Assembly: GCA_035501935.1 (NCBI GenBank)
Contig: DATJVC010000034.1
Span: forward strand, 4,621-68,620
Reading direction: 5' to 3'
Origin: Gammaproteobacteria bacterium
Lineage (GTDB): Bacteria; Pseudomonadota; Gammaproteobacteria; JAJPIJ01
DNA length: 64,000 bases
This document shows positions 1 through 64,000 of this stretch, in pieces (within the stretch, counting starts at the first letter, position 1; each line of letters opens with the position of its first letter). The notes below the pieces were generated by a model, which was given only the letters and a program-made list of their open reading frames with translations, ran no database searches and was not told the DNA's origin. Position numbers and translations under genes: made by a program.

Positions 1-1133
1 GTCATCAGATTGATCGGCGCATCATCGAGCAATGAGGCGGCGGTGATCAGCTTGCGCTCCAACGCCAGCTCGTACAGAAACGGTTTCAAAGTGGAGCCTG
101 CCTGCCGCGGCGCGCGCACGCCATCGACGTAAGGTGCGCTGGACTCGTCGCCAGCGTTGCCGACATAAGCCAGCACATCGCCGGTCAGGTTATCGACGGC
201 CAGTACGGCACCGTCCCGCACCTGTTGCTCTTGCAGACCCATGAGTTGATGCCGTAGCGTTTCAAATGCGCGGCGTTGAATGCCCGCGTCCAGGGTGGTG
301 GCTGCGTCGCGCGTTCGGGAATCGAGCAGCTGGTGGGCCACGTGGAGCGCAAGATTTTGATCCGGGGACATCCGCAAAAACGGCGTCTTCGATGCGCTCA
401 AGGCCTGCGCTACAAGGGCCGTGAGCGGAACACACTCAAATTGCGCATCTTCGCTGCGCCCGGAGGCGCAGGCATGCCGGAAGACGAGCGCGGAGGGGGC
501 CGCGGGCGCGCGCAGTAGGGCGGCAAGCACGTACGCCTCCTCCTTGTTGATTCCAGAGGGCGACTTGCCGAACAGGCCCCGTGTCGCGGCGGCGATGCCC
601 TGCAACTCGCCACGGAAATTCGCCAGATTGAAATACGCCTCCAGAATTTCATTCTTGCTCCAGGTGCGTTCCAACGCGAGCGCGGCACCCACCTGTTTCA
701 GCTTCTGTCCAAGGCTTCGCCCTCCGCCACCCGGCTGCAACGCACGATCGAGCAGGGCCGCGAGTTGCATGGTGATTGTGCTGCCGCCACGGCGCGGCCC
801 CCCGGAAATATCGCTCCATGCGGCGCCGAGCAACGCGATCCCATCCACGCCGTGATGCCGGTAAAAACGATGGTCTTCCGCCCGCACCACCACTTCAATA
901 AGCCGCGGGGAGATTTCATCGAGCGGCGTCCATGCCAGCCGCCGCCCGTGTACATCCACACGCAACGTCTGGATGATTTCACCATGCCGGTCCCTCAGCA
1001 CCGCCTCGCTTGAGATGTACTTCGCCCTCACATCGAAAAAATCCGGCATATCGCGGCCGGAGCCGAAAGCAACGATTGCCAGAGCCGCGATGGCCGCGAC
1101 GATTGATATTTTCACGGGCCGGCCGGACCTCAT
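1..1133 (-). CDS. pbpC: penicillin-binding protein 1C, N-terminal part (3' end lies beyond window start)
   Basis: Absent from the ORF track because it has no stop inside the window. My minus-strand translation from ATG 1133-1131 gives MRSGRPVKISIVAAIAALAIV... It carries the GT51 transglycosylase motifs RAEDHRFYRHHGVD (884-843) and GGSTITMQL (788-762). The frame stays open to nt 1. ATGA start/stop overlap with the upstream alpha-2-macroglobulin gene (classic yfhM-pbpC pair). Confidence 0.85.
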   Translation of the reverse strand, partial: MRSGRPVKISIVAAIAALAIVAFGSGRDMPDFFDVRAKYISSEAVLRDRHGEIIQTLRVDVHGRRLAWTPLDEISPRLIEVVVRAEDHRFYRHHGVDGIALLGAAWSDISGGPRRGGSTITMQLAALLDRALQPGGGGRSLGQKLKQVGAALALERTWSKNEILEAYFNLANFRGELQGIAAATRGLFGKSPSGINKEEAYVLAALLRAPAAPSALVFRHACASGRSEDAQFECVPLTALVAQALSASKTPFLRMSPDQNLALHVAHQLLDSRTRDAATTLDAGIQRRAFETLRHQLMGLQEQQVRDGAVLAVDNLTGDVLAYVGNAGDESSAPYVDGVRAPRQAGSTLKPFLYELALERKLITAASLLDDAPINLM

Positions 1134-4100
1134 GGCCGCACCTCGACGGGCGTATTGGGGATCGCTCCGAACATCTCCGGCGAGTACATCGCCTCCACGC
1201 GCGTGGCCGGCATGGTGAAATGACCGGGATTGTTCAGACGCAGCGTGTACTCCACCACCCAGTTGCCCTTCGGCACGAACTGGTAGTAGGCGTGGAAGGC
1301 ATCGAAAGCGCGCTCTTCGAAGGCCGGCCACACGAACCCCTGGCGCTGTTCGCCTTGCGTCAGGATTTGTGAATCTTTCCCCAAACCGGTGCCGAGGATC
1401 GAGGCGCCCGCCGGGATCGGATCGTTGACCACCACCCAGGTCATGTCGGTCTGGCTTGTCAGTTCCAGGCGCACGCGAAGCACGTCGCCGCGGCTGTAGA
1501 CGCCGGGCTGTTTTTGCTCGATCGGCGTCACGGTGCGCTTGATATGGTAGCCGCTGGAGAGTGGCGCCTTCAAGGGAATGGCGGCGAGGCTTTGCACCGT
1601 CGCCCACGGTGCGCCGGTGCCGTCATGCGCCAAATCAAGCGTCGCCACCACCACCGGCGCCGGCGGCCACGGATGCGTGAGATCGCCCTGCATGCGCCCG
1701 CTTTCGTCGGAACTCAGCGTGCCCCAATCCAGTTCCTGCACACCGCCGGAAAGCACGCTGTGCGTGACGCCGGTGACCGGTGCCTGTTCGAACTGATGCG
1801 CAAACTTCTCCGCGGCGAGCACACCCCAGGCGTTGGCCACCGTGGTGTTCCAGTGGCCGTGCACTTGCCGGCCCAGCGTGCCGCGCAGCATGCGCGGCAA
1901 ATCCTCGTGCCAATCCGCGTCGCCCAGCAGGCTCAGCAGCGCCCGATTGGCGTTCACGTCGGCGGAAATCATCAGCCACCAGAGATAATCCGAGCGTTCC
2001 GTGGAGAAGCCCATCGTGGTGCCCTGGTAATTCAGCCGCGAACGGATGATCTGCTTGGCCTCCTCCAGCCGCGACTTGCGGTTCGGCAGCGCCTCGTCAC
2101 GGCGCAGCAGATCCAGCCAGTCGATCACCGCGGAGGTCGGCCAGAGGTTGGGCATGATATCGATGGAATCCAGCCAGCTTGGGTCGATGGTCTCATAGCG
2201 CGCTACCGCCGAGATCGCGGCCAGCTTGCGGATGGAGAGATCCGCGGTCGGCAGCGCCGAATCACGCATTACCCTGCCTTGGACGAAATTCACCAGACCC
2301 TTCTGCATGCGCAGGCGCAGGTCATCAGGTATTTCCCAGCCGGCTTCGTTGGCTATCGCCAGAAGATAAGCGGTCAACGCATCCTCGCCGTGGTAGAGGA
2401 ACGGGAAATATTTCGCCAGACCATCGCTGTCGAGATAGGATGGCAGCGCGGCCATCACACCCCGCCACAACGCCTGATCGCGCAACGCCACGGCCTGCGA
2501 CACGCGTTGCTCCAGGCAGGTGTAAGGATAGAAGCTCATATACTCGCGCACGCCGCTCAAACTTCCCGCCAGCATATTCTGCAGATGCACATGGATGCCG
2601 CCGCGCCCTGGCAGTGCATCGGCGGGGATGCGGATGGGCACGGACTGCAGTTTGTCGAGTTGCAACAGCGTGGCCTGGAAGGTGCGCACCGGCACCGTCT
2701 GGATGACCTTTTGCGAGGTCTTGATGTGATCGCCGCTGCCGGTGTCTGTCTGCGCCGACAGCTCCCATTGCAAGCGCTGCGCATCGAGTGGTGCGGTGAC
2801 CTCCCAGCCGATGTCCCGCGCCTCCCCGGCCTGCAATGTCAGCGTGATCGGCGGCAGCGGCGGGTCCAATGCTTGCGGCCGCTCCGCGCCGCTTTGCTGA
2901 TCGACCGCGGCGTTCAAGGTGAGGGAAAACGCGTTGCCGGAGGCGTTGCGCACCGTAAACCCGGCGTGAAATTGATCCTGCTCGCGCACCAGCGGCGGCA
3001 GGCCGGAAAAAAGCATCACGTCCTGCGTGCTGCGGAAACTGGTCGTTCCGGTGCCGAACAACCCGCTGCCCGCGTCCGCCACCGCCACCACCTTGAACGC
3101 GGTCAGCGAATCGTTGACGGGGAAATCCGCCTCTGCCGCGCCGCTGGCATCCAACTTTACGCGCGCCTGCCAGTACAGCAGCGGGTCAAAGAGTTCGCGC
3201 GCCTGGCGGCTGATGCCGCCGCCGCCGCCGTGCGGCACCGCCTTCTTGCCATAGTGCCGCTTGCCGATGACCTGCATTTGCGCGGTCGCAGTGGCAACCT
3301 CGATGCCGCGCCGCCCCATCATGGCGTCGAGCAGATCCCACGAGGTGTTCGGCATCAGTTCCAGCAATCCTTCGTCCACCACCGCCAGCGCCACTTCGGC
3401 CCCTTCCGGCAGCGGTTGTCCATCGGCGCGCCGCACCTTGATGCTGGCATGGACCTGTTCGCGCACCTTGTACGCGTCGCGATCGGTCTTGACATCGACT
3501 TTCAATTCGTGCGCGCGCCAGCCAACCTTGATTTCCGCCAGGCCCAGCTTGTAGGCGGGACGTCCGAGATCGACCAGCGCCGTGGGTTGCGCGTCGTTCA
3601 CGCGCCCGCGCACCGCCAGCACTGACACATATACGTTGGGCGCATAGCTGCCCTTGAGCGGCACCTTCACCACCGGCGATTTGCCGGACAGGGGTTGCAC
3701 GAAACTTTCCATGACGCCTTCACGTTCGACGGTCACAAGCGCGGTCGCTTCGCGAAACGGCATGCGCACCTGGAACACCGCCGTGTCGCCCGGCTCGTAA
3801 CGCTTCTGCTCCGGGATGAGGTCCATGCGATCCTCGTTGCCAACTTCGTACCACCAGTCGTCCCTGCCGGCCACCCAGATGTCTCGATGCGCGTAACTCT
3901 GATTCCCCGCAGCATCGGTCGTTCTCGCGCGCAGAATGAGATTGCCGTCGGCCGGCGCCTTGACCTCGCAGTACAGGCGACCGTGCACATCGGTCTCGCC
4001 CCGGCACAGATCGCCGATGCGCTTGATCTCCTCGCGATTTTCGTAGGCGTAAAATCCGCCGATCAGCCGCTTGCGGTGCGAAGTGGTGATCCGCTGCAGG

Positions 4101-7042
4101 AGATCGATCTCTATTTTCCGGCCGGCGATCGGCTTGCCTTGCAGGTCCACGGCAATGGCCTGGAATTTGAGATGGTCCTTGCTCAAGGCCCAGGAATCGG
4201 GCTTCAAGCCAACCAGCACGCCCGCCGGCCACAGGTTCATGCGCCGGGAACCGGTCAGCAATTCGCCGTTGGGATCGGCGTATTCCACCTCCGCCAGCAC
4301 CGACTGCGGTGTATCGGCCTTGGGCAGATCGGCCATCGTGGCGCGCACGGCGCCGGCGGCATCGAGCGTCAGCGACTGCGTTGCCAGCGGCTTGTTGCGA
4401 GCGGCGCCATCGGCATCCTCTCCCGGTTCTTCCATGTCGTAGCCGCTGAAGCGCCAGGCATAGGGGTCGGCCTCCTGCGGTCCTTCACGCACATTGCCGT
4501 TGGCGAAGGCGAAGTCCTCATAATCCGGGAAGCTGACCGTCTTGGGTTCGACCAGGCCGCGCAATTTCACCGGCAGGCCACCGGCGCCTCCGCCGGCGAG
4601 ATAATTCACCTGAATGTCGAGCTGCGTTTCCGTGGCGTTGACGAGATCGGGCTTTACCGGCTGCAACAGCGCGCGCATCAAGGGGATGCGGTAGCTCTCG
4701 ACGCGAAAACTGCCGGCCTCGATCCGCCGTTCGCTTCCCGAACCGGCGTCGACATCGAAGGAAAGAACGTACGTGCCCTGTTTGGCGTCCTTGGGAATTT
4801 CCCAAACGCTGTCGGCGGTGGCGTCGGCATTCCATGCCAGATCCACCGAGTACTGCTGATCGCTGCCCTGGTGCCTGATCGTGAGCTTGCCGCCCAGTGA
4901 TTTGGGATCGATATCGGCGAAACCGGTGCGGGTGTGGTGGCGGGCAAAATGCTTCATGTGCACGGTCTCGCCGGCGCGAAAGAGCGTGCGATCGAACACC
5001 GTGGCGGCGATATCCGCGGAAGTGCGGTTGCCGACCGGCAGATTGAAGCGCCAAGGCGATATCCCCCCGCCCCAGTTGGACAGGGCAAAGCTCATGTCAT
5101 CGTCATGCCCCGCCGTCACGACGTAACCTTCGCAGCCTGTCGGTAGATCGGGTAGAGTCTCCTCGATGCGCGCGATGCCGTCCGCATCGGCGGTGCCCCG
5201 CCAGTAAATTTTTCCATCGCAATCGCCCACGCTGATCGCCGCGGCCCCGACCGCCTTGGCGTTGTCCAGCGTGGTCACCCAGACCAGCGATGACTCGCGG
5301 CCGTGTTCGAAATGCACGGCGAGATTCGTGACCAATATGGCGGTCTGCACGTAATACGGCTCCGGCTTGCCGTGCAGGACCTGCCCCAGCCTGGGGCTCG
5401 CAATCTCGACGATGTAAAAACCCGGCTTGTGGAAGGGAATGCCGACGACCTCAAAGTCACGCGCGCCGGTGGATCGCGGCACGGTGAATTTATTCACCGG
5501 ATCACCGGCATTGAAAATCGAGCGGTCGCCCGGGCGCTTGCTGTAGATAAAACGGTTCTTTTCCTCGTCGTACTGGCCTTCGCTCTCCTGCGATTCGCGC
5601 ACGCGCTTCATCCAGCTCACAAACCGGCCGGGGTCCTCGATGCGCAACGACACACCATTGACCCTGGCGGATTCGGGCCAGTACTGCTCGCGCAACTGAC
5701 GGTATCGTTCCTTCAGCATGGCCAGCCAGCCGGTTGTTTCCAGCGGCGTCGCCGTATTCGCAGCCGGCCCGCCACCGGGCCGCGGATAAGGCAGTTCCGG
5801 TTCGAGATTCCGCAGCGTCACCGGCAGAGTGGCATCGGCGTTCAGTTCGATGATGCCAAAGGCGGCGGAGAACTTGGCCAGCGGCGGCGATTCGTCGGTT
5901 TTGACCAGAAGCGGAAAACTGTTCTCATTGGCCAGCCGACGACCGGCGTCATCCACCAAACCCTCCGGCAGGGCAAGCGTGAACACCGACTTCTCAGGCA
6001 GGGCGTCCATGAAGTGCACGCCGGTCACGAATTCGTCCTTGGCATCGCCGTCCAGCGTCGGCGCATAGACCTTGCCGTCCCTGCCATTGAGCACTATTTT
6101 TTGCGCCTGCGCGCGGGCGATGGGCGCGGTGAAATCCAGATACAGCGGCAATGCCGGAATGCAGTCCGCATCCTTGTTGACGCGGTCGCAGGTGAAGCGC
6201 GCCTTGAACGCCTCGCGTGATTTGAAGACGAGCTTCTGCGCCTCGGTGGTGGCCACGCCGCCGGGTGACGCCACGCCTTCGCCCCAGATCAGGCGCACCT
6301 CGGCGTCATTGGGAAACCGCCGCCGGCATTGCAACACCACCAGCGGAGAAACGTCGGCGTCCTTGAGCTTTAGGAACCGATCCCAATCCGAGCCCGGCTC
6401 CCGTGTGCCAATCGCCGCCATACCGGCACCGCCACGCGAAGTTTTGAACAACACGCGGTAATAACGTTCCAGGAAGTCCTGGCGCTGTTCCAGGATCGTC
6501 CGCCGGGTTTCGCCCGTGAGCAGCTTTACGCCCACTTTCTCGGCGACGCCGTCGATGTCGCAAAAGACATGTCGCTCGATGGATTCAGGTTTTGCCGGGG
6601 CATCCAGGCCGAGCAGGAAAATTTGCTCTTCATCGATCAGGTCACCCTCGTACGGCAGGGATTGTTTGACGGCCGGGCCGCCGGTGGAAAAGCTGAAGCG
6701 GGTGGTGCCGGTCAGCGCCCTGCCCTTCAGCGTGTGCGCCGCCGGCCTTAGTGTAAAGGTGCATTGAATGCCGGCGGGGAGATCGCGGGCGAAGTCGTAC
6801 ACCCAGTTGCGGCTGTCGGCCCAGCGCGCCGTGCCCTGTTCCGGGCAGTCGATGTCGAAAGGTTCGACCAGACGCGGATCGCCGAACGGCACCATTGCCT
6901 CGCTGAAACGCACCGCCACCTGGCGCACCCCCTTGACGATGCCCTGCGGCGAGAAGGTTTCTATTTGCGGCGCGGCGCTGACGCCAGCCGAGTACAGCGC
7001 CAACAGGAATAACAGGCTTGCTTTGAAGGCGCGGCCCGCCAT
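1130..7042 (-). CDS. yfhM: bacterial alpha-2-macroglobulin family protein (YfhM-like), thioester-containing, 1970 aa
   Basis: 1970-aa ORF with an N-terminal signal peptide (MAGRAFKASLLFLLALYSAGVSAAP). Thioester motif CLEQ lies in SFYPYTCLEQRVSQ. Followed by pbpC. Confidence 0.9.
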   Translation of the reverse strand: MAGRAFKASLLFLLALYSAGVSAAPQIETFSPQGIVKGVRQVAVRFSEAMVPFGDPRLVEPFDIDCPEQGTARWADSRNWVYDFARDLPAGIQCTFTLRPAAHTLKGRALTGTTRFSFSTGGPAVKQSLPYEGDLIDEEQIFLLGLDAPAKPESIERHVFCDIDGVAEKVGVKLLTGETRRTILEQRQDFLERYYRVLFKTSRGGAGMAAIGTREPGSDWDRFLKLKDADVSPLVVLQCRRRFPNDAEVRLIWGEGVASPGGVATTEAQKLVFKSREAFKARFTCDRVNKDADCIPALPLYLDFTAPIARAQAQKIVLNGRDGKVYAPTLDGDAKDEFVTGVHFMDALPEKSVFTLALPEGLVDDAGRRLANENSFPLLVKTDESPPLAKFSAAFGIIELNADATLPVTLRNLEPELPYPRPGGGPAANTATPLETTGWLAMLKERYRQLREQYWPESARVNGVSLRIEDPGRFVSWMKRVRESQESEGQYDEEKNRFIYSKRPGDRSIFNAGDPVNKFTVPRSTGARDFEVVGIPFHKPGFYIVEIASPRLGQVLHGKPEPYYVQTAILVTNLAVHFEHGRESSLVWVTTLDNAKAVGAAAISVGDCDGKIYWRGTADADGIARIEETLPDLPTGCEGYVVTAGHDDDMSFALSNWGGGISPWRFNLPVGNRTSADIAATVFDRTLFRAGETVHMKHFARHHTRTGFADIDPKSLGGKLTIRHQGSDQQYSVDLAWNADATADSVWEIPKDAKQGTYVLSFDVDAGSGSERRIEAGSFRVESYRIPLMRALLQPVKPDLVNATETQLDIQVNYLAGGGAGGLPVKLRGLVEPKTVSFPDYEDFAFANGNVREGPQEADPYAWRFSGYDMEEPGEDADGAARNKPLATQSLTLDAAGAVRATMADLPKADTPQSVLAEVEYADPNGELLTGSRRMNLWPAGVLVGLKPDSWALSKDHLKFQAIAVDLQGKPIAGRKIEIDLLQRITTSHRKRLIGGFYAYENREEIKRIGDLCRGETDVHGRLYCEVKAPADGNLILRARTTDAAGNQSYAHRDIWVAGRDDWWYEVGNEDRMDLIPEQKRYEPGDTAVFQVRMPFREATALVTVEREGVMESFVQPLSGKSPVVKVPLKGSYAPNVYVSVLAVRGRVNDAQPTALVDLGRPAYKLGLAEIKVGWRAHELKVDVKTDRDAYKVREQVHASIKVRRADGQPLPEGAEVALAVVDEGLLELMPNTSWDLLDAMMGRRGIEVATATAQMQVIGKRHYGKKAVPHGGGGGISRQARELFDPLLYWQARVKLDASGAAEADFPVNDSLTAFKVVAVADAGSGLFGTGTTSFRSTQDVMLFSGLPPLVREQDQFHAGFTVRNASGNAFSLTLNAAVDQQSGAERPQALDPPLPPITLTLQAGEARDIGWEVTAPLDAQRLQWELSAQTDTGSGDHIKTSQKVIQTVPVRTFQATLLQLDKLQSVPIRIPADALPGRGGIHVHLQNMLAGSLSGVREYMSFYPYTCLEQRVSQAVALRDQALWRGVMAALPSYLDSDGLAKYFPFLYHGEDALTAYLLAIANEAGWEIPDDLRLRMQKGLVNFVQGRVMRDSALPTADLSIRKLAAISAVARYETIDPSWLDSIDIMPNLWPTSAVIDWLDLLRRDEALPNRKSRLEEAKQIIRSRLNYQGTTMGFSTERSDYLWWLMISADVNANRALLSLLGDADWHEDLPRMLRGTLGRQVHGHWNTTVANAWGVLAAEKFAHQFEQAPVTGVTHSVLSGGVQELDWGTLSSDESGRMQGDLTHPWPPAPVVVATLDLAHDGTGAPWATVQSLAAIPLKAPLSSGYHIKRTVTPIEQKQPGVYSRGDVLRVRLELTSQTDMTWVVVNDPIPAGASILGTGLGKDSQILTQGEQRQGFVWPAFEERAFDAFHAYYQFVPKGNWVVEYTLRLNNPGHFTMPATRVEAMYSPEMFGAIPNTPVEVRP

Positions 7043-7080
7043 GGTGGATTCCCCAGTTATATCCGCAGATGCTTGAAGAA

Positions 7081-7102
7081 CAAGCGGTCATGGTACCGCT
7101 TG
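7081..7102. promoter_or_regulatory. inverted repeat CAAGCGGT-N6-ACCGCTTG in the divergent promoter region
   Basis: Perfect 8-bp arms read directly from the sequence. It lies between the alpha-2-macroglobulin start (7042) and the oxidoreductase start (7146 or later). Confidence 0.3.
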
Positions 7103-7145
7103 CGCGCAGTATGTCGAAGGGGATCGCGTAGATTGCGCCCACTTC

Positions 7146-10100
7146 ATGAAGGCTTTACCATGCACCCCCTTTGTTGTTGCGTTGCGGAAATCGTATCGTT
7201 GTCGTATGAACAGAACCCCCAAAAATTCATCACTCAATCCGCCCTCACCGGCGTTAAAGCTTGGCATGCCCGGTTACATCTACGCCGATCTGTATGAACC
7301 GGAGCGGCTGGCCGAATTGCTGACTACATTTGACACGGCTGTCAAAACCGGCGATGCCGATTTATTTGCGGAGTGGCAGGCATATCGCGTATGTCAGGGC
7401 GTTGGCATGACGCCGGAGGCAATCTCCGCGCTGCTGGTGCGCATGGCTCCGCACGTAGGCGGCTTTGTCGCGCGGCTGTTCAATGTCGGCGGTGATCGCG
7501 AGCGCCAGATGGCGGCCATCCAGGACGAAATGGACACCGTCTTCGTGTTCCGCGCCGAGGTGGTGATGAAGGTCGACACCGCATTGAAGGGAACGGATGC
7601 CGGAGGGCTGGATCTCGCCGCCATCGACCAGCAGATCGTCACGCTAAAGCGCGTGGCCTACCCGGCCACAACGCGGGATCCTGACGCAGAACGCGCACTT
7701 GCCCGCGTCGGCGCGGCACTCTGGAAACTTGTCAATCACTATCAGCTCATCGCCGGCAACAAACCGGGCGCGCATGCCGGCGCCGACGCTGAAATTTCCC
7801 GCCTGCGCAAAGTGCTGTCCGCGGATGCCGGGGCAAAATCGCTGTTTGCCACTGCGCTCGCAATGATTGAACCCGCCGCCTTTGTGGCGGCGTTGTTCGA
7901 TCCGATCCAGCGCTGGTGTTATGCCGCGCTCCATCTCGACGCGCGCAAAAAGATCGTCAGGCATTGGATGACCTTCAAATCGCCGGCGAAGACCGATTCC
8001 CGTAATCTGGTACCGGTGGAAGCGGAGCAGCGTGCGAATTATTCCGCACTCAAGGGGCCCCACGATCACCACCGCCGGCGCGATGGCTTTCATCTCACCG
8101 ATACGCGCTGCAACGAACGCGAGGCGCTCTATGAGGTTGATCATTGCATCTACTGCCACGACCGCGACACCGACTCGTGTTCCAAGGGCATGCGCAACAG
8201 GAAGGACGGCAGCTACAAGGTCAATGCACTGGGTGTGAATATCACCGGTTGTCCGCTCGATGAGAAGATTTCCGAAATGCACGTGCTCAAGCGCCAGGGC
8301 GACAACATCGGCGCGCTGGCGCTGATCATCGTCGACAATCCACTGTGCCCCGGCACCGGCCACCGCATCTGCAACGACTGCATGAGGGGTTGCATCTACC
8401 AGAAGACCGAGCCCGTCAACATTCCCCAGATCGAGACCAATGTCCTGACCGATGTGCTGTTCATGCCATGGGGCTTCGAAATTTACAGTTTCCTGACACG
8501 CTGGAACCCGCTCAACGTGAAGCGCCCGCACGCGCTGCCCTACAACGGCAGGAATGTGCTGATCGCGGGCCTGGGCCCCGCCGGCTACACGCTGGCGCAG
8601 TATCTGTTGAATGAGGGTTTCGCCGTTGTCGGCATCGACGGCCTCAAGATCGAACCGCTGCCGGTGGAGCTGACCGGTGATGACACCACGCCGCCGCGGC
8701 CGATTCACGATTTCCACGACCTGTATGAAGACCTGGACCGGCGCATCATGCTCGGCTTCGGCGGCGTGGCCGAATACGGCATCACCGTGCGCTGGGACAA
8801 AAATTTCCTCAAGGTGATTTATCTCACACTCGCCCGCCGCAACACCTTCCGTTGCTACGGTGGTGTGCGTTTCGGCGGCACGCTGACCATCAACGAGGCT
8901 TGGGACCTGGGCTTCCACCACATCGCCATTGCCAGCGGCGCCGGCAAACCGACCATCATCGGGATCAGGAACAACCTCATCCGCGGCATACGCAAGGCCT
9001 CGGATTTCCTGATGGCGCTGCAATTGACCGGCGCGGCGAAGGAATCTTCGCTGGCCAACTTGCAGGTGCGTTTGCCGGCCGGCGTCATCGGCGGGGGACT
9101 CACCGCCATCGATACCGCCACCGAATTGATGGCCTATTACCCGGTGCAGGTGGAAAAGATCCTGCACCGTTACGAGACACTGAGTGCACAGCTGGGCGAG
9201 GACATGATCCGCAGCCGGCTCGATAGTGAAGAGTCCGCCATCCTCGGTGAATTTCTTGCCCACGGCAGCGCCATTCGCGCCGAACGCGAGCGCGCCAAGA
9301 CGGCCGGCGAGCCGCCGAATTTCCAGCCGCTGCTCGATCAGTGGGGCGGCGTGACGATCTTCTACCGCAAGGGGATGAAGGATTCACCCGCCTACCGCCA
9401 GAATCATGAAGAAGTGATCAAGGCGCTCGAGGAAGGCATCGCCTGGGCCGAGGGCATGGATCCGCGCGAGGCGCTCGAAGATGAGCATGGTCATCTGCGG
9501 GCCGTGCGCTTCGAAAAATACACGCCCGCCGACGGCAAATGGGCGGATTCCGGCGAACAGCCGGAGGTGGCGCTGAAAAGCCTGTTCATCGCCGCCGGCA
9601 CCTCGCCCAACACCATCTATCAAACGGAGTATCCCGACACCTTTGAGATGGACGGCAAGTTCTATCAGCGCTATGAGCCCATTGCCGGGAACGGCGTGAC
9701 CACGCTGGCGCCCGTGCATGACATGACCTGGCCCAAGATCGGCAAGCCGGCGCCGCTCACCTCGTATCATCGCGATGGGCGCTTCATCAGTTTCTACGGC
9801 GACAACCACCCCGTATACGCCGGCAATGTGGTCAAGGCAATGGCCAGCGCCAAGGACGGGTATCCCTACGTCGTCAAGTTGTTTGATTCCGAATTGAAGT
9901 CGCTGGATCCATCGCGGCAAACCGAACGCGACGCCGCGCTCAAGGTGCTCAAGACCAGGCTGGATGATGAGCTGCTTGCCACCGTGGTTGAAGTAAACCG
10001 GCTGACGCCGACGATCATCGAGGTGGTGGTGCGCGCCCGACGAGCCGCGCGAAAATTTTCACCGGGACAGTTCTACCGCGTGCAAAACTTCGAGAGCCAC

Positions 10101-10961
10101 GCCGAGAAGGCCGAGGGCACCGTGCTCGCCTCCGAAGGATTGGCGTTGACCGGCGCCTGGGTGGACAAGGACAAGGGCCTCATTTCGCTCATCGCCCTCG
10201 AGATGGGCGCTTCCAGCCGCATCTGCGCCACGCTCAAACCCGGCGAGCCCATCGTCGTCATGGGGGTGACAGGCACGCCCACGGACATTCCCAGCGGCCG
10301 GAATGTGCTCCTCGCCGGCGGCGGGCTGGGCAATGCGGTGTTGTTCTCGATCGGACGGGCGCTGCGCGCCGCAGGCAACAACGTCATATACTTCGCCGGT
10401 TATCGCAACGGCCAGGACCTGTTCAAACGCGAGGACATTGAGGCGGCCTCCGACATCGTGGTCTGGGCCGTGGATCGCCAGGCGAATGCCGCCGTCATCC
10501 CGCCGCGGCGTCCGCAGGATAAAACCTTCATCGGCAACATCGTCGAGGCCATGCTGGCCTACGCCAGGGGCGAGCTCGGCGAAACCCCCATCCATCTTGA
10601 TGATGTCGATCACATGATCGTCATCGGTTCCGACCGCATGATGGCGGCGGTCAAGGAAGCGCGTCATGGTGCGCTCAAGCCGTACCTCAAACCCAGCCAC
10701 CACGCCATCGGTTCCATCAACTCACCGATGCAGTGCATGATGAAGGGGGTATGCGCACAGTGCTTGTGCAAGCACGTCGACCCCAAAACCGGCGAAGAGT
10801 ATTTCGTTTATTCATGTAACAATCAGGATCAGGATCTGGACCATGTGGATTTTCCGAACCTGAACGCCCGCCTGCGCCAGAATACTGTGCAGGAGAAAAT
10901 CGCCAGTTTATGGCTGGATTATCTGCTGGACAAACGGCCCTCCCGGGAGACGGCTGCCTGA
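7146..10961 (+). CDS. large multidomain Fe-S/FAD/NAD(P) oxidoreductase: GltD/NfnB-like module fused to a PyrK/NfnA-like ferredoxin-reductase module
   Basis: 1271-aa ORF. Cys clusters: CIYCHDRDTDSC and CPGTGHRICNDCMRGC. Rossmann motifs: VLIAGLGPAGYTLAQYL and VIGGGLTAIDTA. The C-terminal FNR-like part has RFSPGQFYRV and VLLAGGGLGNAVL. PyrK-type cluster motif: CMMKGVCAQCLC. Start is uncertain (ATG 7146, 7206 or 7266). Confidence 0.7.
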   Translation: MKALPCTPFVVALRKSYRCRMNRTPKNSSLNPPSPALKLGMPGYIYADLYEPERLAELLTTFDTAVKTGDADLFAEWQAYRVCQGVGMTPEAISALLVRMAPHVGGFVARLFNVGGDRERQMAAIQDEMDTVFVFRAEVVMKVDTALKGTDAGGLDLAAIDQQIVTLKRVAYPATTRDPDAERALARVGAALWKLVNHYQLIAGNKPGAHAGADAEISRLRKVLSADAGAKSLFATALAMIEPAAFVAALFDPIQRWCYAALHLDARKKIVRHWMTFKSPAKTDSRNLVPVEAEQRANYSALKGPHDHHRRRDGFHLTDTRCNEREALYEVDHCIYCHDRDTDSCSKGMRNRKDGSYKVNALGVNITGCPLDEKISEMHVLKRQGDNIGALALIIVDNPLCPGTGHRICNDCMRGCIYQKTEPVNIPQIETNVLTDVLFMPWGFEIYSFLTRWNPLNVKRPHALPYNGRNVLIAGLGPAGYTLAQYLLNEGFAVVGIDGLKIEPLPVELTGDDTTPPRPIHDFHDLYEDLDRRIMLGFGGVAEYGITVRWDKNFLKVIYLTLARRNTFRCYGGVRFGGTLTINEAWDLGFHHIAIASGAGKPTIIGIRNNLIRGIRKASDFLMALQLTGAAKESSLANLQVRLPAGVIGGGLTAIDTATELMAYYPVQVEKILHRYETLSAQLGEDMIRSRLDSEESAILGEFLAHGSAIRAERERAKTAGEPPNFQPLLDQWGGVTIFYRKGMKDSPAYRQNHEEVIKALEEGIAWAEGMDPREALEDEHGHLRAVRFEKYTPADGKWADSGEQPEVALKSLFIAAGTSPNTIYQTEYPDTFEMDGKFYQRYEPIAGNGVTTLAPVHDMTWPKIGKPAPLTSYHRDGRFISFYGDNHPVYAGNVVKAMASAKDGYPYVVKLFDSELKSLDPSRQTERDAALKVLKTRLDDELLATVVEVNRLTPTIIEVVVRARRAARKFSPGQFYRVQNFESHAEKAEGTVLASEGLALTGAWVDKDKGLISLIALEMGASSRICATLKPGEPIVVMGVTGTPTDIPSGRNVLLAGGGLGNAVLFSIGRALRAAGNNVIYFAGYRNGQDLFKREDIEAASDIVVWAVDRQANAAVIPPRRPQDKTFIGNIVEAMLAYARGELGETPIHLDDVDHMIVIGSDRMMAAVKEARHGALKPYLKPSHHAIGSINSPMQCMMKGVCAQCLCKHVDPKTGEEYFVYSCNNQDQDLDHVDFPNLNARLRQNTVQEKIASLWLDYLLDKRPSRETAA

Positions 10962-11191
10962 ACGATGCAATTGTACAAGGCGTACTTGCGAGGTTGTGAA
11001 ACAGTTAACACATCAATATGTTGCTGTTTCATCTAAAAATTGGCATTATGTTCATATATGGCCTTTGTAAAATTATGGCCCGTCAAAATAACAAGCTGGT
11101 TCCTAACGAGAATGGTCGTTACACGGCAGCCGCATCGGCCGTGAGTGCAAGGGGATAGGCAACCACTGGTTTTTGTACGGGAGATTAAAGA

Positions 11192-11350
11192 ATGGCTGAT
11201 ATAGGCTTTGCCGCGTTTTACCTCGTGGCCATCATCGTTTTGGTGCTTCATTTCAACGGTTGGCTCGAGGATCACAACATGGAGTGGCTGCTTTACGTGT
11301 TGGCGCTGGCCTCGTTTGTCTATCCCGTTATGAGTTTCATCAAGCATTGA
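11192..11350 (+). CDS. hypothetical small membrane protein (52 aa, two hydrophobic helices)
   Basis: Below the track size cutoff. My translation: MADIGFAAFYLVAIIVLVLHFNGWLEDHNMEWLLYVLALASFVYPVMSFIKH. GGGAGA lies 8-13 nt upstream of the ATG. Third codon positions are G/C-biased like host genes, although the spacer is AT-rich. Confidence 0.4.
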   Translation: MADIGFAAFYLVAIIVLVLHFNGWLEDHNMEWLLYVLALASFVYPVMSFIKH

Positions 11351-11400
11351 CGTAGCTTGAAGTGGGGTGGCGGGAATGCTCCCGACCACCCATCAGTTTT

Positions 11401-11925
11401 CTATTCCTTCTGCAGATCTTTCAACCAGCGCGGCCGCATGTGCGCGATCACGGTGCCGCTGCCTCGTTTCAGCTTGGACCATGAATCGGGCAACTCCAAT
11501 ATCACCACCGCCGACGTCGGCATGCCGTCGTCTTCCTCCGAGAGACCGGCGCCCGCGCTGAGATAAAAGGCCAGCCCTTCCATTCCCGGATTGTGGCCCA
11601 CCAGCATGACCGGCATCTCGCCGGGTGCGCATTTGGCCAGCGCGGCAAGCAACGCGCGTTGACTCGCGTTGTAAATACCCGCCTCCCACTCAATATCGGC
11701 CTCCGGATAGCGCAATTCACGGGCTGCCAGCAGCGCGGTTTGTTTGGCGCGCGCTGCCGGCGAACTGACGATGAATTGAGGCAGATAATCGTTGGCGGCG
11801 AGCCAGCGCGCCATCGCCGGAACATCACGCTCCCCGCGCGACGTCAACGGCCGATCAAAGTCCTTTCCGGAGGTCGCTTCCTTCTCCGCCTTGCCGTGAC
11901 GCATGAGAATGAGTCGCCGCGTCAT
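11401..11925 (-). CDS. sixA: phosphohistidine phosphatase SixA (histidine phosphatase superfamily)
   Basis: 174 aa. The N-terminal LILMRHGKAE catalytic RHG motif and the later GHNPG motif are present. Confidence 0.8.
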   Translation of the reverse strand: MTRRLILMRHGKAEKEATSGKDFDRPLTSRGERDVPAMARWLAANDYLPQFIVSSPAARAKQTALLAARELRYPEADIEWEAGIYNASQRALLAALAKCAPGEMPVMLVGHNPGMEGLAFYLSAGAGLSEEDDGMPTSAVVILELPDSWSKLKRGSGTVIAHMRPRWLKDLQKE

Positions 11926-11927
11926 TG

Positions 11928-14147
11928 CTATTTCACCCGCATGCCCGGTTCGGCGCCATTGTCGGGACTGAGTATGAAAATTCCCGGCCCGTCACCCGAG
12001 GCGGCGAGCACCATACCCTCGGACATGCCGAATTTCATTTTGCGCGGTGCCAGATTGGCGGCGACGACCGTCAAACGGCCCACCAACGTCGCTGGATCAT
12101 AAGCAGACTTGATGCCGGCAAAGATCGTCCGCGTGTGGCCTTCATTGAGATCGACCGTCAACTTGAGCAGTTTATCGGCGCCCTCGACATGTTCGGCATT
12201 CACAATCTTCGCGATACGCAGGTCCACCTTGCTGAATTCGTCGATGCTGATGTGATTGGCTTCATTCATGGCCTTTTCGTCCGTATGTTGCTGATGTTGT
12301 GCATGCCGCTGCTGCGAATGGCTGTCCCTGGCCGGCGCCAGTGTTTCCTTGCTCGCCTCCACCATCGTATCTATTGCTTTTAGGTCAATTCGCGCCATCA
12401 AATGCGTGTATTCGTTGATTCTATGACCTGCTGGAAGAGGTTCAAGAACGTCAGACCAAATGAAGGATTTAACGTTTAAGAATTTCTCAATTTCGCTAAC
12501 AAGCCGTGGTAAAATCGGCTTCAGCAGGATCGATACGGATCGAAACAGTGCGATAGCCATAGTGCATACCTCATGAAGTCTTGATTCTTTCCCAACTTGT
12601 TTTGCTAAGTCCCAAGGCTTCTTCTCGTTTACATATTCATTCGCTAGGTCTGCAATCTTCATTAACTTCCGAAGTGCGAAACTGTATTCTCTCGTTTCAT
12701 AGCATTCTGCAATAAGCTTTAACTGTAGCTCCTTGATATCTCCATAAGCATCTTTCTCTTGAGCAAGTTCTTTAGCAAGTACACTTGCACCTGCTTGAAT
12801 GAAGCTACGATGTTCTTCCTCACTATGTTGACTTACTGGTGGATTATCACCATCAATAATTATCTTCCTATATAGTTCTTTAGATTCTTTCGACAATTCT
12901 GCAAGTTCACCATTGAAGTGCTTGCTGATAAAACCCGCGCAGCGGGAGGCGATATTGATGTACTTGCCGATGAGATCGGAGTTGACGCGGGCAACGAAGT
13001 CATCGAGGTTGAGATCGACATCCTCCATCGTGCCGTTGAGCTTGGCGGCGTAGTAGTAGCGCAGGTATTCGGGGTTCTTGATGTGCTCCAGATAACTACG
13101 TGCGGTGATAAAAGTACCGCGCGACTTCGACATCTTCTCGCCATTCACGGTGAGAAAGCCGTGCGAGTAAATCTTCGTCGGCGTACGGTAGCCGGAGTTT
13201 TCCAGCATTGCCGGCCAGAACAAGGCATGGAAATAGAGGATGTCCTTGCCGATGAAGTGAATCATCTCCGCGCCTGACTTCGCCGCCGCCTTCTCGTCGA
13301 TGAAGTCCTTTACCTCTGCGCCGCGGCCGTTGCGGTCGAAATAATTCTTGAAGCTGCCGAAATAGCCGATGGGCGCGTCCAGCCAGACGTAGAAATATTT
13401 CTTGCCGTTGGTGCCGGGAATCTCAAAGCCGAAGTACGGTGCATCGCGGGAGATGTCCCAGTCGTTCAGGCCCGCGGCAAACCATTCCTGCATTTTATTT
13501 GCGGCCTCTGCCTGCAGGGTGCCGGAACGGGTCCACTCTTTGAGAAATTTCTCGCAGTCGCCGAGTTTGAAAAAATAATGCTCGGATTCCTTGCGCACCG
13601 GCGTGGCGCCGGAGATGGCCGAGTACGGATTCTTCAGATCAGTCGGTGCATAGGTGGCGCCGCAGTTTTCGCAGGAGTCACCGTACTGATCCTTGGTACC
13701 GCACTTCGGGCACTCGCCCTTGATGTAGCGATCCGGCAGGAACATGTTCTTGACCGGGTCGAAAAATTGCTCGACGGTGCGGCGCGCGATCAAGCCTGCC
13801 TTGTCGAGCTTTTTGTAGATGTCCTCGGCGTACTGGCGCGTTTCGTCCGAATGGGTCTGGTGGTAATTGTCGAATTCCACCAGAAAATCCTTGAAATCCC
13901 GCTTGTGCTCTTCATAGACACGTGCGATCAATTGCTCCGGCGTAATGCCGTCCTTGTCGGCGCGCAGCATGATCGGCGTGCCGTGGGTATCGTCGGCGCA
14001 AACGTAATGCACCTCATGGCCGCGCATCTTCTGGAAGCGCACCCAGATGTCGGTCTGGATGTACTCGACCAGATGGCCGAGATGGATCGGCCCGTTGGCA
14101 TAGGGCAATGCGCTGGTTGCGAGGATGCGGCGTTTGGGTTCGGACAT
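11928..14147 (-). CDS. metG: methionine--tRNA ligase (739 aa, with C-terminal tRNA-binding domain)
   Basis: Begins [22 protein letters not shown] (HIGH region) and contains KMSKSRG (KMSKS). Zn knuckle: CPKCG...CENCG. The C-terminal Trbp111-like domain ends GAEPGMRVK. Confidence 0.95.
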
Positions 14148-14265
14148 GGTTTTTATTGGGCTTCAGAAAGCGGGCGTAAAGTAACATTCCCACCGTACCC
14201 TGTCACGGTAGCTGCCGCCCGGAAGCCGGCGCTTTTGGTGTAAGATTACCGCCTTGCGCAAATTC

Positions 14266-15369
<1,104 letters not shown>

Positions 15370-15374
15370 ACACC

Positions 15375-15941
15375 ATGTCCATAAAATCCGATAAATGGAT
15401 CCGCCGCATGGCGGAAAGTCACAAGATGATCGAGCCGTTCGAGCCCAACCAGGTGCGGGAGGTAAAGGGCGCGCGCATTGTGTCTTACGGCACCTCCAGC
15501 TACGGCTACGATCTGCGCTGCGCGAATGAATTCAAGATCTTCACCAATATCAACAGTACAATCGTTGACCCCAAGGCTTTCGACTCCAACAGCTTCGTCG
15601 ACATGAAGTCCGATGTGTGCATCATCCCGCCGAACTCCTTCGCGCTGGCACGCACGGTGGAATATTTCCGCATCCCGCGCAACGTGCTGACGATCTGCCT
15701 GGGCAAATCCACCTACGCGCGCTGCGGCATCATCGTCAACGTCACACCGCTCGAACCCGAATGGGAAGGCCATGTCACGCTGGAGTTTTCCAACACCACG
15801 CCACTGCCCGCAAAAATTTACGCCAACGAAGGCGTGGCGCAGGTCATTTTCATTGAATCCGACGAGCCCTGTGAAACTTCATACAAGGATCGGGGCGGTA
15901 AATATCAAGGACAGCGTGGAGTTACATTGCCCAAAACCTGA
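15375..15941 (+). CDS. dcd: dCTP deaminase
   Basis: 188 aa. Begins [14 protein letters not shown] and contains SSYGYDLR, which are typical Dcd features. Confidence 0.9.
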
Positions 15942-15947
15942 GGCGCG

Positions 15948-16178
15948 CTATTTTTTGCGGATGGTGAAGTAAAACTTGTCGTTCTCCTTGCGCTCTTCCA
16001 CCAGCACGTTGCCGGACTGCGCGCAAAATCCGCCGAAATCAAGACTCGACGCCGGATCAGTCGAAATGACGTGCAGCAACTGGCCGCTGCTCATCGTGCT
16101 CAGCGCCTTCTTGGTCTTGAGAACCGGCAAAGGGCAGTTCAAACCCGAAGCGTCCAGTTCCACGTCGTAATGCGTCAT
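15948..16178 (-). CDS. TusA/SirA-family sulfur carrier protein
   Basis: 76 aa with the LDASGLNCPLPVLKTKKAL motif (CPxP active-site Cys). Confidence 0.8.
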   Translation of the reverse strand: MTHYDVELDASGLNCPLPVLKTKKALSTMSSGQLLHVISTDPASSLDFGGFCAQSGNVLVEERKENDKFYFTIRKK

Positions 16179-16263
16179 GCGCCTTAAACTCCGGACATTC
16201 CCGAATCCGCCGCACGGCGGGGGATGAATGGTACACTAAAATCATCATTTGCCGTGCCTGCTT

Positions 16264-17649
16264 ATGAAGCACCTGCCAATTTCTTTTTATGTCGCGCGAC
16301 GCCGCTGCCTCGTGGTCGGCGGCGGTGAGGTTGCTGCGCGCAAAATCGACCTGCTGCTCAAGCGCGCTGCACAGGTCATCGTGGTGGCGCCGGATATCTG
16401 CCCCGCAATCACCGTCCTGCGTGATTCCGGAAAACTGCGGCATGAGACACGAACGTTCAAGGACGAGGATTTATCCGGCGTCGATTTGATTTTTGCCGCA
16501 ACCGATGACCGCACTCTCAACAAGCGCATAGCGGAATTGGCGCAGGCCCGGCGGCTGCCGGTCAACGTCATCGATGACCCTGAGTTGTGCACGTTTATCA
16601 TGCCGTCGATCATCGAACGCGACCCGGTGCAGGTGGCGGTTTCCTCCGGCGGCGCCTCCCCGGTGCTGGCGCGGCTGCTCCGCGCGCGGCTGGAGAGCTT
16701 CATCCCCGCCACTTACGGCCGGCTGGCGGCATTGATGGGGGCCTCTCGCAAACGTGTGCGCAAGCGCCTGCCCGACATGACGCAACGCCGCCGGTTCTGG
16801 GAAGACATACTGCATGGCCCCATCGCCGAGATGCTGTTCGCCGGCCGGGAGCAGGCGGCACTGCAGGCGCTGGAGCAAACCATCGCTGATCCCATGCTGC
16901 ATCCACCCGCGCATGGCGAGGTGTATCTGGTCGGCGGTGGCCCGGGCGATCCGGACTTGTTGACATTTCGCGCATTGCGGCTGATGCAGCAGGCTGACGT
17001 GGTGATCTATGACCGTTTGGTGGCGCCGGAAATCGTGGCGCTGGCACGCAAGGACGCCGAACGGATTTACGTTGGCAAGGAGCGGGATCAGCACACCGTG
17101 CCACAGCCTGAAATTAATGCGCTTTTAGTGCAACTTGCCAAAGCGGGCAAGCGTGTACTGCGATTAAAAGGTGGCGATCCCTTCATTTTTGGCCGGGGCG
17201 GCGAAGAGATTGAAACTCTTTCCGGTGAAGGGATCCCGTTTCAGGTCGTGCCCGGCATCACGGCCGCTGCAGGGTGCGCCAGTTATGCCGGCATTCCACT
17301 GACCCACCGTGATTACGCGCAGTCCTGTGTCTTCGTCACCGGCCATCTTAAAAATGACAAAATGAACCTGAACTGGCCGGCCTTGGTGCAACCTCAACAA
17401 ACGTTGGCAGTGTATATGAGCGTGCACGGCCTCGATGTGCTCTGCCGCGGACTGATCGGACACGGCATGTGTGCCGGTATGCCTGCCGCGCTGGTGGAGC
17501 GAGGCACACTGCCGCGGCAGCGCGTGCTGGTTGGCTCGCTTGAATCACTACCGGCGCTGGCAAAAGCCAGTGATGTACAGCCGCCGAGCATGGTCATCAT
17601 CGGCGAAGTGGTGAAACTGCACGATAAACTGAAATGGTTCAGCGGGTGA
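16264..17649 (+). CDS. cysG: siroheme synthase (precorrin-2 dehydrogenase/ferrochelatase plus uroporphyrinogen-III methyltransferase)
   Basis: N-terminal VVGGGEVAARK Rossmann fold. C-terminal methylase region: VYLVGGGPGDPDLLT and LKGGDPFIFGRGGEE. ATG 16264 is preferred over the track's TTG 16249. Confidence 0.9.
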   Translation: MKHLPISFYVARRRCLVVGGGEVAARKIDLLLKRAAQVIVVAPDICPAITVLRDSGKLRHETRTFKDEDLSGVDLIFAATDDRTLNKRIAELAQARRLPVNVIDDPELCTFIMPSIIERDPVQVAVSSGGASPVLARLLRARLESFIPATYGRLAALMGASRKRVRKRLPDMTQRRRFWEDILHGPIAEMLFAGREQAALQALEQTIADPMLHPPAHGEVYLVGGGPGDPDLLTFRALRLMQQADVVIYDRLVAPEIVALARKDAERIYVGKERDQHTVPQPEINALLVQLAKAGKRVLRLKGGDPFIFGRGGEEIETLSGEGIPFQVVPGITAAAGCASYAGIPLTHRDYAQSCVFVTGHLKNDKMNLNWPALVQPQQTLAVYMSVHGLDVLCRGLIGHGMCAGMPAALVERGTLPRQRVLVGSLESLPALAKASDVQPPSMVIIGEVVKLHDKLKWFSG

Positions 17650-17660
17650 ATCGAGGTTGA

Positions 17661-17996
17661 TCAGTTAAACAATGCATCGACCTTGGCGGCACAGATGAAA
17701 TCGTTGTCGGACAGCCCCTTGATGGCGTGCGTGGAGTAGCGCACCAAGCAGCTGCCCCAATGCACTTCGAGATCAGGGTGATGATCCTCGTGATGGGCGA
17801 TCCAGGCCACGGCGTTCACGAATTCCATCGTCTCATGAAAGTTGCGGAAGGTGAATTCACGACTCAATACAGTCGCCGTCTCATTCAACGTCCAATCCGG
17901 AATTTGTTTGTGCAACGACTGGCATTGATCGCGCGGCAACGGCTTGATGCCGCCTTCGCACGGCACGCATCGTTTCTGCGCCAGTGGTCCTTCCAT
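17661..17996 (-). CDS. phhB: 4a-hydroxytetrahydrobiopterin (pterin-4-alpha-carbinolamine) dehydratase
   Basis: 111 aa containing AHHEDHHPDLEV, the signature of the PCD family. Confidence 0.85.
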   Translation of the reverse strand: MEGPLAQKRCVPCEGGIKPLPRDQCQSLHKQIPDWTLNETATVLSREFTFRNFHETMEFVNAVAWIAHHEDHHPDLEVHWGSCLVRYSTHAIKGLSDNDFICAAKVDALFN

Positions 17997-18062
17997 TATT
18001 TCTGCGGCATGATTAACAACATAAACGCGGGTACTTTAAAACTTCGGGGGCTAGAAGAAAAT

Positions 18063-18106
18063 CGGGGCCGCTCATCGATAGGGGGAGGAGAAGTTGAGCG
18101 GCCCCG
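18063..18106. other. strong stem-loop (12-bp GC-rich stem, 20-nt purine-rich loop)
   Basis: CGGGGCCGCTCA-N20-TGAGCGGCCCCG, read directly. On the minus strand it is followed by GATTTTCTTCT, which is terminator-like. It lies in the 409-nt AT-rich spacer between divergent phhB and ispG. Confidence 0.4.
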
Positions 18107-18340
18107 GCACATAAAAACTAAAGTTAGGAGGAATGCATTTCTTAAAATTTAGTATAGTAAAGGCCGTCGTAAATTGCCGTGATGGCAATCACATAAAACA
18201 ACATTGCCCGGTAAAATGATCGTGACCCGTTCCGCAAATTTACAAGACCCGATTTTGTACGCATCGCCTGCAGAAGCTAATGAACCGTCTCCGGCACTTG
18301 ATGAAAAATCTGTTTTGCATCAATTTGCTATGATGCATAC

Positions 18341-18368
18341 TTGACACAGATGCGGCGGTCATTAGACT
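18341..18368 (+). promoter_or_regulatory. putative sigma-70 promoter of ispG
   Basis: TTGACA (18341-18346), a 16-nt spacer, then TAGACT (18363-18368). This is about 38 nt upstream of the ispG ATG. Confidence 0.4.
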
Positions 18369-18405
18369 GCCTGTTTGCAGCGCACAAATTTATCGCGAAG
18401 ACTGG

Positions 18406-19698
18406 ATGCAAGTTACGAAACTTATGCAGGAAAACAATCAGTTATCTCATCGCCGCCACAGCATAGGCGTCAAAATAGGCAAGGTGCTGGTCGGTGGAGG
18501 TGCCCCGGTGGTGGTGCAATCTATGACCAACACGGACACCGCCGATGTCGCGGCGACGGTAAAACAGGTGCAACAGCTGGCCCAGGCGGGCTCCGAACTC
18601 GTGCGCGTGACCGTCAATACGGAGGAAGCCGCCGCGCAGGTCGGGCGCATACGCGACATGCTGGACGCCGTCGGCTGCCAAGCGCCGCTCATCGGCGACT
18701 TTCATTACAACGGCCATTTGTTGCTGACCAAATATCCCGATTGCGCCCGCGCACTGGCGAAATACCGCATCAATCCCGGCAACGTCGGTTTCGGCAAGAA
18801 GAAAGACCGGCAATTCGCCACCATGATCGAGACCGCCATCAAATACGACAAGCCCATCCGCATCGGCGTGAACTGGGGCAGCCTCGATCAGGAACTGGTG
18901 GTCAAGATGATGGACGACAATGCCAGACTCGCTGAACCGCGTGACGCCTCCGAAGTCACGCGCGAAGCGCTGGTCGTCTCGGCGCTGCAAAGCGCCGCCA
19001 AGGCCGAGGAGATCGGGCTGACGCGCGACAAAATCATCCTGTCCTGCAAGGTCAGCGGCGTACAGGACTTGATCGCCGTGTATTCCGATCTGGCCGGGCG
19101 CTGCGACTACGCGCTGCACCTCGGCCTGACCGAGGCCGGCATGGGTTCCAAGGGCATCGTCGCCTCCACCGCCGCGCTCGCGGTGCTGCTCCAGCAGGGC
19201 ATTGGCGACACGATCCGGATTTCGCTCACGCCCGAACCGGGCGGCGATCGCGCGCGCGAGGTCATCGTGGCGCAGGAAATTCTGCAGACCATGGGTTTGC
19301 GATCATTCACGCCGCTGGTCACCGCCTGCCCGGGCTGCGGGCGCACCACCAGCACCTTCTTCCAGGAACTGGCCGACAGCATCCAGACGTATGTCCGCGC
19401 GCAAATGCCGGTATGGCGCGGGCAATACGACGGCGTGGAAAACATGACACTGGCGGTGATGGGCTGCGTCGTCAACGGTCCGGGCGAGAGCAAGCATGCC
19501 AACATCGGCATTTCGCTGCCCGGCACGGGCGAGGCGCCGTCAGCGCCCGTATTCATCGATGGCCAGAAGACCGTGACGCTGCGCGGCGACAACATCGCCG
19601 CTGAATTCCGCCAATTGATCGACGATTACGTGGCGCGCAAGTACGTACGCAAGACACCGGCAGTGATCGACACGCGGCGCGCACAAGCCGTCGGTTGA
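18406..19698 (+). CDS. ispG: 4-hydroxy-3-methylbut-2-en-1-yl diphosphate synthase (flavodoxin)
   Basis: 430 aa. Contains [17 protein letters not shown] and ACPGCGRT...GCVVNGPGE (the Fe-S cysteines). Confidence 0.9.
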
Positions 19699-19743
19699 CG
19701 CGCACGCGGCCAGCAGCCGCCTGACGGCCGCCAAAACCAAGGA

Positions 19744-21114
19744 ATGCGCGTTCATATCCTGGGAATCTGCGGCACCTTCATGGGCGGCATCGCCCTGCTG
19801 GCCCGCGAGTTGGGACATGCCGTCAGCGGCTCGGACGCCAACGTGTACCCCCCCATGAGCACGATGCTGGAACACAACGGCATTGCGCTATGTACCGGCT
19901 ACGAGCCAGCGCACCTCAAGCCGCATCCAGATGTCGTCATCATCGGTAATGCCCTGTCGCGCGGCAATCCCGCCATCGAGTACACGCTTGATCACAATCT
20001 GCCCTACACCTCCGGCCCGCAGTGGCTGGCCGATTACCTGCTCCATGACAGGCATGTGCTGGCCGTGGCCGGCACGCACGGAAAGACCACCACCACCAGC
20101 ATACTGGCATGGATACTGGAGCATGCGGATTTAAAACCGGGATTTATCATCGGCGGCGTGGCGGAGAATTTCGGCACTTCCGCCCGCCTGGGCCAGGCGC
20201 CGTTTTTCGTGGTCGAGGCTGATGAATACGACACGGCTTTCTTCGACAAGCGCTCAAAATTCATTCATTACCGGCCACGTACCGCGATCCTGAACAACCT
20301 GGAATACGATCACGCCGATATCTTTCCGGATCTGTCCGCCATCCAGACCCAGTTTCATCATCTGGTGCGCACGATACCTGGCGGAGGCCTCATCATCGCA
20401 CCGGATGATGATGTGGCACTGGCGGCGGTTCTCAAGCGCGGTTGCTGGACACGGTGCGAAAGTTTTGGCGACAGCGAAACCGCGCAATGGCGCGTGCAAT
20501 CCCATATTCCTGACTACACCGAGTTCAACGTGATTCATGAAGGTAAAAACATCGGCCGTGTGCGCTGGAATCTGCTCGGCCGGCACAACGCCCGCAATGC
20601 GCTGGCGGCGATCGCGGCAGCGTGCCATATCGGGGTGAAGCCCGATGTCACGATCGCGGCATTGACGCAATTCAAGAGCGTCAAGCGGCGGCTGGAAAAA
20701 ATCGCCGAGATCGACGGTGTCTCCATCTACGATGACTTCGCTCACCACCCCACCGCCATCAAGCTCACATTGGAAGCACTGCGCGCGCGCGTGGGCCAGG
20801 CCCGCATTCTTGCTGTGCTGGAACCACGTTCCAACACCATGAAGATGGGGGTACATCGCTCCGATCTGGCGCCGGCGCTGGCCGTTGCCGATGAGGTGAT
20901 TATCTTGCAGCCGCAAAATCTGGGATGGGATTTGCTCATCGCCACAGAGGCACTGAACGGTCGCCGCCGTATTCACGGTAACGTCGATCAAATCGTGAAC
21001 GATCTCGCCGACCGTGCCCGATCCGGCGATCATGTGCTCATCATGAGCAACGGTGATTTCGGCGGCTTGTATAAGAAGTTACGGGACACTCTCTGTCGCC
21101 GAGGTGGCGTCTGA
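19744..21114 (+). CDS. mpl: UDP-N-acetylmuramate:L-alanyl-gamma-D-glutamyl-meso-diaminopimelate ligase
   Basis: 456 aa. Begins MRVHILGICGTFMGGIALLA and contains the GTHGKTTT P-loop (Mur ligase family, Mpl-type N-terminus). Confidence 0.85.
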   Translation: MRVHILGICGTFMGGIALLARELGHAVSGSDANVYPPMSTMLEHNGIALCTGYEPAHLKPHPDVVIIGNALSRGNPAIEYTLDHNLPYTSGPQWLADYLLHDRHVLAVAGTHGKTTTTSILAWILEHADLKPGFIIGGVAENFGTSARLGQAPFFVVEADEYDTAFFDKRSKFIHYRPRTAILNNLEYDHADIFPDLSAIQTQFHHLVRTIPGGGLIIAPDDDVALAAVLKRGCWTRCESFGDSETAQWRVQSHIPDYTEFNVIHEGKNIGRVRWNLLGRHNARNALAAIAAACHIGVKPDVTIAALTQFKSVKRRLEKIAEIDGVSIYDDFAHHPTAIKLTLEALRARVGQARILAVLEPRSNTMKMGVHRSDLAPALAVADEVIILQPQNLGWDLLIATEALNGRRRIHGNVDQIVNDLADRARSGDHVLIMSNGDFGGLYKKLRDTLCRRGGV

Positions 21115-21166
21115 CAAAACGTACTTATCTCCCGGCCGAAAGTCATATGCGGGAATAATCAGCGTC

Positions 21167-21184
21167 ACGGATACGTACGGATAC
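21167..21184. repeat. tandem direct repeat ACGGATAC-GT-ACGGATAC (10-bp periodicity) upstream of macA
   Basis: Read directly from the sequence. It lies about 113 nt upstream of the macA start. Confidence 0.3.
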
Positions 21185-21296
21185 ATTTTGATCACTCAGA
21201 TGCATGTAGTATGGTCAGCCGGCTATTCGGACCAATTTTCAACTACGCGGACTAAGGCGTGTTAACACCATCCATCGCTTAATCATCGGTGACCCC

Positions 21297-22505
21297 ATGA
21301 GCCGAAACAGCCTGATCCCCCGCGTCATCAAATTCACGGTGCGTCTGCTGGTGTTGCTTGCAGTGATTGCCGGGGCGGGCTATGGCTACATCAAGTATTA
21401 CAAAAAACATGACGCCGACAAGGCTGCCCAGTACCAGTTCGTCATTGTCGAGACCGGCCGCATTGAGGAAAATGTCACCGCGCAAGGCAAACTTGAAACC
21501 GAGGAGTACGTCGATGTCGGCGCGCAGGTCTCCGGACAACTCAAGAAACTCCACGTACAAATCGGCGACACGGTAAAAAAAGGGGATTTGATCGCCGAGA
21601 TCGATCCACGGGTGTATGAGTCCAAGGTTGAAGCAGACAAGGCGCAACTCAAAACCCTGCAAGCACAGATCGCCGAGCAACAGGCGCAGGTCGTTCTTGC
21701 CCGGCAGGTCTACGAGCGGAATAAGCGGCTGATCCAGTCCCATGCCGTCAGCCAGGAGACGCTGGAGGACAGCGATACCTCGCTCAAGGTTGCCCAGGCC
21801 CGCGTCGCCTCGCTCAAGGCCCAGCTTGAACAGGCGCAGTCCACGCTGGACGGCGACGAAACCAACCTGAGTTACACCAAGATCTACGCGCCCATGGACG
21901 GCACGGTCGTGTCGCAGACCGCGCGCGAAGGGCAGACGCTCAATGCCGTGCAGTCGGCGCCGGTCATCGTGCAAGTTGCCAATCTGGACACCCTGACCGT
22001 CCGCGCGCAGGTCGCGGAGGCGGACGTGATGCGGCTGAAGCCGGGCATACCGGTCTACTTCACGACGCTCGGCTCGACTGATCGCCGCTGGCATGCCACC
22101 GTGCGGCAGATCCAGCCCTCGCCGGAAGTCATCAATGAAGTGGTGCTCTACGACGCCCTCGTGGACGTGGACAACCGTGATCGGCAGTTGATGACCGGCA
22201 TGAGCACGCAGATGTTTTTTGTCCTGGGAGAGGCGAAGGATGTTCCGCTCATACCTGTGGCCGCTCTCGGCAAACGCCTGGCGGATCAGGACAATGATCA
22301 GGGCCGTGCCTACCAGGTGCGCATCAGTGGCGGCGACGGGCGTCTGGCCAGCAAAATCATTCATGTCGGACTGATGAGCCGCACAGTGGCTGAAGTCCGC
22401 TCCGGTCTTACGACAGGAGATAAAGTGGCGTTGGCGGCGCGACAGGAAACCACCGGGACGGACAGCCAGAAGTCGGGCGCAGTCCATATGCCGGCGCACT
22501 TATGA
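21297..22505 (+). CDS. macA: macrolide/peptide efflux periplasmic adaptor (HlyD/MFP family)
   Basis: 402 aa with an N-terminal membrane anchor, a coiled-coil-rich middle and MFP-type motifs. Overlaps macB by 4 nt. Confidence 0.85.
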   Translation: MSRNSLIPRVIKFTVRLLVLLAVIAGAGYGYIKYYKKHDADKAAQYQFVIVETGRIEENVTAQGKLETEEYVDVGAQVSGQLKKLHVQIGDTVKKGDLIAEIDPRVYESKVEADKAQLKTLQAQIAEQQAQVVLARQVYERNKRLIQSHAVSQETLEDSDTSLKVAQARVASLKAQLEQAQSTLDGDETNLSYTKIYAPMDGTVVSQTAREGQTLNAVQSAPVIVQVANLDTLTVRAQVAEADVMRLKPGIPVYFTTLGSTDRRWHATVRQIQPSPEVINEVVLYDALVDVDNRDRQLMTGMSTQMFFVLGEAKDVPLIPVAALGKRLADQDNDQGRAYQVRISGGDGRLASKIIHVGLMSRTVAEVRSGLTTGDKVALAARQETTGTDSQKSGAVHMPAHL

Positions 22506-24493
22506 ACCTCGCCAAGGCCGAAAGTATCGCGGCCCCGGCGGCGGCGGCCACTGATCCCGCCGCCCCGCTCCTCAAGCTCTCCCATATCAGCAGGCATTAT
22601 CAGAGCGGTGACACCGTGGTGCGTGCGCTCGATGATGCTTCCCTGACGATCTGGCCCGGAGAATTCCTCGCAATCATGGGTCAGTCCGGTTCCGGAAAAT
22701 CCACCCTCATGAATATCATCGGCTGCCTCGACCAGCCGACCAGCGGCAGCTATCAGGTGCTCGGCCAAGAGACCTCGATACTTGATGCGGATGAACTGGC
22801 CGCCCTCCGCCGGCACACCTTCGGCTTCATCTTCCAGCGCTACAACCTGCTCGCCACCGCGACCGCCACGGAAAATGTGGAGATCCCCGCCGTCTATGCG
22901 GGCGTGTCGAAACGCGAGCGCATTGCGCGCGCGCGAAGATTGCTCACCCGGCTGGGCATGGGTGATCGCAGTGAGCACCGCCCCGCGCAGCTTTCCGGCG
23001 GCCAGCAGCAACGTGTCGCCGTTGCCCGGGCACTCATGAACGACCCGCCCGTGATCCTGGCCGACGAACCGACCGGCGCGCTTGACAGCAAGAGTGGCCA
23101 GGAAGTCCTGGGGTTACTGCGCCAGCTCCACGCCGAGGGGCGGACCATCATTCTGATCACCCATGATGAGAGCATCGCCGCCAACGCCGAACGGATCATC
23201 CGCATCCGCGACGGCCGCATCGCCGAGACGGCCGAGTCCGCGCCTAAAACCGCCTCCCACCATACCCTGCATCACCTGGACCGGGCGGACGGCGCCGGTT
23301 TGTTCACCGAGGTATTTGAATCGACGAAAACGGCGCTGCGCGCCCTGCGCGTGAACCTCTTCCGCACGGTCCTCACGCTGCTCGGCATCATCATCGGCGT
23401 GGCCTCGGTGGTCACCATGCTGGCGGTCGGCAGCGGCAGCAAGCAGAAGGTACTCGATCAGATCTCGGCCATGGGCACCAACATCCTTTCGGTGCGCCCC
23501 GGCGCGGCGGGCATGCGCGGCGGCGGCGACATCATCACCCTCACCCCCGACGATGGGGAGGCGATCAAGAGCGTGGCCAATGTCGCGCAGGTGACGCCGG
23601 AACGCGGCGGGCGCCAGACGTTGCGCCACGGCGATATCGACTATCAGACCACGGTGACGGGCACCTGGGCTGAAATGCCGTTGATCCGCGACTGGCCGAT
23701 GGCCTCCGGCAGCTTCTTCTCGGCACGGGATTTGCGCAGTTACGCCCCGGTCATCGTGCTTGGCCAGACGGTGGTGAAAAACCTGTTTCCAGACGGTTCC
23801 GATCCCATCGGCCAGTATGTGCGGGTGAAGAACGTGCCCTTCGAGGTCATCGGGGTGCTCGCCGCCAAGGGCGCCACCATGTTCGGCAGCGATCAGGATG
23901 ACGCCGCTTTCGTGCCGCTCACCACCGGCCTGATCCGCCTGTTCGGGCGCGCCTATGTCAACAGCATCACGGTCAACGTCCAGGACGTCAAAAAAATTGA
24001 CGAGACGCAGCAGGCGATCACGACATTGCTGCTGGATCGCCACCGCACCGAGGATTTCAACATCCGCAACATGTCCTCGATCCTGGACATGGCCACGGAA
24101 ACCCAGAACACGCTGACCATCCTGCTCGGGGCGGTGGCGGCGATTTCGCTCCTGGTCGGCGGCATCGGCGTGATGAACATCATGCTGGTCAGCGTCACCG
24201 AACGCACCCGTGAGATCGGCCTCCGCATGGCCACCGGCGCGCGGCGGCGCGACATCATGCTGCAATTCAGCACCGAGGCGTCGGTGGTCTGCACCGTCGG
24301 CGGAATTCTCGGGGTCGTAATCGGCGTGCTGGCCGGTCTGGTCTTGCGTTCCTTTGATATTGCGGTCATTTTTTCGGTGATGCCGGCGCTGCTCGCTTTC
24401 AGTTGCGCCTTCGCCACCGGCCTCCTGTTCGGCTGGTTGCCGGCGCGCAAGGCGGCGCACCTCGATCCCGTCGTCGCACTCGCCTCCGAGTAA
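22502..24493 (+). CDS. macB: MacB-type ABC transporter, fused ATPase and permease
   Basis: 663 aa. Contains GQSGSGKST (Walker A), LSGGQQQRVAVARAL and ILADEPTGALD. The C-terminal part is an FtsX-like permease. Confidence 0.9.
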   Translation: MNLAKAESIAAPAAAATDPAAPLLKLSHISRHYQSGDTVVRALDDASLTIWPGEFLAIMGQSGSGKSTLMNIIGCLDQPTSGSYQVLGQETSILDADELAALRRHTFGFIFQRYNLLATATATENVEIPAVYAGVSKRERIARARRLLTRLGMGDRSEHRPAQLSGGQQQRVAVARALMNDPPVILADEPTGALDSKSGQEVLGLLRQLHAEGRTIILITHDESIAANAERIIRIRDGRIAETAESAPKTASHHTLHHLDRADGAGLFTEVFESTKTALRALRVNLFRTVLTLLGIIIGVASVVTMLAVGSGSKQKVLDQISAMGTNILSVRPGAAGMRGGGDIITLTPDDGEAIKSVANVAQVTPERGGRQTLRHGDIDYQTTVTGTWAEMPLIRDWPMASGSFFSARDLRSYAPVIVLGQTVVKNLFPDGSDPIGQYVRVKNVPFEVIGVLAAKGATMFGSDQDDAAFVPLTTGLIRLFGRAYVNSITVNVQDVKKIDETQQAITTLLLDRHRTEDFNIRNMSSILDMATETQNTLTILLGAVAAISLLVGGIGVMNIMLVSVTERTREIGLRMATGARRRDIMLQFSTEASVVCTVGGILGVVIGVLAGLVLRSFDIAVIFSVMPALLAFSCAFATGLLFGWLPARKAAHLDPVVALASE

Positions 24494-24498
24494 AAACC

Positions 24499-25872
24499 GT
24501 GCGCCTCGCCCGATTACATGCCGCCATGGCAGTTCTACTTGCCGGACTCTCCGGGTGTTATTTGATCCCGCCGTACCAGCGACCATCGGCGCCTGCGCCA
24601 GAACACTGGCGCGGAGGAACCGCGGCGACACCTGGCAACGACGCCGGCGTCGCCACAGATTGGTGGCAGCATTATGGCAGCAATGAACTGAATCAGTCAG
24701 TTCAGGAGGCGCTGGCACAGAACAAGGACCTGCAAGCCGCCCTTCACCGCATTGAACAGGCGCGCGCCAGCGCGAAAATTGCGGGCGCCGGCCTGCTGCC
24801 GACCGTGGACGCGTCGGTCAACGCCAGCCGCACCTACAGCGACAGCGGCAATCACACACCGACCCAGAGCGACAGCTATCAGGGGCTCTTGAGTGTCGCC
24901 TATGAAGTGGATTTGTGGCGGCGAAATCGATCCGCGGTCGAGGCCGCCGAGGCCCGCACCACTTCCAGCACTTACGACCGCGATGCCCTGGCGCTGGTTG
25001 TGATGACGGACACCGCACAGGCCTACTTTCAGGTGTTGAATCTGCGCGAGCGGGGGAAGATTGCGCGCGACAATATCGCGACCGAGCGCGATGTGCTCAA
25101 CATCGTCGAGACGCAGTACCGTGAAGGCCGGGCCTCGGCGCTGGAGGTGGCCCAGCAGAAGACTGCCGTGGCCAATGTCGAAGCCGCCTTGACCGCTCTC
25201 GAACGGCAGGAACAAGTCACCGAAGACGGTCTTGCGGTACTGCGCGGTCGCGCGCCCGCAGACCTTTCCGTCACCACCGACACTTTGCAAGACATCGCCC
25301 TCCCTGCGATTGCTGCCGGACAGCCTTCGACGTTGCTGGAGCGCCGCCCGGACATACGACGCGCCGAGCAGGATTTGATCGCCGCCCATGCCGATATCGC
25401 CGTGGCCCGCGCTGCTTTATTCCCCACTCTAAATTTAGGCTTGGATCCGACCCTCTTTGCCAGCCCCGGCACAGCCGCGGTAGCGCTTGCGTCCTCGCTC
25501 ACCGCGCCGATCTTCGAGGGTGGCCGCCTGCGCGGCGAAGTCGAGCGCACGGAGGCGCGGGAGGCGGAACTGGTGGAGACTTACCGCCAGATTATCCTGA
25601 CGTCGTTTCAGGAGGTGGAAGACGCACTCGCCGCCATCAAGAGCGCACAGCAGCGCGTACAATCACTGACTGTCGCCGCCGAGGCGGCGCGCGACGCTTA
25701 TCAGATTTCCCGCGATCGCTATCTCGCCGGGGCGATCGATTTCCTGACCCTGCTCAATACACAGACCACTCAATTACAAGCGGAAGACGCGCTGGCTCAG
25801 GCCCGGCTCGATCAATTCGCCGCCTCGGTTGATTTATACAAAGCCCTCGGCGGTGGCTGGCAGGAACATTAA
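24499..25872 (+). CDS. efflux outer-membrane lipoprotein, NodT/OMF family
   Basis: The lipobox LLAGLSGC follows GTG 24499 (the track ORF starts upstream, inside macB). The rest is OMF repeat architecture. Third gene of the macAB operon. Confidence 0.85.
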   Translation: MRLARLHAAMAVLLAGLSGCYLIPPYQRPSAPAPEHWRGGTAATPGNDAGVATDWWQHYGSNELNQSVQEALAQNKDLQAALHRIEQARASAKIAGAGLLPTVDASVNASRTYSDSGNHTPTQSDSYQGLLSVAYEVDLWRRNRSAVEAAEARTTSSTYDRDALALVVMTDTAQAYFQVLNLRERGKIARDNIATERDVLNIVETQYREGRASALEVAQQKTAVANVEAALTALERQEQVTEDGLAVLRGRAPADLSVTTDTLQDIALPAIAAGQPSTLLERRPDIRRAEQDLIAAHADIAVARAALFPTLNLGLDPTLFASPGTAAVALASSLTAPIFEGGRLRGEVERTEAREAELVETYRQIILTSFQEVEDALAAIKSAQQRVQSLTVAAEAARDAYQISRDRYLAGAIDFLTLLNTQTTQLQAEDALAQARLDQFAASVDLYKALGGGWQEH

Positions 25873-25882
25873 TCGGTCGTTT

Positions 25883-26752
25883 CTATAACACCTGAGTATC
25901 TGGTTCGGGGATGACGCGGTTTTCGATGAAACCGATTTTCTCGATCTCCGCGCGCACGACATCGTCAACCTTCAAATAGCCGCGCGGGGTCATCTTGACG
26001 CCGACGCCGGCGCAGGTGCCGGTGGAGATGATGTCACCCGGTTCCAGAGTAAAGGCGGTGGACAACACTTCAATCTGCTCCCAGATGCTGAAGATCATGT
26101 GCCGCGTGTTGGAGTGTTGGCGTTCCTGACCGTTGACGGTGGTGCGGAAATCCAAGCTGTGCGGATCAGAGATTTCGTTCGGCGTGACGAGCCAGGGCCC
26201 GATGGGGCCGTGGGTGTCGAAGGATTTGCCGAGCGTGAAGGTCTCCGACTTCGCCTGCCAGTCGCGCACGGTGACGTCGTTCACGACCAGATAACCCGCC
26301 ACCACTTCCTGTGCGCGGTCGCGCGGCACGTGGCGGCAGCGACGACCGATCACAACGCCCAATTCGCCTTCGTAATCGAGCTTGTTCGACACTCGCGGCA
26401 TGTGTATGGGGTCGTAGGGTCCGTTGACGCAGGTGGACTGCTTGTTGAAGAACTTGGGGAACTCGGGTTTGGGCAGGGCGGTTTCGCTGATGTGCTCTGC
26501 ATAGTTGAGCGCGATGGCGAGGAATTTGGGGGGCCGGCGGATGGGCGCCTCCAGATGCACATCCTTCAGAGCCAGTGTTGGCTGGGTCTCAGCGGCCAGC
26601 GCGCGCAGGCGATCCATGACCGGGACGCCTGCCTCCAGCGCCTCCCGCAGGTCGGTGGGGACGCCGGCCTGCCCAGCCGTGTCGATCAGCCCATCATTCA
26701 CTACGATGCCGATACGGGTGCGCCCCTGATGCGTGAACATGGCCAGTTTCAC
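25883..26752 (-). CDS. fumarylacetoacetate hydrolase (FAH) family protein
   Basis: 289 aa. Contains YEGELGVVIGRR and the DIISTGT C-terminal motif typical of FAH / 2-keto-4-pentenoate hydratase-like enzymes. Confidence 0.8.
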   Translation of the reverse strand: MKLAMFTHQGRTRIGIVVNDGLIDTAGQAGVPTDLREALEAGVPVMDRLRALAAETQPTLALKDVHLEAPIRRPPKFLAIALNYAEHISETALPKPEFPKFFNKQSTCVNGPYDPIHMPRVSNKLDYEGELGVVIGRRCRHVPRDRAQEVVAGYLVVNDVTVRDWQAKSETFTLGKSFDTHGPIGPWLVTPNEISDPHSLDFRTTVNGQERQHSNTRHMIFSIWEQIEVLSTAFTLEPGDIISTGTCAGVGVKMTPRGYLKVDDVVRAEIEKIGFIENRVIPEPDTQVL

Positions 26753-26980
26753 GGAAAAGTCCTGTGTGATTTGTGGGTTGCGTCAGTAACATTACGCCAG
26801 AATGAGCTTGTGTCTGGCAAGTAAAGTTCGGTTTCTATGCCCTGATTCGACCCTTGACAAAACCCTCATCCCGATGTCCGTATTGAAATGTCACTGAATC
26901 GTGCTGAACTATTTGAAGCGCAAGCGATTCTGTGCGATTTTAGGCTTTCGGGGGATGTCCAAATATCAGGTTCCGGCCTT

Positions 26981-29212
26981 GTGAAACGGGTTTTGCTCGC
27001 TGCCGTCATCATCCTGCTGGCCATAGCGCCTGCAGTCAACGCTCGCGATAAACACAAACGCGTGGTGCCGCAATGGGATTTATGCCCATACGAGGCGGAG
27101 CCGGAGGGCCGTCCGGAGAATCCGGATCTTGAGTCCGGTTTCCTGTCGCTGGATGCGGACGAGGGTAAATTCATCAAGCACGGCACCTCCACACTGACCG
27201 GCGATGTGCAGATGATCCGCGACGATGGCGCAGCGCGCGCAGACCGCGCGATCTACAACGACGACAAGCAAACACTGGATCTCTACAACCATGTGCGGCT
27301 TTGGAAAGACAAGCTGTACTGGGAGGGCCAGCATGGATTCGTCGACTGGAGCAATCAGATCGGGATTCTGGACAGCGGCAATTACCGCCTGCTGGAATTG
27401 CAGGGACGCGGCGAAGCCAAGGTCATCGAGACCGACCTCGATAAGAAGCTCTCCAAGCTCAAGGAGGCGACCTACACCACCTGCCCCGGCGATATCCCCG
27501 ACTGGAAGCTGTCGGCGAAAAAGATCACGCTCGACCACAATGAGGAATGGGGCAACGCCAATGATGTGGTGTTGCGCGTGCACGATATACCGGTGATGTA
27601 CCTGCCCTATACCAGCTTCCCCTTGAGCAAAAAACGCAAATCCGGCTTTCTGACGCCCTCCATTGGCCAGAGCGGCGCCTCCGGCACCTCGGTGAAAATC
27701 CCCTATTACTGGAACATCGCACCGAACGCCGACGCCACATTCACTCCACAGATTCTGGCCAAACGCGGGGCCCTGCTGGGTGGCGAGGTGCGTTATCTCT
27801 CGCCGACCAGCATGAGCAGCGTCGATGGCGATTTTCTGCCGTACGACAATGAGCGAAACGGCGATGAACGTCATCTGATCCATGTGCTGCACACGCAAAG
27901 CCTGTTCAACAGCCGCGGCGCGCTATCCGTCGACTTCAGTGACGTTTCCGATTCCAAATACTTCGAGGATTTCGGCAACAGCCTGAGCGTGTCCAGCACC
28001 AGCTTCCTGGAGCGCCAGGCCTTGCTTTCCTACAGCGGGGGGTGGTGGAGCATGTCCGGCCTGTTGAATGGCTACCAGACCGTGGACCCCACCCTGCCGG
28101 CGAGCAGCCGCCCCTACAGCGAACTGCCGCAGATTACCCTCTCTGCCGGCCGCGGAGCCAACCGCAGCCTCACCTACGGCGTCACCACCCAAGCCACTTA
28201 TTTCAATCGGGACAACAGCGTCAACGGCGGGCGTTTCAACTTCGAGCCTTACGTCAGTTATCCCATACGCAATGCCGGTAGTTTCTTCATTCCCCGGCTG
28301 GCGCTCGATCAAACCTACTACACGCTCAGCGGCAACACCGACAACCACATCAGCCGCACCGTGCCGGTATTCAGCCTGGACAATGGCCTGTATTTCGAGA
28401 GGGACGTGACACTGGGACCAAAGACCTTCACGCACACGCTTGAGCCACGTTTGTTTTACCTCTACCGGCCCAAGGTGGATCAGAACGACATCCCCGTCTT
28501 CGACAGCGGTCTGTTCGATGTTTCATTCGCCGAGCTGTTCTATACCAACCGCTTTAGCGGCTATGATCGGCTTGGCGATGAAAATTCAGTCACTGCAGCC
28601 ATCACTTCACGACTGCTCGACAGCCAGGATGGCAGCGAATGGCTGCGTGGCAGTATCGGCCAGATCTATCATTTTACCGATCGAGTGGTGACTCTGCCGG
28701 GAGCTCCGAAACAAACCGACCCCGTCTCGGAGATTGTGGCCGAACTCTCGGCGCGCCTGTCCAGCCATTGGACGGCGGGGGGCACCCTGGGATGGGATCC
28801 CAATGACAATGTATTCGATAAAAGCGCCATCCGTCTGCGCTATCGCGGCGACTCCAATCAGATTCTGAATCTGGACTACCGCTTCGTCGACGCGACCAGA
28901 AACGCCCTGACGAGCGACATCAATCAAACCGACGTTTCGCTGCGCTGGCCTCTGGGCCGGCAGTGGAGCGTGCTCAGCCGCTGGAACTATTCGATTCCCG
29001 ACAACAAAACACTGGAAATAGTCGGCGGCCTTGAATATGAAAGCTGCTGCTGGGGCATACGCACCGTCGCCCGCCACTTTCTGCGCACATCCACCGGCAC
29101 CTATGATACCGGCGTGTTTGTCGAGCTTGAACTTAAAGGGCTGGCGGGCACCGGCGGCCAGGCCCTTTCACTGCTCCGCAAGGAGATTCCCGGCTACGTG
29201 AACACCTTCTAG
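26981..29212 (+). CDS. lptD: LPS-assembly outer membrane protein LptD
   Basis: OstA N-terminal and LptD beta-barrel features. Signal peptide MKRVLLAAVIILLAIAPAVNA begins at GTG 26981; an alternative ATG is at 26888. Followed by surA-pdxA-rsmA, as in E. coli. Confidence 0.9.
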   Translation: MKRVLLAAVIILLAIAPAVNARDKHKRVVPQWDLCPYEAEPEGRPENPDLESGFLSLDADEGKFIKHGTSTLTGDVQMIRDDGAARADRAIYNDDKQTLDLYNHVRLWKDKLYWEGQHGFVDWSNQIGILDSGNYRLLELQGRGEAKVIETDLDKKLSKLKEATYTTCPGDIPDWKLSAKKITLDHNEEWGNANDVVLRVHDIPVMYLPYTSFPLSKKRKSGFLTPSIGQSGASGTSVKIPYYWNIAPNADATFTPQILAKRGALLGGEVRYLSPTSMSSVDGDFLPYDNERNGDERHLIHVLHTQSLFNSRGALSVDFSDVSDSKYFEDFGNSLSVSSTSFLERQALLSYSGGWWSMSGLLNGYQTVDPTLPASSRPYSELPQITLSAGRGANRSLTYGVTTQATYFNRDNSVNGGRFNFEPYVSYPIRNAGSFFIPRLALDQTYYTLSGNTDNHISRTVPVFSLDNGLYFERDVTLGPKTFTHTLEPRLFYLYRPKVDQNDIPVFDSGLFDVSFAELFYTNRFSGYDRLGDENSVTAAITSRLLDSQDGSEWLRGSIGQIYHFTDRVVTLPGAPKQTDPVSEIVAELSARLSSHWTAGGTLGWDPNDNVFDKSAIRLRYRGDSNQILNLDYRFVDATRNALTSDINQTDVSLRWPLGRQWSVLSRWNYSIPDNKTLEIVGGLEYESCCWGIRTVARHFLRTSTGTYDTGVFVELELKGLAGTGGQALSLLRKEIPGYVNTF

Positions 29213-29237
29213 TCCACATGGTCTATACGTTTTGACC

Positions 29238-30617
29238 ATGATGTTTCAATCTCTTTTTCTCACACGGCGCTCATTGGCTCCGCGCCGCGCCAGCCGGCCC
29301 GGATTGCGGATAATCAGTGGGTACGCGCTGCTGTGGTGTGCTCTTGCGGTAATGATCCCCGTGACACGAGCTGCCGAGTTGCTTGATGAAATCGTCGCAG
29401 TGGTGGACGACGAGGCCGTCATGCGCAGCGAACTCGATCACTTTTCGGCCCGCATCATGCAGCAATTGCAGAGCAAGGGCGCCGAGCTGCCGCCGCCGGA
29501 AGTGATGCAAAAGCAGATCCTCGACCGGCTGATCGTCATGAAACTGCAATTGCAACTGGCCAAACGCAGCGGTGTCACGATCGATGATCAGTCGCTGAAT
29601 CACGCGATCGAGAGCATCGCCAGCCAGAACAAGATGTCGCTGGCGGACTTCCGGCGGACGCTGGAAAAGGAAGGCTATGACTTCGGCCGTTTCCGCGAAG
29701 ATATACGCGACGAAATGACGATTTCCCGCCTGAAACAGCGCGAGGTGGACAATCGGATCGCGGTCTCCGACCGCGAAGTGGACAACTACCTTGCCAACAA
29801 ATCAAAACAAAACGACAACAGCGAAAACGAATATCATCTTGCGCACATCCTGGTGGCCACACCCGAAGGCGCCAGCCCGGAGCAGATCGCCGTCGCCAAG
29901 GCCAAGGCTGAAAAATTGCTGGGCGAATTGCGTGCCGGGGCGGATTTCGCCAAAACCGCCATTGCGTCCTCCGACGGCGCGCAGGCGCTTGATGGCGGTG
30001 ACCTCGGCTGGCGCAGGCCGGCCCAGATCCCCCAGCTTTTGATGGACGCCGCCAACCAACTGAAACCTGGCGAGATCAGTGGCTTATTGCGGGGGCCGAG
30101 CGGTTTCGCCATCATTAAAATGATCGAAATGCGCTCGACAGACACCGTGCACATGGTCACCCAGACACACGCCCGGCACATACTCATCAAGCCGAGTGAG
30201 CTTGTGTCCAAAAACGACGCCATGCAGAAATTGGCGCAACTCAAGACCCGCATTCAAGACGGCGATGATTTTGGAGAACTTGCACGCTCGCATTCCGATG
30301 ACCGTGGTACCGCCGCGAAGGGCGGTGATTTGGGCTGGGTCAACCCCGGCGACCTCGTGCCGGAATTCGAGCAGGTCATGAACGGCCTCAAGGTAGGCGA
30401 GATCAGCGATCCTTTTGAGACCGAATTTGGTGTGCACATCGTCCAGGTCCTCGAACGCCGCCAGCATGACGATACCGAGGAAGCCAAACGCGCGCAGGCG
30501 CGGGAGGCCATTCTGCGGCGCAAGATCGAGGAGGAGACCCAGGCGTGGATTCGCCGGCTGCGCGATGAGGCCTATATCGAATACCGCCTGACGCCGGATA
30601 CCCATTCCTCCGGCTAG
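29238..30617 (+). CDS. surA: periplasmic chaperone / peptidyl-prolyl isomerase SurA
   Basis: Two parvulin-like domains (GGDLGW occurs twice). Syntenic position. ATG 29238 is preferred over the track's TTG 29232. Confidence 0.9.
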   Translation: MMFQSLFLTRRSLAPRRASRPGLRIISGYALLWCALAVMIPVTRAAELLDEIVAVVDDEAVMRSELDHFSARIMQQLQSKGAELPPPEVMQKQILDRLIVMKLQLQLAKRSGVTIDDQSLNHAIESIASQNKMSLADFRRTLEKEGYDFGRFREDIRDEMTISRLKQREVDNRIAVSDREVDNYLANKSKQNDNSENEYHLAHILVATPEGASPEQIAVAKAKAEKLLGELRAGADFAKTAIASSDGAQALDGGDLGWRRPAQIPQLLMDAANQLKPGEISGLLRGPSGFAIIKMIEMRSTDTVHMVTQTHARHILIKPSELVSKNDAMQKLAQLKTRIQDGDDFGELARSHSDDRGTAAKGGDLGWVNPGDLVPEFEQVMNGLKVGEISDPFETEFGVHIVQVLERRQHDDTEEAKRAQAREAILRRKIEEETQAWIRRLRDEAYIEYRLTPDTHSSG

Positions 30618-30651
30618 CAGCCGGCGCCGGTTACCTTCAACGACCCCGATT

Positions 30652-31683
30652 ATGTCGCCACGCCTTGCGATCACACCCGGTGAGCCGGCAGGGATCGGCC
30701 CTGATCTCGTCATCTGCCTGGCGCAGCGCGCGACTCTGCCGGCTGAGATGGTGATCCTGGCTGATCCGGATTTGCTCCTGGCCCGCGCACGCCAGCTGCA
30801 GCTACCGCTTCGTATAGTGGAATTTGATGCCGCGCGGCCGCATCTTGCCCACCTGCCGGGACAAATCGTGGTGCTCCCCACGCGCTGCCACGTCCCCGTG
30901 CATTCCGGCCGCCCGGATGCAGCCAATGCCGCGTACGTGCTGGCCGCGCTGGACCGCGCCTGTGACGGCTGCCGCGACGGCACTTTCGATGCCATGATCA
31001 CCGGCCCCGTGCACAAGGCCATCATCAACAACGCCGGTTTTGCCTTCAGCGGCCATACCGAGTATCTGGCCGCCCGCTGCGGTGGCCCGCGGCCGGTGAT
31101 GATGCTGGCCACTCCCGGACTGCGCGTGGCACTCGCCACCACCCATTTGCCGCTCAATCAAGTGAGTGCCCACATCAACCGCGCCGGTCTCACCGAAGTC
31201 ATTGAGATTCTGTACCGGGATTTACAACGTTGGTTCGGTATCGCCACTCCGCATCTGGGGATATGCGGCCTCAACCCACATGCCGGCGAGGAAGGTCACT
31301 TGGGCAGGGAGGAAATCGAGGTCATCACGCCGGTACTGGAACTGTTGCGTCAACAAGGATGGCGACTGGATGGCCCCCTGCCGGCGGACACGATTTTCGC
31401 CCCCCTCCGGCGCCAGCACTACGACGCCATCCTGGCCATGTACCACGATCAGGGCCTGACCGCGTTGAAGGCGCTGGGGTTCGGTCAGGCCGTCAACATC
31501 ACGCTGGGCCTGCCCATTTTGCGCACTTCCGTGGATCATGGCACCGCGTTCTCACTTGCCGGCAGCGGCCAAGCCGATCCTGGCAGCCTGTCAGCGGCCG
31601 TGGAGATGGCTGCAGCACTTGCGCGCGCGGCGCGCGCACGCAGCCCGGGCGTCGCAACGCATGCCTCTTCCGCGTCCGCGTAA
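30652..31683 (+). CDS. pdxA: 4-hydroxythreonine-4-phosphate dehydrogenase
   Basis: 343 aa. Contains ITPGEPAGIGPDL, GHTEYLA and NPHAGE motifs. Confidence 0.9.
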   Translation: MSPRLAITPGEPAGIGPDLVICLAQRATLPAEMVILADPDLLLARARQLQLPLRIVEFDAARPHLAHLPGQIVVLPTRCHVPVHSGRPDAANAAYVLAALDRACDGCRDGTFDAMITGPVHKAIINNAGFAFSGHTEYLAARCGGPRPVMMLATPGLRVALATTHLPLNQVSAHINRAGLTEVIEILYRDLQRWFGIATPHLGICGLNPHAGEEGHLGREEIEVITPVLELLRQQGWRLDGPLPADTIFAPLRRQHYDAILAMYHDQGLTALKALGFGQAVNITLGLPILRTSVDHGTAFSLAGSGQADPGSLSAAVEMAAALARAARARSPGVATHASSASA

Positions 31684-32461
31684 ACGGTTCGGTCAGCATT
31701 TTTTGAATGACCCCGGTATTATCCGGCGGCTGATCGAGGCCATTCATCCCCTGCCCGGCCAGCATTTGGTGGAAATAGGCCCCGGGCGGGCTGCCCTGAC
31801 GCTTCCACTGCTGCGCGCCGCAGGTCAACTCGATGTCATCGAGATTGATCGTGATCTGATTCCGCTGCTGGAACCCCACGCGCGGAGGGCGCACGGCCTG
31901 CGCATCCACCAGGCGGATGCCTTGAATTTCGATTTAAAATCGTTGGCTGATGGAGACAAGAAACTGCGCGTGGTGGGCAACCTGCCCTATAACATTTCCA
32001 CGCCACTGCTGTTTCATCTCTTTGAACAACTGGACGTCATCCAAGACCTGACCTTAATGCTGCAACGGGAGGTGGCCGAACGCTTGAATGCCGCGCCCGG
32101 CGGCAAGACGTATGGACGGCTGAGCGTAATGGCGCAGTACCACGTGCGCCCGGTGATTTTATTCGACGTCGGACCGGGCGCGTTTTCTCCTCCGCCAAAG
32201 GTGCATTCCAGTGTGGTGCGGCTCGTTCCCCGGACCATGACCGAGCGACCCGCCGTACACGACTGGCCACAGTTCGAACGCCTGGTGGCCGCAGCCTTCT
32301 CGGCCCGCCGCAAAACGCTGCGTAATGCCTTGCGTGCCCACCTGCGGCCTGAAGATTTTTCCAAGCTGGACATTGATCCGGCGCTTCGCCCGGAACGTTT
32401 GACGGCGTGGGACTATGTCAAGCTGGCAAATTTTAGTACCAGCGCGTGCAAGAAAAGTTAG
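31661..32461 (+). CDS. rsmA: 16S rRNA (adenine1518-N6/adenine1519-N6)-dimethyltransferase
   Basis: KRFGQHFLND and VEIGPG motifs follow ATG 31661. The track ORF extends upstream into pdxA. Overlaps the pdxA end by 23 nt. Confidence 0.9.
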   Translation: MPLPRPRKRFGQHFLNDPGIIRRLIEAIHPLPGQHLVEIGPGRAALTLPLLRAAGQLDVIEIDRDLIPLLEPHARRAHGLRIHQADALNFDLKSLADGDKKLRVVGNLPYNISTPLLFHLFEQLDVIQDLTLMLQREVAERLNAAPGGKTYGRLSVMAQYHVRPVILFDVGPGAFSPPPKVHSSVVRLVPRTMTERPAVHDWPQFERLVAAAFSARRKTLRNALRAHLRPEDFSKLDIDPALRPERLTAWDYVKLANFSTSACKKS

Positions 32462-32778
32462 GGAAAAAATTTCATTTTTTTGTGATTTTTTATCGCTAAC
32501 CTGTTGAATCAATTTCAGCTCTGTAATTTACCCACATTTTTTGTGAATAACTCTGTTAATTAACTGCTAATCATCGAATCTATCGCGCATTGGAAATATA
32601 AACGTAACAGAACGGTCATTTTATGACCAAAATATTTAGTCCATATTTTCATGAAGTTGCAAGCGAACTGTTGATACGCCGGCGATCTTTCATAAAAAAA
32701 CAATGATTATTTGCAGATAATCATCGATGTGTATAACAACGAACTTGCACGCTTCGGAATATGATGGCATCCGCATTT

Positions 32779-33636
32779 TCAAGATTGCCTCAATTCCTTG
32801 ATCACTGCGGCGGTATCCGGCCTGATCCCCCGCCACAAATAAAATGACTCCGCTGCCTGCTCCACCAGCATGCCGAGACCGTCCACGGACCGTGCCGCGC
32901 CGTACCGCAACCCCCATTGCATGAATACCGTCGGTTCATCGGCGTACATCATGTCGTAGCAATCGCCGCCACGGTGCAGGACGTCATCCGGCAACGGTGG
33001 AAGTTCACCGGCCAGACTCGCCGCAGTGGCGTTGATGATCAAATTGAAAGCCCGTCCGGCCAGCGCTTCCATCGGCAAGACATCAATCATGCCCCTCTCG
33101 GCCAAGGGTACCCGCCCAGCCAACGCCCGGGCCCTGGAAAAAGTGCGATTGGCAATCGTCAGTTTGGCGGGCCGTTCGGCCAGCAGCGCCGGCAAAATGC
33201 CCTGTGCGGCGCCTCCCGCCCCCAATAGCAATACCTTGCGGCCGGCCACGGCCATCCCGTGATTCATGGTGAGATCGCGCATCAATCCGATGCCATCCGT
33301 GTTATCGCCACAAATTCTTCCATCCCGTTCGAACCAGAGAGTATTGACGGCGCCCGATTGTTCCGCCCTTTCGCTGCGCCTGGCGCACAAGGCATGGGCC
33401 TCCAGTTTGAATGGCAGGGTTACGTTGAGGCCCTTGCCGCCCAAGCGCTGAAATTCAGCCACGGCGGCGACAAAATCGCCCGGCTCGATCGCCTGGGCGA
33501 GGTAAACCAGACTCTGGCCGGTCTGCTTGGCGAACGCCTGGTGGATGCGCGGCGACTTGCTATGAGCCACCGGGTTGCCGACCACCGCGTAGCAATCGAC
33601 ACCCGCAGGCAGCTGCCAGGGTGCGGTCGTCGGCAC
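32779..33636 (-). CDS. aroE: shikimate dehydrogenase
   Basis: Contains YAVVGNPVAHSKSPRIH, LNVTLPFK, NTDGIG and GAGGAA motifs. Starts at GTG 33636, 7 nt after the upstream gene's stop. Confidence 0.9.
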   Translation of the reverse strand: MPTTAPWQLPAGVDCYAVVGNPVAHSKSPRIHQAFAKQTGQSLVYLAQAIEPGDFVAAVAEFQRLGGKGLNVTLPFKLEAHALCARRSERAEQSGAVNTLWFERDGRICGDNTDGIGLMRDLTMNHGMAVAGRKVLLLGAGGAAQGILPALLAERPAKLTIANRTFSRARALAGRVPLAERGMIDVLPMEALAGRAFNLIINATAASLAGELPPLPDDVLHRGGDCYDMMYADEPTVFMQWGLRYGAARSVDGLGMLVEQAAESFYLWRGIRPDTAAVIKELRQS

Positions 33637-33643
33637 GATGGGA

Positions 33644-34702
33644 TTAGCCGGTGGTGGGGCGGCTCTGCAACCCGCCTTTCAAGACATAGGCCCGGAAGCC
33701 GCGCTCGGAGAGCAGGAAGGCGGCCGCCGAACTGCGCCGGCCCGTATCGCAATACACCAGATACTCGCGGTTGGGATCCAGGCTTTCGGCCTTCATCCGC
33801 AACATGAAGAGGGGAATATTGAGGCTGCCCTTGACGTCGGAGTTGGCGTGTTCGCTTTCCAAACGCACATCGAGGAGCACCGCCCCCGCCTTCTGCCGTT
33901 TTTCCGCTTCCGGCCACTCCACCCAGTTCAGCATGGGTTCCTTGAGCAGGGCGTTGAAGTCCTCCTTGGACAGGCGCATCAAGACGCCATCCGTCACCAT
34001 GACCACATTGGCGTTCCGCTTGTTCTCCGAAATCAAGGCCTCCTCGCCGAAGGCATCTCCGGCCTTCAACTGCGCCAGCGTCAATTCGGTGCCGGTTTTG
34101 GAGGGACGGGTGACCTTGGCCTTGCCGGTCTTGATGATGTAATAGTAATCCCCTTCCTCGCCCTGCTTGATCACCGTGTCGCCGGCGCGCAGGGGCACCT
34201 CCTGCATGCGCATGAACATCGCCTGGATGTTGGCCGGTGGCACTTGCAGAAAGGCCTGCGATTGCAGGATACGCGTCATCCAATCGCCCTCCGCCTCGGT
34301 GCCGTCATCCTCCTTCTGAAGCTCGTTGACCTCGATGCCGGAAAGCTGGTCCCAAGTCAGCAGGATATCCAGCAGATCACTGTCGAAGCGGGTCACCTTG
34401 CAGGGTGTTTTGGTGACGGCGGTATGCTGGCGCGGCTGGTGATGCGCCAGTGGATGCTTGGCCAGGTTGCTGCCGCCGATGACCGAACTCGTCTGCCCCC
34501 TGTTGGAGGTCAATACCACCTCGCCCTCGAGCAAATAGGTGGTTTTGCGATCCGTCTCACCGGTCTTGAACAGGGTGCGCCCTGGCGGAAGTTCTTCCAC
34601 CATCGCCTTGCCTGCCAATTCCTGGAAATTTTCGGCGTTCAACGCACTGGGGGGCACCAGCGTTTTGAGCAACGCCCTGTCAACCATTTTCTGTTCGGCC
34701 AT
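33644..34702 (-). CDS. tandem cyclic-nucleotide-binding domain protein with C-terminal rhodanese domain
   Basis: 352 aa from ATG 34702 (MAEQKMVDRALL...). Two cNMP-binding-like beta-barrel regions are present (FKTGETDRKTTYLLEGEV, and GEEGDYYYIIKTGKAKV ... FGEEALI). The rhodanese active-site loop is YCDTGRRS. Confidence 0.75.
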   Translation of the reverse strand: MAEQKMVDRALLKTLVPPSALNAENFQELAGKAMVEELPPGRTLFKTGETDRKTTYLLEGEVVLTSNRGQTSSVIGGSNLAKHPLAHHQPRQHTAVTKTPCKVTRFDSDLLDILLTWDQLSGIEVNELQKEDDGTEAEGDWMTRILQSQAFLQVPPANIQAMFMRMQEVPLRAGDTVIKQGEEGDYYYIIKTGKAKVTRPSKTGTELTLAQLKAGDAFGEEALISENKRNANVVMVTDGVLMRLSKEDFNALLKEPMLNWVEWPEAEKRQKAGAVLLDVRLESEHANSDVKGSLNIPLFMLRMKAESLDPNREYLVYCDTGRRSSAAAFLLSERGFRAYVLKGGLQSRPTTG

Positions 34703-35076
34703 GAGTTTCCTCGACGCGCTATCCGTTTTTTTTGTGGTTTTTCTTCCCAAAACTAACATTTTATGCGTACACCCGCCTTTTGAACAGGTTCCCGCCCATG
34801 GCCTCAAGCCTCCCCACCCGGGCGGCCTTAAACCATCACCCGGAATAGATGTTCTCCAGTGGCCAAATTTCCGTGCCCATGAGAACAGGGCTCCGGCGCA
34901 CAAAAAGCCTCCTCTCTAATTGGAACCCAAGAAAAAATCCGCCTGGCCGGGCGGCTGCAAACGCGCATATCGCGCCCATTGCAACGGCAGGCATAAACCT
35001 TCTGTGAGGCGATTGCCCGTTTCAGCCGCTGCGATCCGATGAAGGGCAAACGGCAGCTGTGGCGTAGAGAATCTGT

Positions 35077-35103
35077 AAAAAAAACGCACCCCAGAGGGTG
35101 CGC
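35077..35103 (-). terminator. rho-independent terminator after the second PII gene
   Basis: The minus strand reads CGCACCC-TCTG-GGGTGCG followed by TTTTTTTT. Confidence 0.7.
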
Positions 35104-35139
35104 AGGGATACTAAACTGCAACAAGGTTCATCAAAACGG

Positions 35140-35535
<396 letters not shown>

Positions 35536-35571
35536 CTATCCAGAGGAACAGAACTTCTTTCCGAGAGTGAA

Positions 35572-35595
35572 GGGCGGGCTGTTGCCAGCCCGCCC
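35572..35595 (-). other. 10-bp GC hairpin between amtB and the downstream PII gene (possible attenuator or processing site)
   Basis: GGGCGGGCTG-ttgc-CAGCCCGCCC, read directly. There is no strong T-tract after it on the minus strand. Confidence 0.3.
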
Positions 35596-35633
35596 AAGCT
35601 CCCCCAACCCCTCAGTCATGATTGGCCCGTAGA

Positions 35634-37166
35634 TTAGTAGCTGTAGGCCTTCTCGCCGTGGTCGGCAAGATCCAGACCCATTTCCTGATCTTCATCGCTG
35701 GAACGGATGCCGATCGTGAGCTTCAGCACCAGCAGAATGACAAAGGCGACGGTACCAGACCAGACCAATGTGATGCAGATGTCCCACAACTGGGAAATAA
35801 TCTGTCCCATGGCATCAAAGTCGGCGACCTTGTTGGCCACATAATCCCACACGCCCGTGCCGCCGAACTTCGGGTTCACGAATGTACCGGTGCCGAGCGA
35901 GCCGATGATACCGCCGATACAGTGAACACCGAAGGTATCCAATGCGTCATCGTAACCGAGCATGGCCTTGACCTTGGTTACGGCGAAGAAGCACACGACG
36001 CCGGCAACAGCGCAGGTAACGAACGCGCCCAGGGGTCCGACAAAGCCGGCGGCCGGCGTGATGGCGACCAGTCCCGCGACGATGCCGGAACAGATGCCGA
36101 GCAGGCTGGGCTTGCCCTTCATCACCCATTCGGTGAGCGCCCAGGCGACACCCGCCACGGCCGTTCCAAACAGCGTGTTGAAGAACGCGAGGCCTGCCGC
36201 GCCGGTGGCTTCAAGCGCTGAACCCGCATTGAAACCAAACCAACCCATCCACAGCATACCGGTGCCGATCGCGGTCATCATCAAACTATGTGGTGGCATT
36301 GCTACTTTGCCATAGCCCTTGCGCTTACCAAGCATGAGCGCCGCGACCAGCGCTGCAATACCAGAGTTGATATGCACCACCGTGCCACCGGCAAAGTCCA
36401 GCGCGCCCTTTTGGAAAATGAAGCCGGCGTGGCTGTTGGCGATGTCCGCGGCTTTGGCATCGGTATAGGCATCCGGGCCGTCCCAATACCACACCATGTG
36501 CGAAACCGGCAGGTAAGCAAACGTAAACCACAGTATGCTGAAGATGATCATGGCGGAGAACTTGAAGCGTTCTGCGAAGCCGCCGCAGATCAGGGCAACG
36601 GTGATGGCCGCAAAGGTCAGCTGGAACATGCAATACACAAAGTCGGGCAGATACTGTCCCTTGCTGAATGTAGCGGCTACCGCCGTAGTCGGGTCATCGC
36701 CTGCCATGAATAATTTATCGAGTGATCCGACGAAAGGCGTACTGCCGGCCGTGAAGGCCATGCTGTAACCATAGATCACCCACAGCACCGCAACCACGCA
36801 AAAGATTGCAAAACTTTGCATCACGGTGGACAGCGCGTTTTTGGTCCGAACCATGCCGGCGTAGAACAAGGCCAGACCTGGGACGGTCATCAGCAATACA
36901 AATGCCGTGGAGGTCATCATCCAGGACACGTCGCCCTTGTTGCAGTCAAAACCCTTGTCGCCGCAATGCGGGGGGCCTGCGGGCGCTGCGGGTGCCGCCG
37001 CTTCTGCAGGCGCTGTCGGCGCTGCTGTTTCCGCGGCTGGCGCCGGAGCAGGGGCAGCTTCCGTGGTGGCCGCCGGCGCGGGTGCCGCCGGGGCTTCATC
37101 GGCCCAAGCCGCACCGCTGACGGCCAGCATCAGACTCAATAAAAATGAAGCAAGTAAGACTCTCAT
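35634..37166 (-). CDS. amtB: ammonium transporter AmtB with an Ala/Pro-rich N-terminal extension
   Basis: 510 aa. A signal peptide is followed by an AP-rich linker (about aa 20-65), then the Amt core (for example FAGGTVVHINSG and GVHCIGGIIG). Flanked by PII genes. Confidence 0.9.
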   Translation of the reverse strand: MRVLLASFLLSLMLAVSGAAWADEAPAAPAPAATTEAAPAPAPAAETAAPTAPAEAAAPAAPAGPPHCGDKGFDCNKGDVSWMMTSTAFVLLMTVPGLALFYAGMVRTKNALSTVMQSFAIFCVVAVLWVIYGYSMAFTAGSTPFVGSLDKLFMAGDDPTTAVAATFSKGQYLPDFVYCMFQLTFAAITVALICGGFAERFKFSAMIIFSILWFTFAYLPVSHMVWYWDGPDAYTDAKAADIANSHAGFIFQKGALDFAGGTVVHINSGIAALVAALMLGKRKGYGKVAMPPHSLMMTAIGTGMLWMGWFGFNAGSALEATGAAGLAFFNTLFGTAVAGVAWALTEWVMKGKPSLLGICSGIVAGLVAITPAAGFVGPLGAFVTCAVAGVVCFFAVTKVKAMLGYDDALDTFGVHCIGGIIGSLGTGTFVNPKFGGTGVWDYVANKVADFDAMGQIISQLWDICITLVWSGTVAFVILLVLKLTIGIRSSDEDQEMGLDLADHGEKAYSY

Positions 37167-37177
37167 GATGGACTCTC

Positions 37178-37528
<351 letters not shown>

Positions 37529-37589
37529 CTAGGGCTAGGTGGGCAACCCGATTCGGGTATTTGCCCTTTTATTAACTGAACACCGCTTT

Positions 37590-37605
37590 AGCATGGTGCG
37601 TGCCA
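37590..37605 (-). promoter_or_regulatory. sigma-54 (-24/-12) promoter for glnK-amtB
   Basis: The minus strand reads TGGCACGCACCATGCT, against the consensus TGGCACG-N4-TTGCW (GG-N10-GC spacing is correct). It is about 75 nt upstream of the glnK ATG. Confidence 0.7.
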
Positions 37606-37699
37606 TATATAAAAACTATTATAGATCAATATGTTATTTGTAAATTTTGTGAACTGGTTTTTACTGTCGCACCAATTTGAAGCATGCACAATACAATAC

Positions 37700-37714
37700 G
37701 CACTCATGTAGTGC
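37700..37714. promoter_or_regulatory. possible NtrC-type enhancer site (GCAC-N7-GTGC palindrome)
   Basis: GCACTCATGTAGTGC lies about 100 nt upstream of the sigma-54 promoter. It fits the core of TGCACC-N5-GGTGCA. Confidence 0.3.
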
Positions 37715-37793
37715 GCGTAGCAAGCTGCATTCTCCGCAAATGCCTTCAATGGTAGGCTGAACGCGCAAACCACACTTCAGCGACCGCGACCCC

Positions 37794-38072
37794 ATGAGCC
37801 GCCCATTATTTGCAGATCGCCTCGACTCCCTCCTGCAAGGCCTGCTGGCCTTCTATCCGAACGCCAGTTCCCCTTTCCGCGAGGAGCTGAAAAAGAATGC
37901 CCGCACCTGGCTCTCCGCCACGTTGACGCGCATGGAATTGGTCACGCGCGAGGAATTCGACGTGCAAACGGCGCTGCTCTCGCGCACGCGCCAGCGTCTG
38001 GAGGAATTGGAGCGGCAGGTCGCCGCCTTGGAGGCCGCAGGCCAGGCACGTCATCCCGACTCCACCGCTTGA
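37794..38072 (+). CDS. ubiK: ubiquinone biosynthesis accessory factor UbiK (YqiC/BMFP family)
   Basis: 92-aa coiled-coil protein: ...VTREEFDVQTALLSRTRQRLEELERQVAALE. Confidence 0.65.
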   Translation: MSRPLFADRLDSLLQGLLAFYPNASSPFREELKKNARTWLSATLTRMELVTREEFDVQTALLSRTRQRLEELERQVAALEAAGQARHPDSTA

Positions 38073-38109
38073 TCCCGACCCGGGACAAGAGGAAGTTGGA
38101 CACCATCTC

Positions 38110-39618
38110 ATGAGTGTTGCCATCATCCACACCCGCGCGCAGGAGGGGATCGCCGCGCCTCCTGTCACCGTGGAGGTCCATCTCTCCAATGGCCTGCCCA
38201 GCCTGTCCATCGTCGGCCTGCCGGAGACGGCGGTGAAGGAAAGCAAGGATCGCGTCCGCAGCGCCATCATGAACAGCCGCTTCGAGTTCCCCACCCGCCG
38301 GATCACCGTCAATCTCGCGCCCGCGGATTTACCCAAGGAGGGTGGGCGTTACGACCTGCCCATTGCGCTCGGAATCCTCGCGGCCTCCGGTCAGATCAGC
38401 CCGCACGCCCTGGGCCAGCATGAATTCATTGGCGAACTGGCGCTGACGGGGAAATTACGACCGGTCTCCGGAACGCTGCCGGTTGCGCTGGCGGCGCGGC
38501 AGACGGGCCGTTCCCTGCTGCTGCCCGTGGGTAATGCCGAGGAAGCCGCGCTGGCCATGGGACTTACGGTGCTGCCTGCGCCGCACCTCCTGGCGGTGTG
38601 TGCTCACTTAAGCGGCAGCGCGCCCCTGGCGCCCCACAAAGCGGACAATGAACCGGCACCAGGGGCCGACGTGCGCGATCTGGCGGAGGTCAAGGGCCAA
38701 CCGCACGCCAAGCGCGCATTAGAGGTCGCCGCCGCCGGCGGCCACAACTTACTCATGCTGGGCCCGCCCGGGACGGGCAAGACCATGCTGGCGGTGCGTC
38801 TGCCCGGCCTGCTGCCGCCGATGACGGAGGAGGAAGCACTCGAAGCCGCCGCCATCGCCTCGGTGAGCCATCTCGGTTTCAGCGTGGAGCAATGGAAACT
38901 ACGGCCCTACCGCAGCCCGCATCACACCGCCTCCGCCGTGGCCCTGGTCGGCGGCGGCAGCGAACCGCGTCCCGGCGAGATCTCGCTGGCGCATCACGGC
39001 GTGCTGTTCCTCGATGAATTCCCGGAATTCGACCGGCGGGTGCTGGAGGTGCTGCGCGAACCCCTGGAAAGCGGAGTCATCACCATCTCGCGCGCCGCGC
39101 GGCAGGCGAGCTTCCCGGCGCGATTTCAGTTGATCGCGGCCATGAACCCATGTCCGTGCGGATATCTTGGCGACGCCAGCGGACGCTGCCACTGCACCCT
39201 GGATCAAATTCACCGCTACCGCGCGCGTGTGTCGGGGCCGCTGCTCGATCGCATTGACTTGCAGGTTGAAGTGCCGAATGTCCCGCAGGATGCGCTCCTG
39301 AATGCCGATCCTAGCGCCGAAACAAGCGCCACGGTGCGCGAGCGCGTATGTCGCGCGCGCGAGCGGCAACTTCACCGCGCCGGCAAGGCCAACGCCTGGC
39401 TTGGCCCCAAGGAGGTGGAGCGCGATTGCACGCTGGCGACGGCCGAGCAAACCCTGCTGCAACGGGCCATCAGCCGCCTGCAACTCTCGGCCCGCGCCGC
39501 CCACCGCGTGTTGAAACTCTCGCGTACCATTGCCGATCTCGCCGGGGATGCTAACATCGGCTCAGCGCATATGGGTGAGGCGCTGGCCTACCGGCAACTG
39601 GGCACGGAAATGACCTGA
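38110..39618 (+). CDS. comM: YifB/ComM family Mg-chelatase-like ATPase
   Basis: 502 aa with an N-terminal Lon-protease-like domain. Contains MLGPPGTGKTML (Walker A) and GVLFLDEFPEF (Walker B). Confidence 0.9.
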   Translation: MSVAIIHTRAQEGIAAPPVTVEVHLSNGLPSLSIVGLPETAVKESKDRVRSAIMNSRFEFPTRRITVNLAPADLPKEGGRYDLPIALGILAASGQISPHALGQHEFIGELALTGKLRPVSGTLPVALAARQTGRSLLLPVGNAEEAALAMGLTVLPAPHLLAVCAHLSGSAPLAPHKADNEPAPGADVRDLAEVKGQPHAKRALEVAAAGGHNLLMLGPPGTGKTMLAVRLPGLLPPMTEEEALEAAAIASVSHLGFSVEQWKLRPYRSPHHTASAVALVGGGSEPRPGEISLAHHGVLFLDEFPEFDRRVLEVLREPLESGVITISRAARQASFPARFQLIAAMNPCPCGYLGDASGRCHCTLDQIHRYRARVSGPLLDRIDLQVEVPNVPQDALLNADPSAETSATVRERVCRARERQLHRAGKANAWLGPKEVERDCTLATAEQTLLQRAISRLQLSARAAHRVLKLSRTIADLAGDANIGSAHMGEALAYRQLGTEMT

Positions 39619-39683
39619 TCGAAAGAACCATGCCCAAACATAAGTCCCTCGTGGTCAAATCATCCACTTCAGGAGGTCATCCC

Positions 39684-40487
39684 ATGCTGAACACCGTATT
39701 TCGCGCCATCGCCGTCATCATCGGTGCCTTGATTATATTCAGCATCGTCAACCCGGTGGTTATCGTCGGCCCCGGCGAGCGCGGCGTGCTGGTGCGCCTG
39801 GGCAAGATCGAGGAGCCGGTATGGGGTGAAGGTCTGCATCTGCGCATTCCGATCCTGGACAAGGCGGTGATCATGGACGTCAGCATCCAGAAGGAACAGA
39901 CCGAGGCCGACGCCTCCTCCAAGGACCTGCAGGACACCCACAGCACCATCGCCGTGAACTACCATATCGATCCCGATCAGGCCCATCACGTCTATCAGTC
40001 GCTACGCAAGGAATACATTCAGCGCGTCATCGATCCCAACGTGCAGGAAGTCGTCAAGGCGGTGACCGCGCGTTACACGGCGGTGGAACTCATCACCCAG
40101 CGCGAGAAGGTGCGGGATGAGATCAAGGACATCCTGCGCGAGCGACTGGCCCAGCGCCATATCATCGTCGATGATTTTTCCATCGTGAATTTCCGTTTCT
40201 CGCCGCAGTTTGCCCAGGCCATCGAGGCCAAGCAGACCGCCGAGCAGCTGGCACTCAAGGCCCAGCGCGACCTCGAGCGCATCAAGATCGAGGCGGAGCA
40301 GAAGATCGCCTCGGCGCAGGCGGAGGCCGAGTCGTTGCGCCTGCAGAAGGAAAACGTCACCGCTGAACTTGTGCAGCTGCGGCAAATCGAAGCACAGATG
40401 AAGGCCATCGACAAATGGGACGGTCACCTGCCGCAGGTCACGGGCGGGGTCACGCCTTTCATCAACATCAACCCGACACGCCCGTAA
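39684..40487 (+). CDS. SPFH/prohibitin (band 7) family membrane protein
   Basis: AGGAGG lies 7 nt before ATG 39684. The protein has an N-terminal TM segment (AVIIGALIIFSIV), a PHB core and a C-terminal coiled coil. Confidence 0.85.
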   Translation: MLNTVFRAIAVIIGALIIFSIVNPVVIVGPGERGVLVRLGKIEEPVWGEGLHLRIPILDKAVIMDVSIQKEQTEADASSKDLQDTHSTIAVNYHIDPDQAHHVYQSLRKEYIQRVIDPNVQEVVKAVTARYTAVELITQREKVRDEIKDILRERLAQRHIIVDDFSIVNFRFSPQFAQAIEAKQTAEQLALKAQRDLERIKIEAEQKIASAQAEAESLRLQKENVTAELVQLRQIEAQMKAIDKWDGHLPQVTGGVTPFININPTRP

Positions 40488-40493
40488 AAGCAC

Positions 40494-40871
40494 ATGCCGC
40501 ATCCACATGACATCCAGGTCTCCGTACAGACCCGTTATATCGATGATCAATCGGCGCCGGAGGAGAATCATTACGTCTTTGCCTATACCATCACCATCCT
40601 CAATGCCGGCTCGGTGCGCTCCAAGCTGCTGACCCGCCATTGGGTCATCACCGACGCCAACGGCCGGGTGCAGGAGGTGCGCGGCGAGGGCGTGGTCGGC
40701 GAGCAACCGCACCTCGCGCCCGGCGAGGCCTTCCGCTACACCAGCGCCGCCGCCATCGAGACCCCCATCGGCAGCATGCAGGGCAGTTATCAGATGGTCG
40801 GTGACGATGGCGTGCGCTTTGACGCACCCATCGCGCCCTTTCGCCTCGCCGTTCCCCAGAGTTTCCATTAG
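40494..40871 (+). CDS. apaG: Co2+/Mg2+ efflux-associated protein ApaG (DUF525)
   Basis: 125 aa. Contains YVFAYTITILN and the RHWVITDANGRVQEVRGEGVVGEQP signature. Confidence 0.9.
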   Translation: MPHPHDIQVSVQTRYIDDQSAPEENHYVFAYTITILNAGSVRSKLLTRHWVITDANGRVQEVRGEGVVGEQPHLAPGEAFRYTSAAAIETPIGSMQGSYQMVGDDGVRFDAPIAPFRLAVPQSFH

Positions 40872-40874
40872 CTG

Positions 40875-41717
40875 ATGTCTGTTTATGCCATCGGCGATAT
40901 CCAAGGCTGTTTCGCCGAACTGCGGGAATTGCTCGATGTCCTGAAGTTCGACCCGGCGCGGGATCGACTGTGGTTCACCGGCGATCTGGTCAATCGCGGC
41001 CCGGATTCGCTCGGTGCGCTGCGTTTCGTGCGCAATCTCGGCGACCGCGCCATCACCGTGCTGGGTAATCATGATCTACACCTGCTCGCCTGCGCCTGGG
41101 GCAAGCGGAAACCGCATCGTAAGGATACGCTCGATGACGTGCTGCGCGCGCCGGATCGCGATGAACTGCTGGACTGGCTGCGGCGGCTGCCGCTGCTGCA
41201 TTGGGACCCCGCGCTGGGCTACACGCTCATCCACGCCGGCCTGCCGCCGCAGTGGGACATCGCGCAGGCGCAGGCACTGGCGCAGGAGGTGGAAGCCGTG
41301 CTGCGCTCAGAGAAGATTACCGCGTTCCTGGAGGAAATGTACGGCAACGAACCGGATCACTGGCGCAAAAATCTGCACGGCTGGGAGCGATTGCGTTTCA
41401 TCACCAACTGCCTCACCCGCATGCGCTACTGCGACAAAAAAGGACGTGTTGATCTCTCGGAGAAAAATGCGCCCGGCCGGCAGAAAAAAGGACTATTACC
41501 GTGGTTCACCGTGCCCGAACGGCGCAGCGCGGAGGAGCCGTTGATCTTCGGTCATTGGGCAACACTGCGTTTGACCGGCATCAATTACCGTGCCCATAAC
41601 GTCCATGGCATCGATACCGGCTGCGTCTGGGGTGGTGCTCTGACGGCTTTGTGCCTCAATGATGGCCGCGAAATCCAGATAAAAAGCCGCACGCGCGTGG
41701 CAGGCACTGCAGAATAG
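40875..41717 (+). CDS. apaH: bis(5'-nucleosyl)-tetraphosphatase, symmetrical
   Basis: 280 aa: MSVYAIGDIQGC...GDLVNRGP...GNHD (metallophosphatase motifs). Confidence 0.9.
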   Translation: MSVYAIGDIQGCFAELRELLDVLKFDPARDRLWFTGDLVNRGPDSLGALRFVRNLGDRAITVLGNHDLHLLACAWGKRKPHRKDTLDDVLRAPDRDELLDWLRRLPLLHWDPALGYTLIHAGLPPQWDIAQAQALAQEVEAVLRSEKITAFLEEMYGNEPDHWRKNLHGWERLRFITNCLTRMRYCDKKGRVDLSEKNAPGRQKKGLLPWFTVPERRSAEEPLIFGHWATLRLTGINYRAHNVHGIDTGCVWGGALTALCLNDGREIQIKSRTRVAGTAE

Positions 41718-42287
41718 CTATCTCCGATCGATATTCGATGCTGACTTTTTAGTTGTTTTCTTTCCGGCGCGACTTTTACGTTGATGAGAAATACGCTCAA
41801 GTACGAGGAAACTATAAGGATCAGCATTAAGCTGTTTTAACCTGCGCTCATCTTTTTTTATGATTTCCCACTCATTCATATCAATTGGGGGGAAAGTAGT
41901 ATCCCCAAAAAAACGACTGCCTTTTATTTGTGTAAGGTAAATCCGAGACACAAACGGAAAAAACTCTTTATATATTTCACCTCCACCGATCACCATAATT
42001 TCTGTTTTCTCTGTTGCTAACTTCTTCGCCATATTTAGTGCACTTTCTACAGAGTGAGCAACCGTACAACCCGACGCTAGGAAATTGCGATCTCGTGTCA
42101 CTATGATATTAGTACGTCCCGGCAAAGGTTTGCCAAGCGATTCGAAGGTGCGTCGCCCCATGATAATGGCTTTCCCCATGGTAATCTTTTTGAATCTGCG
42201 AAGATCCGACGGAAGACGCCAAGGTAATTGATTGCTCCAGCCAATAGTAAGCCATTCATCAACCGCAACAATGATCGAAACTCTCAT
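41718..42287 (-). CDS. folA: dihydrofolate reductase, low-G+C allele with a basic C-terminal tail
   Basis: 189 aa. Contains [32 protein letters not shown] and IGGGEIY. About 24 extra residues ([24 protein letters not shown]) follow the canonical ...LVLER end. ATGA overlap with thyA. Confidence 0.9.
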
Positions 42288-43078
42288 ATCGCAATAGGGG
42301 CCGTAATTGCCGGATGCGGCTCATACCCTCGCAACGCGATATCCTCATATCGGAACGCGAACAAATCCTTCACCGCCGGATTAAGGCGCAGGGTGGGCAA
42401 AGCGTGCGGCGTGCGCGTCAGCTGCAGATCCACCTGCTCGAGATGATTGAGATAGATGTGCGCGTCGCCCAATGTGTGTACGAACTCACCGGGTTTGAGA
42501 CCAGTGACCTGCGCGATCATCATGGCGAGCAACGCGTAGGAGGCAATGTTGAACGGCACGCCGAGAAACATATCGGCGCTGCGCTGATAGAGCTGGCACG
42601 ACAGTCGGCCATCCGCGACATAAAACTGGAACAGCGCATGGCACGGCGCCAGCGCCATCTTATCGATTTCACCCGGATTCCATGCCGTCACAAGCAAACG
42701 TCGCGAATCCGGATCCTTGCGGATGCGATCGATGACATCGCTGATCTGATCGATGACACGACCATCGGCGGCCCGCCAGTAGCGCCACTGTGCGCCATAG
42801 ACCGGGCCGAGGTCGCCGTTCTTGTCCGCCCATTCGTCCCAGATGGTCACACCGTGCTCCTGCAACCACTTCACGTTGGTGCCGCCGCGCAAAAACCACA
42901 GCAGTTCATAGATGATCGACTTCATATGCAGCTTCTTGGTGGTGAGCAGCGGGAAACCCGCAGCAAGGTCGAATCGCATTTGCGGACCGAATATGGACAG
43001 CGTGCCGGTGCCGGTGCGGTCGCCTTTGCGCACGCCATGCGTGCGGATGTGGCGCAATAGATCGAGATAGATTTGCAT
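42284..43078 (-). CDS. thyA: thymidylate synthase
   Basis: 264 aa. Contains [11 protein letters not shown] and the [12 protein letters not shown] active-site Cys region. Confidence 0.95.
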
Positions 43079-43081
43079 GGA

Positions 43082-43894
43082 TTAAGAGCGGCGATTGGCT
43101 GTCCACAACATCCAGACGCCGAACAATATCACCGGCAGCGACAGCAACTGACCCATGGTGAGCCAGTCCCAGGCCAGGTAACCGAGTTGCGCATCCGGCT
43201 GGCGTACGAATTCGACCAGAAAACGCAAGGTGCCGTAACCCAGCAGGAACAGGCCGGCCACCGCACCCGTGGGCCGGGGCCGTTGTGAGTACCACCACAA
43301 GACCACGAACAGCAGCACGCCTTCCAGCCCTGCCTCGTAGAGCTGCGAGGGATGGCGCGGGATGCCGCCGGCGTCCGGATTGGGAAACACCACGCCCCAC
43401 GGCAGATCGGTCGGCGCACCCCATAATTCCCCATTGATGAAGTTGGCAATGCGGCCCAGACACAGACCGATGGGAACAACCGGCGCCAGGAAATCCGCCA
43501 CGGCGCGGAAGCCCCTGCCCGTGAAATGCCCGAAAGCGGCCAGCACCAGCAACGAAGCAGCGAGGCCGCCGTGGAACGACATGCCACCCTGCCAGACCTT
43601 GAAGATATCCAACGGATGCGCCAGATATACCGGCAGGTTGTAGAACAGCACGTAACCCAGACGCCCGCCCAGCACGACGGCAAGCGCGCTGTAGAAAACG
43701 AGGTCGCTCACCTGCTCCGCGTCCCAACCGGAGCCCGGGCGGGCGGCACGCTGGTTCAACAGCGTCCACGCCGCGAGAAAACCGGCGACATACGCCAGCC
43801 CGTACCAGCGTATGGCCAGCGGCCCCAGATGCACGGCGACGGGATCGATGTTGGGAAAGGCGAGCATGCGGGAATTTTGAAATAAGACCTTCAT
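43082..43894 (-). CDS. lgt: prolipoprotein diacylglyceryl transferase
   Basis: Contains FPNIDPVAVHLGPLAIRWYGLAY, GGMSFHGG and RHPSQLYE motifs. Start is uncertain (43894, 43867 or the track's 43939). The lgt-thyA order matches E. coli. Confidence 0.9.
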   Translation of the reverse strand: MKVLFQNSRMLAFPNIDPVAVHLGPLAIRWYGLAYVAGFLAAWTLLNQRAARPGSGWDAEQVSDLVFYSALAVVLGGRLGYVLFYNLPVYLAHPLDIFKVWQGGMSFHGGLAASLLVLAAFGHFTGRGFRAVADFLAPVVPIGLCLGRIANFINGELWGAPTDLPWGVVFPNPDAGGIPRHPSQLYEAGLEGVLLFVVLWWYSQRPRPTGAVAGLFLLGYGTLRFLVEFVRQPDAQLGYLAWDWLTMGQLLSLPVILFGVWMLWTANRRS

Positions 43895-43950
43895 TCTATC
43901 AGGTCGGCCTCGCGGTATGATGTATGGATATCCATCCATCGGAGACCGTC

Positions 43951-44745
43951 ATGACCGGCCCATCAACCTCAAAACCCATTGCGCTCATTACCGGCGCCTC
44001 CAGCGGGATAGGACTTGAACTCAGCCGGTTATTTGCCGCCGGCGGCTATGCACTGGCGCTGTCGGCTCGCCGGACCGCGGAACTCAACCAGCTTGCGGAC
44101 GAACTCAAAACTGCGCACGGTACGCCTGTAACTGTGTTCCCCCTTGATCTTTCACAACCGGGCGCGGCCCGCGAGTTGTGGACCCAGGTGGAAAAGGCAA
44201 ATTTGCAGATCGATGTGCTGGTCAATAATGCAGGTCTGGGCATCACCGACGCCTTTGTCGCGACGGATCCGGCCGCCCTGGAAACCATGCTGCGTGTCAA
44301 CATGGAGGCCCTCACCATGTTGACGCGCTACGCGCTGCCGGCCATGTTGCAGCGCCGTCGTGGACGCATCCTCAATGTCGGTTCCGTGGTCGGCTACCAG
44401 CCCGGCGGCCCCGGCATGGCCGTGTATTACGCCTCCAAGAGTTATGTCCTGTCGTTCTCACGCGCCCTGACCGTGGAGTTGCGCGGCAGCGGCGTCACGG
44501 TCACAGCGCTGTGCCCCGGCACGACGCGTACCGAATTCGAACAAAGAGCCGGTGAGAAGGCGGGCCGCCTGTTCCGCCTGATGCGGCCCATGGATGCCCG
44601 GACCGTTGCGATGGCCGGTTATCAGGGACTGCACGCCGGGCGCGCCATCGTCATCCCCGGCCTGTTCAACAAGATAATGGCCGTTGCCGGAGAACTGCCG
44701 CCGCGTCAGATTGCGCTCGCCGTCAACCGCATATTGTTGTCATGA
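43951..44745 (+). CDS. short-chain dehydrogenase/reductase (SDR) family oxidoreductase
   Basis: [11 protein letters not shown] lies near the N-terminus and YYASK is the catalytic motif. GGAGA lies 5 nt before ATG 43951. Confidence 0.8.
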
Positions 44746-46832
44746 CCTCCGCCGCAAGGGCTCACCGTAACGCCCTCGCAGGCGAAACCAGTCCGTATTT
44801 GTTGCAGCACGCCGGGAACCCGGTGGACTGGCATCCGTGGGGCGATGAGGCGCTCAAGCTCGCGCGCGAGACGGGCAGGCCCATCCTGCTGTCGGTGGGC
44901 TACTCGGCCTGTCACTGGTGCCACGTCATGGCGCACGAATCCTTTGAGGACGAAGAGACGGCGGCATTGATGAACGAGCACTTCGTCAACATCAAGGTTG
45001 ATCGCGAGGAACGCCCCGACCTCGACAAAATCTACCAGACGGCGCAATACCTGCTGACCCGGCGCTCGGGTGGCTGGCCGCTCACCATGTTCCTCACCCA
45101 CGATGACCATGTGCCGTTCTACGGCGGCACCTACTTCCCGGGCGAGCCGCGCTGGGGCATGCCCTCGTTCAAGGATTTGCTGCGGCACATCGCCGAGGTG
45201 TACCGCGAGCGGCTGCCTGAACTGCGTGAGCAGAACCAGGCCGTGCTGGAGGCCCTGCGCGGGCAGATGTCCACGCAAAACGACGAAGATCTCCCTGCGC
45301 CCTCCTCCGAACCGCTGCTGAAGGCCCGGCGCGACATTGAAAACGGTTTCGACGCGGTCGACGGCGGCTTCGGCGCGGCGCCCAAATTTCCGCATCCACC
45401 CATGCTGGAGCGGCTGTTACGGCATCACGCCGCATCCGTGGCAGCGGGTGAGTCCGATGCGCCGGCCCTGCATATGGCGGTGTTCACCCTGCGGAAAATG
45501 GCGGAGGGCGGCATGTACGACCAGATCGGCGGCGGCTTCGCGCGCTATTCCGTCGATGCCCACTGGATGATCCCGCACTTCGAGAAGATGCTGTACGACA
45601 ATGCGCAGTTGCTGGGGCTGTACGTGCAGGCTTGGCAAATTACGGGCGATCCCTGCTTCCGCCAGATTGCGATGGAAACCGCCGACTGGGTGACCCGCGA
45701 CATGCAATCTCCGGAAGGCGGCTATTACTCTTCGCTGGACGCCGACTCGGAGGGACACGAGGGCAAGTTTTACGCTTGGTCGCGCGAGGAAGTGCGCGCC
45801 CTGCTGACGGATGCCGAATATGCCGTCCTCGCACCACATTATGGTCTTTCCCATGCGCCGAATTTCGAAGGGCAATGGCATTTTCACGTCATGCAATCCC
45901 TTGAAGACGTTGCGGCAGCTGCAAAACTGGAGATCACACAAGCACGCGAATTGCTAAACTCCGCGCGCGCAAAGCTACTCACAGTACGCAACAAGCGCAT
46001 CTGGCCCGGACGCGACGAGAAGATTTTGACCTCATGGAACGCGTTGATGATCAAAACCATGGCGCTGGCGGGATTTCATTTGGATCGCCAGGATTATCTC
46101 GACAGCGCACGGCGGGCGCTGGATTTTCTGCGCGCGCGCATGTGGCAGGGCAATCGCCTGCTTGCGACATACAAGGACAACCACGCGCATCTCAATGCCT
46201 ATCTGGACGATTACGCCTTCCTGATTGATGCGCTGTTGATGATGCTCTCCGTGCACTGGCGCGATGAGGACCTGGCCTGGGTCACAGCGCTGGCCGATGT
46301 GCTGTTGGAGCAGTTTGAAGACAAGGAGAAAGGCGGCTTTTATTTCACCGCGCATGATCACGAGCAGCTCATCCTGCGCAGCAAGACCTGCGCCGATGAG
46401 GCGCTGCCCGCCGGCAACGGCATCGCCGCGCTGGTGCTGGGACGATTGGGACACTTGCTTGGGAATGAGCGCTATTTGCTGGCTGCCGAACGCACGCTCA
46501 AATCCTGCTGGCTCGCTATCTTGCAACATCCCTCCGCGCATCTGACCCTGCTCTCGGCACTCGAAGAATTATTACAACCGCCACAGACCGTAGTGTTGCG
46601 CGGCACTGGTGATGAACTCATCGCCTGGCAGCGTATCGCCATGCGTGGTTACGTCCCCCGCCGTCAGGTCTTTGCCATTCCCACCGATGCCCAAAATCTG
46701 CCATCGCTGCTGGCCGCGCGTGAACCTTCCAAAAGCGGTACAGTGGCTTATGTCTGCGAAGGCACCCACTGCGAAGCCCCGGTATCCAAGTCAGGGGAAC
46801 TTGAGAAACTAGTAGAGAAAATAGACGGTTGA
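44742..46832 (+). CDS. thioredoxin-domain protein of the YyaL/DUF255 family (N-terminal Trx-like domain plus (alpha/alpha)6 barrel)
   Basis: 696 aa. Contains [22 protein letters not shown] and the [11 protein letters not shown] motif. Confidence 0.8.
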
Positions 46833-48503
46833 TCTTAAAATTTAAATAATCTGAATCACCAAATGTGATATGTATGTAACGATAAACATCGGGGCTTTTT
46901 CTTTTGCCTCCTAATGAACGAAAAACCGCTCTATGATCGTTTGCAACATCTTGACCTCGGGAACGGAGTTGCCGAGCACGATAACTTGCTCTGGAAATGC
47001 ATGGTCGAAACTCAGCATTTCACCGATTTACTATATGATCGCGCTGACCTCGTGTTAGGAAGCAAGGGGGCGGGGAAATCTTCTCTTTTTCGAATGTTTG
47101 GTGAGATTCTGGAAGATAAACTTCTCACGGATTGGAAAACAATAGTTGTTTCTGGTGTCGAAACCCAAGGTGAACCAATTTTTAAATCTTATGCCAACCA
47201 CTTTCAGAGATTTTCTGAATCACAATTTGAAACATTTTGGAAAGCATATCTTTTAAGTCTTATATATAACAGGATATGTTACGATGATAAAATTAAAGCA
47301 ATATTTATTCCTCACGAAGCTGAACTTAAAAATTTCAAAAAACTCTACGAGAATCTCGGACTCATTGATGCCGGAAAAGTCACCTCCCCAACAAAATTAC
47401 TTAAGCTTATATGTGCATTTACAATAGCCGCAATTGAAGGTGTAAGGGCGGCATGGGACGTCGACAAGAACCAAATAGTTTGGGGGCTTAATTTCCGCGA
47501 AAAGATTGAAGAAGGTTATCAGGAAGTTGTCGTGCCAAATTTAGAAAATATGGACACGGTCTTGTGCATCGACGCACTTTCAAATTTAGTAAAGATAAGT
47601 GGATATAAAGTCTGGATAATTCTTGATCATCTTGACGTTGTTTTCAAAAGGCGTTCCTCGGAAGAAACTAAGGCACTAAGGGCTTTGCTCAAGGTGCTAT
47701 ATGCATTTACTACAAACCATATAAGACTAAAAATATTCTTGCGTGATGACATACTTGACGCGATTAGTTCAGATTCGGAGGAGCCGCTGGCGGCTGTTTC
47801 TCACATCACTGCACGGTCTGCGCCAAATCTTAAATGGACGTCCGATTCTTTATGCGTAATGATCATAAAAAGACTGGCTGCTGATCCTTGGCTTTCTCAG
47901 GAATATAACCTCAATCCTAATAAATTAGACGACGTTGACTATGCGCGCGAAAGCTTTCAGAGGATTTTTGCTCTGAAATACGTCAGACAGCTGGCGTTTG
48001 ATTGGATCTTTTCTCTTCTTTCGGATGGACGGGGTGTTGTTACTCCACGCGATTTAATTGACCTGCTTAAGAAAGCTCTGCACATTCAATCCCTCTGGCT
48101 TCAAAAGCATCCTGATAAAAAAGAATTTATGACCATTACAGCTATACAGGAAGCTTATCATGAGCTTTCGAAAAATAGAAAAGAGACCGTTCTTCAAACA
48201 GAATTTTCCCATCTTATGCATTGGATTCGGAAGCTTGAGCGAAATAAGGAGAAATATTCGAAAGACGAATTGCCTCTCGTTTTTGGCGATGAGGCTTATA
48301 AAGCAATTTCGACTTTACAAGCAATAGGTGTAATCCAATTTGATCATAAAAAATCTTGTTACCGCGTTGCCAAACTATACAGTCCTGGACTCCAAGTATA
48401 TGCTACTAGGGCAAAAAAACAGCCATCCCAACCATGTTGAAACCAGTTGATCCTGCTATTTTGATTAGTAGAAATTTCGAATTATTAATATCGATGTACG
48501 ACG
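46833..48503. other. low-G+C islet (single gene; no integrase, tRNA or IS)
   Basis: My counts on 60-nt lines: 47221-47280 is 25% G+C and 47641-47700 is 45%. Lines I counted elsewhere in the window (13021-13080 and 42601-42660) are 58% and 62%. The islet boundaries coincide with the stop codons of the two flanking core genes. Confidence 0.7.
46914..48440 (+). CDS. hypothetical P-loop NTPase (orphan, family not recognised)
   Basis: 508-aa ORF. Walker A is GSKGAGKS (aa 49-56). A Walker-B-like VWIILDHLD lies at aa 233-241. A TPRDLIDLLKKAL lid-like helix is also present. Composition is K/E/I/N-rich. Confidence 0.75.
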   Translation: MNEKPLYDRLQHLDLGNGVAEHDNLLWKCMVETQHFTDLLYDRADLVLGSKGAGKSSLFRMFGEILEDKLLTDWKTIVVSGVETQGEPIFKSYANHFQRFSESQFETFWKAYLLSLIYNRICYDDKIKAIFIPHEAELKNFKKLYENLGLIDAGKVTSPTKLLKLICAFTIAAIEGVRAAWDVDKNQIVWGLNFREKIEEGYQEVVVPNLENMDTVLCIDALSNLVKISGYKVWIILDHLDVVFKRRSSEETKALRALLKVLYAFTTNHIRLKIFLRDDILDAISSDSEEPLAAVSHITARSAPNLKWTSDSLCVMIIKRLAADPWLSQEYNLNPNKLDDVDYARESFQRIFALKYVRQLAFDWIFSLLSDGRGVVTPRDLIDLLKKALHIQSLWLQKHPDKKEFMTITAIQEAYHELSKNRKETVLQTEFSHLMHWIRKLERNKEKYSKDELPLVFGDEAYKAISTLQAIGVIQFDHKKSCYRVAKLYSPGLQVYATRAKKQPSQPC

Positions 48504-49436
48504 CTAAAGGTTGCGCTGGAAACTTTCGCGGAAGCGGGCCCAGAAATCGTCCTTGCTGAAACGGTGGTTCTGGGTGCCGGCGGATTCGATCTTGATGGCG
48601 CCCATGAGCGCGGCGATGCGCCCCGTGGTCTCCCAATCAAGCTTGTTCATGAGGCCATATAGAAGACCCGCCCGATAGGCATCGCCGCAGCCCGTAGGAT
48701 CAACCAACTCCTTGGCTTTGGCAATCGGGATATCATAGGTTTTCTCCTTGGTATGGATCGAGGAGCCATCGGCGCCGCGCGTCACGATCAACGCCTGCAC
48801 CTGCTGCGTGATCTGCTCGATGCTCAAGCCCGTGCGATCCTGCATCAACTGCCATTCGTAGTCGTTCAGCGTCACCCAGGCGGCCTGCGTGAGGAATCGT
48901 CGCAGTTCATCGCCGTTGAACATCGGCATGCCCTGGCCGGGATCGAAGATGAAGGGGATGCCCGCGGCGGCGAACTGCGCGGCATGTTCGACCATGCCAT
49001 CGCGGCCGTCGGGGGCGATGACGCCGATGGTCACGCCGTTCGCCGACGCGACTTTATTCATGTGCGCGAAATTCATCGCGCCGGGATGGAAGGCGGTGAT
49101 CTGGTTGTCGTCGAGATCGGTGGTGATAAACGCCTGCGCCGTCAGCATGCCGGAAATTTCGGTGACGTGCCGGTCTGGAATCTGATTCTCTCCCAGCCAC
49201 TGCCGGTAGGGGCGGAAATCGCCGCCGACCGTGCCCATTGGCAGCGGCCAGCCGCCGAGCAGTTTGAGGTTGTAGGCGATGTTGCCGGCGCAGCCGCCGA
49301 ATTCGCGCCGCATCCGCGGCACCAGGAAGGACACGTTCAGGATGTGTATCTTGTCGGGCAGGATGTGGTTCTTGAAGCGGTCTTCAAAGACCATGATGTT
49401 GTCGTAGGCGAACGAACCGCAGATCAGCGCTGACAT
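48504..49436 (-). CDS. PfkB-family carbohydrate/nucleoside kinase (adenosine-kinase-like)
   Basis: 310 aa. Contains GGCAGNIAYNL and the C-terminal DPTGCGDAYRAG (PfkB signature 2). Confidence 0.8.
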   Translation of the reverse strand: MSALICGSFAYDNIMVFEDRFKNHILPDKIHILNVSFLVPRMRREFGGCAGNIAYNLKLLGGWPLPMGTVGGDFRPYRQWLGENQIPDRHVTEISGMLTAQAFITTDLDDNQITAFHPGAMNFAHMNKVASANGVTIGVIAPDGRDGMVEHAAQFAAAGIPFIFDPGQGMPMFNGDELRRFLTQAAWVTLNDYEWQLMQDRTGLSIEQITQQVQALIVTRGADGSSIHTKEKTYDIPIAKAKELVDPTGCGDAYRAGLLYGLMNKLDWETTGRIAALMGAIKIESAGTQNHRFSKDDFWARFRESFQRNL

Positions 49437-49450
49437 GAATGCTCCCTGGT

Positions 49451-50668
49451 TTATTTTGTTGCCGCGTACGACACGCGCCAGATCTTGCCTGCGCCGTCAT
49501 CGGACACCAGCAGCGAGCCATCCGGCAGTTGCAGCAGGCCGACCGGCCGGCCCCAGACTTCCTGCCGGTCCTCGCCCAGCATCCAGCCCGTCAGGAAATC
49601 CTCCGGCCCGGAAACCGGCTTGCCGTGACTGAACGGCACAAAGACCACGCGGTAACCTGCATGTTTGGCGCGGTTCCACGAACCGTGCAGGGCGACAAAA
49701 CAACCGTTGCGGTATTTCTCTGGAAACTGCGAGCCGGTGTAGAACAGCAAACCCATCGCGCCGGCATGGCCGCCCAGCAACACGCTGGGATAGAGCGTCT
49801 TTGCCACCAAATCCGGTGCCTCGCCCTTGCGGCGCGGGTCTTCGTGCGGGCCGATATAGGCATACGGCCAGCCGTAGAAGCCGCCCTGTTGCACGCGCGT
49901 CAGGAAGTCCGGCGGCAGGTCATCGCCCAAGCCGTCGCGTTCGTGCGAGGTCGCCCACAGTTCACCGGTCACGGGGTTCCAGCCCAGCCCCATCGCGTTG
50001 CGTATGCCCGAGGCGTAAATCTCGTGCCCGCTGCCGTCGGGACGGTAGCGGTTGATCGCCGCGCGGATCGCGGGCTCGCCAGCGTTCACGTTCGAGCCGG
50101 AACCGACGCTCACGTACAGATATTCGTGCTTGGCATCGAACAGCAGCGTGCGCGTGACATGGCCGCTGTCGGTGCCTTCAAGCGAGATCACCTCCTCGCC
50201 CTTGCCGACGGTCATGGCATTGCTGTCGTAGGGATAACGCTTGACGGAGGTGGTCTCGGCGACGTACAGCCAGCGGTCGTGGAAGGCCAGACCGAACGGC
50301 CCGGTGAGATCATCGATCAGTGTCTTGGTGCTGCCGTCGCGGATCACCATGATTGCGCCGGCGTGCATGGCGGACACCAGCACCTCGCCGCCCGGCCCCA
50401 GCAGCATGTAGCGCGGCCCCGGCAGGCCGGTGGCCCATTCCGCGACCTTGAATCCCGGCGGCAGTTTCAGTTCCACGCCCGGCGGACGGGGAATGATGTT
50501 TGCCGGATTGGCCACCGAGGGCGTTGCAAATGGCGGCGGCAGCCCCTGTGCCGGCAGATTCACCGGCAGTCCCTGCTGGCTATTCTCGACTGCAACGGCG
50601 GACATGGCCGCCGACACACCAAGAAGAATGGTCATCCATTTGCGCCACACGGTTACGGTTCGTTTCAT
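49451..50668 (-). CDS. PQQ-dependent sugar (glucose/sorbosone) dehydrogenase family protein, secreted
   Basis: 405 aa with a signal peptide and beta-propeller repeats typical of the YliI/sorbosone dehydrogenase family (for example GHVTRTLLFD and GFYGWPY). Confidence 0.7.
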   Translation of the reverse strand: MKRTVTVWRKWMTILLGVSAAMSAVAVENSQQGLPVNLPAQGLPPPFATPSVANPANIIPRPPGVELKLPPGFKVAEWATGLPGPRYMLLGPGGEVLVSAMHAGAIMVIRDGSTKTLIDDLTGPFGLAFHDRWLYVAETTSVKRYPYDSNAMTVGKGEEVISLEGTDSGHVTRTLLFDAKHEYLYVSVGSGSNVNAGEPAIRAAINRYRPDGSGHEIYASGIRNAMGLGWNPVTGELWATSHERDGLGDDLPPDFLTRVQQGGFYGWPYAYIGPHEDPRRKGEAPDLVAKTLYPSVLLGGHAGAMGLLFYTGSQFPEKYRNGCFVALHGSWNRAKHAGYRVVFVPFSHGKPVSGPEDFLTGWMLGEDRQEVWGRPVGLLQLPDGSLLVSDDGAGKIWRVSYAATK

Positions 50669-51396
50669 CAGGAAGCCTCCACTTTTACGGCGTCACCGAC
50701 CGACAGATCATAAACGTGATCGGCGCGGCCCTGGTTGACCGCGATTTCGACCAGCCCGTTGGCATTTTCATACCAGAAGCCCTCGCCCAAACCGGCCTCC
50801 GCGAACGTCTTCAATCGCGGCAACGATCGCCCCTTGACGCGCAGCGCGGCGCCGGCGGGCATGGTCGAGGCCTGCAGGCCGGTCATGGCGTTGCCGAAGT
50901 GATCGAGGTAGATAATCTCCGCCAGATCGTCCGGCCAGTCCGGGAAACGCAGGCCCGCCGTGGCCTTCAGATCCACCGGCTGCCCTGGAGCCAGCATGGC
51001 GGCGACCGGCGCGTAGAGATCGCGCCCGTGAAAACTGTGGGAGAGCCGCTCGGGACGCCAGAGGATGTGGTAATTCTCCACTTTCTTCCCGCGCCGCCGG
51101 ATCATTTCAAATTGGCCGTTATCCGGACCGACGTAATCCCTGCCGTCACAGCGCACCACGCCGGGCTGGTGCTGCGCCGTGCCGACCCCCGGATCGACGA
51201 CACAGACAAACACGCTGCCCGCGGGAAAGGCGGGAGCGTAGGCTGCCAGCAGATAGGCCGCCGCGCGCGGATTGTGCGCCGGCACGTCGGCAAAGAGGTT
51301 GACGACGGCTGCCTGTGGCGCAATGGCGTGAATACTGGCCTGCATCTGCCCGATGTAGGGCCCCTCCCAGCCGAAGTCGGTGAACAGGACGATCAT
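50668..51396 (-). CDS. SAM hydrolase / SAM-dependent halogenase family protein (S-adenosyl-L-methionine hydroxide adenosyltransferase, DUF62)
   Basis: 242 aa from ATG 51396: MIVLFTDFGWEGPYIGQMQ..., with VCVVDPGVGT. The track ORF extends upstream through the rplQ terminator. Confidence 0.7.
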   Translation of the reverse strand: MIVLFTDFGWEGPYIGQMQASIHAIAPQAAVVNLFADVPAHNPRAAAYLLAAYAPAFPAGSVFVCVVDPGVGTAQHQPGVVRCDGRDYVGPDNGQFEMIRRRGKKVENYHILWRPERLSHSFHGRDLYAPVAAMLAPGQPVDLKATAGLRFPDWPDDLAEIIYLDHFGNAMTGLQASTMPAGAALRVKGRSLPRLKTFAEAGLGEGFWYENANGLVEIAVNQGRADHVYDLSVGDAVKVEAS

Positions 51397-51413
51397 CGCG
51401 GCAGTATAAAATG

Positions 51414-51439
51414 AAAACCGGGCGCGCGGCCCGGTTTTT
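51414..51439 (-). terminator. rho-independent terminator after rplQ (end of the alpha operon)
   Basis: CCGGGC-gcgcg-GCCCGG is flanked by A/T runs. On the minus strand it is followed by TTTTCATTTT. Confidence 0.65.
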
Positions 51440-51460
51440 GGCGATCGACGGCGGATTGAA

Positions 51461-51841
51461 TCAGGTTTTCGCGGCCGGTGCGGCGGGACGATCCACCAAC
51501 TCGACGATGGCCAGCGGCGCGCTGTCGCCGCGGCGGAAGCCACGCTTCAGGATGCGCAGGTAGCCACCCGGACGCTTGGCGTAGCGCGGCCCCAGTTCCT
51601 TGAACAGCTTCGTGACCATCTCGCGATCGCGCAGACGGTCAAAAGCCAGACGCCGATGCGCCAGGCTGTCCTTCTTGGCCAGCGTGATGAGCGGCTCGGC
51701 GGTGCGGCGCAGTTCCTTGGCCTTCGGCAGGGTCGTGGTGATGAACTCGTAGCGGAACAAAGACTGCGCCAGGCTGCGCAGCACCGCCTTGCGGGCGGAA
51801 CTGTCGCGGCTCAGTTGGCGGCCGACATTACGATGACGCAT
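51461..51841 (-). CDS. rplQ: 50S ribosomal protein L17
   Basis: Begins [19 protein letters not shown]... Lies downstream of rpoA. Confidence 0.95.
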
Positions 51842-51872
51842 GGCTCATTCCTTCCAGACCGGGTGGCAATAA

Positions 51873-52874
51873 TCAGCCAGAGACCTTGGCGGCCAGCGAC
51901 GCCGGCGGCCAGTTTTCCAGGCGCATGCCGAGTGACAACCCGCGCGCGGCCAGCACTTCCTTGATCTCGGTCAGTGACTTCTTGCCGAGATTGGGGGTCT
52001 TGAGCAACTCCACCTCGGTGCGCTGGATCAGATCGCCGATGAAATGGATGCTTTCGGCCTTGAGGCAGTTGGCGGAACGCACGGTCAGTTCCAGATCGTC
52101 GATCGGGCGCAGCAGGATCGGATCGACCTCCGCCTCAGCACGATGGGCGGCCTCGGGCTGCTCGGCGCCCTGCAGATCCACGAACACGGACAATTGATCC
52201 TTGAGCAGGTGGGCGGCATTGCGCACCGCCGTTTCCGGGTCGATGGCGCCGTTGGTCTCCACCGTCAGGATCAGCTTGTCCAGATCGGTGCGCTGCTCGA
52301 CGCGGGCGTTCTGCACCTCGTAGGCCACGCGCCGGATCGGGCTGAAGCTCGCGTCCAGCTTGAGCCGGCCGATGGTCTGCCCGGTCTCCTCGGGCTGGGC
52401 GCGGACGGTGACCGGCTCATAGCCGCGGCCGCGCATGACCTTCAGCGTCATGTTGAGCTCGCCCGCCTCGGTCAGCGTGGCGATGTGCTGTTCCGGATTC
52501 ACGATTTCCACGTCGTGGTCGAGGGTGATGTCGCCGGCCGTGACCTTGCCCGGCCCCTTCTTGTTCAGGGTCAGCGTCGCCTCGCGCTTGGCGTGCATGC
52601 GGATGGCCAGGCTCTTCAGGTTCAGCAGGATGTCGATGACGTCCTCCTGCACGCCGGGGACGGTGGTGTATTCATGCAGCACCCCGCTGATCTCCACCTC
52701 CACCACCGCGCTGCCCGGCAGCGAGGACAGCAACACGCGGCGCAGGGCGTTGCCCAGCGTGTGTCCGAAGCCTCGATCCAGCGGTTCGAGCGTGATCTTG
52801 GCGCAGCGCTCGTTCACCGGCTCGACGTCGACCAGACGGGGTTTCAGCAATTCGATTTCGGTTGCGCGCATCAT
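51873..52874 (-). CDS. rpoA: DNA-directed RNA polymerase subunit alpha
   Basis: 333 aa. Contains LKPRLVDVE...[17 protein letters not shown] and the C-terminal domain [14 protein letters not shown]. Confidence 0.97.
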
Positions 52875-52917
52875 GATTTCTCCTGCATTAGCGGGTGACT
52901 ACAACCACGCCGTGCCC

Positions 52918-53541
52918 TTACTTCGAATACAACGCCACTACCAGCGCTTCATTGATGTCCGGCGGCAGATCGGCGCGGTCGGGAACGCTCTTGAACGTGC
53001 CCTCCATCCTGGTCGCATCGACCTCGACCCATTCCGGCAGGCCGAGCTGTTCGGCCACGGTCAGGGCGTCCTGGATACGCGCCTGCTTCCTGGCGTGCTC
53101 GCGGATGGCGATCACATCGCGGGGACGCACGCTGAAGGAGGGGATGTTCACGGTCTGGCCGTTCACGCTGACCGCCTTGTGGCGCACCAGTTGCCGGGCC
53201 TCGGCGCGGGTGGTGCCAAAACCCATGCGGTACACCACGTTGTCCAGCCGGCACTCCAGCAGCTTGAACAGGTTGTCGCCGGTGGCTCCCTTGCGGCGCG
53301 CCGCCTCGGCGTAGTAATTGCGGAACTGCCGCTCCAGCACGCCGTACATGTAGCGCAGCTTCTGCTTCTCGCGCAGCTGCAGGGCGTAGTCCGAGGTGCG
53401 GCGCTGGCGATTGTCGCCGTGCTGGCCCGGCGGCTTGTCGAGCTGGCACTTCGCCTCCAGCGAGCGCCCGCGTCCCTTCAAATTCAGGTCGGCGCCGTGA
53501 CTGCGGCTCTTCTTGCACTTGGGCCCGATATACCTTGCCAT
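52918..53541 (-). CDS. rpsD: 30S ribosomal protein S4
   Basis: Begins [13 protein letters not shown]... 207 aa. Confidence 0.95.
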
Positions 53542-53576
53542 GATTCTTTAAAGTCCCGAGGGGTGGTGTGAAAAAA

Positions 53577-54017
53577 TCAAACGCGACGTTTCTTAGGCGG
53601 ACGGCAGCCGTTGTGCGGAATGGGCGTGACGTCGGTGATGTTCGTCACCTTGAAGCCGGCGGCGTTCAACGACCGCACCGCCGATTCGCGCCCCGGTCCC
53701 GGTCCCTTGACGTAAACATCGAGGCTCTGCACGCCCAGTTCCTTCAGCGCCGCCGTCACCTTCTCGGCGGCCACCTGCGCGGCGAACGGCGTGCTCTTGC
53801 GCGAACCGCGGAAACCGGCGCCGCCCGCCGTCGCCCAGGCAATGACGTTGCCCTGTCGATCGGTGATGGTGATGATGGTGTTGTTGAAGGACGCGTGGAT
53901 GTGCGCGATGCCGTCCACGACGGTCTTCTTCGTGCGTTTGCGGGCGCGCGGCGCGGCGGCGGGCGTTGCAGCCGCGGCGGCGGGGGTCGCCGGTGTCGGT
54001 GTTGGTGTGTCAGCCAT
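53577..54017 (-). CDS. rpsK: 30S ribosomal protein S11 (with a short Thr/Pro/Ala-rich N-terminal extension)
   Basis: Contains [18 protein letters not shown] and ends CRPPKKRRV. Confidence 0.95.
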
Positions 54018-54034
54018 GTTCCAAGTCGCTCAAT

Positions 54035-54412
54035 TCAGGTGGCGGGAGTGGTGCTCAATTTCTTTATCGCCTTGCGCGGCCCCTTGCGGGTGCGCGCATT
54101 GGTGCGCGTACGCTGTCCGCGCACCGGCAACCCGCGGCGGTGACGCAGGCCGCGATAGCAACCCAGGTCCATGAGCCGCTTGATGTTCATCGAAATCTCG
54201 CGGCGCAGATCGCCCTCGACGGTGAACTTCGCCACCTCGGCGCGGATGGCGTCGAGCTGCGCGTCATTCAAGTCCTTGATTTTGGTGGTCGGATTCACGC
54301 CCACCGTCTTGCAAATCTCCCGCGCACGCGTTGGGCCGATGCCATAGATGTACCGCAACGCGATCTCCGCGTGCTTCTGCACCGGTATGTTTACGCCTGC
54401 GACTCGCGCCAT
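54035..54412 (-). CDS. rpsM: 30S ribosomal protein S13
   Basis: Begins [26 protein letters not shown]... Confidence 0.95.
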
Positions 54413-54507
54413 GGGTCCACCCCTCTCAATTCAGAAATACGCCCCCTGCCCTGAAGGGGGCGGGGATTCTATGCGGATGGTGGGCTGGGATCAAGCGCAT
54501 GCCTGCC

Positions 54508-54621
54508 TCAACCCTGCCGCTGCTTGTGTTTCGGATTCTTGCAGATCACCCGTACCACCCGCTTGCGCACGATGACGCGGCAGTTGCGGCACAGCGGTTT
54601 TACCGATGTCCTGACTTTCAT
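54508..54621 (-). CDS. rpmJ: 50S ribosomal protein L36
   Basis: Below the track cutoff. My translation: [37 protein letters not shown]. Lies between secY and rpsM. Confidence 0.95.
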
Positions 54622-54645
54622 GATTCCTCTCCGCGCGGCCGGCGC

Positions 54646-55989
54646 CTAACGCCGGATCCCCTTGAGATTGGCCTTCTTCAGCAGGCCGGAGTACTGATGC
54701 GAGAGCATGTGCGCCTGCACCTGGGCCATGAAATCCATGACCACCACGACAATGATGAGCAGCGATGTGCCGCCGAAATAAAACGGCACGTGAAACTTCG
54801 AGATCAGCAGTTCGGGCAGCAGGCACACGAGCGTGATGTAAATCGCGCCGGCCAGGGTCAGGCGCGTCATGACGCCGTCGACGTAATTGGCGGTCTGTTC
54901 GCCGGGACGGATGCCGGGGATGAAGGCGCCGGACTTCTTCAGGTTTTCCGCCGTGTCCTTCGGATTGAACACGATCGCCGTATAGAAGAAGCAGAAGAAA
55001 ATGATGGCGATGGCGTAGAGCAGCGCGTGCAGCGGCTGGCCGGGCGCGATGGTATTGGAAATCGTCCGCAGCCAGTGCATGTTTTCGTTGCTGCCGAACC
55101 AGCTGCCGATCGTGGCCGGGAACAGGATGATGCTGGACGCGAATATGGGCGGAATAACGCCGGACATGTTGATCTTGAGCGGCAGGTGGCTGGCCTGGCC
55201 CGCGTAGATCCGCTGCCCCGACTGGCGCCGGGCGTAATTCACCGTGATCCGGCGCTGGCCGCGCTCGATGAAGACCACGATTCCCGTCACCACCACGGCC
55301 ACGGCAAATAGCGCCACCACCATGACGATGTTGATCTCCTGCGTGCGCGCCAGTTCCAGCGTGCTGACCACGGCGCGCGGCAGGCCGGCGACGATGCCGG
55401 CGAAGATGAGCATGGAGATGCCGTTGCCCACGCCGCGTTCGGTGATCTGCTCGCCCAACCACATGAGGAACATCGTGCCCGTCACCAACGAGGTGACGGC
55501 GGTGATCTGGAACCCGAGGCCGGGATTCAGCACCAAGCCCTGGCCGCCGGCGCTCTGCCCTTCCAGCGCGATGGACACCCCCAGGGCCTGAAATACGGCG
55601 AGGATGACCGTGCCATAGCGGGAATACTGCATCAGCTTGCGGCGGCCGCTCTCGCCCTCCTTCTTCAATGACTCGAAGGCTGGCACCACCATGGTCAGCA
55701 ACTGCACAATGATCGAGGCGGAGATGTACGGCATGATCCCCAGCGCGCACACCGACAGGCGTTGCAAGGCGCCGCCGGAAAACATGTTGAACATGTCGAG
55801 GATGGTGCCGTGCTCGAACAATTGCTTCAACGCGTTCGGATTGATGCCCGGCACCGGGATGTGCGTGGCGATCCGGAACACGATCAGCGCGCCCACCAGG
55901 AACAGCAGCCGGTCGCGCAGCTCGGTAAGCTTGCTCAAGCTCGGCAGGCCGGTGGTGCTTCTGTCTGTTGACGTTTTAGCCACTGTCAC
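54646..55989 (-). CDS. secY: preprotein translocase subunit SecY
   Basis: The SecY sequence ([32 protein letters not shown]...) is the C-terminal two-thirds of the 637-aa track ORF. The start is GTG 55989 (GTGA overlap with the rplO stop) or GTG 55983. Confidence 0.95.
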
Positions 55990-56420
55990 GCCTCGATGCT
56001 GCCGCCGGCCTTTTCGATCGCCGTGCGCGCGCCCTTGGTCACCGTCAGGCCCTTGATGGCCAGCGCCTTCTTGAGTTCGCCAGAGAGTATGACCCGCACG
56101 CGCTCGACGCCCGGGCCGATCACACCGGCCTTGCGCAGCGCCTCCAGATCGATGGGCTTGGCCTTCATCCTGGCCAGATCGCCCAGACGTACCTCGGCCA
56201 CCGTATCCGCCGTCAGCGACTTGAAGCCGAATTTGGGCAGCCGGCGTTGCAGCGGCATCTGGCCGCCTTCGAAGCCCACCTTGTGATAGCCGCCGGCGCG
56301 GGCGTGCTGGCCCTTGTGGCCCAGGCCGCAGGTCTTGCCGATGCCGGAACCGCCGCCGCGACCGACGCGCAGGCGCTTGGTCCTGGCGCCCGCCGCGGGT
56401 TTGAGATCGTTCAAGCGCAT
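55986..56420 (-). CDS. rplO: 50S ribosomal protein L15
   Basis: Begins [30 protein letters not shown]... Confidence 0.95.
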
Positions 56421-56423
56421 GGT

Positions 56424-56609
56424 CTAATCCTCCACCGCCAGCAGGTAGGCCACCTTGCCGATCATGCCGCGGTTGGCCGGCGTGTCCTGCACTTCCACGC
56501 TGTGCCCGATGCGGCGCAGGCCCAGCCCCCGCACACAGGCCTTGTGGGCGGCCAGGCACTTGTTGGTGCTGCGCACCAGCCTGACTTTGATTCGTTTGGC
56601 CTTGGTCAT
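56424..56609 (-). CDS. rpmD: 50S ribosomal protein L30
   Basis: Begins [33 protein letters not shown]... from ATG 56609. Confidence 0.93.
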
Positions 56610-56617
56610 GGTCCTTG

Positions 56618-57133
56618 TCACCCGGTGATTTCTTCGAGCTTCTTGCCGCGTTTGGCGGCGAAGCGCGCCGGATCGCTGATGCTGCGCAGGCCCTTCAAGG
56701 TGGCGCGCACGACGTTGATGGGATTCGAGTTGCCGATGCATTTGGCCAGCACATCCTGCACGCCCGCCACCTCGAACACGGCCCGCATCGGGCCGCCGGC
56801 GATGATGCCGGTGCCTTCGGAGGCCGGCTGCATATAGACCTTGGCGGCGCCGTGTCTGCCAACGACGGCATAGGGCAGCGTGCGGCCATTGAGCGCAACG
56901 CTTTTCATGTCGCGGCGCGCGCTTTCCATGGCCTTGGAGATCGCGGCAGGCACTTCGCGCGCCTTGCCGCGGCCGAGCCCGACCCGGCCCTCGCCGTCGC
57001 CCACCACCGTGAGCGCGGCAAAGCCGAAGATACGGCCGCCCTTGACCACCTTGGCGACGCGATTGACGGCGACCAGTTTTTCGCGCAAACCGTCGGTGTT
57101 TTCAGAAGCGGAAGAGGCTGCGTTGGTCATCAT
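56618..57133 (-). CDS. rpsE: 30S ribosomal protein S5
   Basis: Contains [31 protein letters not shown]. Confidence 0.95.
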
Positions 57134-57153
57134 GCTGTCCTTGGAAATATTCG

Positions 57154-57513
57154 TTAAAACTCAAGGCCGCCTTCACGCGCGGCATCGGCCAGCGCCTTGA
57201 TTCGGCCGTGATAATTGAATCCGGAGCGATCAAAGGCCACGCGCTTGACGCCCTTGGCCTTGGCGCGGCGGGCCACCAGCTTGCCCACTTCGATCGCGGC
57301 GTTGATGTTGCCGCCGTTCTTCATGCCCTTGCGCAATTCCTTGTCCACGGTCGAGGCCGCCGCCACCACCTCATAGGTGCCCGGAGCGAAGATCTGGGCA
57401 TAGATGTGGCGCGGCGTGCGATGTACCGACAGGCGGTGCACGCTCAATGTCCTGATCTTGGAGCGCGTCCTGGTGGCGCGGCGCAAACGGGCGGTTTTTT
57501 TGGTGACGGACAT
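57154..57513 (-). CDS. rplR: 50S ribosomal protein L18
   Basis: Begins [21 protein letters not shown]...RTPRHIYAQ from ATG 57513. Confidence 0.93.
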
Positions 57514-57535
57514 GGAATTCTCGCTCGCTATATCT

Positions 57536-58069
57536 TTACGCCTTCTTGGTTTCCTTGCGCAGGATGACTTCATCGGCATACTTCACGCCCTTGCCCTTGT
57601 AAGGCTCGGGCGGACGGTAGGCGCGAATCTTCGCCGCCACCTGGCCCACCTGCTGCTTGTTGACACCCTTGACCACGATTTCGGTCTGGCTGGGTGTCTC
57701 GATGGTGATTCCCTCCGGGATTGCGAAGTTCACCGGATGCGAAAAGCCCAGCGTCAGATTCAGGGTCTTGCCCTGCACCTGGGCACGGTAACCCACGCCG
57801 TTGATTTCCAGTTTGCGCTCAAACCCGGCGGACACGCCGCGCACGGTGTTGTTGAGCAGCGCCCGCAGGGTGCCGGCCAGCTGGCTGGCCGTCTTGCTGC
57901 GTTCCTTCATGCCCACCTTGACGCTCTGCCCGTCCATGCTGACTTCAACGCCAGCGGGCACGCGATGGGCCATGGCGCCCTTGGCGCCCTTGATGGCGAC
58001 ATCGGCCCCGTTGATCTTGACCTCCACACCCTTCGGCAGGGGGATGGCTTTTCTGGCTACCCGTGACAT
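57536..58069 (-). CDS. rplF: 50S ribosomal protein L6
   Basis: Begins [21 protein letters not shown]... from ATG 58069. Confidence 0.95.
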
Positions 58070-58091
58070 GGTGTGATCCTCGAACCCTTGG

Positions 58092-58487
58092 TTAGGACAC
58101 GATACAGACCAATTCACCGCCCACCCCCTGGGCGCGGGCGGCGCGGTCGGTCATCAACCCGCGCGAAGTGGAAACGATGGCGATGCCGTAGCCGCCGACG
58201 ATCTTGGGCAGGGCCGATTTGCCGTGATAAACGCGGAGCCCCGGGCGGCTGACACGCTTGATCGATTCGATCACCGGCTTGCCTTCGTAATATTTGAGCC
58301 CGATGGTCAGTTGTGGCCGGCCTTCCAGGTTCCGCACCACGCAATCGGAAATATATCCTTCTTCCTTGAGCAGCTTGGCGACGGCCAGTTTGCGTTTGGA
58401 CGAGGGCATGGCGACCTCCTGCTTGCGCAGGGCCTGTGCGTTGCGGATGCGGGTCAGCATGTCGGCGATCGGGTCTTGTAAGCTCAT
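58092..58487 (-). CDS. rpsH: 30S ribosomal protein S8
   Basis: Begins [17 protein letters not shown]... from ATG 58487. Confidence 0.95.
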
Positions 58488-58525
58488 CGTAACGGTTCTC
58501 AACAGTTCTCTATATGTATGTGCAA

Positions 58526-58831
58526 TCACCAGCTGGCCTTGACCAGGCCTGGCACGTCGCCGCGCATGGCGGCCTTGCGCAGCTTGCTGCGCGACAGCCC
58601 AAACTTGCGGTAATAGCCGCGCGTGCGGCCCGTAATCCGGCAGCGATTGCGCACGCGCGAGGGACTGGAGTCGCGCGGCATCTTCTGCAATTTCAAGGCC
58701 GCGGCGGCGCGTTCCTCCTCGCTCAGGCGCACATCCTTGGCCTTGGTGCGCAGTTCGTTGCGCTTTGCGGCGAGCTTCTTCGACAACTTGATGCGCCGGA
58801 CCTCGCGCAGCTTCATCGATAATTTGGCCAT
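58526..58831 (-). CDS. rpsN: 30S ribosomal protein S14
   Basis: 101 aa. Begins [13 protein letters not shown] and ends [11 protein letters not shown]. Confidence 0.95.
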
Positions 58832-58846
58832 GCGTTGACCTCTTGC

Positions 58847-59392
58847 CTATTGGTTGCGCAGCGGCAGGTTGAATGCCGCCAGCAGCGCGCGCCCGTGTTC
58901 GTCCGTGCGCGCATTGGTGGTGATGCAGATGTCCATGCCCCGGATGGCGTCGATCTTGTCAAAGTCGATCTCCGGGAAAATGATCTGTTCCTTGACGCCC
59001 AGGCTGTAGTTGCCGCGGCCGTCGAAGGCGCGCGGGCTCAGGCCGCGGAAATCGCGGATGCGGGGGATGGCCACGTTGATCAGCCGGTCGAGAAACTCGT
59101 ACATCCGCTCGCGCCGCAGGGTCACCATGCACCCGATGGCCAGGTTTTCCCGGATCTTGAAGTTGGAGATGGCCTTGCGCGAACGTGTAACCACGGGTTT
59201 CTGGCCGGCGATCTTGGTCAGGTCCTCCACAGCGTGTTCGATGATCTTCTTGTCGGCGACCGCCTCGCCCACGCCCATGTTGAGCGTGACCTTGATGATG
59301 CGCGGCACCTGCACGGCATTCTTGAAGCCGAACTGTTTCATCAGGCCGGGAATGACCTTGCGGCGATAAAAATCTTGCAGTCGGGCGGTCAT
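58847..59392 (-). CDS. rplE: 50S ribosomal protein L5
   Basis: Begins [25 protein letters not shown]... Confidence 0.95.
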
Positions 59393-59406
59393 GATCGATC
59401 CTGTCC

Positions 59407-59739
59407 TCAGACGTCAACGACTTCGCCGTTGGATTTGAAATACCGCACCTTGCGACCGTCGGCCAGCACCCGGATGCCGACGCGATCCGGCTTCTTGGTC
59501 GCCGGGTTGTAGAGGGCGACATTGGCGGCGGCGATGGGCGCCTCCTTCTCCAGGATGCCGCCGGGCTGGTTCGCCTGCGGATTCGGACGGGTGTGACGCT
59601 TGATCATATTGACGCCCTCCACCACCACGCGGCCGTCGTCCAAAAGGCGCAGAACCTTGCCGCGCTGGCCGCGACTGCGGCCCGTGCGCACAATGACCTC
59701 ATCTCCTCGCTTCAATTTCTTCATGGTGGTCTGATCCAT
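59407..59739 (-). CDS. rplX: 50S ribosomal protein L24
   Basis: Contains [22 protein letters not shown] (KOW motif). The start may instead be the internal ATG at 59724. Confidence 0.93.
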
Positions 59740-59744
59740 CTTCC

Positions 59745-60113
59745 TTACAACACTTCCGGCGCCAGCGACACGATGCGCATGAACTGTTCGCCGCGCAGTT
59801 CGCGGGTCACCGGCCCGAAGATGCGGGTGCCGATGGGCTGCAATTGGTTGTCCAGCAACACTGCGGCATTGCCGTCAAAGCGGATGATCGAGCCGTCGGG
59901 TCGGCGCACGCCCTTCTTGGTGCGCACCACCACGGCGTTGAACACGTCGCCCTTCTTGACCTTGCTGTTCGGGATCGCCTCCTTGATCGACACCTTGATG
60001 AGGTCGCCGATGCCGGCATAACGGGCCTTGGTGCCCTTCAACACCTTGATGCAGAACAGGCGGCGTGCGCCGCTGTTGTCGGCGGCGTCCAGCACGGTGG
60101 TCATCTGTATCAT
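59745..60113 (-). CDS. rplN: 50S ribosomal protein L14
   Basis: Begins [27 protein letters not shown]... Confidence 0.95.
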
Positions 60114-60143
60114 GGTTGGTCCCTCATCATCCCGTGGCGGCGC

Positions 60144-60425
60144 TCAATCCTGCGCGGCCGCCCGTTCCACGATCTTCTGCAGGCGCCAGCGCTTGCGCCG
60201 CGAGATCGGACGGCATTCTTCTATCGCCACCGTGTCGCCTTCCTTGCAGGTGTTGTCGGCGTCGTGCGCCAGAAATTTGCTCGACCGCTGGATGTATTTT
60301 TTGTACAGCGGGTGCGTCACCACGCGTTCGACCCGCACGGTGATGGTCTTGTCCATCTTGGTGCTGACCACCTGGCCGATCAGCACACGGCGGTTCGCGG
60401 GATGATTGGCGGTCGTTTCAGTCAT
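60144..60425 (-). CDS. rpsQ: 30S ribosomal protein S17
   Basis: Contains [31 protein letters not shown]. Starts at ATG 60425, with an ATGA overlap with the rpmC stop. The 338-aa track ORF is an upstream read-through of this frame. Confidence 0.93.
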
Positions 60426-60628
60426 GTTTTGCCACCCTTGAGTCTCTGCTCGTGCATGATCGTCTTGATGCGCGCGATGTCGCGGCGCACCTGGCGCACC
60501 TGGCTGGGGCGCGCCACGGCCTGCCCCGTGCCCTGCTGCATGCGCAGGCTGAACTGTTCGCGGTGCAGATCCATGAGCAGGCTGTTCAGTTCCGCCGCTG
60601 TCTTCTGGCGTAATTCCTGGGCACGCAT
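60422..60628 (-). CDS. rpmC: 50S ribosomal protein L29
   Basis: Begins [31 protein letters not shown]... Confidence 0.93.
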
Positions 60629-61042
60629 TTACAGCACCGTCCTTGCCATGAATGTGGTTTTCACCGGCAGCTTGGCCGCCGCCAGCCGGAACACCTCCCG
60701 GGCCTCGGCCTCGGTCATCCCCTCCATTTCGTAGAGGATGCGGCCGGGCTGGACCTGGGCCACCCAGTATTCCACCGCGCCCTTGCCATTGCCCATGCGC
60801 ACTTCCAGCGGTTTCTTCGAGATCGGCTTGTCCGGAAAAACGCGGATCCACACCTTGCCGCCGCGTTTCATCTGATGCGTGATCACGCGCCGCGCCGCCT
60901 CGATCTGGCGGGAAGTCAGGCGCCCGCTGGAGGTGGCCTTGAGGCCGTACTCGCCGAAGCTGACCCGGCAGCCCTTGTGGGCAATGCCCGGGTTGCGCAT
61001 CTTGTGCTGTTTGCGGTACTTGACCTGTTTGGGCTGCAACAC
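60629..61042 (-). CDS. rplP: 50S ribosomal protein L16
   Basis: Begins [14 protein letters not shown]... 137 aa. Confidence 0.95.
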
Positions 61043-61059
61043 GATGAATTCTCCCCGGC

Positions 61060-61749
61060 CTATTCCGTCGCTGCCGCCGGTTCGGCGTGCTCGGCGGTTT
61101 CCGCCCCGGTGGTCTCATCGCCAGCCAGAATCTCGCCCTTGAAGATCCACACCTTGACACCGATCACGCCATAGGTGGTCTTGGCCTCGGCGAAACCATA
61201 ATCGATGTCGGCGCGCAGCGTGTGCAGCGGCACCCGGCCTTCGCGGTACCATTCTGTGCGCGCGATCTCGGCGCCGTTCAGCCGGCCGGCGACGGTGATC
61301 TTGATGCCCTGGGCGCCGAGTCGCAGCGCGTTCTGCACCGCGCGCTTCATGGCGCGCCGGAACATGATGCGCTTTTCCAGTTGATGCGCAACGCTCTCCG
61401 CCACCAGATAGGCATCGAGTTCAGGCTTGCGGATCTCCTCGACATTGAGCGTCACTGGCACACCCATCATGTCCGTCACCTTCTTGCGCAGCGCCTCGAT
61501 GTCCTCGCCCTTCTTGCCGATGACGATGCCCGGGCGCGCGGTGTGGATGACGATGCGGGCATTGTGCGCCGGACGCTCGATCTGGATGCGGCTGACCGAG
61601 GCCTGCGCCAGCTGCTTGCGCAGGAACTCACGCACCTTGAGATCGGTATTCAGGTAATCGGCGTAATGTTTGGAGTCGGCATACCACTTCGAGGTCCAGT
61701 CCTTGACGATGCCCAGACGAATGCCGATCGGATTGACTTTTTGTCCCAT
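61060..61749 (-). CDS. rpsC: 30S ribosomal protein S3
   Basis: Begins [24 protein letters not shown]... Confidence 0.95.
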
Positions 61750-61763
61750 AAGCCCTGACCGTC

Positions 61764-62099
61764 CTATTTTTTCTCGTCCAGCGTGATCATCACGCGGCTC
61801 GTGCGCCGCAGAATGCGATCCGCCCGGCCGCGTGCGCGCGGGCGCAGCCGCTTCATGGACGGCCCCTGATCCACCAGAATCGTGGTGACCTTGAGCACGT
61901 CGATGTCGGCGCCGTCATTGTGCTCGGCGTTGGCCAGCGCGGATTCCAGCGCCTTTCTGACGATGCCCGCCGCCTTCTTGTTGCTGAATTTGAGCAGGTT
62001 CATGGCCCGATCCACGGGCAGGCCACGCACCTGATCGGCAATCAAACGCAGCTTCTGCGCCGAGATGTGGGCATTGCGGTACAAGGCATGCGTAGCCAT
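61764..62099 (-). CDS. rplV: 50S ribosomal protein L22
   Basis: Contains [29 protein letters not shown]. Confidence 0.95.
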
Positions 62100-62101
62100 G
62101 G

Positions 62102-62380
62102 CTAGACCTCCACCTTCTTGCCGACGGCGGAATGGCTGCGGAAGATGCGCGTGGCCGCGAATTCACCCAGCTTATGGCCGACCATGTTCTCGGTGATGTA
62201 CACCGGTACGTGCTGCTTGCCGTTGTGCACGGCGATGGTGAACCCCACCATGTCGGGCACGATAAGCGAGCGGCGCGACCAGGTCTTGATCGGGCGCTTG
62301 TCATTGCTGGCACGCGCCTTTTCCACCTTGGCAGCCAGGTGATGATCGATGAATGGACCTTTGCGAACTGAGCGTGGCAT
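62102..62380 (-). CDS. rpsS: 30S ribosomal protein S19
   Basis: Begins [15 protein letters not shown] and contains GHKLGEFA. Confidence 0.95.
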
Positions 62381-62389
62381 GGAATTTCC

Positions 62390-63217
62390 CTAGCGGTCGT
62401 TGCGGCGGCGGATGATCATGGATGCCGTGCGTTTGTTCTTGCGGGTCTTGTACCCCTTGGTCGGCTGGCCGTGCGGGGTCACCGGATGGCGGCCGCCGGA
62501 GGTCTTGCCTTCACCGCCGCCGTGCGGATGGTCAACCGGGTTCATCGCCACACCACGCACCGTCGGGCGGATGCCGCGCCAGCGCGTCGCGCCGGCCTTG
62601 CCGAGCGAGCGCAGCGAATGCTCCATGTTGCCGGCCTCGCCGATGGTGGCCCGGCAATCGACCGGTACCTTTCTGGTCTCGCCGGAACGAAGCCGCAGCG
62701 TGGCGTAGCCGCCTTCGCGCGCCACCAGTTGCACGCCGGCGCCAGCGGCGCGGCCCAGCTGGGCGCCTTTGCCCGGCTTCATCTCCACGCAATGCACGGT
62801 GGTACCCACGGGGATGTTTCGCAGTGGCAGGCTGTTGCCGGCCTGTATGGGTGCCTCGGCACCGGATTGCAGCGTGTCGCCCGCCTGTACGCCCTTGGGC
62901 GCGATGATGTAGCGGCGCTCGCCATCGGCGTAGATCAACAGCGCGATGTGTGCGCTGCGGTTGGGATCGTATTCCAGCCGTTCGACCTTCGCCGGCACGC
63001 CGTCCTTGTCGCGCTTGAAATCGATCAGGCGGTAAAGCTGTTTGTGCCCGCCGCCGATGTGCCGCACCGTCTGGCGGCCGAAGTGATTGCGGGCGCCGGT
63101 CTTGTTTTTGTGCGTGACCAGCGAGGACTCCGGCCGACCCTTGTGCAATTCAGGCGTGACCAGCTTGACGACCGCGCGGCGTCCGGGGGAGGTGGGATTG
63201 ACCTTGACCAGTGGCAT
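62390..63217 (-). CDS. rplB: 50S ribosomal protein L2
   Basis: Begins [14 protein letters not shown] and contains [10 protein letters not shown]. Starts at ATG 63217. Confidence 0.95.
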
Positions 63218-63233
63218 GATGGCGTCTCTATCG

Positions 63234-63524
63234 TCAGGGGGCCGCGCCAAATTCGATGTTGAAGCCCGGCTTCAGGCGCACATAGGCCTTTTTCACACCG
63301 CCGCGCCGGCCGGGCCGGTTGCGGAAATATTTGATCTTGTCGGGATTGCGGCAGACCTGCACCGCGGCGACCTGCACCTTGAACATGAGCTCCACCGCCT
63401 GTTTGATGTCGGCCTTGGTGGATTGCGGCTGCACGGCAAATACATAATGAGTGTCGGCCACGCGTGTGATCTTCTCCGACACCAGCGGCCCGACCAGCAC
63501 GTTCATCAGTTTCTCGGCGTTCAT
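63234..63524 (-). CDS. rplW: 50S ribosomal protein L23
   Basis: 96 aa. Contains [14 protein letters not shown]...[24 protein letters not shown]. Confidence 0.93.
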
Positions 63525-64000
63525 TTGAGCCGCGCCTCCAGTTGTGTAAGCGCCGCCTTGGTGGCGATTACCTTGTCGAAATGCACCAGGCTCACCGGAT
63601 CCAGTTCACGGGCCTCCAGCGCGTCCACGCCGGGGATGTTGCGCACGGCCAGCGCCAGATTCCTGTCCATCTTGTCCGTCACCAGCAGCGCGGACTCCAG
63701 CTTGAATTCGTGCAGCCGCGCGGCCAGATTCTTGGTCTTGTGCGACTCCAGGACCAGGGAATCCACCACCAGCAGGCGATCCTTGCGCACCAGTTCGGAG
63801 AGGATGGAGCGCATGGCCTGGCGGTAGGATTTGCGATTGACCTTCTGTTCGTAGTTGCGCGGCCGGGCGGCAAAGGCGCGGCCGCCGTGGCGCCACAACG
63901 GCCCGCGCGTGGTGCCGGCGCGGGCGCGGCCGGTACCTTTCTGTTTCCACGGCTTGGTATTGCCGCCGCTGACCTCGGCGCGGGTCTTCTGCTGCTTGGT
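63521..64000 (-). CDS. rplD: 50S ribosomal protein L4, C-terminal part (5' end beyond window end)
   Basis: The frame is open to the window edge. My translation of the last 100 nt gives ...[25 protein letters not shown], the L4 signature. Confidence 0.93.

Follow-up and report, generated by a model that had tools for sequence, protein, structure and literature searches.

Between two core genes of an uncultured gammaproteobacterium lies a short, AT-rich piece of DNA carrying a single gene annotated as 'hypothetical protein', and the question that the locus raises is what such a gene does and how it came to be there. The piece, which we call the islet (46833-48503), represents a 1.67-kb trough in which G+C falls to 0.393, against a mean of 0.603 for the window, the whole 64-kb stretch of DNA that was analysed. 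It is the lowest-G+C 1.5-kb stretch of the window. The initial annotation had noticed this drop between the yyaL stop and the pfkB stop from counts over 60-nt lines, and its counts (0.25 at 47221 and 0.45 at 47641) are right; outside the islet, only 4% of such lines have a G+C of 0.45 or less. The left border is a gene for a YyaL-like thioredoxin-domain protein of 696 aa (44742-46832, forward strand, PF03190), and the right border is a convergent gene for a PfkB-family kinase of 310 aa (48504-49436, reverse strand). The whole cargo between them is one long open reading frame (46914-48440, forward strand), with the borders first drawn for it and no other credible frame. It encodes 508 aa at a G+C of 0.401, with a GC3 of 0.36 as against 0.74 and 0.82 in the two neighbour genes. 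The two spacers are set off by composition as well: 81 nt at a G+C of 0.31 on the left (46833-46913), and 63 nt at 0.32 on the right (48441-48503), the latter holding an AT-rich palindrome (48458-48491). The 508-aa start is preferred over the 479-aa database call because homologues of 504-512 aa align from residue 1.

The protein had been described as an orphan that could be assigned to no named family, a view that profile searches overturn. On its matches, it is a P-loop ATPase of the Sll1717 family. The NCBIfam model NF047389 ("P-loop ATPase, Sll1717 family") matches aa 15-474 over profile positions 1-415 of 454 at 134.6 bits (E 5.3e-39), with a curated cutoff of 75, and PHROG 14159 matches at full length (E 2e-35). 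Two relatives, P0039 and P0054, reach 136 and 158 bits on the same NCBIfam model. The Walker A and Walker B residues G49, K51, G52, K55, D238 and D241 are intact, and invariant in 45 homologues. The family owes its name to Synechocystis Sll1717, and the name says nothing about function; a literature search found no paper mentioning Sll1717. The family is a large and deeply divergent radiation in environmental bacteria, with about 2,500 clusters at 50% identity. Profile searches in Pfam, PADLOC, NCBIfam and PHROGs returned no other domain besides the ATPase module. Pfam nSTAND1 gives 16.9 bits against a gathering threshold of 27.1, and similar sub-threshold matches occur in 35 of 45 family members (best E 5e-6). 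Searched by sequence against all PDB chains, the family profile gives P-loop-level matches to ABC transporters only. Nor is the gene undescribed, as first thought, since its family has a name in NCBIfam, entries in PHROGs and PADLOC, and one experimentally validated member.

That member is DS-41 ('AAA2', WP_033812887.1, 502 aa), a single-gene anti-phage system from DefensePredictor that was validated in E. coli (PMC13092281), where it gives 1.4-3.6 log protection against the phages Bas63, Bas3, Bas19 and Bas25 (PMC13092281 supplements). DS-41 scores 96.4 bits on NF047389, above the cutoff like the window protein, and its homologues are labelled 'P-loop ATPase, Sll1717 family' by NCBI. The two proteins are of nearly the same length (502 vs 508 aa), and both are stand-alone and without an effector domain. 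They share, in co-linear order, G-x-x-G-x-GKS, a helical insert of ~190 aa, h-h-h-D-x-L-D, a conserved Trp after the core and (S/T)-P-R-(D/E)-h-I in the lid, the S-P-R-E-L-I of DS-41 being co-linear with the TPRD motif of the window protein. They also differ. The residue that follows the Walker B aspartates is Glu in DS-41 and Val in the window protein; DS-41 has a shorter stretch where H-x-x-x-R aligns, and it lacks the match to PADLOC PDC-M28C that is found in the window clade. Additionally, DS-41 is enterobacterial, plasmid-borne and phage-tested. On NF053860, the DS-41 equivalog model with a cutoff of 370, DS-41 itself scores 414.7 bits and the window protein 27.6 bits (E 1.4e-6), over aa 143-323 only. 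By these scores, the window protein is a distant branch of the Sll1717 family and not a DS-41 equivalog. Direct comparison with hhalign was weak, both against a 30-sequence DS-41 alignment (E 0.0023, probability 12.6%, 225 co-linear columns including Walker B and (S/T)PR(D/E)) and against the single DS-41 sequence (E 0.011). A claim of direct homology from hhalign was dropped on account of these values, and the link to DS-41 is instead drawn through the shared NCBIfam model.

Genomic context points in the same direction as family membership. DS-41 and the clade of the window protein are both found among toxin-antitoxin and mobile genes. The initial annotation had proposed a survey of homologue neighbourhoods, and in a qualitative tally, uncorrected for background, eight of nine distinct contexts have IS, resolvase, toxin-antitoxin, TIR, caspase-TPR, AbiE or Mrr genes no more than 8 kb away. 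No neighbour gene recurs across eight independent homologue contexts. The absence of an effector domain and of a partner gene, noted at the outset, is confirmed. Because one gene of the DS-41 branch is enough to protect E. coli, and because homologues adjoin such conflict genes, the gene is probably a stand-alone anti-phage or anti-mobile-DNA defence, the former being the role first suggested for it. The annotation can be changed accordingly, from 'hypothetical protein' to probable defence gene. Few anti-phage systems are as poorly understood as effector-less single-gene ATPases; the validation of DS-41 is recent, and its mechanism is unpublished.

What such a protein could do was approached through structure prediction and Foldseek searches, as the initial annotation had recommended. 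The AlphaFold model (pLDDT 86.5, pTM 0.83) comprises a core, an insert, a lid and a small C-terminal domain only, and its pLDDT falls to 54-64 at aa 180-210, inside the insert. Its fold is an AAA+/STAND-like core into which a hypervariable helical insert is set, and the closest known folds are those of BrxC and ORC/Cdc6. Against the PDB, the best match is BrxC (9zdx_C, E 2e-4) at a low TM of 0.42, followed by ORC2 (1w5t, E 3e-4), also at a low TM (0.27-0.32), and Cdc6/Orc1 (2qby, E 3e-3); the fold matches also include CED-4. Against viral structures, Foldseek gave nothing below E 1e-3. The C-terminal domain (aa 401-495, 48114-48398, forward strand) is modelled at a pLDDT of 90.9 as a helix, a short strand, a long helix and a beta-hairpin. 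The winged helix once proposed for this end of the protein is consistent with the model and is without statistical support: a Foldseek search of the PDB with a domain model of aa 305-508 has a best E of 0.26, with Cdc6/ORC, Apaf-1, IclR and MarR among the non-significant matches. We therefore call the domain winged-helix-like.

The conserved residues follow the order of the model, all on the forward strand. The Walker A motif, or P-loop, G49-S-K-G-A-G-K55-S56 (47058-47081), contains the four invariant residues G49, K51, G52 and K55. The Walker B motif, V233-W-I-I-L-D238-H-L-D241 (47610-47636), is of a STAND-like D-x-x-D form, with W234, D238, L240 and D241 invariant. Between strand beta-2 and the helix before Walker B lies the helical insert (aa 85-215, 47166-47558), the most variable region of the protein. 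Here the protein shares 14-27% identity with distant members, as opposed to 44-47% in the core, and close relatives are likewise least alike in this region, which makes it a candidate specificity surface. R277-D278-D279 (47742-47750), invariant in the 45 homologues, stands at the sensor-1 position, at the end of a modelled strand (270-277). An Arg at sensor-1 is typical of STAND NTPases, and from the model we infer a STAND-like role for R277. H297-x-x-x-R301 (47802-47816), with both residues invariant, is placed at +56/+60 from D241, and this spacing suggests putative trans-acting fingers. The lid helix, D371-G-R-G-V-V-T-P-R379-D-L-I-D-L (48024-48065), has D371, G372, T377, P378, R379 and D380 invariant, and R379 is its putative sensor-2 arginine. 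Walker A, Walker B and T377-P-R-D had all been located correctly by eye, and they prove invariant or nearly so; the large insert suspected between the Walker motifs is real.

Of the known proteins, the N-terminal AAA+ domain of BrxC/PglY of BREX (PDB 9zdx, 9zll), the best structural match, offers the closest parallel. Walker A and Walker B are 186 residues apart in the window protein and 191 in BrxC, the putative fingers correspond to K326/R330 of BrxC at +57/+61 from E269, and BrxC likewise has a sensor-2 arginine in its lid. BrxC shows ATP-dependent back-to-face association, DNA-promoted oligomers and DNA binding (PMC13326643), and for this reason it is taken as the working model for the mechanism of the window protein. 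The likeness has bounds, however: BrxC has no detectable sequence similarity to the window protein, is ~1,200 aa long with a coiled coil and further domains, and acts only within the six-gene BREX system, whereas no BREX gene (pglZ, brxB, pglX, brxL) occurs within 10 kb either side of the window gene. A second comparison is with ORC/Cdc6 and the STAND NTPases (nSTAND1, NACHT, Apaf-1/CED-4, Avs), which have the same order of core, helical lid and winged-helix-like domain. STAND proteins share the D-x-x-D Walker B (D238-H-L-D241) and the Arg at sensor-1 (R277, whose role is assigned by analogy). Unlike them, the window protein is below all Pfam gathering thresholds, has a large insert inside its ATPase core, and lacks both a C-terminal repeat sensor (TPR, WD40, LRR) and an N-terminal effector. 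In profile searches and in the model, it does not have the tripartite STAND architecture of effector, NTPase and repeat or sensor.

The most likely mechanism, drawn from the conserved residues, the model and its likeness to BrxC, and built on structural analogy at low TM-scores (0.3-0.42), would be that of a minimal ATPase switch. The protein would be an AAA+/STAND-type switch made of an ATPase core, a lid with R379 as sensor-2 and a winged-helix-like domain, with no enzymatic effector. The hypervariable helical insert of ~130 aa between Walker A and Walker B would sense a cue from the phage, be it a protein or a DNA structure. Binding of ATP would then drive head-to-tail oligomerisation through the trans-acting H297/R301, and the assembly would bind DNA, or sequester a phage or host factor, so that phage replication is blocked or the infection aborted. 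The explanation as a whole, namely a one-gene acquired Sll1717 ATPase serving as stand-alone defence by an AAA+/STAND-type switch mechanism, is one that we consider reasonably likely to be right. More tentatively, and against the odds as we judge them, the protein may represent a minimal effector-less immune ATPase whose ATP-driven self-assembly, as a BrxC-/ORC-like ring or filament on phage DNA or protein, is itself the defence, with the 130-aa insert as specificity module and the Val242 clade as a slow-hydrolysis 'latch'. If true, phages would be stopped on a principle other than that of nuclease, NADase, protease and membrane effectors, and the protein would be a plausible ancestral form of STAND immune sensors and of the BREX ATPase. 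The invariant catalytic and finger residues, the one hypervariable insert and the parallel with BrxC translate into concrete mutations and domain swaps.

The structural matches can also be read in another way, in which the gene would have no immune role and would serve mobile DNA as a selfish or maintenance gene. It might, for instance, encode a DNA-binding ATPase of the ORC/Cdc6 kind, with which an element since lost once secured its replication, partition or addiction. The closest folds are those of initiator-type AAA+ proteins (ORC2/Cdc6) and of BrxC, homologues often adjoin IS, resolvases and toxin-antitoxin pairs, and relatives are carried by IncF plasmids and by 17 IMG/VR contigs, besides the PHROG match. 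However, the islet and its surroundings contain neither origin-like repeats or iterons nor partner genes. Nucleotide similarity between homologous loci is limited to the open reading frame, which alone is common to them, and a tblastn search of 50,697 complete phage records found no relative. In addition, the sole tested member of the family, DS-41, is anti-phage when cloned singly. We hold this alternative to be unlikely.

The gene could instead be the leftover of a multi-gene system, non-functional alone in this host, and the initial annotation had allowed for a remnant of this kind. The obvious candidate is PDC-M28, a multi-gene candidate system (genes A, B and C), itself unvalidated, on which a literature search found no paper. 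PADLOC PDC-M28C matches aa 220-325 of the window protein only (positions 159-259 of 480) at E 2.6e-13, and across the clade it matches from Walker B to the lid at E 1e-11 to 1e-15, extending up to aa 229-465 in relatives; in P0054 the match is longer than in the window protein. One family member, P0047, is a case of truncation and recombination inside a defence hotspot. The window gene nevertheless stands alone. Partners of the PDC-M28A/B type are found neither beside it nor among the ten flanking proteins of homologues that were scanned, and a PADLOC scan of homologue neighbours for hidden partners gave generic HTH and DnaG-like matches only. The lack of a common neighbour in the eight independent contexts argues against a lost partner as well. 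Among the 150 best family representatives, the great majority are stand-alone proteins of ~500 aa; the longer ones, with helical tails, one methyltransferase fusion, one tandem ATPase and one Mrr chimera, are rare and mutually unrelated, and no effector fusion recurs among them. Judged from sequence comparison, purifying selection acts on the gene (dN 0.14-0.20 among relatives; dS is saturated, hence no dN/dS ratio is given), which is of full length and has lost none of the invariant residues. DS-41, moreover, works as one gene. We consider a leftover quite improbable.

An intact gene may still be a silent or ATPase-dead passenger, that is, a recent arrival, silenced or impaired at Val242, with no present function in its host. 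Its extreme AT-richness shows no amelioration. To the left of the gene there are two weak sigma-70-like matches (46813-46850), and a scan for promoters and terminators found no signal above the shuffled-sequence background. No Shine-Dalgarno-like purine run precedes the ATG of the 508-aa frame. At position 242, after the Walker B aspartates, the 45 sequences have E in 25, V in 14 and I in 6; Glu is found in the distant clade and in DS-41, and Val or Ile throughout the window clade. The replacement of this Glu by Val242 suggests that ATP turnover in the window protein may be slow or absent. However, V/I242 occurs in 20 of 45 sequences that are otherwise strongly constrained, with D238 and D241 invariant, and is therefore a clade trait and not a sign of decay. 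Many STAND switches work by nucleotide binding and exchange with very slow hydrolysis. We give the passenger reading only a slim chance, and return to stand-alone defence as the preferred one.

How the gene arrived can be read from related genomes. The initial annotation had inferred horizontal acquisition and suggested a comparison of the yyaL-pfkB junction in related genomes, and the comparison bears the inference out. The gene is present in none of 80 related yyaL loci. A housekeeping gene of odd composition, as its position in core-gene surroundings, with the ribosomal-protein/rpoA operon only a few kb away, might suggest, is ruled out, as far as the data allow, by this presence/absence pattern, which includes one locus with 86-90% identical flanking proteins, and by the scatter of the closest homologues over unrelated phyla and contexts. 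The yyaL-pfkB pair was found in 30 loci, with gaps of 472-5300 bp. In the closest relative (L007; YyaL 86% and PfkB 90% identical to those of the window), the slot holds a hicAB pair in place of the ATPase gene, beside a duplicated pfkB 3' end. Homologues 70-82% identical stand alone in unrelated hosts and genomic places, for the most part next to IS, toxin-antitoxin, TIR, AbiE or resolvase genes, and the gene is always AT-rich in these hosts of 46-65% G+C. The absence from 80 loci, the other cargo in L007, the strongly atypical composition and the homologues in unrelated hosts together support a one-gene horizontal acquisition, at a site of variable content that is bounded by two convergent core genes, yyaL and pfkB.

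As first noted, no integrase, tRNA or IS is near: the 64-kb window has no tRNA gene, there is no integrase or IS within 10 kb of the gene, and the genes 10 kb either side are core metabolic and ribosomal only. The islet has no significant flanking direct or inverted repeats. Lacking an integrase, a tRNA target and flanking direct repeats, it does not qualify as a classical integrase-mediated genomic island. It represents instead a small integration hotspot, in which sister genomes carry different conflict genes without integrase, tRNA or repeats. In the alignment with L007, similarity is lost ~40 nt before the yyaL stop and is back ~10 nt before the pfkB stop. The foreign DNA thus probably starts near 46795 and ends near 48493. 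Its start lies inside the last ~12 codons of yyaL, which are AT-rich and unlike those of L007, so that the foreign DNA probably supplies the present C-terminal tail of YyaL.

The 508-aa product of the ATPase gene (46914-48440, + strand) is almost certainly a P-loop ATPase of the Sll1717 family. The NCBIfam model NF047389 ('P-loop ATPase, Sll1717 family') matches it over aa 15-474 at 134.6 bits, the curated cutoff being 75, and PHROG 14159, of unknown function, matches it over its full length (E 2e-35). The PADLOC candidate model PDC-M28C covers aa 220-325 (E 2.6e-13). Pfam returns sub-threshold matches only, to nSTAND1, ORC-CDC6-like, AAA_16 and AAA; weak affinities across 45 homologues are led by nSTAND1 (35/45), followed by NPHP3_N, AAA, AAA_16, ORC-CDC6-like and NACHT. 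A word-indexed search found 296 relatives, with a closer group 51-82% identical to the window protein and a larger group, about 33% identical, from Omnitrophota, Patescibacteria, Chloroflexota, Planctomycetota and Acidobacteriota. The full profile search covered 1.84 billion representatives and gave 2,521 clusters with an E of 1e-3 or lower, 521 of them at 1e-30 or lower; the best 150 of the 2,521 are nearly all proteins of about 500 aa or fragments. The initial annotation had taken the protein for an orphan of an undescribed kind, and neither label stands, given these family-level matches and a named family with one branch, DS-41, validated as anti-phage. What is new here is a divergent member of that family.

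DS-41 (WP_033812887.1, called AAA2 in the laboratory) consists of one gene of 1,509 nt, reported in the DefensePredictor paper; cloned in E. coli, it protects against the BASEL phages Bas63 (3.6 log), Bas3 (2.7), Bas19 (2.3) and Bas25 (1.4) (PMC13092281). The DS-41 protein scores 414.7 bits against its own equivalog model, NF053860 ('DS41_1_antiphage'), and 96.4 bits against NF047389, again above the cutoff. Since both proteins clear NF047389, and many DS-41 homologues carry the Sll1717-family name at NCBI, the window protein and DS-41 belong to one named family as separate branches. The branches are distant. The window protein is a weak secondary match to NF053860 (27.6 bits, cutoff 370), and profile-profile comparison of the window-clade and DS-41 alignments is likewise weak (E 0.0023, probability 12.6%), its 225 co-linear columns running from Walker B to the C-terminal domain and including a common (S/T)-P-R-(D/E)-h-I motif. 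Additionally, the window clade is matched by PDC-M28C and DS-41 is not; PADLOC v2 has no model that fits DS-41. The window gene is therefore filed under the Sll1717 family, without DS-41 equivalog status. Position 242 is Val or Ile in the window clade, whereas it is Glu in DS-41 and the distant clade; given this residue, ATP hydrolysis by the window clade may be slow, which is typical for many STAND switches. The validated DS-41 gene is carried by conjugative IncF plasmids. The full gene was recovered from one such E. coli plasmid (CP058102.1, region 82180-90645), where it stands between a RES-family gene (a 499-aa NAD+ phosphorylase), ccdAB and a relE/copG pair, with astA in the same cluster.

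The window gene is the sole long ORF between the YyaL-like gene (44742-46832, +) and the PfkB kinase gene (48504-49436, -). Core genes surround it, with the ribosomal-protein/rpoA operon about 3 kb away, on a 70.7-kb metagenome contig that includes the window. From about 46750 to 48500 the G+C content is 0.34-0.44, against 0.58-0.68 on both flanks; the interval 46833-48503 has 0.393 and the ATPase gene 0.401, compared with 0.603 for the window, and this islet is the lowest-G+C 1.5-kb stretch within the 64 kb. At third codon positions the G+C is 0.36 in the ATPase gene versus 0.74 in yyaL and 0.82 in pfkB, and just 4% of 60-nt lines outside the islet have a G+C of 0.45 or less. The 64-kb window lacks tRNA genes altogether, and the islet has no integrase or IS within 10 kb and no meaningful repeat on its flanks. 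The initial annotation had accurately described the ORF, the G+C trough and the lack of a nearby tRNA, integrase or IS. Its two 60-nt G+C counts (0.25 and 0.45) were exact on recount, and the Walker A, Walker B and TPRD motifs lie where it placed them, invariant or nearly so across the 45 homologues.

Horizontal acquisition, which the same annotation proposed, is very probable, and the yyaL-pfkB junction in related genomes supports it alongside composition. With YyaL as anchor, 80 loci were gathered, mostly from uncultured Gammaproteobacteria and Steroidobacteraceae; 30 of them keep the convergent yyaL-pfkB pair, with a gap of 472 to 5,300 bp, and none of the 80 carries a relative of the ATPase. 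The locus of the closest relative (L007; YyaL 86%, PfkB 90% and ThyA 89% identical) has a gap of 1,316 bp with G+C 0.50 and different cargo: two small ORFs, a duplicate of about 130 nt of the pfkB 3' end (9737-9865, -), and, directly beside it, a hicB-like gene (9864-10070) followed by hicA (10067-10279; HicA_toxin PF07927, 44.3 bits). The segment 9737-10279 of L007 is the footprint of a toxin-antitoxin insertion aimed at the pfkB end, which marks the gap between yyaL and pfkB as a slot of recurrent insertion, a small hotspot of conflict genes. The similarity of the window to L007 breaks off about 40 nt short of the yyaL stop and picks up again about 10 nt outside the pfkB stop; the foreign segment thus spans about 46795-48493 and supplies the last 12 or so yyaL codons. 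These codons (about 46795-46832) are AT-rich and unrelated to the orthologue's tail in L007 (…LPKLKERLG*). The acquired DNA seems to have swapped the 3' end of the core gene yyaL without truncating it, and no trace of the insertion mechanism is visible at the slot.

Close homologues (73-77% protein identity) have a G+C of 37-46% in hosts of 46-65%. Their nucleotide similarity to the window runs from the start codon to about 30 nt before the stop, with no shared flanks, and their neighbourhoods are mutually unrelated. In L002/L003 the neighbours are small hypothetical genes, and in L004 two resolvases, an HTH protein and a large N6/N4 methyltransferase. L005 has a caspase-TPR protein, Mut7-C and a DDE transposase, L006 a toxin-antitoxin pair of the Xre/RES type, L088 HigB/HTH together with an M78 peptidase, L089 a TIR-domain gene right next to the homologue, and L090 IS21. 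A PADLOC scan of ten immediate homologue neighbours found no common partner and no PDC-M28A/B. The raw pattern fits a mobile, stand-alone conflict gene. In IMG/VR, 17 viral or prophage contigs (L091-L107) carry relatives at 21-31% identity, often near the contig end; they may be defence genes carried by prophages or host DNA that was mis-binned. Complete phage records of INPHARED contain none. One homologue, P0047 (L108 3745-4983; also L109-L111), is chimeric: at the conserved S-H-I motif, ATPase residues 1-297 from a close homologue pass in frame into the catalytic domain of an Mrr nuclease (PF04471, E 3e-30), giving a protein of 412 aa. It recurs in 13 independently assembled contigs from several samples, with AbiEi/AbiEii and a methylmalonyl-CoA mutase gene that is truncated as its neighbours. 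It could be a functional fusion of ATPase and nuclease; our reading is the alternative, a scar left by recombination in a defence hotspot.

The proposal of a stand-alone, probably anti-phage NTPase is thus largely borne out, save for its orphan status: the family has a validated branch and lacks a recurrent partner, and we lean towards a defence function for the window ATPase. The gene might instead serve mobile DNA in a non-immune role, for example in replication, partition or addiction. The fold, which resembles that of initiators, and the relatives on plasmids and viral contigs speak for this, but iterons and partners are absent and the sole tested relative is defensive. That the gene is the remnant of a multi-gene system, as had also been suggested, is unlikely, since family members are uniformly stand-alone in architecture. 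The window protein keeps each of the 51 positions that are invariant in the 45-sequence alignment, and dN against four homologous genes is 0.14-0.20 with synonymous sites saturated, which indicates strong purifying selection. We regard a silent passenger gene as improbable. A housekeeping role in the lineage is excluded, as far as the 80 related yyaL loci go, by the presence/absence pattern.

The family poses the question of how an effector-less ATPase stops phage, and its conserved residues and hypervariable insert are direct handles on it. In the AlphaFold2 model (mean pLDDT 86.5, pTM 0.83), a conserved N-terminal element (aa 13-45) precedes the Walker A strand and helix (G49-SKGAG-K55-S56) and a strand at 76-80. 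Next comes an insert (aa ~85-215), helical for the most part but with a beta-hairpin, and after it a helix leading to the Walker B strand (232-237; V233-WIIL-D238-HL-D241). A further strand, 270-277, closes with R277-D-D, which is invariant, and a helix bears H297 and R301, both invariant too. The helical lid has the invariant D371-G-R-G-V-V-T-P-R379-D (including T377-PRD), and the C-terminal domain is made up of helices and a beta-hairpin. No region varies more than the insert, whose identity is 14-27% in distant members, versus 44-47% for the core, and is the lowest among close relatives as well. Foldseek against the PDB places the N-terminal domain of the BREX ATPase BrxC first (9zdx_C, E 2e-4, TM 0.42), then archaeal ORC2 and Cdc6/Orc1, Drosophila Cdc6 and CED-4. 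The C-terminal half modelled alone (pLDDT 90.9) had no significant match in the structure search (best E 0.26); Cdc6/ORC, Apaf-1, NOD2, an archaeal AAA+ protein and IclR/MarR winged-helix repressors topped the non-significant ones, and the model is consistent with a tentative winged-helix reading.

In BrxC, K78 belongs to Walker A and E269 to Walker B, K326/R330 are the trans-acting fingers and R430 is the sensor-2 residue; the protein forms ATP-dependent back-to-face dimers and DNA-promoted oligomers, heptamers included (PMC13326643). Counted along the sequence, the residue spacing of the window protein is closely parallel: K55 to D241 is 186 residues (191 in BrxC), H297/R301 lie at +56/+60 (+57/+61), and R379 at +138 (+161). 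A tentative and rather doubtful mechanism would make the protein an AAA+/STAND-type switch without effector, in which the variable insert might sense a phage cue, ATP-bound protomers could assemble via H297/R301, and the assembly would bind DNA or sequester a factor.

The 508-aa start is preferred over the 479-aa database call because the first 29 residues are conserved and homologues 504-512 aa long can be aligned with the protein from its residue 1 onwards. In L005 and L006 (7914-8000 in each) these residues run in frame upstream of the called ATG, with non-Met first codons. The database calls (485-486 aa there, 479 aa in the window) are probably too short, and the L005/L006 genes may use non-ATG starts.

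Elsewhere in the window, G+C dips less strongly, to about 0.50, in the 3' part of metG (methionyl-tRNA synthetase, 739 aa; 11928-12500, -). A second low-G+C gene is folA (DHFR, 189 aa; 41718-42287, -; G+C 0.42), which overlaps the stop of thyA (G+C 0.58) and encodes a lysine-rich C-terminal tail. ThyA is conserved in L007, whereas folA in the same place there is just 44% identical, with a G+C of 0.64; it looks as if a foreign copy replaced the original folA of the window in place.
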